Of a stretch of DNA of 31,056 nucleotides, positions 1 to 31,056 are shown piece after piece. Origin of the DNA: Promethearchaeota archaeon (GTDB taxonomy: Archaea > Asgardarchaeota > Lokiarchaeia > Sigyniarchaeales > SOKP01); NCBI GenBank assembly GCA_048938445.1, contig JBHLME010000048.1, positions 1 through 31,056 on the forward strand, written 5' to 3'. The notes below the pieces were generated by a model. It was not told the DNA's origin. It saw only the letters and a list, made by a program, of their open reading frames with translations, and did no database searches. Each line of letters starts with the position of its first letter. Position 1 is the stretch's first letter. Both the position numbers and the translations under genes were made by a program.

Positions 1-1
1 G

Positions 2-196
2 CCTCATTGTATATTTAAAATGGGTCAAGTTAAAAGTTTCTATCCCACTGGACAACAAAAATTCTGCGTAATGGGAAATTCTCCACTATTATGTGAAAAC
101 TGTGGTTGTGTCGTGCCAATTGCTGCTCATGCCTTATTTAAGAAATTTGATTCCGGCACAGTTGATAAAGCGAGGGAATTATTTAATCTTGGATAA
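2..196 (+). CDS. 3' end of a gene truncated by the window edge; probable radical SAM protein C-terminal Cys-rich (SPASM/twitch-like) region
   Basis: Manual translation of frame 2 is open from the edge to TAA at 194-196: PHCIFKMGQVKSFYPTGQQKFCVMGNSPLLCENCGCVVP...LG*. The C..C..CxxCGC pattern is typical of radical SAM C-termini. Confidence 0.55.
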   Translation, partial: PHCIFKMGQVKSFYPTGQQKFCVMGNSPLLCENCGCVVPIAAHALFKKFDSGTVDKARELFNLG

Positions 197-335
197 TAAA
201 AATGCATAGTTTTTTTAAAACCTAAGTTATTTTATTTATTTTAATATAAAATATATTAAAGTATTATTTCTACAGGATCCAAAATTCTGTTTTTGAAAAT
301 AAACCCGGAATAATAAATTTAATTTAGAAATAAAT

Positions 336-1346
336 ATGATCGAGAAATTTTTAGTTATATCTTATTTTGACATGCGTATGGGACCTAATATACTTTATAG
401 CAAATCAGATATCAGCAATATCTATCAATTTCCCGATTTATCGAGAATTCTAGACTTTAGTGAAAATGATGGTACTTTTTTGTTTTCTTTCAGGAAATTT
501 CAAACTGTTAATACAATATTTAACATGGAATCTAAAATTGCACGAGGGGGAAAAGACTTAATCATGATTTCATGTGTAATTCGAGCTTCGTATTTTAAAA
601 ATGAACTAACAGATATTTTTCAATATTTACAATCAAAAACACCTATTTTAGAAAATTTTGCAAAAAAATTAAAAGAACTGCCTAATTTTAACTTAATTCT
701 ACATAAATATAAAAAAAATCCAAATATGGAACAACTTATCAAATATTGCGAAGAAGATAATGTGGATTTTTTCTCTGTTTATGATTATTTTTTTGAGTTA
801 ATATTTCCGGAAGCCGAGGTTAAAATTATTACTCAAGATATTAATCTTAAAAAAAAAATCCTATTATTAGGTTCAAAAGATTCTGGTAAAGATACTTTTT
901 TAAAAACCATTGAAACACTCCAATTTTATAGTCAACGTAATTTAGATATTCCCACTAGAATTTTAGGAATAATAATAGATAATATTATCGTACCAAAACC
1001 ATCTGAATTACAAAAACCTAAACTTAACTTAATTAAAGCTCAAGCGATAATATATATTATTAGAAATATAAATGAGAGAACCTTAAATGAATTAGATTTA
1101 TTATTAGAAGATTATTTAACTTTTTATTTAAATGAGGAACACGACAAAATCCCATTTTTAATTATAAATAATTTTTTTAAAGGAGAGAAACCTTTAAAAC
1201 TAAAAGAGATAAAGGAAAAAAGTTTTAACTTTATAAAATTAAAAAAGGAAAAAATTCCAGTTAAATATTATTCATTCAATGTTTTTAATGAAAATCCGAG
1301 ATTATTAGAACCTTTAAAGTGGTTAATTAAACAAATTTTTACATAA
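336..1346 (+). CDS. Longin/uDENN-like N-terminal domain fused to a degenerate small-GTPase-like domain
   Basis: N-terminal 'VISYFDMRMGPNILY' matches the FDxxxGP start of uDENN/longin folds. C-terminal 'KKILLLGSKDSGKDT' is a P-loop variant, followed by 'AIIYII' and 'IPFLIINN' strands in Ras-fold order. Confidence 0.6.
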   Translation: MIEKFLVISYFDMRMGPNILYSKSDISNIYQFPDLSRILDFSENDGTFLFSFRKFQTVNTIFNMESKIARGGKDLIMISCVIRASYFKNELTDIFQYLQSKTPILENFAKKLKELPNFNLILHKYKKNPNMEQLIKYCEEDNVDFFSVYDYFFELIFPEAEVKIITQDINLKKKILLLGSKDSGKDTFLKTIETLQFYSQRNLDIPTRILGIIIDNIIVPKPSELQKPKLNLIKAQAIIYIIRNINERTLNELDLLLEDYLTFYLNEEHDKIPFLIINNFFKGEKPLKLKEIKEKSFNFIKLKKEKIPVKYYSFNVFNENPRLLEPLKWLIKQIFT

Positions 1347-1396
1347 AATTACAAATAAAAGGCATTAAAGAAATTTTATTTCTTAATGTGGACAAA

Positions 1397-1580
1397 ATGA
1401 GAAAGATCGAACCAAAAGAAATCTTTTTTCCTATAAGAAAAATTGTTTGTAAGGAACTTAAAAAGATTAATATTGTCAGTGAAATCTATTTACAACTAAA
1501 TCACCTAATAAAAAAATATTGGAATAGCTAAAGAATCAGGAGATTTGGATTCAGAATTTGATGATATAAGCTTTATTTAA
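1397..1580 (+). pseudogene. Possible small gene remnant with a frameshift in an A-run
   Basis: ATG at 1397 opens 44 codons to TAA at 1531. Removing one A in the run near 1510-1516 continues into IGIAKESGDLDSEFDDISFI* (stop at 1580). Confidence 0.2.
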
Positions 1581-1594
1581 AATTCATAAATTTT

Positions 1595-2071
1595 TTAATC
1601 TATACTTACATTTTTTTTGCATTTATTACATTTAATTGCGCCCCTATATAAATGATTACCACATTCTGGACATCTATATCTCAATTCTTCATGCTCAATC
1701 CATTTTTGGGTTCCATGCTCTCTCCAGTAAGGGAGCGCACGCATTATTACTTTTCTTCCGACAGGAATTGGAAATTTTTGGAGCCACTTGCATGGAACAT
1801 CTTCACATTTATAGCAAGATTCTATTTTCTTCTCATGTACACAATCCCTAATTTTACATTCCTTACAATAACCAAATATATCATCATTATCTTCTGATTG
1901 ACATCCCTTACATTTCACATCTTCAATAGATTCCACAAATGCTTTATAAACATGTGAATTTTTAATTGCTTCTTTAAATTTATGGTTACCGTCTCTATCA
2001 GCAATATATATGGCGCAGACACCACAATATAATCCACAGGGTGCTAATAATTCCTTCTTTATATCTACCAT
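1595..2071 (-). CDS. Cys-rich metal-binding protein, DUF3795-like, with C-terminal zinc ribbon
   Basis: APCGLYCGVC, CKGC, CKECKIRDC, CYKCEDVPC pattern, then CPEC...CNKC. Confidence 0.8.
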   Translation of the reverse strand: MVDIKKELLAPCGLYCGVCAIYIADRDGNHKFKEAIKNSHVYKAFVESIEDVKCKGCQSEDNDDIFGYCKECKIRDCVHEKKIESCYKCEDVPCKWLQKFPIPVGRKVIMRALPYWREHGTQKWIEHEELRYRCPECGNHLYRGAIKCNKCKKNVSID

Positions 2072-2126
2072 TTATTTTTTATGGAATTTTTTTTAATTTT
2101 TTAATATAATCATTTAAATCATAACA

Positions 2127-3008
2127 TCATACTAAATGATGAAATTGCTCTGAATTGATAATAGTACTTAATAAAATTTCAAAATTTTCTTTATTTCCAA
2201 ATATTAAAAATAATGTCTTTTTTATAGGAATGACAGCTTCTTTACCCACCAACCAAGGTTTCTTCTTTATTTTTAATTTGATGAGTACATTAGCACCATA
2301 ATATCCTTTAAAAGTGGTATCAATTAATTGTACATCTTCGAAACCTGGTATTTTTTCTTTTCTTATTTCATATTCCGATTTTTTCTTTAGAACATCAAGT
2401 GCCTCTTGGATTAATCCTTGATTATTTTCAATATCTTTTGAGAAATAAAAAATGATTAAACCACAATCTTTTGGAAAGCCTTTAGAGCCCTTGAGTTCAT
2501 AATCAAGAGTTAGACGTTCTAAAGCTTCATTATGTTCAATTACTTCAGATTTAATTTTCCATCCTTGCTCTACGAGAGGTTTTAAGTATTTATACCCTCC
2601 AATATGAACTGTATCAATTGTTAATTTCTTGGAACCTTGATAAATCTTATCTAAAGAATCTCCTATAAACAAGCTACTATCTTTTAATCTCTTTAATTCT
2701 TTTTCTTTCTTTTCAATTATTTGGTTCAATATCTCTAAGGGTGGTTTTGCTATATATTTTATCCTTCGGGGATTTTCTGAAATTAATTTTGAGATTGCCC
2801 ATTCTTTTTCACATAATCTTTCTAAAATCGCATAAATTGTTGTTCTACCGATTGTTAATTCCTTTTTTATACTTCCTACAACTTCACCTCTCTTTCCTCT
2901 TTTTAGAAGTGAAGCATATACCGAAACTTCTTCACTTGTTAAACCAAAATTTATTAAAGACTTTATATTGTCTTCAGACAATTTATTTTCAAGTCTATCA
3001 TCTTCCAT
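2127..3008 (-). CDS. TrmB-family winged-helix transcriptional regulator with an uncharacterised C-terminal domain
   Basis: 'LINFGLTSEEVSVYASLL...IGRTTIYAILERLCEKEW...PRRIKYIAKPP' is a TrmB-type HTH followed by a coiled coil. Confidence 0.75.
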   Translation of the reverse strand: MEDDRLENKLSEDNIKSLINFGLTSEEVSVYASLLKRGKRGEVVGSIKKELTIGRTTIYAILERLCEKEWAISKLISENPRRIKYIAKPPLEILNQIIEKKEKELKRLKDSSLFIGDSLDKIYQGSKKLTIDTVHIGGYKYLKPLVEQGWKIKSEVIEHNEALERLTLDYELKGSKGFPKDCGLIIFYFSKDIENNQGLIQEALDVLKKKSEYEIRKEKIPGFEDVQLIDTTFKGYYGANVLIKLKIKKKPWLVGKEAVIPIKKTLFLIFGNKENFEILLSTIINSEQFHHLV

Positions 3009-3053
3009 TGCTTTCTATTAATATGATTTAAAATATAATTTTATCTCATTAAG

Positions 3054-3073
3054 TTGTCATCCTCGATTGACAA
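3054..3073. promoter_or_regulatory. Inverted repeat TTGTCA-N8-TGACAA, candidate operator
   Basis: Perfect 6-bp arms about 45 bp upstream of the TrmB-like gene, in the divergent spacer shared with the methyltransferase. Confidence 0.5.
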
Positions 3074-3284
3074 TAAAATGACCTTTAAATATCAATCTCT
3101 TTTTTCTTATATTAAGAAAGTATTTTATTTTAAAAAATTACGGAGCGTGATATAATGTACAATAAGATAGTTCAATTTAGGTTTGATGAAAGGATAGGTA
3201 AAATTATTAGTTTAGAACACGTTTTAGAAAATTTTCTATCAATATTAAAATTAAATCCTTTTACAAAAGTGAGGTTCATTCAAT

Positions 3285-3980
3285 ATGAGTAAAACTCAGA
3301 AGAAAATACCAAATAGAATTCCAGAAGGCGAATCAATAAATGATCATGGAGAAATGCCAATTGAAGAAATAAATGCACAATTCAAGAAAAGAATGAGAGA
3401 ATATAGGAATTTTGTAGATTTTATCATTAGTATACTCAATTTGAAAGATCATTCCAAAGTTCTTGAAATCGGACCAGGCCCTGCTTGGATTAGTATCATA
3501 CTTATAAAAAAGAATCCTACAATCCATCTAACAGGATTAGAAATTTCAAAAGATATGATAAGAATTGCAGAACAAAATATCAAAGATGAGCGAGTAGAGA
3601 ATAATATAACTTTCGTGTTAGGAAATGCAAAAGATATGTCTATATTTGAAAGCAAATCTTTTGATGCGGTTATATCTCATGACAGTTTACATCATTGGGT
3701 AGAACCTTTAAAAATTTTTAATGAGATAGCTAGAGTTCTCAAGAATGATGGTGTGTTATGTATTGGTGATGGAAGACGAGACATTGGACTAGGTGCAAAA
3801 ACCATATTTAATATTGCAAAACTGTTCATTTCAAAACAAATGAGTTATTATTGGAAGACATCCATAATGGCTAGTTATACTCCAGATGAATTAAGGGAAA
3901 TGCTTAATCAAACTGATTTAAAAGGACTTTTTGAACTTACAGCTGATCTTTTTGAGATTGTTATCCACAATAAGTATTAA
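3285..3980 (+). CDS. Class I SAM-dependent methyltransferase
   Basis: Motif I 'VLEIGPGPA', 'GLEIS', 'GNAKDM', 'SFDAVIS..SLHHW', 'EIARVLKNDG'. A GAGGT ribosome-binding-like site lies upstream. Confidence 0.9.
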   Translation: MSKTQKKIPNRIPEGESINDHGEMPIEEINAQFKKRMREYRNFVDFIISILNLKDHSKVLEIGPGPAWISIILIKKNPTIHLTGLEISKDMIRIAEQNIKDERVENNITFVLGNAKDMSIFESKSFDAVISHDSLHHWVEPLKIFNEIARVLKNDGVLCIGDGRRDIGLGAKTIFNIAKLFISKQMSYYWKTSIMASYTPDELREMLNQTDLKGLFELTADLFEIVIHNKY

Positions 3981-4124
3981 TGATAATTCGGGATTTGACA
4001 TATTCATATAATTTTTTTTTTATAAAAATTAAAAGTGCAAGGCTTCATACTTAAATATTATTGAATCTTACATATAAAATATTAAATTCCTAAAAAATTA
4101 AGTTTGTATCTTAATTGATTTATT

Positions 4125-4481
4125 ATGAGCGATAATAGAATTCAAGAGATATTAGAAAAATTGAAGTCAATTCGTGGTGTTCATGGCTCTGCTATCATAG
4201 AAAGATTCGGACTCGTTAGAGGTAGCGCCTTGCCGGGATGGATTGATGAAGAAAGTGTTGCTGCAATGGTGACCCTCATATTAAAGGCCTCTCAACGAGC
4301 CTCAAAGGAACTCGAACAAGGGACATTTGATAGTGCCATCATAGAGAGCGGAAAAGGAAGGATTCTTTTCGATGATATTAAAGATAATATTATTGTAGTC
4401 ATTTCTGATAATTCTGCAAAGCTAGGTATTGTAAGTTTAAAACTGAAAGCTGCTGTAAGAGAACTAGAGAAAATATTATAA
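4125..4481 (+). CDS. Roadblock/LC7 (MglB-like) domain protein
   Basis: 118 aa with 'LKSIRGVHGSAIIERFGLV', 'VAAM', 'ELEQG', 'IIESGKGRI', 'AKLGIV', the typical roadblock pattern. Confidence 0.9.
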   Translation: MSDNRIQEILEKLKSIRGVHGSAIIERFGLVRGSALPGWIDEESVAAMVTLILKASQRASKELEQGTFDSAIIESGKGRILFDDIKDNIIVVISDNSAKLGIVSLKLKAAVRELEKIL

Positions 4482-4540
4482 TTTTTTTCTCTTTTTTTAT
4501 ATAATTTCAATATATTTAAGCATTAGGAAGTTTTTTAAAA

Positions 4541-5290
4541 ATGAGTCTGATTACAAAAGTTTCTGAACGCTTACAAATTGTATATAGACTTATATTGAAT
4601 CCAAAAGTAGTAAAATATACGATTTATAGTGCAATCCTCACGTTTATTCCCTGTATTATAATTGGATATATTGTTGCGAATCTTGATGCAACCCCTTTTA
4701 ATTTTTGGCAAAAAACTATTAGCTCTCTTGGATCAAGAAACGAGACTTTTATTCCAAAATTCTTAGATGATGGTGCAATGTTGACTTCAATTTTATTGAT
4801 TCCAATGGGTTTCTCATTACATAAACATTTAATCACAGTAAAAGACGTTAATAAATCAGAAGATAGGTCCAAATTACGTCTTTTATTAGCTCATTTAGGA
4901 TTAATGTTTTTTCTAATAGGTTTAGTAGGATTTTTTGGAATTGGATTTTACTCTGTAGATGTAGGGAATGCATTGGGAGATATTGCATATTTTGGAACTC
5001 GTGCGTTAAATATTCATGATATATTTTCAGCAGTAGTTTTTCTTGGTCTTGGAATTTCAGGTGTTTTTTTTGGATTATCAATATCGGTATATAAAACTTT
5101 TATTACCAACAGGAGATTTGCTTTAATTGTTGGAATTTACTTGATTTTTGTACCAATAACGATAGCCCTTTGTTATGTATTAATTACTCCAATTATATAT
5201 GTTCTCGAGTGGATATTGCTATTCTCTCTTTTTGGAGGGATGATTCCTTTAGCAATAACCCTTGTAAGGAAAATTAATAGAGAAGAATGA
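4541..5290 (+). CDS. Multi-pass membrane protein, DUF998/Frag1-DRAM-like
   Basis: About 6 hydrophobic segments; motifs 'TISSLGS', 'GFYSVD', 'IHDIFS', 'LEW'. Confidence 0.65.
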   Translation: MSLITKVSERLQIVYRLILNPKVVKYTIYSAILTFIPCIIIGYIVANLDATPFNFWQKTISSLGSRNETFIPKFLDDGAMLTSILLIPMGFSLHKHLITVKDVNKSEDRSKLRLLLAHLGLMFFLIGLVGFFGIGFYSVDVGNALGDIAYFGTRALNIHDIFSAVVFLGLGISGVFFGLSISVYKTFITNRRFALIVGIYLIFVPITIALCYVLITPIIYVLEWILLFSLFGGMIPLAITLVRKINREE

Positions 5291-5330
5291 TTGAAATAAA
5301 CTTAAAGGATAATAATTTTATAATTCTCTA

Positions 5331-6773
5331 TTAATTTAACAATCTTCTGAAAATTTCTTCAGTTATTTCGGGATCTGCTTGACCTCTTGTCTTTTTCATT
5401 ACTCCACCTATTAGATTTTGTATTGCTTTAGGCTTCTTTTTATAAGCTTCCACAGTTTCAGGATTTTCCTCGATAACTTCCCGACATAATTTTTCCAGCT
5501 CTTTATCATCGGAAATTAATTTTTTTCCCGTTTTTTTTATGATATCTGAAATTGCAGTTCCTTTCATCATTTCTTCAATGAAACTGTTAGCGATTTTTAT
5601 AGATATAATTTTATTATTAATTGCTTTTATGATATCAACTAATTGTTGTGGTTTTAATAGTGTTTCAGTGATGTTCTTATTATTTTCGTTTAACCATCTT
5701 GAAACCTGATTCATTACCCAGTTACAATACAATTTATACTCTTCTATTCCAAATGATTTTTCTAATTTAATCCCTTCTTCAAAAAAGTCTGCGATATTTT
5801 TATCTATTACAAGTATACCCGCATCAAATTCTGATAATTGATATTTCTCTTGATATCTCAATTTTCTCTCCTTAGGCATCTCTGGAAGTTCTTTTCTAAT
5901 TTTTTCTATAAATTCTTCAGACATTTCGAAGGGAACGAGGTCTTGCTCGGGGAAATATCGATAATCTGCTTCAAATTCTTTGCTCCTGAGGGAAATTGTT
6001 TTCTCGCCATCCCAGTGTCTTGTTTCTTGTACTAATTTTTTTCCGCGTTTTATTTCTAATTTCTGCCTCTTAATTTCATGAACCAAAGCACTTTCGACTT
6101 CCTTAATGCTGTTGATATTTTTCACCTCAGAACGATCATGACCCTCAATTGAGATGTTTGCATCAACCCTAAATGCACCTTCTAATGTAGGATCGGAAAT
6201 TTCAGTATATTGTACTATTGACATTAATTGTTTCAAGTATTCGCGAGCCTCAGCAGGAGTTTTCATATCTGGTTCTGACACGACTTCAATGAGCGTAGTT
6301 CCGCTTCTATTATAATCTATTAATGCATAAGGTGAAGTAGCGATACTCCCCTCATGAACAATACGGGCAGGATCCTCCTCTAAGTGAATTCGATTTAATT
6401 TAATTTCTTTTTTGTTTCCATCGACTTCAATTTCAATAATTCCTCCATCTGCAAAAGCCTTTCCTCCTGCTTTATTATACTGAGAGATTTGGAATCCTTT
6501 AGGAAGATCTGGATAATAATAATTTTTCCTAAAGAAATAGAATCTCTTATTAATGTTACAGTTCAACGCTAAAGCAAGGCGAGTGGCAAATTCAATTGCT
6601 TTTTCATTAGTTACTGGAAGAGATCCAGGTAATCCCAAACATATAGGACATGTATGTGTATTAGGTGGTTTTCCACGATAATCACTACTACATGCACAAA
6701 ATAATTTTGTGTTTAAAGCCGTTAATTGAATGTGAACTTCAAGACCAATGATTACATCTTTATTATCATTCAT
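5331..6773 (-). CDS. gatB: Asp/Glu-tRNA(Asn/Gln) amidotransferase subunit B
   Basis: 'IGLEVHIQL', 'CPICLGLPGSLP', 'RKNYYYPDLPKGFQISQY', 'IHLEED', 'DYRYFPE', and a C-terminal YqeY-like 'GGVMKKTRGQADP'. Confidence 0.98.
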   Translation of the reverse strand: MNDNKDVIIGLEVHIQLTALNTKLFCACSSDYRGKPPNTHTCPICLGLPGSLPVTNEKAIEFATRLALALNCNINKRFYFFRKNYYYPDLPKGFQISQYNKAGGKAFADGGIIEIEVDGNKKEIKLNRIHLEEDPARIVHEGSIATSPYALIDYNRSGTTLIEVVSEPDMKTPAEAREYLKQLMSIVQYTEISDPTLEGAFRVDANISIEGHDRSEVKNINSIKEVESALVHEIKRQKLEIKRGKKLVQETRHWDGEKTISLRSKEFEADYRYFPEQDLVPFEMSEEFIEKIRKELPEMPKERKLRYQEKYQLSEFDAGILVIDKNIADFFEEGIKLEKSFGIEEYKLYCNWVMNQVSRWLNENNKNITETLLKPQQLVDIIKAINNKIISIKIANSFIEEMMKGTAISDIIKKTGKKLISDDKELEKLCREVIEENPETVEAYKKKPKAIQNLIGGVMKKTRGQADPEITEEIFRRLLN

Positions 6774-6774
6774 T

Positions 6775-8250
6775 TTATTTTCCTCCCTTTAGAGATGGAT
6801 ATTTTCTGTAAATGTTTAGCTCTCGCTCAAGCAAATGACCAATATTAAAGATAGTTTTTTCATCGAAGTAATTCCCAATCAATTGAAATCCAATTGGTAA
6901 GTCTTTATTATCAAATCCACAAGGTAGTGATAATGCCGGTAATCCCGCTAAATTAACTGGACACGTGAGAACATCCATTAAATACATTTGTAGTGGGTCA
7001 TCTACCAATTCACCAAGTTTAAAAGCTGTTGTAGGCATAGTAGGGCAAGCAATCGCGTCGCATTTCTCAAATACCTTTCTAAAATCATTAATAATGAGGG
7101 TTCTAACTTTTAATGCTTTGATATAGAACATGTCGTAATATCCTGCTGATAAAGCATAGGAACCTAACATGATTCTTCTCCTGACTTCAATACCAAATTT
7201 CTCTCCTCTTGTCCTACTAAACACGTCAAATACATCTCCCTCAAGATTATCACTCATTTTTCCATGTCTCAAACCGTCAAACCTGGCTAAATTAGAGCTT
7301 GCCTCGCTCATGGCAATTAAATAGTAAGTAGGGATCGTATACTCTAAATGGGGAAAAGATACTTCTTCCGTTTTAGCCCCCAAGCTTTCAAGAATTGCAA
7401 TCGACTTGTTTACTTTGTCCTTTACAGCTTTATCTACTCCTTCTCCAAAAAATTCACGTGGAATCGCTAGAATCTTCTTTTCAATTGAATCATTTAAATG
7501 AGACCAATAATCATCTACATCTATCTTCACTGTTGTAGAATCTAAATTATCGTGTCCCGCCATGATTTGTAATAATAAAGCACAATCTTTCACGCATTTT
7601 GCCATTGGACCGATCTGTTCCAATGAATTTGCATATGAAATCAAACCATATCTCGAAACTCTGCCATAAGTTGGTTTTAATCCTACAATTCCGCAATAGG
7701 CTGCAGGACTTCTTACGCTTCCCCCTGTATCGCTTCCTAAAGCAAAAACGGACTGTCCAGCTGCAATACAAGATCCTGACCCACCACTTGATCCACCTGC
7801 AACTCTTTTTAAATCCCAAGGATTACGTGTTGGACCATAACAACTAGTTTCAGTTGAACTACCCATTGCGAACTCGTCCATATTAGTTCGCCCTATGCAT
7901 ATTGCATTTTGCTTTTCGATCAAACGATCTATAACAGTAGCATTATATGGAGGATAATATCCTTCCAGGATATTCGAACAACATGTTGTAGGACTATCTT
8001 TTATACATATACAACCTTTAATTCCAATAGGCAATCCATGTAGTTTTCCAATTGATTTTCCTTTTTTCAAATCATCATCCAAGTTCTTGGCCTTCTCTAA
8101 AGCTTCTTTCTCGTGTAAATGAGTGAAAGAATGTATCGCATTTTCTGTTTTTTTTATTTTTTCGAAAAATAATTGAATGGTTTCTTCAATTTTCACTTCC
8201 TTATTTTGAATTCTTTCAATTAACTCATATGCCATGTATTGGTTTTCCAT
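6775..8250 (-). CDS. gatA: Asp/Glu-tRNA(Asn/Gln) amidotransferase subunit A
   Basis: Amidase signature 'TNMDEFAMGSSTE', 'GGSSGGS', 'GSDTGGSVR', 'KPTYGRVSRYGL', 'EASSNLARFDG', 'EVRRRIMLG'. It ends 1 nt before gatB; AGGAG lies upstream. Confidence 0.98.
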   Translation of the reverse strand: MENQYMAYELIERIQNKEVKIEETIQLFFEKIKKTENAIHSFTHLHEKEALEKAKNLDDDLKKGKSIGKLHGLPIGIKGCICIKDSPTTCCSNILEGYYPPYNATVIDRLIEKQNAICIGRTNMDEFAMGSSTETSCYGPTRNPWDLKRVAGGSSGGSGSCIAAGQSVFALGSDTGGSVRSPAAYCGIVGLKPTYGRVSRYGLISYANSLEQIGPMAKCVKDCALLLQIMAGHDNLDSTTVKIDVDDYWSHLNDSIEKKILAIPREFFGEGVDKAVKDKVNKSIAILESLGAKTEEVSFPHLEYTIPTYYLIAMSEASSNLARFDGLRHGKMSDNLEGDVFDVFSRTRGEKFGIEVRRRIMLGSYALSAGYYDMFYIKALKVRTLIINDFRKVFEKCDAIACPTMPTTAFKLGELVDDPLQMYLMDVLTCPVNLAGLPALSLPCGFDNKDLPIGFQLIGNYFDEKTIFNIGHLLERELNIYRKYPSLKGGK

Positions 8251-8289
8251 CGTAACTTCTCCTTGATCTGATTATAACATATTATGATC

Positions 8290-8317
8290 CTAATAATTAG
8301 AATATTCTCATTATTAG
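8290..8317. promoter_or_regulatory. 28-bp near-perfect palindrome upstream of gatA
   Basis: CTAATAATTAGAATATTCTCATTATTAG has one mismatched pair. Further CTAATAA copies occur at 8321 and 8334. Confidence 0.45.
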
Positions 8318-8401
8318 TTTCTAATAACAATTTCTAATAAAAAAATAAGAAATAAAAAAAAGTATTTAAAAATTTTAATATTAAATGCTAAACCTAAATA
8401 A

Positions 8402-9202
8402 TCATCTACTTTTTAAATCATTATTTATCATTTTTATAGCTACACAACCGACTGGATACAGCCACACCATTAAAGCAAACATCATGAACCACTCGTGAAA
8501 TTGCTCCTCAGTTAACAAAAAAAACATCATATGTAGTGTTGGCCAAATGACCATTTCTAATCCAAGAATCACTAGAACAATCCATGGAAGCTTCAAATCA
8601 ATGATTTTGCGTACAGTTTTTGGATACAGAATAAAGAATAATCCAATAAATATTCCTGCTATAACAAATCCTCCAAAAACGACCATTGAAAAGAAACGAT
8701 GATAGTTCATGCCAAACATTAAAATACCATATTGTGCTAATAAACGACCCTCATCTTCCGAGTAAAATCCTACCCAAAACCATCCTAATATACCTACCAC
8801 CATAAAGAAAAAGCCAATATTAATTAAAATCCACTTACCGACTCTTTTGATATCCCATTTCTCTTCTCCTTTATATGAAATATGAACTTTCTTATATAGA
8901 TAAAACACTAATGGTGTAAACAAGATTGCTAAAACCATCCATAAAATGTTCAATAATACTGGAATTGGGGTGTATCTCACTGAACCAAGGTCGCTAATAT
9001 AATGATTAAATATGTTATATCCATTCCACTCGTAAGTAGTGAATTGCGCAGGATCAAAAAAGTTTGCGTAATACACGGCAATTAACAAGAATACAATAAA
9101 ACTAAACAAACCTGCAATAGTGCACCACTTAACTCGTTTAGGTTCCGTCACATAGTCATAGAATTGATTTTTATATTTAACAATTTTTGCTTTTAATTCC
9201 AT
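8402..9202 (-). CDS. Multi-pass membrane protein, DUF998/Frag1-DRAM-like (tandem copy 1)
   Basis: About 6 TM segments; 'HYISDLGSVRY', 'VGFYSEDEGRLLA', 'YHRFFS', 'FHEWFM'. Confidence 0.7.
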   Translation of the reverse strand: MELKAKIVKYKNQFYDYVTEPKRVKWCTIAGLFSFIVFLLIAVYYANFFDPAQFTTYEWNGYNIFNHYISDLGSVRYTPIPVLLNILWMVLAILFTPLVFYLYKKVHISYKGEEKWDIKRVGKWILINIGFFFMVVGILGWFWVGFYSEDEGRLLAQYGILMFGMNYHRFFSMVVFGGFVIAGIFIGLFFILYPKTVRKIIDLKLPWIVLVILGLEMVIWPTLHMMFFLLTEEQFHEWFMMFALMVWLYPVGCVAIKMINNDLKSR

Positions 9203-9462
9203 TATTTTCTCACTTTTTAGTAGAAATGTTGAATGATATTAATTATTAAATTGCTTTTTTAAAAAATTTCATCACTATTTTATATTAATAATTTCCTTAA
9301 ACTATCCACATTTTTTTTAAGACAACAATGGAATTTACCATAATTACTTAAAATGGCATTTGAGAAGAAAAAAATTGTTATTAAAAAGAAAGGATATTAT
9401 TAGAGACTCAAATTAATTATAGAAATTCTATATAAAAAAAAGAAGGGTTAATTATTTTAAGA

Positions 9463-10260
9463 TCATGCTCTTTCTGCTAAATCTTTCTTTAGCATTTGTA
9501 ATGTCCCGTAACCAATTGGATAAAGCCACGCTAATAAAGCGAAAAACATAAACCACTCATGAAATGGAAGTTGGCCATTAGAAATTATAAACAAGATTGC
9601 ATGAAGGGGTGGCCAAATAACCATTTCTAATCCAAGAATCACCAGTAAAATCCATGGAAGTTTCACATCAATGATTTTAAGGACTGTTTTTGGATAGAGA
9701 ATGAAGAATATTCCTATAAAAACTCCCGCCACAACCATTCCTCCAAAGACGACGATCGAGAAGATCATGTGTAAATCTTGGCCAAGAATTTGAAAACCAT
9801 ATGGTGCTAATAAACGACCCTCATCCTCCGAGAAAAATCCTACCCAAAACCAACCAATGATCCCTATTACCAAAAAAGTAAAACCACAATTAATCAAGAG
9901 CCACTTGAGGGTTTTACTCACTCGGCTATCCGCCTCATCTTTGTAACAGACATGTATCTTTTTATATAAATAGAACACTAAAGGTGTAAACAAGATTGCT
10001 TCGGACATCCATAATATATTGAGTAATACTGGAACAGAAGTATACCTTACTGAACCTAGGTCGCTAATATAATGAATGAATATATTATATCCATCCTTAA
10101 CCGTAGCAGGATCATAGAAGTGGGCTATGAGAACTGCAATTGCTACGAATAAAATCAAACTGATCAATCCAGCTATCATGGTTAGCTTGACACGTTTAGG
10201 TTCCGTAACATAGTCATAAAATTGATTTTTGCAGTTAATTATTTTTGTTTTTAATTCCAT
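9463..10260 (-). CDS. Multi-pass membrane protein, DUF998/Frag1-DRAM-like (tandem copy 2)
   Basis: Collinear paralogue of 8402..9202: 'HYISDLGSVRY', 'VGFFSEDEGRLLA', 'LHMIFS', 'FHEWFM'. Confidence 0.7.
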   Translation of the reverse strand: MELKTKIINCKNQFYDYVTEPKRVKLTMIAGLISLILFVAIAVLIAHFYDPATVKDGYNIFIHYISDLGSVRYTSVPVLLNILWMSEAILFTPLVFYLYKKIHVCYKDEADSRVSKTLKWLLINCGFTFLVIGIIGWFWVGFFSEDEGRLLAPYGFQILGQDLHMIFSIVVFGGMVVAGVFIGIFFILYPKTVLKIIDVKLPWILLVILGLEMVIWPPLHAILFIISNGQLPFHEWFMFFALLAWLYPIGYGTLQMLKKDLAERA

Positions 10261-10407
10261 TGTTTTCTCTCATTTTCGAAAATTGATAAATAATAATATA
10301 AATTAAATTACCTTACTAATAAATCTTAAATATTAATTTACAACTGGAAATTTTTTAAATAATATCACTATCTTTATCCAGATATTATTGAAATATGTAT
10401 CTAATTA

Positions 10408-10427
10408 CGTGAAAGGAGTGTTTCACG
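10408..10427. promoter_or_regulatory. Inverted repeat CGTGAAA-N6-TTTCACG, candidate operator
   Basis: Perfect 7-bp arms, unusually GC-containing for this spacer, between the divergent DUF998 pair and the 7-TM modules. Confidence 0.55.
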
Positions 10428-10516
10428 AAATAAAAAAGATTTTATATATGTATTTATTTAATCGTTGCATATACATATTTTAAAAGGATATATAAAACAA
10501 ATAGGGATTATTAAAA

Positions 10517-11269
10517 ATGGAAGATACAATCACGGATTTTTTAATCTTAATAATGATGTTTGTTCAATTTTTCTTAGCACTTATATTAATATATAAAGCA
10601 GTAAAATCTAAAATCCAATCAATATGGTTATTAGTATTCCATTCATTTGTTCAAGCCATTATATTCCTCCAACTTTTACGAACACCATTTTTAGATTTGG
10701 GAATTTTGTTATCTTATACAGCAGGTATTTCTTATTTGCTTGCCGTGTTTTTTATTCATAATACTTTTTATAAAGGACAAAAACGAGTATATCCCCTCCA
10801 TGTACTAATTATCATACTAAGTACAATTAATACTATTGTCTCTATTTATGATCCATATCCCTTTTTTCAACATCCCGTCTCTCCGCATGTATTTGTATGG
10901 GCTAATTTTTCTTTAGCAGCAATTCCTAACTATTGGTGTGCTTATGTGATTTTAAAAAAATATTTTGCATTTAGAGATAAAACCATCCAACCGTGGATAA
11001 AGATGAGATATTTAATTGCTGGTATCTCTCATTTATCATGGGCACATCTAGGAATAGGAATTATGGTAGGTGTTTATGCAGATATTCTATTACTTTTCTC
11101 ACCGATCTGGACAGCAACAACCATAACGATTTTTACAATTGGATATTTTATAGCATGGGTAATGCCCGAACCTCTAAAGAAATTTTTCAATAGGAAATAT
11201 GAACATGGTGAAGAGAAAGAGATGTCTGAGGAAGAAATCATGCAATTAATAAAGGAGGAAAGTTCTTGA
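10517..11269 (+). CDS. Uncharacterised 7-TM membrane protein (module copy 1)
   Basis: Seven hydrophobic stretches by eye, basic loops after TM1/3/5, post-TM7 'MPEPLKKFFNRKY' and acidic tail 'SEEEIMQLIK'. Confidence 0.75.
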   Translation: MEDTITDFLILIMMFVQFFLALILIYKAVKSKIQSIWLLVFHSFVQAIIFLQLLRTPFLDLGILLSYTAGISYLLAVFFIHNTFYKGQKRVYPLHVLIIILSTINTIVSIYDPYPFFQHPVSPHVFVWANFSLAAIPNYWCAYVILKKYFAFRDKTIQPWIKMRYLIAGISHLSWAHLGIGIMVGVYADILLLFSPIWTATTITIFTIGYFIAWVMPEPLKKFFNRKYEHGEEKEMSEEEIMQLIKEESS

Positions 11270-11538
11270 GTGAAAGCATGATTACATTACTTGGAATTGA
11301 ATTATCGAAACTAATTAACATTGAACTTATTGCTTCAAAAGGAATAATTTTATTAGCAACTAAAGATGAATATGGTTCTATTAAGGATTTAACCATTGAT
11401 AAACTTCAACTTGTTTTATCCAATACTCTAAAAAATCGTTTGAATAAGCTTGGCATTCCAAATATTGATCAAATTATAGCACATTTAGATAATACAATAA
11501 TAAAAAATCAATCTATTCTCACAATGGCAAGCTTTTAA
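11266..11538 (+). CDS. 90-aa soluble helical protein coupled to the 7-TM gene (copy 1)
   Basis: TTG start overlaps the upstream TGA (TTGA), with GGAGG just upstream. 69/90 residues identical to 12567..12839 by manual count. Confidence 0.8.
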   Translation: MSESMITLLGIELSKLINIELIASKGIILLATKDEYGSIKDLTIDKLQLVLSNTLKNRLNKLGIPNIDQIIAHLDNTIIKNQSILTMASF

Positions 11539-11811
11539 TTTGCCAGGATTACATTTTCTCTATTGCATTAATGATTAAATCTCATTTTTAATTTTTGATT
11601 TATTAATTATCAAAGAATTCAAAAAAGAGCTTGATATATAAAAATAAACTCCATTGACAAATTTTAAAAATTTCTCAAGATATTTAACATTTAGGATTGC
11701 TATTTTTCTTTTATATAAATACTAATAATAATTAAGATATAATTTTAAATAGAGAATAATTCTTTATTTTATAAAATTAAAAAGTTATTATCTAAGAGGT
11801 TAAGATTTATA

Positions 11812-12570
11812 GTGGAGCAAGTAATAAATAATACAATAGTAATAATAGCATTTATTCAATTTATTTTAGCACTTATTTTGATTAATAAAGCAGTAAAAAC
11901 GAAGATTCAAGTAATATGGTTATTAGTTTTTGATTCATTTGCTCAAGCACTTATCTTCCTTTCTTTTGCAAAATTTATAGATCTTGGTTTTCTTTTTATT
12001 TCTATTGTTGGTATGTCTCATTTATTAATCGTGATATTTGTTCATGAGACTTTTTATAAAGGACAAAAACGAGTATATTTCATATACTTATTAATTATTA
12101 TACCGTGTGTTATTGGATATATCTTAAATCTTTTTGATGACTCAATGTCATATACAAATCCTATCTCAACATATATATTTGCATGGTATAATTTCATACT
12201 TACATCAAGTCCTCATTTTTGGTGTTCTTACGTCATCTTGAAGCAATATCTTGTATTTAGAAATAAAGACATCCAACCCTGGATAAAGATGAGATATTTA
12301 ATTGCGGGAAGTTCTCACATATCCTGGGGGATTCTTGGAATATATACATTATTTCATTGGTATTTTTTTTTGAATATAGGTTACATATCAATAACATATG
12401 CATCTATGGTGTTTTCTATTGCAATAACCATTTTTACCATAGGATATTTTATAGCGTGGGTGATGCCAGAACCTTTAAAAAAGTTTTTCAATAGAAACTA
12501 TGAAATTAGCGATGACAAAGAGCTGTCTGAAGAAGAGATCATGCAAATAATAAAGAAGGGTCGATCATGA
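11812..12570 (+). CDS. Uncharacterised 7-TM membrane protein (module copy 2)
   Basis: GTG start. Paralogue of 10517..11269 sharing 'TFYKGQKRVY', 'IQPWIKMRYLIAG', 'ITIFTIGYFIAWVMPEPLKKFFNR' and 'SEEEIMQ'. Confidence 0.75.
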   Translation: MEQVINNTIVIIAFIQFILALILINKAVKTKIQVIWLLVFDSFAQALIFLSFAKFIDLGFLFISIVGMSHLLIVIFVHETFYKGQKRVYFIYLLIIIPCVIGYILNLFDDSMSYTNPISTYIFAWYNFILTSSPHFWCSYVILKQYLVFRNKDIQPWIKMRYLIAGSSHISWGILGIYTLFHWYFFLNIGYISITYASMVFSIAITIFTIGYFIAWVMPEPLKKFFNRNYEISDDKELSEEEIMQIIKKGRS

Positions 12571-12839
12571 GTGAAAGCATGATTTCATTACTTGGAATAG
12601 AATTAGCGAAATATATTAACGTTAGCCCAATTGCTTCAAGAAGTATTATTTTATTAGCTATTAAAGATGAATATGGATCTATAGGTGATTTAAACATTGA
12701 TAAACTGCAACTTGTTTTGTCTAATGCTCTGAAAATTCGTTTAAATAAACTTGGTATTCCTGATATTGATACAATTATAGAAGATTTAGAAAAAGCTCTC
12801 ATAAAAAATCAATCTATTCTCACAATGGCAAGTTTTTAA
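12567..12839 (+). CDS. 90-aa soluble helical protein coupled to the 7-TM gene (copy 2)
   Basis: ATGA start/stop overlap with the upstream gene; C-terminus IKNQSILTMASF identical to copy 1. Confidence 0.8.
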   Translation: MSESMISLLGIELAKYINVSPIASRSIILLAIKDEYGSIGDLNIDKLQLVLSNALKIRLNKLGIPDIDTIIEDLEKALIKNQSILTMASF

Positions 12840-13005
12840 TCTTATTAATTTACTTTTCTTTATTAAGTCCATGTTTTCATTTAAGAAGTTGAACAATTAT
12901 TCTCCCATACAATTCATTTTAGAATGAGTATCATTTAAAAGAAAATATATTTTACGATTTACTAAAATATTAATTACATTATTTAGATATAATATTCTGA
13001 TTCTA

Positions 13006-13962
13006 ATGATGATAAATAATGATCAATTACCCAAAGCTATAAAGGTAATTTTAACGGGATTAGATAATGCAGGTAAGACATCAATCATAAATATCTTATT
13101 AAGAAATAAAGAAGAATTAAGCAATCCCAAGCCTACGAGAGGCGCGAAAGTTAGGGATTATCCATTTTTAGGGATGAATATAGCAGAATGGGACCTTGGT
13201 GGACAAAAAGTATACCGTAAAGCCTATTTAAACAAACAACCTGAAATAATTTTTGGTAATGCTAAAGCTATAATACACGTAGTTGATATTCAAGATGAGA
13301 AGCGCATTGAAGATTCGATGGATTATTTAGTAGATATTTATGAAAAGTTGATTGAACTGAAGGTAAAGCCAACAATTTATATCTTTTTCCATAAGTATGA
13401 TCCCGTGTCAATGATTGGATCCCAATCAGATCTTAATAATCATTCCTTGCTAATAAGAAACGCAGTTAAAAAGCTACTGAATTATCCCAAAATAGAATTT
13501 TACAGGACATCTATTTATGACTTTCAAATGATAAATATGGCAATGTCGAAAATCTTGTTAAGTTATATTCCCAGGTCCGATTTAATTGAAAATACGATTA
13601 AGCAGTTTAGTACGGATTTAAATTTTGAAGGTTTAGAACTTATAGATGAAAATTCATTGATTTTAGGTTCTTTTTATCTTAATAAATTCAGTAAAGAACT
13701 AATGAATTCAGTCACCCCTTTTTTCTTAGAAGTAAATGAAATCTTAGAAAAAGTCCCTTTTTCTCAACCCAATCAAGATGAAATCGAAGATGAGATGTTA
13801 ATAAGGAAATTTGGAAGGTATTTTCTATTTAAAAAATTTGCTTTAAGAGAAGATGGTTCAAATTTTTACTTTTTAGGCTGCAAGCGTGATTCAGATTTTA
13901 AAAAAGAGGACTTTTTAGTATTTGTTAATTTAATAAGAGAAATGTTAGTACAAATTTTATAA
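13006..13962 (+). CDS. Ras-superfamily small GTPase (Arf/Rag-like) with a C-terminal roadblock/longin-like domain
   Basis: G1 GLDNAGKT, G2 PTRG, G3 WDLGGQ, G4 HKYD, G5 TSIY, then a ~130-aa C-terminal alpha/beta extension ('LELIDENSLILG'). Confidence 0.88.
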   Translation: MMINNDQLPKAIKVILTGLDNAGKTSIINILLRNKEELSNPKPTRGAKVRDYPFLGMNIAEWDLGGQKVYRKAYLNKQPEIIFGNAKAIIHVVDIQDEKRIEDSMDYLVDIYEKLIELKVKPTIYIFFHKYDPVSMIGSQSDLNNHSLLIRNAVKKLLNYPKIEFYRTSIYDFQMINMAMSKILLSYIPRSDLIENTIKQFSTDLNFEGLELIDENSLILGSFYLNKFSKELMNSVTPFFLEVNEILEKVPFSQPNQDEIEDEMLIRKFGRYFLFKKFALREDGSNFYFLGCKRDSDFKKEDFLVFVNLIREMLVQIL

Positions 13963-13967
13963 CTTCA

Positions 13968-14747
13968 TTATTGATTCTTCTCTTGAAGATATCGGGCAAA
14001 AATATTCATGTACAGACATTCTTCAGGGGCCATTTCGGTTTTAGTTTGAGGATTACTCGTGAATTCAACATTAACATCCCTAATTATTACAACAGGCGTC
14101 TGTTGGTTTCCTTCACCAAGGAGAAATTGTGCAGCACTTGCTAAATCATCTGCTACGGCTCGTTTCGTTATTTCTAAATGTCTATTATATAGATCTGGTT
14201 GACCAATACAATCTTCAATTGGTTCGAATCCCGCTGTTGCGATTGCAATTCCGATGGTTCCAACTCTAAGAGGTTGAACTCGAGAATCTGCTATTAAAAT
14301 ACCTAAATCCTTAACGCTAAATTCATTTTTCAAAATTTTCCAATAATCCCAAACAACAGTTTTGAGATCCGATGGTAATAAAACTACATTATTTAGACCT
14401 GCATTTGATTGATCAATACCAGCATTCGCAATGAGGAAATCATGTGTTTTAGCAAGAATCACGTGTTGCATCCCTCCCAATATCATGGAAGATTCCTGTA
14501 GGATCAATTCTACAAATCGTTCATCCATGTCATATTCTTTGGCTAAGTCTTTAGCTTTATTTGAAATCTGTTTAACGTCTTTTAGATTTATTACTCTTCC
14601 TTGGGATGTAGCAATCACTTTTTCTGAGAATACAACAATATCTTTTTCCTTTAGCTCTATATCTAACTCATTTAACTTTTTAATTAGAATTTCTAATAGT
14701 GGATCATTTTTTTTTATCAATGGTAGCTTGAGTGAAAATAATTGCAT
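13968..14747 (-). CDS. cofE: Coenzyme F420:L-glutamate ligase (CofE) family protein
   Basis: 'DIVVFSEKVIATSQGR', 'ANAGIDQSN', 'LIADS', 'GIAIA.AGF', 'DLYNRHLEIT..AVADDLASAA', 'GEGNQQTPVVIIR'. Confidence 0.9.
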   Translation of the reverse strand: MQLFSLKLPLIKKNDPLLEILIKKLNELDIELKEKDIVVFSEKVIATSQGRVINLKDVKQISNKAKDLAKEYDMDERFVELILQESSMILGGMQHVILAKTHDFLIANAGIDQSNAGLNNVVLLPSDLKTVVWDYWKILKNEFSVKDLGILIADSRVQPLRVGTIGIAIATAGFEPIEDCIGQPDLYNRHLEITKRAVADDLASAAQFLLGEGNQQTPVVIIRDVNVEFTSNPQTKTEMAPEECLYMNIFARYLQEKNQ

Positions 14748-14949
14748 GTCACGAAAAAAAATTTTACTTTTCTTAAATCAATTCCGCTAATAATGCATAG
14801 AAAAGAATAAATTTTTATGGAACTTTAAATCCAAATACAATATTTAATTTCTATGATTTAAATTTTAATAATCTGATAATCATTAGATACCTTTAATAGA
14901 TATACCCAATTTTTTATACATGTTAATATAATCTTTAGTTTTTCTAAAA

Positions 14950-15825
14950 ATGAATGCAATTAACGCGAATTTTTTTAATGGTTCTCTTAAAATTGGTGAT
15001 AATCATCCAACAATTATTATGGGCGTTTTAAATTTAAGTCCAGAATCATTTTATAGAGGTTCAGTTTATGAAAAGCCTCAAGCTTTAGAAAAAGCTACTA
15101 AAAACATGATTAATAATGGCGCCACAATTTTAGATTTAGGTGCGCGATCTACGGCACCCTGGTCACAAAAAATATCAATTAAGGAAGAACTCGATCGATT
15201 GGTCCCTGCAATGGATAGCGTCTGCAGGATAATTCCCAAAAATATAGTAATTTCAATTGATACACAGTATTCTTCTGTTGCTAAAGAAGCGTATGAAATT
15301 TCTTTGAAACATGATAAGAATGTAATTATTAATGATGTTAGTTGTTTAAAAACAGATCCATCACTTACGGATTTTATAATTGAAAGCCAGATCCCAATAA
15401 TTTTAATGGCATCAAGAAAAATTCCAGGGGATTTATGCACATTAGAAGAAATAATTAAAGAATTTGAAATAACAATTCAAAATCTAAAAAATAATGGGTA
15501 TGATGAGAAATTAATAATTTTAGACCCTGGTATTGGTAAATGGATAAAGGAAAAAACCCATGAATATGATTTAAAAATTATTAGCAATTTAGAAAAACTC
15601 AGAATCCTTGAAAAACCAATATTAGTTGCAATTTCGAGAAAATCTTTTATTGGTACGACCTTAAATATTCCAGAACCTGAAAATAGACTCAATGGTACTC
15701 TTGCTGCAACCACGATAGCTATTTATAATGGTGCTCATATCGTTCGAACTCATGATGTTAACTCCCAATTATTAGAAATGGTAAAAATAGCAGAAGAAAT
15801 TAAAAAAAATAAGCAATCCTTATGA
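14950..15825 (+). CDS. folP: Dihydropteroate synthase (archaeal-type motif variants)
   Basis: 'IMGVLNLSPESFY', 'LDLGARSTAP', 'SIDT', 'IINDVS', 'ILDPGIG', 'ISRKSFIG', 'IVRTHDV'. Confidence 0.92.
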   Translation: MNAINANFFNGSLKIGDNHPTIIMGVLNLSPESFYRGSVYEKPQALEKATKNMINNGATILDLGARSTAPWSQKISIKEELDRLVPAMDSVCRIIPKNIVISIDTQYSSVAKEAYEISLKHDKNVIINDVSCLKTDPSLTDFIIESQIPIILMASRKIPGDLCTLEEIIKEFEITIQNLKNNGYDEKLIILDPGIGKWIKEKTHEYDLKIISNLEKLRILEKPILVAISRKSFIGTTLNIPEPENRLNGTLAATTIAIYNGAHIVRTHDVNSQLLEMVKIAEEIKKNKQSL

Positions 15826-16078
15826 GAATTTAAGAGAAGAAAATCTTGAAAAATCTGTTAAGTTGCACTTTAAACGAGGAAATTTGATGCAAAATATTAA
15901 AAAATACTTATTATAATTGACTTATTTCATAATTCCGAATTAAATCTCTTGTTTTTAATAGTTTCAAGGAGATAAAAATAGTGACATAATATTATAAGGG
16001 TAGAATTACTTATATATAGTGTAAAATGATAAAATTTCATTTTGAATGATTTATTTTATATTTACGAATTACAACTAA

Positions 16079-18085
<2,007 letters not shown>

Positions 18086-18117
18086 TTAATATTCTTAAAT
18101 TATTTAATTGAGTAAAA

Positions 18118-20553
18118 ATGAGTTCAGATAAGATCACGGAAGTTATATTGAAGGAAGAAATGGAGAGTAGTTATATCGATTACGCAATGTCTGTCGTGAT
18201 TGGAAGGGCAATTCCTGATGTAAGAGATGGTCTTAAACCAGTGCATAGAAAAATTATCTATGCGATGGCTGATAATAACTACTTATATAATCGACCACAC
18301 GTTAAATGTGCTAGAACCGTTGGAGAGGTATTAGGAAAATATCATCCTCATGGAGACATGGCCGTTTATAATGCACTTGTTAGAATGGGTCAATATTTTT
18401 CTTTAAGATATCCACTAATCGATCCTCAAGGTAATTTTGGCTCGATTGATGGAGACCCTCCCGCAGCAATGCGTTACACTGAAGCACGACTAGCTCAAAT
18501 CACTAATGAAATAATAGAAGATCTTGATAAAGAAACCGTTGAATTTCAACCCAATTTCGATGATAGCTTGCAAGAACCGAAAGTATTGCCTTCAAAACTA
18601 CCAAACATGTTAATAAATGGAACAAAAGGAATTGCCGTAGGGATGGCTACTTCAATGCCTCCTCACAATCTCACTGAAGTTTGTGAAGGTATCATTGCTT
18701 CTATTGACAATCCGGATATCTCATTAGAAGAACTCATGGATATCATTAAAGGTCCTGATTTTCCAACAGGTGGTATTATTACCAACACTGATGGAATTTA
18801 TAATGCTTATTCCACGGGATTAGGAAATATTCCTGTTTATGGAAAAGCCGAGATCGAACAAAAAGGGAAAAACTATAGTCTAATCATAACAGAAATTCCA
18901 TATTTAGTTAATAAAACAGCTTTATTAGAATCAATTGCAAATTTAATTAAAGATGGTGTTTTAAAAGATGTACGAGATCTAAGGGATGAATCTGATCGAA
19001 AGGGAATGCGTATAGTTTTAGATTTAAAAAAAGATGCTCAACCATCTATAATCAAAAACGTCTTGTTTAAAAGAACAAGACTTCTTACAAAATTTAATGT
19101 AATTAATTTAGTATTAATAAACGATGGAAAACAACCAAAAATCCTAACTTTAAAGGAATTAATTCAGGAGTATATTAACCATCGTCTAATCATCATAGTC
19201 AAAAGAACTGAATTTGACCTTGAAAAAGCTCAAAATAGGCTCCATATTGTTGATGGATTGTTAATTGCTCTAAATGATATTGATAATGTGATAACGATAA
19301 TCAAGAGTGCCAAAGATACCGAAGAAGCAAAAGATAAGTTAATAGATGCGTATAAATTAAGTGAAATTCAAGTTAAAGCAATTTTAAGCATGCCACTTTC
19401 TCGCTTGACAAATTTGGAGCAACAAAAGCTTGTCGATGAACAGTCAGCATTAAAGGATAAGATAAAAGAACTTAAAAATATCTTAGAAAATAAAAGCGTT
19501 CGTTTAACAATTATTAAAGACGAATTAAAAGAATTAATAAAAAAGTATGGTGATACACGTAAAACAGAAATAGTTGAAAACAAAAAATTAGAAAATGACA
19601 TAGAAAAGAAAGATCTCGTAAAAAAGGAACCAACAATCGTTATATTAACAAAAAATCATTATATTAAAAGAATGCTCCCAAAACAATATCGAGCACAGGC
19701 ACGTGGTGGTCGAGGAATAAAAGGAATGACTGTTAGAGATGAAGATTTCATCCAAGATCTATTTGTTGCATCAACGCACGATACTATTCTATTTTTTACT
19801 AATAAAGGGAGAGTCTATACGAAAAAATGTTTTGAAATTCCCCTCCAACAACGCACTGCCAAGGGTAAACCAATTGTCAATTTATTGTCATTAAAAGCAA
19901 ATGAAGATATCTCAGAAATGATTCCAATTCATAGCTTTGCTTCAAATGAAATGCTCATAATGGTAACAAAAAATGGCATAGTGAAAAAGACACCATTAAC
20001 CTTATTTTCAAAAGTTTTAAAAACAGGAATAAGAGCTCAAAAGATCCGGGAAGATGATGGTTTAGTGAGTGTAAAAAAACTCTCAAATGAATTACAAGAT
20101 ATTTTTCTGGCTACAAAACAAGGATATGCAATACGATTTGATGAAACAGAGTTAAGAGAATTAGGAAGAAATACTATGGGTGTAAAAGGTGCAGATCTAA
20201 GAAAAGGTGATGAAGTAATAGGTTGCCTCTTAGTAACTGATGAAGAAGAAATTGTCACTCTCACGAGTAATGGTAAAGGACAAAGAACAAAAATCGAAGA
20301 ATATAGAAAAACAGGTAGAGGTGCGAAAGGAGTAATAAACATGACCTTAGAAGATGATGATGAAGTCATAGCATTAAAATTAGCAGAAGATAAAGATATT
20401 TTAATCGGAACCGAGCAAGGACAAGTTATAAGAACTCCTACTGATGATATTAGGCTAACCCATAGAAAATCGAAGGGTGTGCGAGTTATCAAGTTATATG
20501 AAGGTGATTCCGTAGTAGCAATTGGAGCATGTGCTAAATCTGTTGAAGAATAA
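18118..20553 (+). CDS. gyrA: DNA gyrase subunit A
   Basis: 'PDVRDGLKPVHR', 'GKYHPHGD', catalytic Tyr in 'AAMRYTEA' (Y120), GyrA-box 'QARGGRG', and C-terminal beta-pinwheel repeats. Confidence 0.97.
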   Translation: MSSDKITEVILKEEMESSYIDYAMSVVIGRAIPDVRDGLKPVHRKIIYAMADNNYLYNRPHVKCARTVGEVLGKYHPHGDMAVYNALVRMGQYFSLRYPLIDPQGNFGSIDGDPPAAMRYTEARLAQITNEIIEDLDKETVEFQPNFDDSLQEPKVLPSKLPNMLINGTKGIAVGMATSMPPHNLTEVCEGIIASIDNPDISLEELMDIIKGPDFPTGGIITNTDGIYNAYSTGLGNIPVYGKAEIEQKGKNYSLIITEIPYLVNKTALLESIANLIKDGVLKDVRDLRDESDRKGMRIVLDLKKDAQPSIIKNVLFKRTRLLTKFNVINLVLINDGKQPKILTLKELIQEYINHRLIIIVKRTEFDLEKAQNRLHIVDGLLIALNDIDNVITIIKSAKDTEEAKDKLIDAYKLSEIQVKAILSMPLSRLTNLEQQKLVDEQSALKDKIKELKNILENKSVRLTIIKDELKELIKKYGDTRKTEIVENKKLENDIEKKDLVKKEPTIVILTKNHYIKRMLPKQYRAQARGGRGIKGMTVRDEDFIQDLFVASTHDTILFFTNKGRVYTKKCFEIPLQQRTAKGKPIVNLLSLKANEDISEMIPIHSFASNEMLIMVTKNGIVKKTPLTLFSKVLKTGIRAQKIREDDGLVSVKKLSNELQDIFLATKQGYAIRFDETELRELGRNTMGVKGADLRKGDEVIGCLLVTDEEEIVTLTSNGKGQRTKIEEYRKTGRGAKGVINMTLEDDDEVIALKLAEDKDILIGTEQGQVIRTPTDDIRLTHRKSKGVRVIKLYEGDSVVAIGACAKSVEE

Positions 20554-20582
20554 ATAAAAAAATAATAAGGAAATGAATCCTA

Positions 20583-21113
20583 ATGATCAAGACAAACAAG
20601 AAAGAATTATTGATAGGCCTTATATCTGATACTCATGTACCCTCAAGAACATCAAAAATTCCAGAGGTGATAATAAATGATTTTAAACAAAGAAACGTGG
20701 ATTATGTATTTCATTTAGGAGATTTTACAAGCATTGATGCATACAATCAATTGATAGATCTGTTTGGAAAGGAAAGAGTTATAGGAATATCAGGTAACAT
20801 GGATGAAAGAGAAATAAAAAAGTCCTTACCGGAAACTATGGATCTAGACCTCTATGGACATAAAATATTTTTAACACATGGAATAGGTGGTCCAAATATC
20901 GTGATTAAAAGGCTTAATAGATACTATGATCTTTCAAAGTATGATATCATAATATTTGGACACGTGCATCGACCTTATAACGAAATATGGAAAGATGGCA
21001 AACTATATCTAAATCCAGGAACTCCATCTGACAAAAGATTTACGGATATAAATTCTTACGGATACTTGAGAATTTCAAAAGAAAAGGTGGAACCAGAAAT
21101 AATTGAATTATAA
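20583..21113 (+). CDS. Calcineurin-like metallophosphoesterase (YfcE/MJ0936/Vps29 family)
   Basis: 'ISDTH', 'HLGD', 'GNMD', 'THG', 'FGHVH', 'NPGT'. Confidence 0.9.
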   Translation: MIKTNKKELLIGLISDTHVPSRTSKIPEVIINDFKQRNVDYVFHLGDFTSIDAYNQLIDLFGKERVIGISGNMDEREIKKSLPETMDLDLYGHKIFLTHGIGGPNIVIKRLNRYYDLSKYDIIIFGHVHRPYNEIWKDGKLYLNPGTPSDKRFTDINSYGYLRISKEKVEPEIIEL

Positions 21114-21743
21114 TTTTTTTTGGATCAATCTTAAATCTTTTCCACATTGTCTACAAAAATCGATTCCTTTTTTATATTTTATACCACACTTAGGACAAAA
21201 GACCACATTGATGTCATGTTCATATTCATAAATATCCCTCTCTACTTTTTTTATGATTTCTTCTTTAATTTGCTCATCCTCAATGCTAAGATCTCCATCT
21301 TGCGTTAATTTAATGTATTGACTGATTCTATTAGGATCGTTAAACACAATTCGATGTAAAATTATATATATTATTGGCAATAAAATCCCGAGTATTATGA
21401 ATATAATGAAGAAAATATAGATGGGATCAAATCCATAATTATATCTTGCAGAAGTTAGAAAATAGTATATTACTCCAAAAACAAGCGCCCACATGATAAA
21501 AGAACCTATTATCAAAAAACGCCTTGACGATTCATAAAATGATTCATACTTTTGATATTTTTTGAATTGTAAACCACAAGTATCACAAACAGGAAAGCTT
21601 ATTCCTACGGTTCTGGTCGTAGTAGTGCTACTAAATCCTCCTCTAACTTTAGATTTATAATAGTCATATTTTAATATCTCTACTCCTGATTCTTCACTTT
21701 TTTTACATTTTATACATATTTTTGGCATTTCATTAAAATCCAT
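21108..21743 (-). CDS. Two-TM membrane protein with N- and C-terminal zinc-ribbon motifs
   Basis: CIKC...CDTC, two hydrophobic helices, then CPKCG...FCRQCG. Confidence 0.7.
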   Translation of the reverse strand: MDFNEMPKICIKCKKSEESGVEILKYDYYKSKVRGGFSSTTTTRTVGISFPVCDTCGLQFKKYQKYESFYESSRRFLIIGSFIMWALVFGVIYYFLTSARYNYGFDPIYIFFIIFIILGILLPIIYIILHRIVFNDPNRISQYIKLTQDGDLSIEDEQIKEEIIKKVERDIYEYEHDINVVFCPKCGIKYKKGIDFCRQCGKDLRLIQKKL

Positions 21744-21803
21744 TAAATTTCATCTTTTAGAATTTTTGATATAAACATAATAATAAAAAAAATGTTTAAA
21801 AAT

Positions 21804-22334
21804 TTATTCTCCATATTTTTCTCGTATTTTATCTGCTTTAATTTTCGCTTTTTCCAATGCGGCTGATTTTTTTCTAATAAATTCAAGCAACTCTCTTTTC
21901 TCCTTATCCTTTACGGAGGGATCATTTTCAATCTCAGCATGCTTCCTTTTTACGTAATCTAAAGCAAGGGAGAATACAAATTCTGGAAATAATTCGGCCC
22001 TTTTTTTGAAATCATCTTTATTCTCGGCTCCTTCTATTCTCAGTAATTCGAATTTATCCACACCTAATTTACCCCATAAAAAAAGTAATTTAGACTTTAC
22101 CGTTCTAAGTATAGACCAGTCGTGGTATTTTGATTGAATTGGATCCTTTTTCTTTTTTCCGGGACATGTCCAAGCAAATCCATTTGGAGTTAATAATACA
22201 TGGGAGTTATATGTTATTGTTTTATCATAATATGAATCTGTAGCTTTCATGTATGAACTATAAACAATATCCTCCCCGGGGGGAATTGCCTCCCTTACAT
22301 TCGAAGCATCAATAGGTACATATATATGCGACAT
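21804..22334 (-). CDS. Uncharacterised protein, local paralogue family, possibly PH-like fold (copy A)
   Basis: 'IYVPIDASNVREAIPPGEDIVYS', 'SHVLLTPNGFAW', 'ENKDDFKKR', shared with 24087..24641 and 26105..26527. Confidence 0.7.
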   Translation of the reverse strand: MSHIYVPIDASNVREAIPPGEDIVYSSYMKATDSYYDKTITYNSHVLLTPNGFAWTCPGKKKKDPIQSKYHDWSILRTVKSKLLFLWGKLGVDKFELLRIEGAENKDDFKKRAELFPEFVFSLALDYVKRKHAEIENDPSVKDKEKRELLEFIRKKSAALEKAKIKADKIREKYGE

Positions 22335-22541
22335 TTTTGTTAAAACCTTTTTTTTTATCTTTATTAGAGTTAATTACTATCTATTCTATTTAAGTATAAT
22401 TGTTAAAGATCAATTCTATAAAAAATGTCTGTATAAAATGATTTGAAAAAAAATCTATAATTTTTTTATTATTATTGGACCTTTTTCTTTAAATAAAACA
22501 CTTTTTCAGGAAAAAAATATCATATTATCACTTTCAATTAT

Positions 22542-23999
22542 TTAATAATAATATTTCCATTCTCGAGTTTTAATATGTCTCCAAAATTTTTTAAAAAAAA
22601 CTCTCTCTTCATCATTTTCATTCAAGAATTTCTTTAAATTTATCCAATGTTGTTCGTTGCCGTGATTAATTATTGCGAATAAGCATAATTTCTTTAAATT
22701 CTCATTTTTTAGATTTTTAAAGTTTATCAAACAAGAATCGATTAAATCTTTTCTTTCCAAATCAAGGAGCACTTTTAAGGCAAATTCTTTCTTAAAACTT
22801 AATTTTTCATCGTTATTGAATGAGTCCAAGATTTTTATAAATTCCTTCTTAAAATCAAGCCATTCGTCAAACTTATTTGGATTATTATTTAGAAATTCAC
22901 GTATGAAATTAAGGTTCCACTCATTACCCTCAGAAAAGTAATTTATCATCATTTTCTCGCTTAAGAGACCCGCATTTTGCATTTCATCTATTAAATTACT
23001 ATCAACCAAGCTATATCTCTCTAAATTGTCTAATATTAGCTCTTTCCAATTTTTTATCTCATTCCTCAACATTAAAATTGAAACGAGAAGTTCTCTGATT
23101 AAATTGGGATTATTGGTTGTTTTTAACTTTTGTAATAGGATTTCCTTGAACTTTTTATTAGTTTTATATTTAATGGCAATGAATTTTAAACCTGGAAATG
23201 GATATTTAAGGGAATTAAAGAAATCTAATGTCTCCTTTTCAAGGTTAAGATCTATGACTGCTGCGACTTTAAAAATATTTTCTTGAAGCTTTTTTTTCTG
23301 ATTGGCTATTAGTGCTCTCTTAGCTTCATCTCTTTCAGTAGATTCTAATTTATCATCTTTGATATTCTTTAAAAAATTCTTAAATATTTCTATTATCCCT
23401 TCCTTATCCTTTAGAACCTGTTTATTTCCTAAATTTTCATAGGCATTTACGATATTAATCCTTATGCTAAAATCATGATCTGGAATGTTCTTGGTTCGTT
23501 TCAAGAGAAGTGGTTCTACACTCGGATCATTAGAGTGAGAAATAACATTTTCTAATAATTCACCGACAACAGAATCAGTTACGCCCTCAAATGAATTGCA
23601 ATACTCAAAAGCAGGTTCAAACACAATAGAATGGTCTAAATCTGATATCCTTCTTATATGGTGATCTCGCAAGGAGGTCTGAATCTCACACGAACCACCA
23701 AAATAAGAGATCTCTCTATTGTCATTCAATAAATCTTTAATTATTTTTTGAATTGATGATTTTAAATTATCTGGTTCAAGAGACTTCTCTTGTAATATTT
23801 GACTGATTCCTAAGAAACTCCATGCTCTAAAAATGGGTTCATTTGTATCAAAAAGCTCAATTAAAAAAGATAAATCTTTTCTATTGATGATGGGCTTAAA
23901 AACTTTATCATAAACTGAATTAAGCTCGTCTTTGGGACTTATGGCGTCTATTGTATAACCTTTCCTCAATTGTATTAAGATCTTTTCCTTATATGACAT
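22542..23999 (-). CDS. Uncharacterised, predicted all-alpha protein, possibly HEAT/ARM-like solenoid
   Basis: 485-aa ORF of amphipathic helices, e.g. 'LIELFDTNEPIFRAWSFLGI' and 'LKTTNNPNLIRELLVSIL'. No catalytic motif recognised. Confidence 0.55.
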   Translation of the reverse strand: MSYKEKILIQLRKGYTIDAISPKDELNSVYDKVFKPIINRKDLSFLIELFDTNEPIFRAWSFLGISQILQEKSLEPDNLKSSIQKIIKDLLNDNREISYFGGSCEIQTSLRDHHIRRISDLDHSIVFEPAFEYCNSFEGVTDSVVGELLENVISHSNDPSVEPLLLKRTKNIPDHDFSIRINIVNAYENLGNKQVLKDKEGIIEIFKNFLKNIKDDKLESTERDEAKRALIANQKKKLQENIFKVAAVIDLNLEKETLDFFNSLKYPFPGLKFIAIKYKTNKKFKEILLQKLKTTNNPNLIRELLVSILMLRNEIKNWKELILDNLERYSLVDSNLIDEMQNAGLLSEKMMINYFSEGNEWNLNFIREFLNNNPNKFDEWLDFKKEFIKILDSFNNDEKLSFKKEFALKVLLDLERKDLIDSCLINFKNLKNENLKKLCLFAIINHGNEQHWINLKKFLNENDEERVFFKKFWRHIKTREWKYYY

Positions 24000-24086
24000 G
24001 TATATAGAACTTTAGAAGATTTTCATATATTAACTTTTAGCATTTAAAATCTATAGAAAAAAGTAAAGAAAAAAATTAATTAATAC

Positions 24087-24641
24087 TTAGCTTTTCTTCT
24101 GTTTTTTTGATCTTTTTTTTTCTTTTTTTATTAAATCGATAAAATCCTTTTGACACTGATTAAAGGCTTTTTGACTTACTTCAGGATCGTTATATGCTTT
24201 TTCAAGCCATTGTTGCTTCTTTTCAATTAATATGGGTCTAAAAATGTCTAAAAATTCTCCTAGACGTTCTTTAAATTCTTCTTTTGTTTCAATATTCTCA
24301 TTTCTAGCCAATGCTACTGAAAGATTTGATAATTTTCTTTTATAAACAAAAATTGCTGGTCCAAATTTCCCATAATTTATAATCGTTTGAATTTCATGCC
24401 AATAATAATATCTATTAACTAGTCCACTATCTGATCGTACCTTAAATGCTATTCCGTTTGGAGTAATCAAAAGTTGTGTTGACCATCGAGCTTCTCTATT
24501 TCCTAAATATTCATAACCTAAAGCTAACGTGCTATAAATAATATCTTCTCCTATAGGAATTACATCCTTAACATCGCTGGCATTAATAGGTAAGTAAATG
24601 TTTGACATAAACATCATATTTTTTTGGTTAGTGTTCATCAA
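24087..24641 (-). CDS. Uncharacterised protein, local paralogue family, possibly PH-like fold (copy B)
   Basis: 'IYLPINASDVKDVIPIGEDIIYS', 'TQLLITPNGIAF', 'YYYWHEIQ', 'ETKEEFKERL'. The true start may be a later Met (MSNIY). Confidence 0.7.
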   Translation of the reverse strand: MMNTNQKNMMFMSNIYLPINASDVKDVIPIGEDIIYSTLALGYEYLGNREARWSTQLLITPNGIAFKVRSDSGLVNRYYYWHEIQTIINYGKFGPAIFVYKRKLSNLSVALARNENIETKEEFKERLGEFLDIFRPILIEKKQQWLEKAYNDPEVSQKAFNQCQKDFIDLIKKEKKRSKKQKKS

Positions 24642-24764
24642 TAATATTTATTAGTATTTAAATGATATTAGTAAAGAGAATATTAACCTTTCTTAAATGT
24701 GATTAATACTTTTAAGAAATCAAAAAAAAAAAAGGGTGTAAGCAACATAATATTGTTCAATAAA

Positions 24765-25799
24765 TTACATTAAACTCATATATGCGAATTCTTCAGAATC
24801 TTCTTCTTCAAATTGGCAATTTGGACACATTTTCTTACGTGGTTTGGACTTACCGCAGCTAGGGCATGTGTCTGAATAGAAAGGACTTGTGAACACTTCA
24901 CCCGTAAGCCCTTCCATGTTAATAACTGCACCATTCACCTCTACTTGATTGAGAACATCTTTTCCCTCCTTGAGTTGTGAAAGTTTCTTGAAGAGTTCTT
25001 GCGTGATTTTCCCTGAATTTTGGTATGGTCCCTTTCCTTTTTCGTCCCAGTCTATATTCGCTTCTAAAGACTCTAGAATTCCATCCTTTCTAATGTTAAA
25101 ATTATGTGGAGATCTATGTATTTCAACTCCTTTGATTTCTCCCTCTTGGTTAATAACAACTACTCCGATGGTATTTTTAGGAAAACTTAAGTTTTTACTT
25201 CTTTTTTTTGCCCTTTCTTTACGTTTTTCAACGCTCTTCATGTATTGAGTTTCAGTCGGAAGATCCTCCATTGCATTTTCCTGAGCAACCGTTTCCCAAA
25301 CGTGTCCTTGATCTATTGAAAAAGTTGGAATGTATTGAGCCGCATGCTTGAATTTCAAGTTTCTTAACTCATTTAACATTTTACGACTAGCCTTACCTCC
25401 ATATGCAAAGCCCGCACCTGCAGATAAATAATGAGGCGCATGAACGCATTTTACCGGAATTTCTATTTGAGTATCTGGTTCAACCATTATCGTTGAGATG
25501 CAGATTCTATCTTGAGTACCTTGACCATGGAAAATCTCCCCTTCCTCGATTAGAATTGGTAAATCTCCCATATTCTTGAATATAATGTGTGCTACTTCAG
25601 TTCCTTTTTCAATAATCTCACATGAATTTTCTTCAAGAGCCTCTGAAAGCGTCAAATAACTGCGTTCCTCCCTTGGAATCCTCTGCTTTATGATCGGTAC
25701 AAAGGAAATCTCATTTAAAACGATTGGATTGGCAATTTCAATACCATCCAATGCTATTACTTGAGAAGAAAACTCTTTTATTTTTTTTATGTTTGTCAT
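24765..25799 (-). CDS. ARPP-1/DUF6569-like protein with C-terminal zinc ribbon
   Basis: 'YLTLSEAL', 'PILIEEGEIFHGQGTQDRI', 'EIPVKCV', 'DQGHVWETV', 'IGVVVI', plus CPSC...CPNC. Confidence 0.7.
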   Translation of the reverse strand: MTNIKKIKEFSSQVIALDGIEIANPIVLNEISFVPIIKQRIPREERSYLTLSEALEENSCEIIEKGTEVAHIIFKNMGDLPILIEEGEIFHGQGTQDRICISTIMVEPDTQIEIPVKCVHAPHYLSAGAGFAYGGKASRKMLNELRNLKFKHAAQYIPTFSIDQGHVWETVAQENAMEDLPTETQYMKSVEKRKERAKKRSKNLSFPKNTIGVVVINQEGEIKGVEIHRSPHNFNIRKDGILESLEANIDWDEKGKGPYQNSGKITQELFKKLSQLKEGKDVLNQVEVNGAVINMEGLTGEVFTSPFYSDTCPSCGKSKPRKKMCPNCQFEEEDSEEFAYMSLM

Positions 25800-25931
25800 T
25801 ATACTTTATACCTCTTATTGAATTTAGAATTAATTTAAAAAAATACTTTTTTGATTAGATTTCTGTTAAAATAACGATTATTAACCACATAGAAATTCAC
25901 CTATATTAATGTATCTAGTTTTTGGCGAAAT

Positions 25932-25947
25932 TCCCATTTTAATGGGA
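25932..25947. promoter_or_regulatory. Inverted repeat TCCCATT-TT-AATGGGA
   Basis: Perfect 7-bp arms about 130 bp upstream of the ARPP-1-like gene. Confidence 0.45.
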
Positions 25948-26104
25948 CACTCTAGTGAAAATAATCGTTGAAAAAATCAATTTATAATGATAATCTCTTA
26001 CTTAATTAGTATTTTTTTTAAAAAAGAAATAAAAATTATATTTGTTTTTTTCTTTCGAACTTAGTGCTATATCATGTTTTAATTATTAGATTCAATTTAT
26101 ACTC

Positions 26105-26527
26105 CTAATCTACATATGGCTTAAATTTTGGAACAAATTCCTTCAAGCGTTTTTTAAATTGTTCTTTTGTTTCAAATCGCTCATCCCGAGTTATAGTATA
26201 TCCAAAATGTTTATCAATCATGAAACCTGCAAGCTTGCCTAATTTTTTTACTTTCTGAATTTCATCCCAATAAACATACTTGTTTTTTAATGGACTCTTT
26301 CTACTATAATAGTCAGGTTCTTGAAATGCAACGTAATTTTCAGTAATTAATACGTGTGAGAGCCATCTGTATTCCGTGCCACCAATATAATTATATCCTT
26401 TACAAAATGTACTATAAATAATATCTTCGCCCTCGGGGATTATTTCTCTCAAGTTAGAGACGTCTAAGGGAACATATATCTCAACTATATCTCTCACCTT
26501 TTTTAATTTATTTTGGCTAGTGTTCAA
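26105..26527 (-). CDS. Uncharacterised protein, local paralogue family, possibly PH-like fold (copy C, lacks the C-terminal helix)
   Basis: TTG start; 'IYVPLDVSNLREIIPEGEDIIYS', 'SHVLITENYVAF', 'YVYWDEIQ', 'ETKEQFKKRL'. Confidence 0.68.
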   Translation of the reverse strand: MNTSQNKLKKVRDIVEIYVPLDVSNLREIIPEGEDIIYSTFCKGYNYIGGTEYRWLSHVLITENYVAFQEPDYYSRKSPLKNKYVYWDEIQKVKKLGKLAGFMIDKHFGYTITRDERFETKEQFKKRLKEFVPKFKPYVD

Positions 26528-26651
26528 TTATAATCTATGTTAATTTATAAAGGATATTAATTAAGTGTCAGATATTTGTTCTCAAATGAGCAAAATAATT
26601 ATAATGTGAAATTTAAATGTTTTAATAATGAAAAAGAGAATAAAAAATAAA

Positions 26652-27266
26652 TTACGCACTTTCCACGGATTTTCCGGAAAGTTTTTTATAATGATTTAAA
26701 ACTGCTTGACGAGCAGCATATACAAATGCCCTCTTTACATTGATACCGGTAATCGCGATGGTCTCATAAATTAGGCAATGATTCAGTTTGGCAGTGTCAA
26801 GTACTTCTCGGAGTTTTGAGACTTCTACAATGTCATCTAAATCTCGCTTATTGGCCAAAACCACTAATGGTACTTCTGGAGGATCTGCAAAACTAGGAGG
26901 TATGAGTTTTCCGCCGTAAAACTTTAAGAGTTCCTTGAGAGACCAGATATTTTCTCCCCATTGGTCGATTAGAGAGTCCCACGTAAATATTACCGCATCT
27001 GTTCCTTTTAATACAGTCTGACGCTGAAATTTATGCCTGCGCTGACCTGCTACGGTATATACTTGAAAAACAACATTAGAAACCCTTGCAACTACTCGAT
27101 CAAAAAACAACGTTCGTCCAGTAGGGTCTTGAATTTGTTGCATGTCTCCGCTGGCTAATCCTTCCCGATTATATACCCATTCCAATGCTGTAGTCTTCCC
27201 ACCTAATGAGGGCCCATAAAAACATATCTTGAATACTAATGTTCCGTCTCCACGTCTGGATGGCAT
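26652..27266 (-). CDS. MglA-like small GTPase
   Basis: G1 'KICFYGPSLGGKTT', MglA-type switch I 'GRTLFFD', G3 'YTVAGQ' (MglA has YTVPGQ), G4 'NKRD', G5 'ETIA'. Confidence 0.88.
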   Translation of the reverse strand: MPSRRGDGTLVFKICFYGPSLGGKTTALEWVYNREGLASGDMQQIQDPTGRTLFFDRVVARVSNVVFQVYTVAGQRRHKFQRQTVLKGTDAVIFTWDSLIDQWGENIWSLKELLKFYGGKLIPPSFADPPEVPLVVLANKRDLDDIVEVSKLREVLDTAKLNHCLIYETIAITGINVKRAFVYAARQAVLNHYKKLSGKSVESA

Positions 27267-27513
27267 TTTTTTTTAAACCTTAATTTTTTCAAATTTTTAT
27301 ATATTAATCCAATATAAACACGATAATATAAAAATATGTAATTCCAAAATTTTTATAATATTATATAATGGGAATTACTTGATTTATTTAAATATGAGTG
27401 ATATTAATAAAAATATGTCCCATAATAACACACAATAATATTTAAGATTAAAAAAAATAAGAGAGATCTAAACACCTAAAAATTTGGATCAATAATTTTT
27501 TATAAAATTAACT

Positions 27514-28041
27514 TCAAGGAGAAGTTGTTGGAGATACTATAATATTCTCTTTTTCTTTTCTAACCTTCTTGAAGTATTGAATATACATGATTAGTCCAAT
27601 GATAAATGGTCCAATTTCCATAATTAAAAGTCCAATTATGATATCTATTTGAATGTTGAGCATTAATAATTGTGAATCATCAAATAGTAGCGGAATTCCA
27701 TTGCCTGTCATTGACCATCCAATTAAATCTATTACCCAATGACTAAAGACAACAATTCCAATAACTAAACTCAAGAAAATAATCATGTTTATTGATTTTT
27801 TATTTTTGATTTTTTGAGTTTTAATATTAAGGTATAAAAATATGATAATGGAAATGAACATTGATATTAAGGACCAAATTATTGCCATTATAAGTCCATG
27901 GGTTATCCACAAGGGTAAGGTCCAAAAAATCATTGCAGGAATATCTATTAGCATTGAACAAAATAAAAGCACCCAAAGCGGGATTTGTGGTGTAAATCGC
28001 TTAACTGCCAATGCAAATCCTAAATGACCAAAAAGACCCAT
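27514..28041 (-). CDS. Membrane-bound metal-dependent hydrolase (YdjM-like)
   Basis: N-terminal 'GHLG', 'MLIDI', 'THG', 'SHWVID' within hydrophobic helices. Confidence 0.7.
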   Translation of the reverse strand: MGLFGHLGFALAVKRFTPQIPLWVLLFCSMLIDIPAMIFWTLPLWITHGLIMAIIWSLISMFISIIIFLYLNIKTQKIKNKKSINMIIFLSLVIGIVVFSHWVIDLIGWSMTGNGIPLLFDDSQLLMLNIQIDIIIGLLIMEIGPFIIGLIMYIQYFKKVRKEKENIIVSPTTSP

Positions 28042-28245
28042 ATGAATTAATTATTTTATTTAATTAAAAAAATAATGTAGTCCAATTTTTGCATAAACGT
28101 TGAATATATAATCAACGGTAAAATATTTCTAATTCATCGTCTAAAAAATCTAAAAATAAAGCTAAAGATGTTACATTCACCAAAAAAAGGTTAAAGCAAT
28201 TTCTCCATTATTATCAAAAGATAAATCATCCTAGATAATTTTTTG

Positions 28246-29112
28246 TTAAATATTCTTTTTTCTTTGTTTAATTTTATTCCAGATATAACCATGACCATCA
28301 AGAAGAACAAAAATAGCAATCAAGTTAATTATGATGCAAAAAATGAGAAGATCTAAGTCTGTTGGAACGCGTCCGAATAATGCTTGAAGATTAATCACAA
28401 AATTATCCATCCACGGCCAAGTTCCAGGTAAAGGTTGACCATTTAAAAGGAAATAAAAAAAATCCTCAAGCGTGCTATATTGAACAAGCGTGCCTGCTAT
28501 AAAAATATTCCAACTCTCCCTTGGCGTGCCCCCTCCAAATTTCCAACCGATTGCAATAAATAAAAATACGAATGTCATCATTAAACCCCAAAAAAACAAG
28601 TAATATATTGTATTATCCATTGCAGGGTTCATCCATAATTCATCGATAGTTATATTGACCAGTATCGTTAACGGAACTACAATTATAGCGAATAAAATAA
28701 TTAATATAAGATATCTCATCTTATCTTTCTTGGGTTGGGGAACAAAAGCCGGAATCAAGCCAAATAAAGCCAATTGAAGAAATAAGAAGAATCCAGGAGG
28801 TTGTTCAAGAATTACGTAGAAAATAATTGGAATTCCATTAGCAATAGCATAAATGATGAGAGATGCTAAAAATAATTTCTTTTCTGATTCTCTTCTTTCT
28901 TTAAATTCATTCCCTGCAAGATGAATCATGATTATTGGAAAAATGATACCAAGGCTAGATAAACTTATTAACCAACCAAACCGGAAAACCATTCCAACGG
29001 TCGAGTTCATGGCTGCCCAATCTACCTTTGCGGTAAAAATGACTATTACGATAAAGATTCCAAATATGATCACTTTAGCCCATTTTTCATTAATTTTTTT
29101 GATCTTTAACAC
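28246..29112 (-). CDS. Uncharacterised polytopic membrane protein
   Basis: About 8 hydrophobic segments; C-terminal 'LEDFFYF...LPGTWPW'. The start codon is uncertain (GTG called). Confidence 0.65.
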   Translation of the reverse strand: MLKIKKINEKWAKVIIFGIFIVIVIFTAKVDWAAMNSTVGMVFRFGWLISLSSLGIIFPIIMIHLAGNEFKERRESEKKLFLASLIIYAIANGIPIIFYVILEQPPGFFLFLQLALFGLIPAFVPQPKKDKMRYLILIILFAIIVVPLTILVNITIDELWMNPAMDNTIYYLFFWGLMMTFVFLFIAIGWKFGGGTPRESWNIFIAGTLVQYSTLEDFFYFLLNGQPLPGTWPWMDNFVINLQALFGRVPTDLDLLIFCIIINLIAIFVLLDGHGYIWNKIKQRKKNI

Positions 29113-29378
29113 CTCATTATGTCAAGTTTAGATCGAGTTTTTGTTTTGTCTTATAAATCAAACAAAATATCTTTTAATTTTTTTAATCTCACCTTGATAC
29201 TAAATAATGTTCTGTTCCATTTTTAAACTTATTCTCATCAATGTCTATACTATTTTTTTATCTTTTTGAAATCAAATCTTTTCTAATTTTCTCGGATACT
29301 TCTTCATCGATACTCGACAAGTATGCTAAGGTTGAAAAAATAATCGGATTAATTTCATTCACGTAATTTCTTAAGTGA

Positions 29379-30491
29379 TTAATGAGTAATTAGTTCTTCT
29401 TCACGAATAGACAAATCCTTGAATGATACATTTTCATTAATGATTATTTCTTTTAAATAAACAGGTAGCATTTCAAATGACAAGTTCTTGTAATGTACTT
29501 TTTTAGTGTCCTTAAAAAATCTTCTATACCTATTTGCCTCATCTATGAAATTCGCATGTTCTGGAAGTTTTAGTTTATCATTCCTTATCCCTTTAATCTT
29601 ATCATTGGGAATATTTATGATCATGATTTCAGGAATGTTTTTAGAATTAATCATACTCTGTTTTAACAAGTATTTCACGTGCATGTCCATATCAGGAAAA
29701 GAATATCCGCAGAAAAATATGTGAGTTGTGTTTGTTAATACATTTATTGAGCTTCTTATCAATGTCTTCAGCTTGTGAGCTTTAAATTCCTTGAAGTACG
29801 TAGGAGGTATCAAGAAGATCTTGTTATAAGATCCTTTACATGGTTCTTTTCTTTGACAAGGATCTCTTAAAAACTCTACACTGGATAAAACCTTGTCTGG
29901 GAATACTTTTACAGAGCTACATTTACTACATTTCGCCCAATTTAATGAACCGTGAAGTTTGATTAATTTTAACCTTCCTCTCTCTCCTTCCTTCATGTCT
30001 GTATCTTTAACAATGGGTATCCCATAGTCAATGCTATAATGTTCATTTCTCATTTTATTATCAACTAATATGTCATAATTAGTGCTGATAAATGATGTTT
30101 TCTTAATTAAATTAAGAGAATCTAACTTTTTCAATAATATTTCATGAGAAGTTCCTCTTACTGACTTTAACTTGTATTCTAACATTCGTGCTAAAATAAG
30201 TGCAACAGTTCCATCAAGTTCTTGATATTTTTCTGGATTATTAGTCAATTTAATTTTTTGAAAAAAATAAATTAATCCAAAGATCTCTTCTAATGTTGGA
30301 AGAGGCTCCTCTCTGTTAAAATGTTCATCAAAAAAATCATTAAATTTTTGTGAATGACTTTCGCCCAAGTAAAATGGACTTAATTTGGTGAAATAGTAAT
30401 TTAATAACTCATTCTGGAGGAGAGAACCATCAGAATTGGATGCTCCTGCTCCAAGAAAAAAGACTATCTTTTGTTCTTTCATTTTTATCAA
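29379..30491 (-). CDS. SIR2-like (SIR2_2-type) NAD-binding protein with a Zn-finger insert
   Basis: 'VFFLGAGAS', 'STNYDIL', 'KLHGSLNW', CSKC...CQRKEPC, 'IPPTYFK', 'FCGYSFP.D'. Confidence 0.85.
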   Translation of the reverse strand: MIKMKEQKIVFFLGAGASNSDGSLLQNELLNYYFTKLSPFYLGESHSQKFNDFFDEHFNREEPLPTLEEIFGLIYFFQKIKLTNNPEKYQELDGTVALILARMLEYKLKSVRGTSHEILLKKLDSLNLIKKTSFISTNYDILVDNKMRNEHYSIDYGIPIVKDTDMKEGERGRLKLIKLHGSLNWAKCSKCSSVKVFPDKVLSSVEFLRDPCQRKEPCKGSYNKIFLIPPTYFKEFKAHKLKTLIRSSINVLTNTTHIFFCGYSFPDMDMHVKYLLKQSMINSKNIPEIMIINIPNDKIKGIRNDKLKLPEHANFIDEANRYRRFFKDTKKVHYKNLSFEMLPVYLKEIIINENVSFKDLSIREEELITH

Positions 30492-30702
30492 TTGGTTCTT
30501 TTACATTACGTTAAATCAATTTCTCTTATATATATTTTCATTAGAAAAGAAACTTGATAAAAAAAAGGATAAAAGTTCCATTGTTGATATCCAAAAAGAA
30601 AAATAAGAAGCTAAAAATTGAATAAAATATCAAAAACAACAAAAAAGAAAGATAATAACGAATTAAACTTAAACTTCAATTAAATTACTAATTTTAATTA
30701 AG

Positions 30703-31056
30703 TTATAGTAAGACTGATATCTCATTATAAAATTTCTTTAAATTTACTTGCATATTTTCATTAATCTTTATAATATCTGAACGATCTTTTTCTTGAAAGG
30801 AATTTATGTCTTTTAAATATAATGCCTTAAATGCACCTTCTATATTCTTAACTTTCTCAGCAAATTTCACGCATATCTCTTGAATATCTTCTTCCATTAA
30901 TGGAATTATAGGTTTATTTACCATTATAGTAATCATGAGCATTTCCTTATTACCACGCGCCCATTCAGAATTAATTTCAAAATAATAATTCAAGGTAGAA
31001 GGAATGACATTTGATAGATAGACGAAGAATTCCTTTTTTGTTGCTTCAGCCATATT
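30703..31056 (-). CDS. Longin/uDENN-like protein, 5'-truncated by the window edge; paralogue of the N-domain of 336..1346
   Basis: 'NYYFEINSEWARGNKEMLMITI' aligns with 'NTIFNMESKIARGGKDLIMISC'. The frame stays open to the window end. Confidence 0.65.
   Translation of the reverse strand, partial: NMAEATKKEFFVYLSNVIPSTLNYYFEINSEWARGNKEMLMITIMVNKPIIPLMEEDIQEICVKFAEKVKNIEGAFKALYLKDINSFQEKDRSDIIKINENMQVNLKKFYNEISVLL

What the first reader, a model, noticed from the sequence alone, without database searches (positions are those of the whole stretch)
10517..12839. Duplicated 7-TM protein plus translationally coupled 90-aa partner: candidate undescribed receptor-transducer system
Seen: two tandem copies of a two-gene unit, each with a 4-nt start/stop overlap (TTGA, ATGA). 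The first gene encodes about seven hydrophobic helices, a post-TM7 amphipathic stretch (PEPLKKFFNRxY) and an acidic tail (SEEEIMQ). Between copies, the basic loops after TM1, TM3, TM5 and the tail are nearly invariant (KAVKxKIQ, TFYKGQKRVY, IQPWIKMRY, AWVMPEPLKKFFNR), while the alternate loops and outer helix halves diverge. Established: the positive-inside rule places the basic loops in the cytoplasm, giving an N-out/C-in topology like GPCRs and HisKA-7TM sensors. No kinase, cyclase or MCP output domain is fused. Inference: paralogous receptors with different ligand faces and a conserved cytoplasmic docking face for the co-translated small protein.
Basis: partly seen in the sequence, partly recalled or inferred. 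Interest (0 to 1): 0.85.

Follow-up and report, generated by a model that had tools for sequence, protein, structure and literature searches.

The report
Asgard 7-helix membrane protein with partner
Two tandem copies of an unnamed gene pair from an Asgard archaeon encode a seven-helix membrane protein and a small cytoplasmic partner that are almost always found together, look like a receptor with a detachable inner domain, and often sit beside signalling genes.

Summary
Window 10517-12839 holds two tandem units, each a ~250-aa seven-helix membrane protein (TM) followed, with a 4-nt overlap, by a 90-aa protein (P). The copies are 56% (TM) and 77% (P) identical.

Positive-inside charge and hydropathy give N-out/C-in topology.

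No Pfam, NCBIfam, PADLOC or PDB family matches either protein.

The family was found in only one family of Promethearchaeota: 38 of 121 genomes there, and 0 of 125 genomes from other families of the phylum. It has 13 paralogs in this genome.

Pairing is near-obligate. Of 96 TM genes, 89 have P beside them on the same strand: 45 downstream, 36 upstream, 4 both, 4 fused. P is therefore best read as a detachable C-terminal cytoplasmic domain or subunit.

Soluble PAS histidine kinases are the immediate neighbour far more often than farther out (23 of 152 against 10 of 372). Small GTPases are modestly enriched, and the window has a Rag-like one.

Best reading (about 0.5): a new 7TM sensor module with a dedicated cytoplasmic adaptor feeding cytosolic signalling proteins.

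The parts
10517..11269 (+). TM1: 250-aa seven-helix membrane protein, N-out/C-in. Conserved inner motifs are TFYKGQKR (after TM3), IQPWIKMRY (before TM6), AWVMPEPLKKFFNR (after TM7) and the acidic tail MSEEEIM.
   Evidence: ESM Atlas model pTM 0.74, with 7TM-receptor structural neighbours.
11266..11538 (+). P1: 90-aa soluble partner. Its TTG start overlaps the TM1 stop by 4 nt; an alternative ATG lies 12 nt downstream.
11812..12570 (+). TM2: 252-aa paralog of TM1 (56% identity), GTG start.
12567..12839 (+). P2: 90-aa paralog of P1 (77% identity). Its ATG overlaps the TM2 stop by 4 nt.
   Evidence: ESM Atlas model pTM 0.69.
13006..13962 (+). Rag/Gtr1-like GTPase (318 aa), 166 nt downstream on the same strand. 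It is a possible but unproven output or associate of the module.
   Evidence: Pfam PF04670 E 2.1e-31. PDB 8yl2_A E 3e-52. The same TM-P-GTPase order occurs in the closest relative.

Best explanation
The window carries two tandem copies of a two-part membrane module. The module is specific to one family of Promethearchaeota (Asgard archaea).

Part one is a ~250-aa seven-helix protein. Its short N-terminus and tiny loops face outside. It has a strongly conserved basic cytoplasmic face and a conserved acidic C-terminal tail.

Part two is a ~90-aa soluble cytoplasmic protein. It is the detachable C-terminal domain of part one: usually a separate, tightly coupled gene on either side, sometimes fused.

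Proposed mechanism: the variable outer halves of the helix bundle sense a small, probably membrane-soluble or membrane-borne cue. The resulting change is read at the conserved inner face and tail by the small subunit. The small subunit passes it to cytosolic signalling proteins that lack membrane anchors of their own. These are soluble PAS histidine kinases in about a quarter of loci and small GTPases in about a tenth (a Rag-like GTPase in this window).

Shown: gene structure, topology signal, conservation pattern, pairing, fusion, co-divergence and neighbour enrichment.

Inferred: physical binding of the two parts, the sensing role, and the relay to kinases or GTPases.
For: Pairing:
- 89 of 96 TM genes in 38 genomes have P within 400 nt on the same strand: 45 downstream, 36 upstream, 4 both, 4 fused.
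- All 38 of 121 genomes with TM also have P.
- TM-to-P gaps lie between -26 and +21 nt in 40 of 41 pairs. P-to-TM gaps are at most 62 nt in 31 of 34 pairs.

Fusion:
- Two of 13 paralogs in this genome are single ORFs of 345 and 351 aa.
- Of 13 representatives of 340 aa or more, 10 carry the P domain at the C-terminus with E <= 6e-17 and one weakly.

Co-divergence:
- Mantel r is 0.71 over 10 paralogous pairs within this genome and 0.61 over 68 pairs. 0 of 2000 permutations reached either value.
- Both genes are under purifying selection (dN/dS 0.33 and 0.35).

Receptor-like features:
- Seven helices, N-out/C-in.
- All columns conserved at 60% or more lie in the inner loops, the inner helix halves or ends, or the tail (only the start Met is outside).
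- Expansion to 13 paralogs.
- Structural neighbours of the ESM Atlas model are 7TMR-DISM sensor kinases and cyclases, a His_kinase 7TM cluster, and class A and B GPCRs (TM-score 0.55-0.66).

Context, over 83 loci:
- Histidine kinases are 23 of 152 immediate neighbours (20 on the same strand) against 10 of 372 farther genes.
- GTPases are 8 of 152 (all same strand) against 7 of 372.
- Other neighbours are 60 same strand and 60 opposite.
- On a tree of 92 TM proteins, kinase adjacency needs at least 8 changes (5 forced by supported branches) and GTPase adjacency needs 6 (5 forced).
- The adjacent kinases are PAS-PAS-HisKA-HATPase. None has a clear hydrophobic segment: maximum 19-residue hydropathy is at most 1.68 in all 23.

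Passages of PMC10343646 say that Asgard sensor kinases are mostly cytoplasmic with few transmembrane domains. That leaves room for separate membrane sensors.
Against: - No interface, ligand or signalling activity was tested.
- TM-scores of about 0.6 between seven-helix bundles are weak evidence of shared function.
- No receptor family matches by sequence: Pfam on 75 members, and PF07695 and PF16927 with no match at E <= 1 in the whole genome.
- 55 of 83 loci have neither a kinase nor a GTPase as an immediate neighbour.
- Kinase gaps (median 99 nt) and GTPase gaps (median 164 nt) are much looser than the TM-P junction.
- Many kinase-adjacent loci are orthologous, so the raw counts overstate independence.
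- This genome has 96 GTPase-like ORFs, so some GTPase adjacency is expected by chance. The adjacent GTPases belong to three different subfamilies.
- External loops are almost absent, so there is no obvious ligand-binding domain.
- The neighbour families were chosen after looking at the data.
Confidence: 0.5

Rival explanations
1. A two-part membrane protein with a non-signalling role. It could be a small-molecule transporter or channel, or a membrane scaffold, whose cytoplasmic domain (P) is regulatory or structural. The neighbouring kinases and GTPases would be incidental.
For: - Pairing and fusion show only that P is a subunit, not what the complex does.
- 55 of 83 loci have no signalling neighbour.
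- One conserved locus type places the module between an ECF-type S component and a GH20-like hydrolase.
Against: - Only one in-membrane column is at least 50% polar away from the helix ends (Q/R at position 17, 55%).
- There is no internal repeat of TM1-3 against TM5-7 (hhalign probability 0.6%).
- All strong conservation is cytoplasmic.
- There is no match to any transporter or enzyme model.
- Kinases are enriched specifically at distance 1 and on the same strand.
Confidence: 0.25
2. A membrane platform that recruits small GTPases, with the TM protein as anchor and P as adaptor. This would be functionally analogous to the SLC38A9-Ragulator-Rag arrangement of eukaryotes. The Rag-like GTPase downstream in the window would be its client.
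For: - The TM-P-Rag-like GTPase order is kept in the closest relative. There the GTPase is 84% identical and the TM protein 59-70% identical.
- GTPases are 8 of 152 immediate neighbours, all on the same strand, against 7 of 372 farther out. They occur at five or more separate places on the TM tree.
Against: - The genome has 96 GTPase-like ORFs, so adjacency is partly expected.
- The orthologue of TM2 in G152 has no GTPase beside it (L066).
- The two Rag-like paralogs of this genome (C242, C176) are not beside TM-P units.
- P matches no Roadblock or longin model.
- Passages of PMC10933270 say that MK-D1 GTPases are generally not in operons with their regulators.
Confidence: 0.12
3. P is a small DNA-binding (helix-turn-helix-like) regulator that the TM protein holds at the membrane and releases on a signal.
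For: - By eye, the P segment L-A-x-x-I-x-I-S-x-x-A-x-R-G-L resembles helices 2-3 of XRE-type HTH domains.
- hhalign aligns exactly that stretch to this genome's own HTH_3 domains.
Against: - hhalign probability is only 4% over 17 columns.
- Pfam HTH_3 finds 5 domains in the genome and none in any P.
- No HTH family appears among 10 P proteins scanned at E <= 10, or in the PDB profile search.
Confidence: 0.05

Closest known systems
7TMR-DISM receptors (Pfam PF07695 7TM region; bacterial 7TM receptors with diverse intracellular signalling modules)
   Same: Seven-helix bundle with a cytoplasmic signalling output that includes histidine kinases. They are among the nearest structural neighbours of the Atlas model (TM-score 0.61-0.65 over about 200 residues).
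   Different: - No sequence match.
- No large extracellular N-terminal domain; here the N-terminus is about 5 residues.
- The output is not fused. Instead there is a dedicated 90-aa subunit and, at some loci, a separate soluble kinase.
HisKA_7TM (PF16927) sensor kinases
   Same: A seven-helix membrane region linked to a histidine kinase. An Atlas feature neighbour has HisKA_7TM on 10% of its members (score 0.88, a lead only).
   Different: - No match in this genome at E <= 1.
- The kinase is a separate soluble PAS protein, and only 22 of 83 loci have one adjacent.
Anabaena sensory rhodopsin with its soluble transducer ASRT; haloarchaeal sensory rhodopsin-Htr pairs (recalled; the Htr pair is also described in passages of PMC13466386)
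   Same: A seven-helix sensor and a small dedicated partner encoded side by side.
   Different: - No rhodopsin model match and no conserved Lys in TM7.
- ASRT is, from memory, an all-beta protein, and Htr is membrane-embedded. P is soluble and matches neither by sequence.
Eukaryotic GPCRs
   Same: - N-out/C-in seven helices, with variable outer and conserved inner halves.
- Paralog expansion.
- A post-TM7 amphipathic stretch.
- An adhesion GPCR and the relaxin receptor among structural neighbours (TM-score 0.63-0.66 by query).
- GTPase genes nearby at some loci.
   Different: - No sequence homology. One of 75 members hits a nematode serpentine model at E 0.0015, below its cut-off.
- The neighbouring GTPases are small Rag-, Arf- and Ras-like types, not heterotrimeric G proteins.
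- Coupling is untested.
SLC38A9-Ragulator-Rag GTPase (eukaryotic lysosomal nutrient sensing; the Ragulator-Rag scaffold is described in passages of PMC10933270; SLC38A9 is recalled)
   Same: A membrane protein, a small adaptor and a Rag-type GTPase, as in the window's gene order.
   Different: - The TM protein is not an SLC38 transporter.
- P is not a Roadblock protein by any test.
- The link rests on gene order in two genomes only.

Membership tests
7TMR-DISM_7TM (PF07695) | Match to the family's sequence model | tested here: not met
   No hit for the window proteins, for 75 family members at E <= 1, or anywhere in the genome at E <= 1.
7TMR-DISM_7TM (PF07695) | Extracellular N-terminal sensor domain and a fused intracellular output module | tested here: not met
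   The N-terminus before TM1 is about 5 residues. The protein ends about 35 residues after TM7.
7TMR-DISM_7TM (PF07695) | Seven-helix fold similar to family members | tested here: inconclusive
HisKA_7TM (PF16927) | Match to the sequence model and a fused HisKA/HATPase kinase | tested here: not met
   No match in the genome at E <= 1. No kinase domain is present in the ORFs. A separate kinase is adjacent in 22 of 83 loci.
Microbial rhodopsins | Bac_rhodopsin model match and a retinal-binding Lys in helix 7 | tested here: not met
   No Pfam hit. The conserved TM7 columns are F206, A213, W214 and M216, with no conserved Lys.
Eukaryotic GPCR families (7tm_1, 7tm_2, 7tm_3 and relatives) | Match to a family model | tested here: not met
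   No family reaches its cut-off among 75 members. The structural likeness is TM-score 0.63-0.66 only.
SWEET / PQ-loop type 7TM transporters | Internal repeat of TM1-3 and TM5-7 | tested here: not met
   hhalign of the N-terminal against the C-terminal half of the family alignment gives probability 0.6%.
Roadblock/LC7 (Ragulator- or MglB-like) for the 90-aa partner | Match to Roadblock/LC7 or longin models | tested here: not met
   No such hit for the window partners or for 10 partner proteins at E <= 10. The PDB profile search found none.
XRE-type HTH (PF01381) for the 90-aa partner | Match to the HTH_3 model or profile | tested here: not met
   The Pfam model finds 5 domains in the genome and none in a partner. 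hhalign probability is 4%.
Two-gene unit as a protein complex (TM with P) | Physical interface between the two proteins | not testable with these tools
   Complex prediction was busy and then unavailable. The indirect evidence is fusion, adjacency and co-divergence.

The most novel reading that the evidence does not exclude
This is a prokaryotic seven-helix receptor family with a dedicated cytoplasmic adaptor. It couples membrane sensing to small Ras-superfamily GTPases (Rag-, Arf- and Rab-like) as well as to soluble histidine kinases.

If so, it would be an Asgard-lineage receptor-to-GTPase pathway, functionally parallel to GPCR or Ragulator-Rag signalling. It would have arisen in the closest archaeal relatives of eukaryotes. 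It would also explain how the mostly cytoplasmic Asgard kinases and GTPases receive membrane input.
Probability: 0.12. Interest if true: 0.9.

Novelty: new variant of a known kind. Interest (0 to 1): 0.62.

Why it matters
Asgard archaea carry very many small GTPases (96 GTPase-like ORFs here). Their histidine kinases are reported to be mostly cytoplasmic (passages of PMC10343646). How these receive signals from the membrane is not known.

This family is a concrete, testable candidate for the missing membrane input:
- It is a seven-helix protein with a conserved inner docking face.
- It has an obligate small cytoplasmic subunit.
- It is expanded to 13 paralogs in this genome.
- It lies repeatedly beside soluble PAS kinases and, less often, GTPases.

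Neither protein is in any family database that I searched, so both are new families either way. The natural split, fused and reordered forms give a ready-made design for binding experiments.

Tried and rejected
Family and structure searches that found nothing:
- Pfam on the window proteins, on 10 partners, on 75 TM members and on 7 distant look-alikes.
- NCBIfam and PADLOC.
- PDB profile searches for TM (0 hits at E <= 10) and P (best E 0.21).

Weak Tetraspanin hits (8 of 75 members, best E 0.0043, below the cut-off) were set aside as compositional.

The single-sequence search for P found only the window's two copies. A profile search among longer proteins found one fused 341-aa protein and no other architecture. 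This is weak evidence, because only 8000 candidates were scored.

Readings rejected:
- The HTH reading of P.
- An internal repeat in the TM protein.
- A rhodopsin reading.

The DUF998 association (4 of the genome's 6 DUF998-like ORFs lie near TM-P units) did not recur in other genomes. I treat it as local.

The bacterial promoter and terminator scan is uninformative for an archaeon: 21 sites found against 28.6 expected, and 0 terminators.

No support or no verdict from tools:
- Complex prediction did not complete.
- The search of earlier findings and the look-up of sequencing runs were closed, so there is no expression evidence and no earlier notes.
- Supplements of the papers were not opened. 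The lists of Asgard '7TM proteins' and GPCR-like structural clusters mentioned in passages of bioRxiv 10.64898/2026.10.28.762692 may or may not include this family.

Literature searches that turned up no description of this pair. I read listings and abstracts, and I read passages of PMC13466386, PMC10933270, PMC10343646, 10.64898/2026.10.28.762692 and 10.1101/2020.10.19.343400.

Rows dropped or left out:
- One search used 96 of the 105 TM rows (the 9 weakest, E >= 7.2e-17, were left out) and all 105 partner rows.
- fetched 60 of 62 planned regions. G240:C34 and G159:C161 were not fetched.
- The 83-locus context set is the window, plus 11 own-genome loci (L017-L027), plus L050-L060, plus L065-L124. 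The partner-only loci L028-L030 were not included.
- Alignment A6 holds 75 sequences: 14 from the window, its genome, and 61 of the 150 listed representatives (of 359 hits), chosen by rank and a length of about 235-280 aa.
- The tree is FastTree only.
Full report
**What is there.** Window 10517-12839 (+ strand) holds four ORFs in two tandem units.
- TM1 is 10517-11269 (250 aa).
- P1 is 11266-11538 (90 aa). Its TTG start sits inside TTGA.
- TM2 is 11812-12570 (252 aa, GTG start).
- P2 is 12567-12839 (90 aa). Its ATG sits inside ATGA.

TM1 and TM2 are 56% identical (E 1e-95). P1 and P2 are 77% identical (E 3e-46). Both pairs are under purifying selection. dN/dS is 0.33 (dS 0.95) for TM and 0.35 (dS 0.43) for P. 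The regions upstream of the two units share no significant similarity. The window is AT-rich (GC 0.25-0.38).

**Topology and conservation.** The averaged hydropathy of 75 homologues shows exactly seven hydrophobic segments.

Mean K+R is 3.2, 2.9, 4.7 and 3.4 in the loops after TM1, TM3 and TM5 and in the proximal tail. It is 0.1, 0.1, 0.5 and 0.1 in the N-terminus and the other loops. The positive-inside rule (established knowledge) therefore gives N-out/C-in.

The external parts are tiny, at about 5, 6, 12 and 2 residues.

Between the two copies the inner loops and tail are 7/8, 10/11, 13/18 and 11/12 identical. The outer loops are 2/4, 3/12 and 0/2. Inner helix halves are 72% identical and outer halves 32%.

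Across the family, every column conserved at 60% or more lies in an inner loop, an inner helix half or end, or the tail (only the start Met is outside). These are the TFYK..K motif, I.PWIK.RY, AW.MP..LK...NR.Y and the acidic S-E-E-E tail.

There is no well-conserved polar residue deep in the membrane and no Lys in TM7. TM1-3 and TM5-7 are not an internal repeat (hhalign probability 0.6%).

**No known family.** None of these searches gives a significant match to either protein:
- Pfam.
- NCBIfam.
- PADLOC.
- PDB profile searches.

The Pfam models HisKA_7TM and 7TMR-DISM_7TM match nothing in the whole genome at E <= 1.

The ESM Atlas holds both proteins. The TM model has pTM 0.74. Its structural neighbours are 7TMR-DISM kinases and cyclases, a His_kinase-linked 7TM cluster, an adhesion GPCR and the relaxin receptor (TM-score 0.55-0.66). 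Its feature neighbours are unnamed Promethearchaeota clusters (0.95).

The P model has pTM 0.69. Its nearest structures are unnamed ~100-aa Myxococcota proteins (TM-score 0.81 and 0.74). These are leads only.

**Size and range of the family.**
- A word-indexed search found only 4 outside relatives of TM and none of P.
- An exhaustive profile search found 359 clusters at E <= 0.001, of which 292 were at E <= 1e-10.
- In 151 genomes sampled across the phylum, TM occurs in 7, all in the window's own family: 6 of 25 other genomes there, and 0 of 125 in the 26 other families.
- In 121 genomes of that family, TM occurs in 38 and P in 42. All 38 with TM also have P.
- The window's genome has 13 TM and 13-14 P copies. 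Its genus has 4-7 copies per (incomplete) genome. Other genera have 1-4.
- Record titles of related loci and the Atlas place the family in Promethearchaeota.

**P is a subunit or detachable domain of TM.** Of 96 TM genes, 89 have P within 400 nt on the same strand. P lies downstream in 45, upstream in 36 and on both sides in 4. It is fused in 4, and 7 have none.

The junctions are tight. TM-to-P gaps are -26 to +21 nt in 40 of 41 pairs. P-to-TM gaps are at most 62 nt in 31 of 34.

In this genome two paralogs are single ORFs of 345 and 351 aa. In them the tail runs straight into the first helix of P. Among the 13 representatives of 340 aa or more, 10 carry P at the C-terminus (E <= 6e-17), one does so weakly and two do not.

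TM and P distances co-vary (Mantel r 0.71 for 10 within-genome pairs and 0.61 for 68 pairs, 0 of 2000 permutations). So they duplicate and diverge as units. No other architecture with P was found.

**Context.** In the window the units are followed, after 166 nt, by a Rag/Gtr1-like GTPase (PF04670 E 2e-31; PDB 8yl2_A E 3e-52). They are preceded by two DUF998-like genes on the other strand. The closest relative keeps the order TM-P-Rag-like GTPase-CofE.

Over 83 loci:
- Histidine kinases are 23 of 152 immediate neighbours, 20 of them on the same strand. They are 10 of 372 genes farther out.
- GTPases are 8 of 152 immediate neighbours, all on the same strand. They are 7 of 372 farther out.
- Other neighbours split 60 same strand and 60 opposite.
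- 22 of 83 loci have an adjacent kinase, 8 have an adjacent GTPase, and 28 have either.

On a FastTree of 92 TM proteins, kinase adjacency needs at least 8 changes and GTPase adjacency needs 6. Five of each are forced by well-supported branches. So the association is not a single inherited arrangement, although many rows are orthologous.

The adjacent kinases are PAS-PAS-HisKA-HATPase proteins without a clear hydrophobic segment. Sixteen of the 20 same-strand kinases lie downstream of a TM gene, and the median gap over the 20 is 99 nt.

The adjacent GTPases are Rag-like, Arf-like or Ras/Rab-like. The genome has 45 kinase-like and 96 GTPase-like ORFs. The kinase enrichment is therefore clear. 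The GTPase enrichment is modest.

**Interpretation.** The data fit a membrane sensor. It has a variable outer half, a conserved inner docking face and an obligate small cytoplasmic subunit. It is linked at many loci to soluble signalling proteins.

Passages of PMC10343646 report that Asgard sensor kinases are mostly cytoplasmic. Passages of PMC10933270 report that MK-D1 GTPases are generally not in operons with their regulators. Passages of bioRxiv 10.64898/2026.10.28.762692 mention Asgard 7TM and GPCR-like structural clusters. I could not check whether this family is among them.

Binding, ligand and output remain untested. The main rival is a non-signalling two-part membrane protein.

**Verdict.** Both proteins are new sequence families. 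Together they form a new variant of the 7TM-sensor-plus-partner theme.

Noticed in passing
window 13006-13962 (+): Rag/Gtr1-like GTPase of 318 aa. Its GTPase domain spans residues 13-223, followed by a C-terminal extension of about 95 aa. The best solved relative is 8yl2_A (E 3e-52). An 84%-identical orthologue in G167:C40 sits in the same TM-P-GTPase-CofE order. Two 40-42% paralogs elsewhere in the genome are not beside TM-P units.
   Followed up: partly
window 4541-5290 (+), 8402-9202 (-), 9463-10260 (-); G000:C24:2663-3313 (-): DUF998-like membrane proteins, including a tandem pair just upstream of the units. Four of the six DUF998-like ORFs of the genome lie near TM-P units. The pattern did not recur in other genomes.
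   Followed up: partly
window 13968-14747 (-): F420-0:gamma-glutamyl ligase (CofE, PF01996 E 1e-61), convergent with the GTPase gene. It is also present in the syntenic relative L061.
   Followed up: no
L050, L051, L075, L077, L088, L104, L122 and similar loci: A recurrent locus in other genera has this order: ECF riboflavin-type S component (opposite strand), TM-P-TM sharing one P, a soluble PAS-PAS histidine kinase, then a GH20 hexosaminidase-like protein of about 864 aa. The two TM genes belong to different deep clades of the family.
   Followed up: partly
L034:2308-2595 (-), L036:2250-2549 (+), L045:2308-2595 (-): These partner reading frames have no ATG, GTG or TTG near the aligned start. 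A non-canonical start codon or another way of expression is possible.
   Followed up: no
window 11266-11538 vs 12567-12839: Synonymous divergence between the two partner genes (dS 0.43) is about half that between the two TM genes (dS 0.95). Gene conversion or codon constraint could explain it.
   Followed up: no
G000: C40:11087-11833, C137:25502-26338, C8:3966-4805, C81:10195-10971, C209:36696-37463, C176:31546-32289; C68:14239-14973: Six ~250-aa proteins align weakly over all seven helices (E 1e-4 to 0.9) but lack the conserved tail and a partner. The seventh, the 244-aa membrane protein on C68 just downstream of a TM-P unit, was not among these matches. None of the seven has a Pfam match. 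They may belong to a wider superfamily.
   Followed up: partly
G000:C25:199-975 (-): The TM paralog on C25 is homologous over about 26 residues upstream of its first ATG/GTG/TTG. The start codon is unclear or the gene is damaged.
   Followed up: no
G000:C109:10469-10744 (-): This is the one partner gene in this genome with no TM gene nearby and no contig end to explain it.
   Followed up: no
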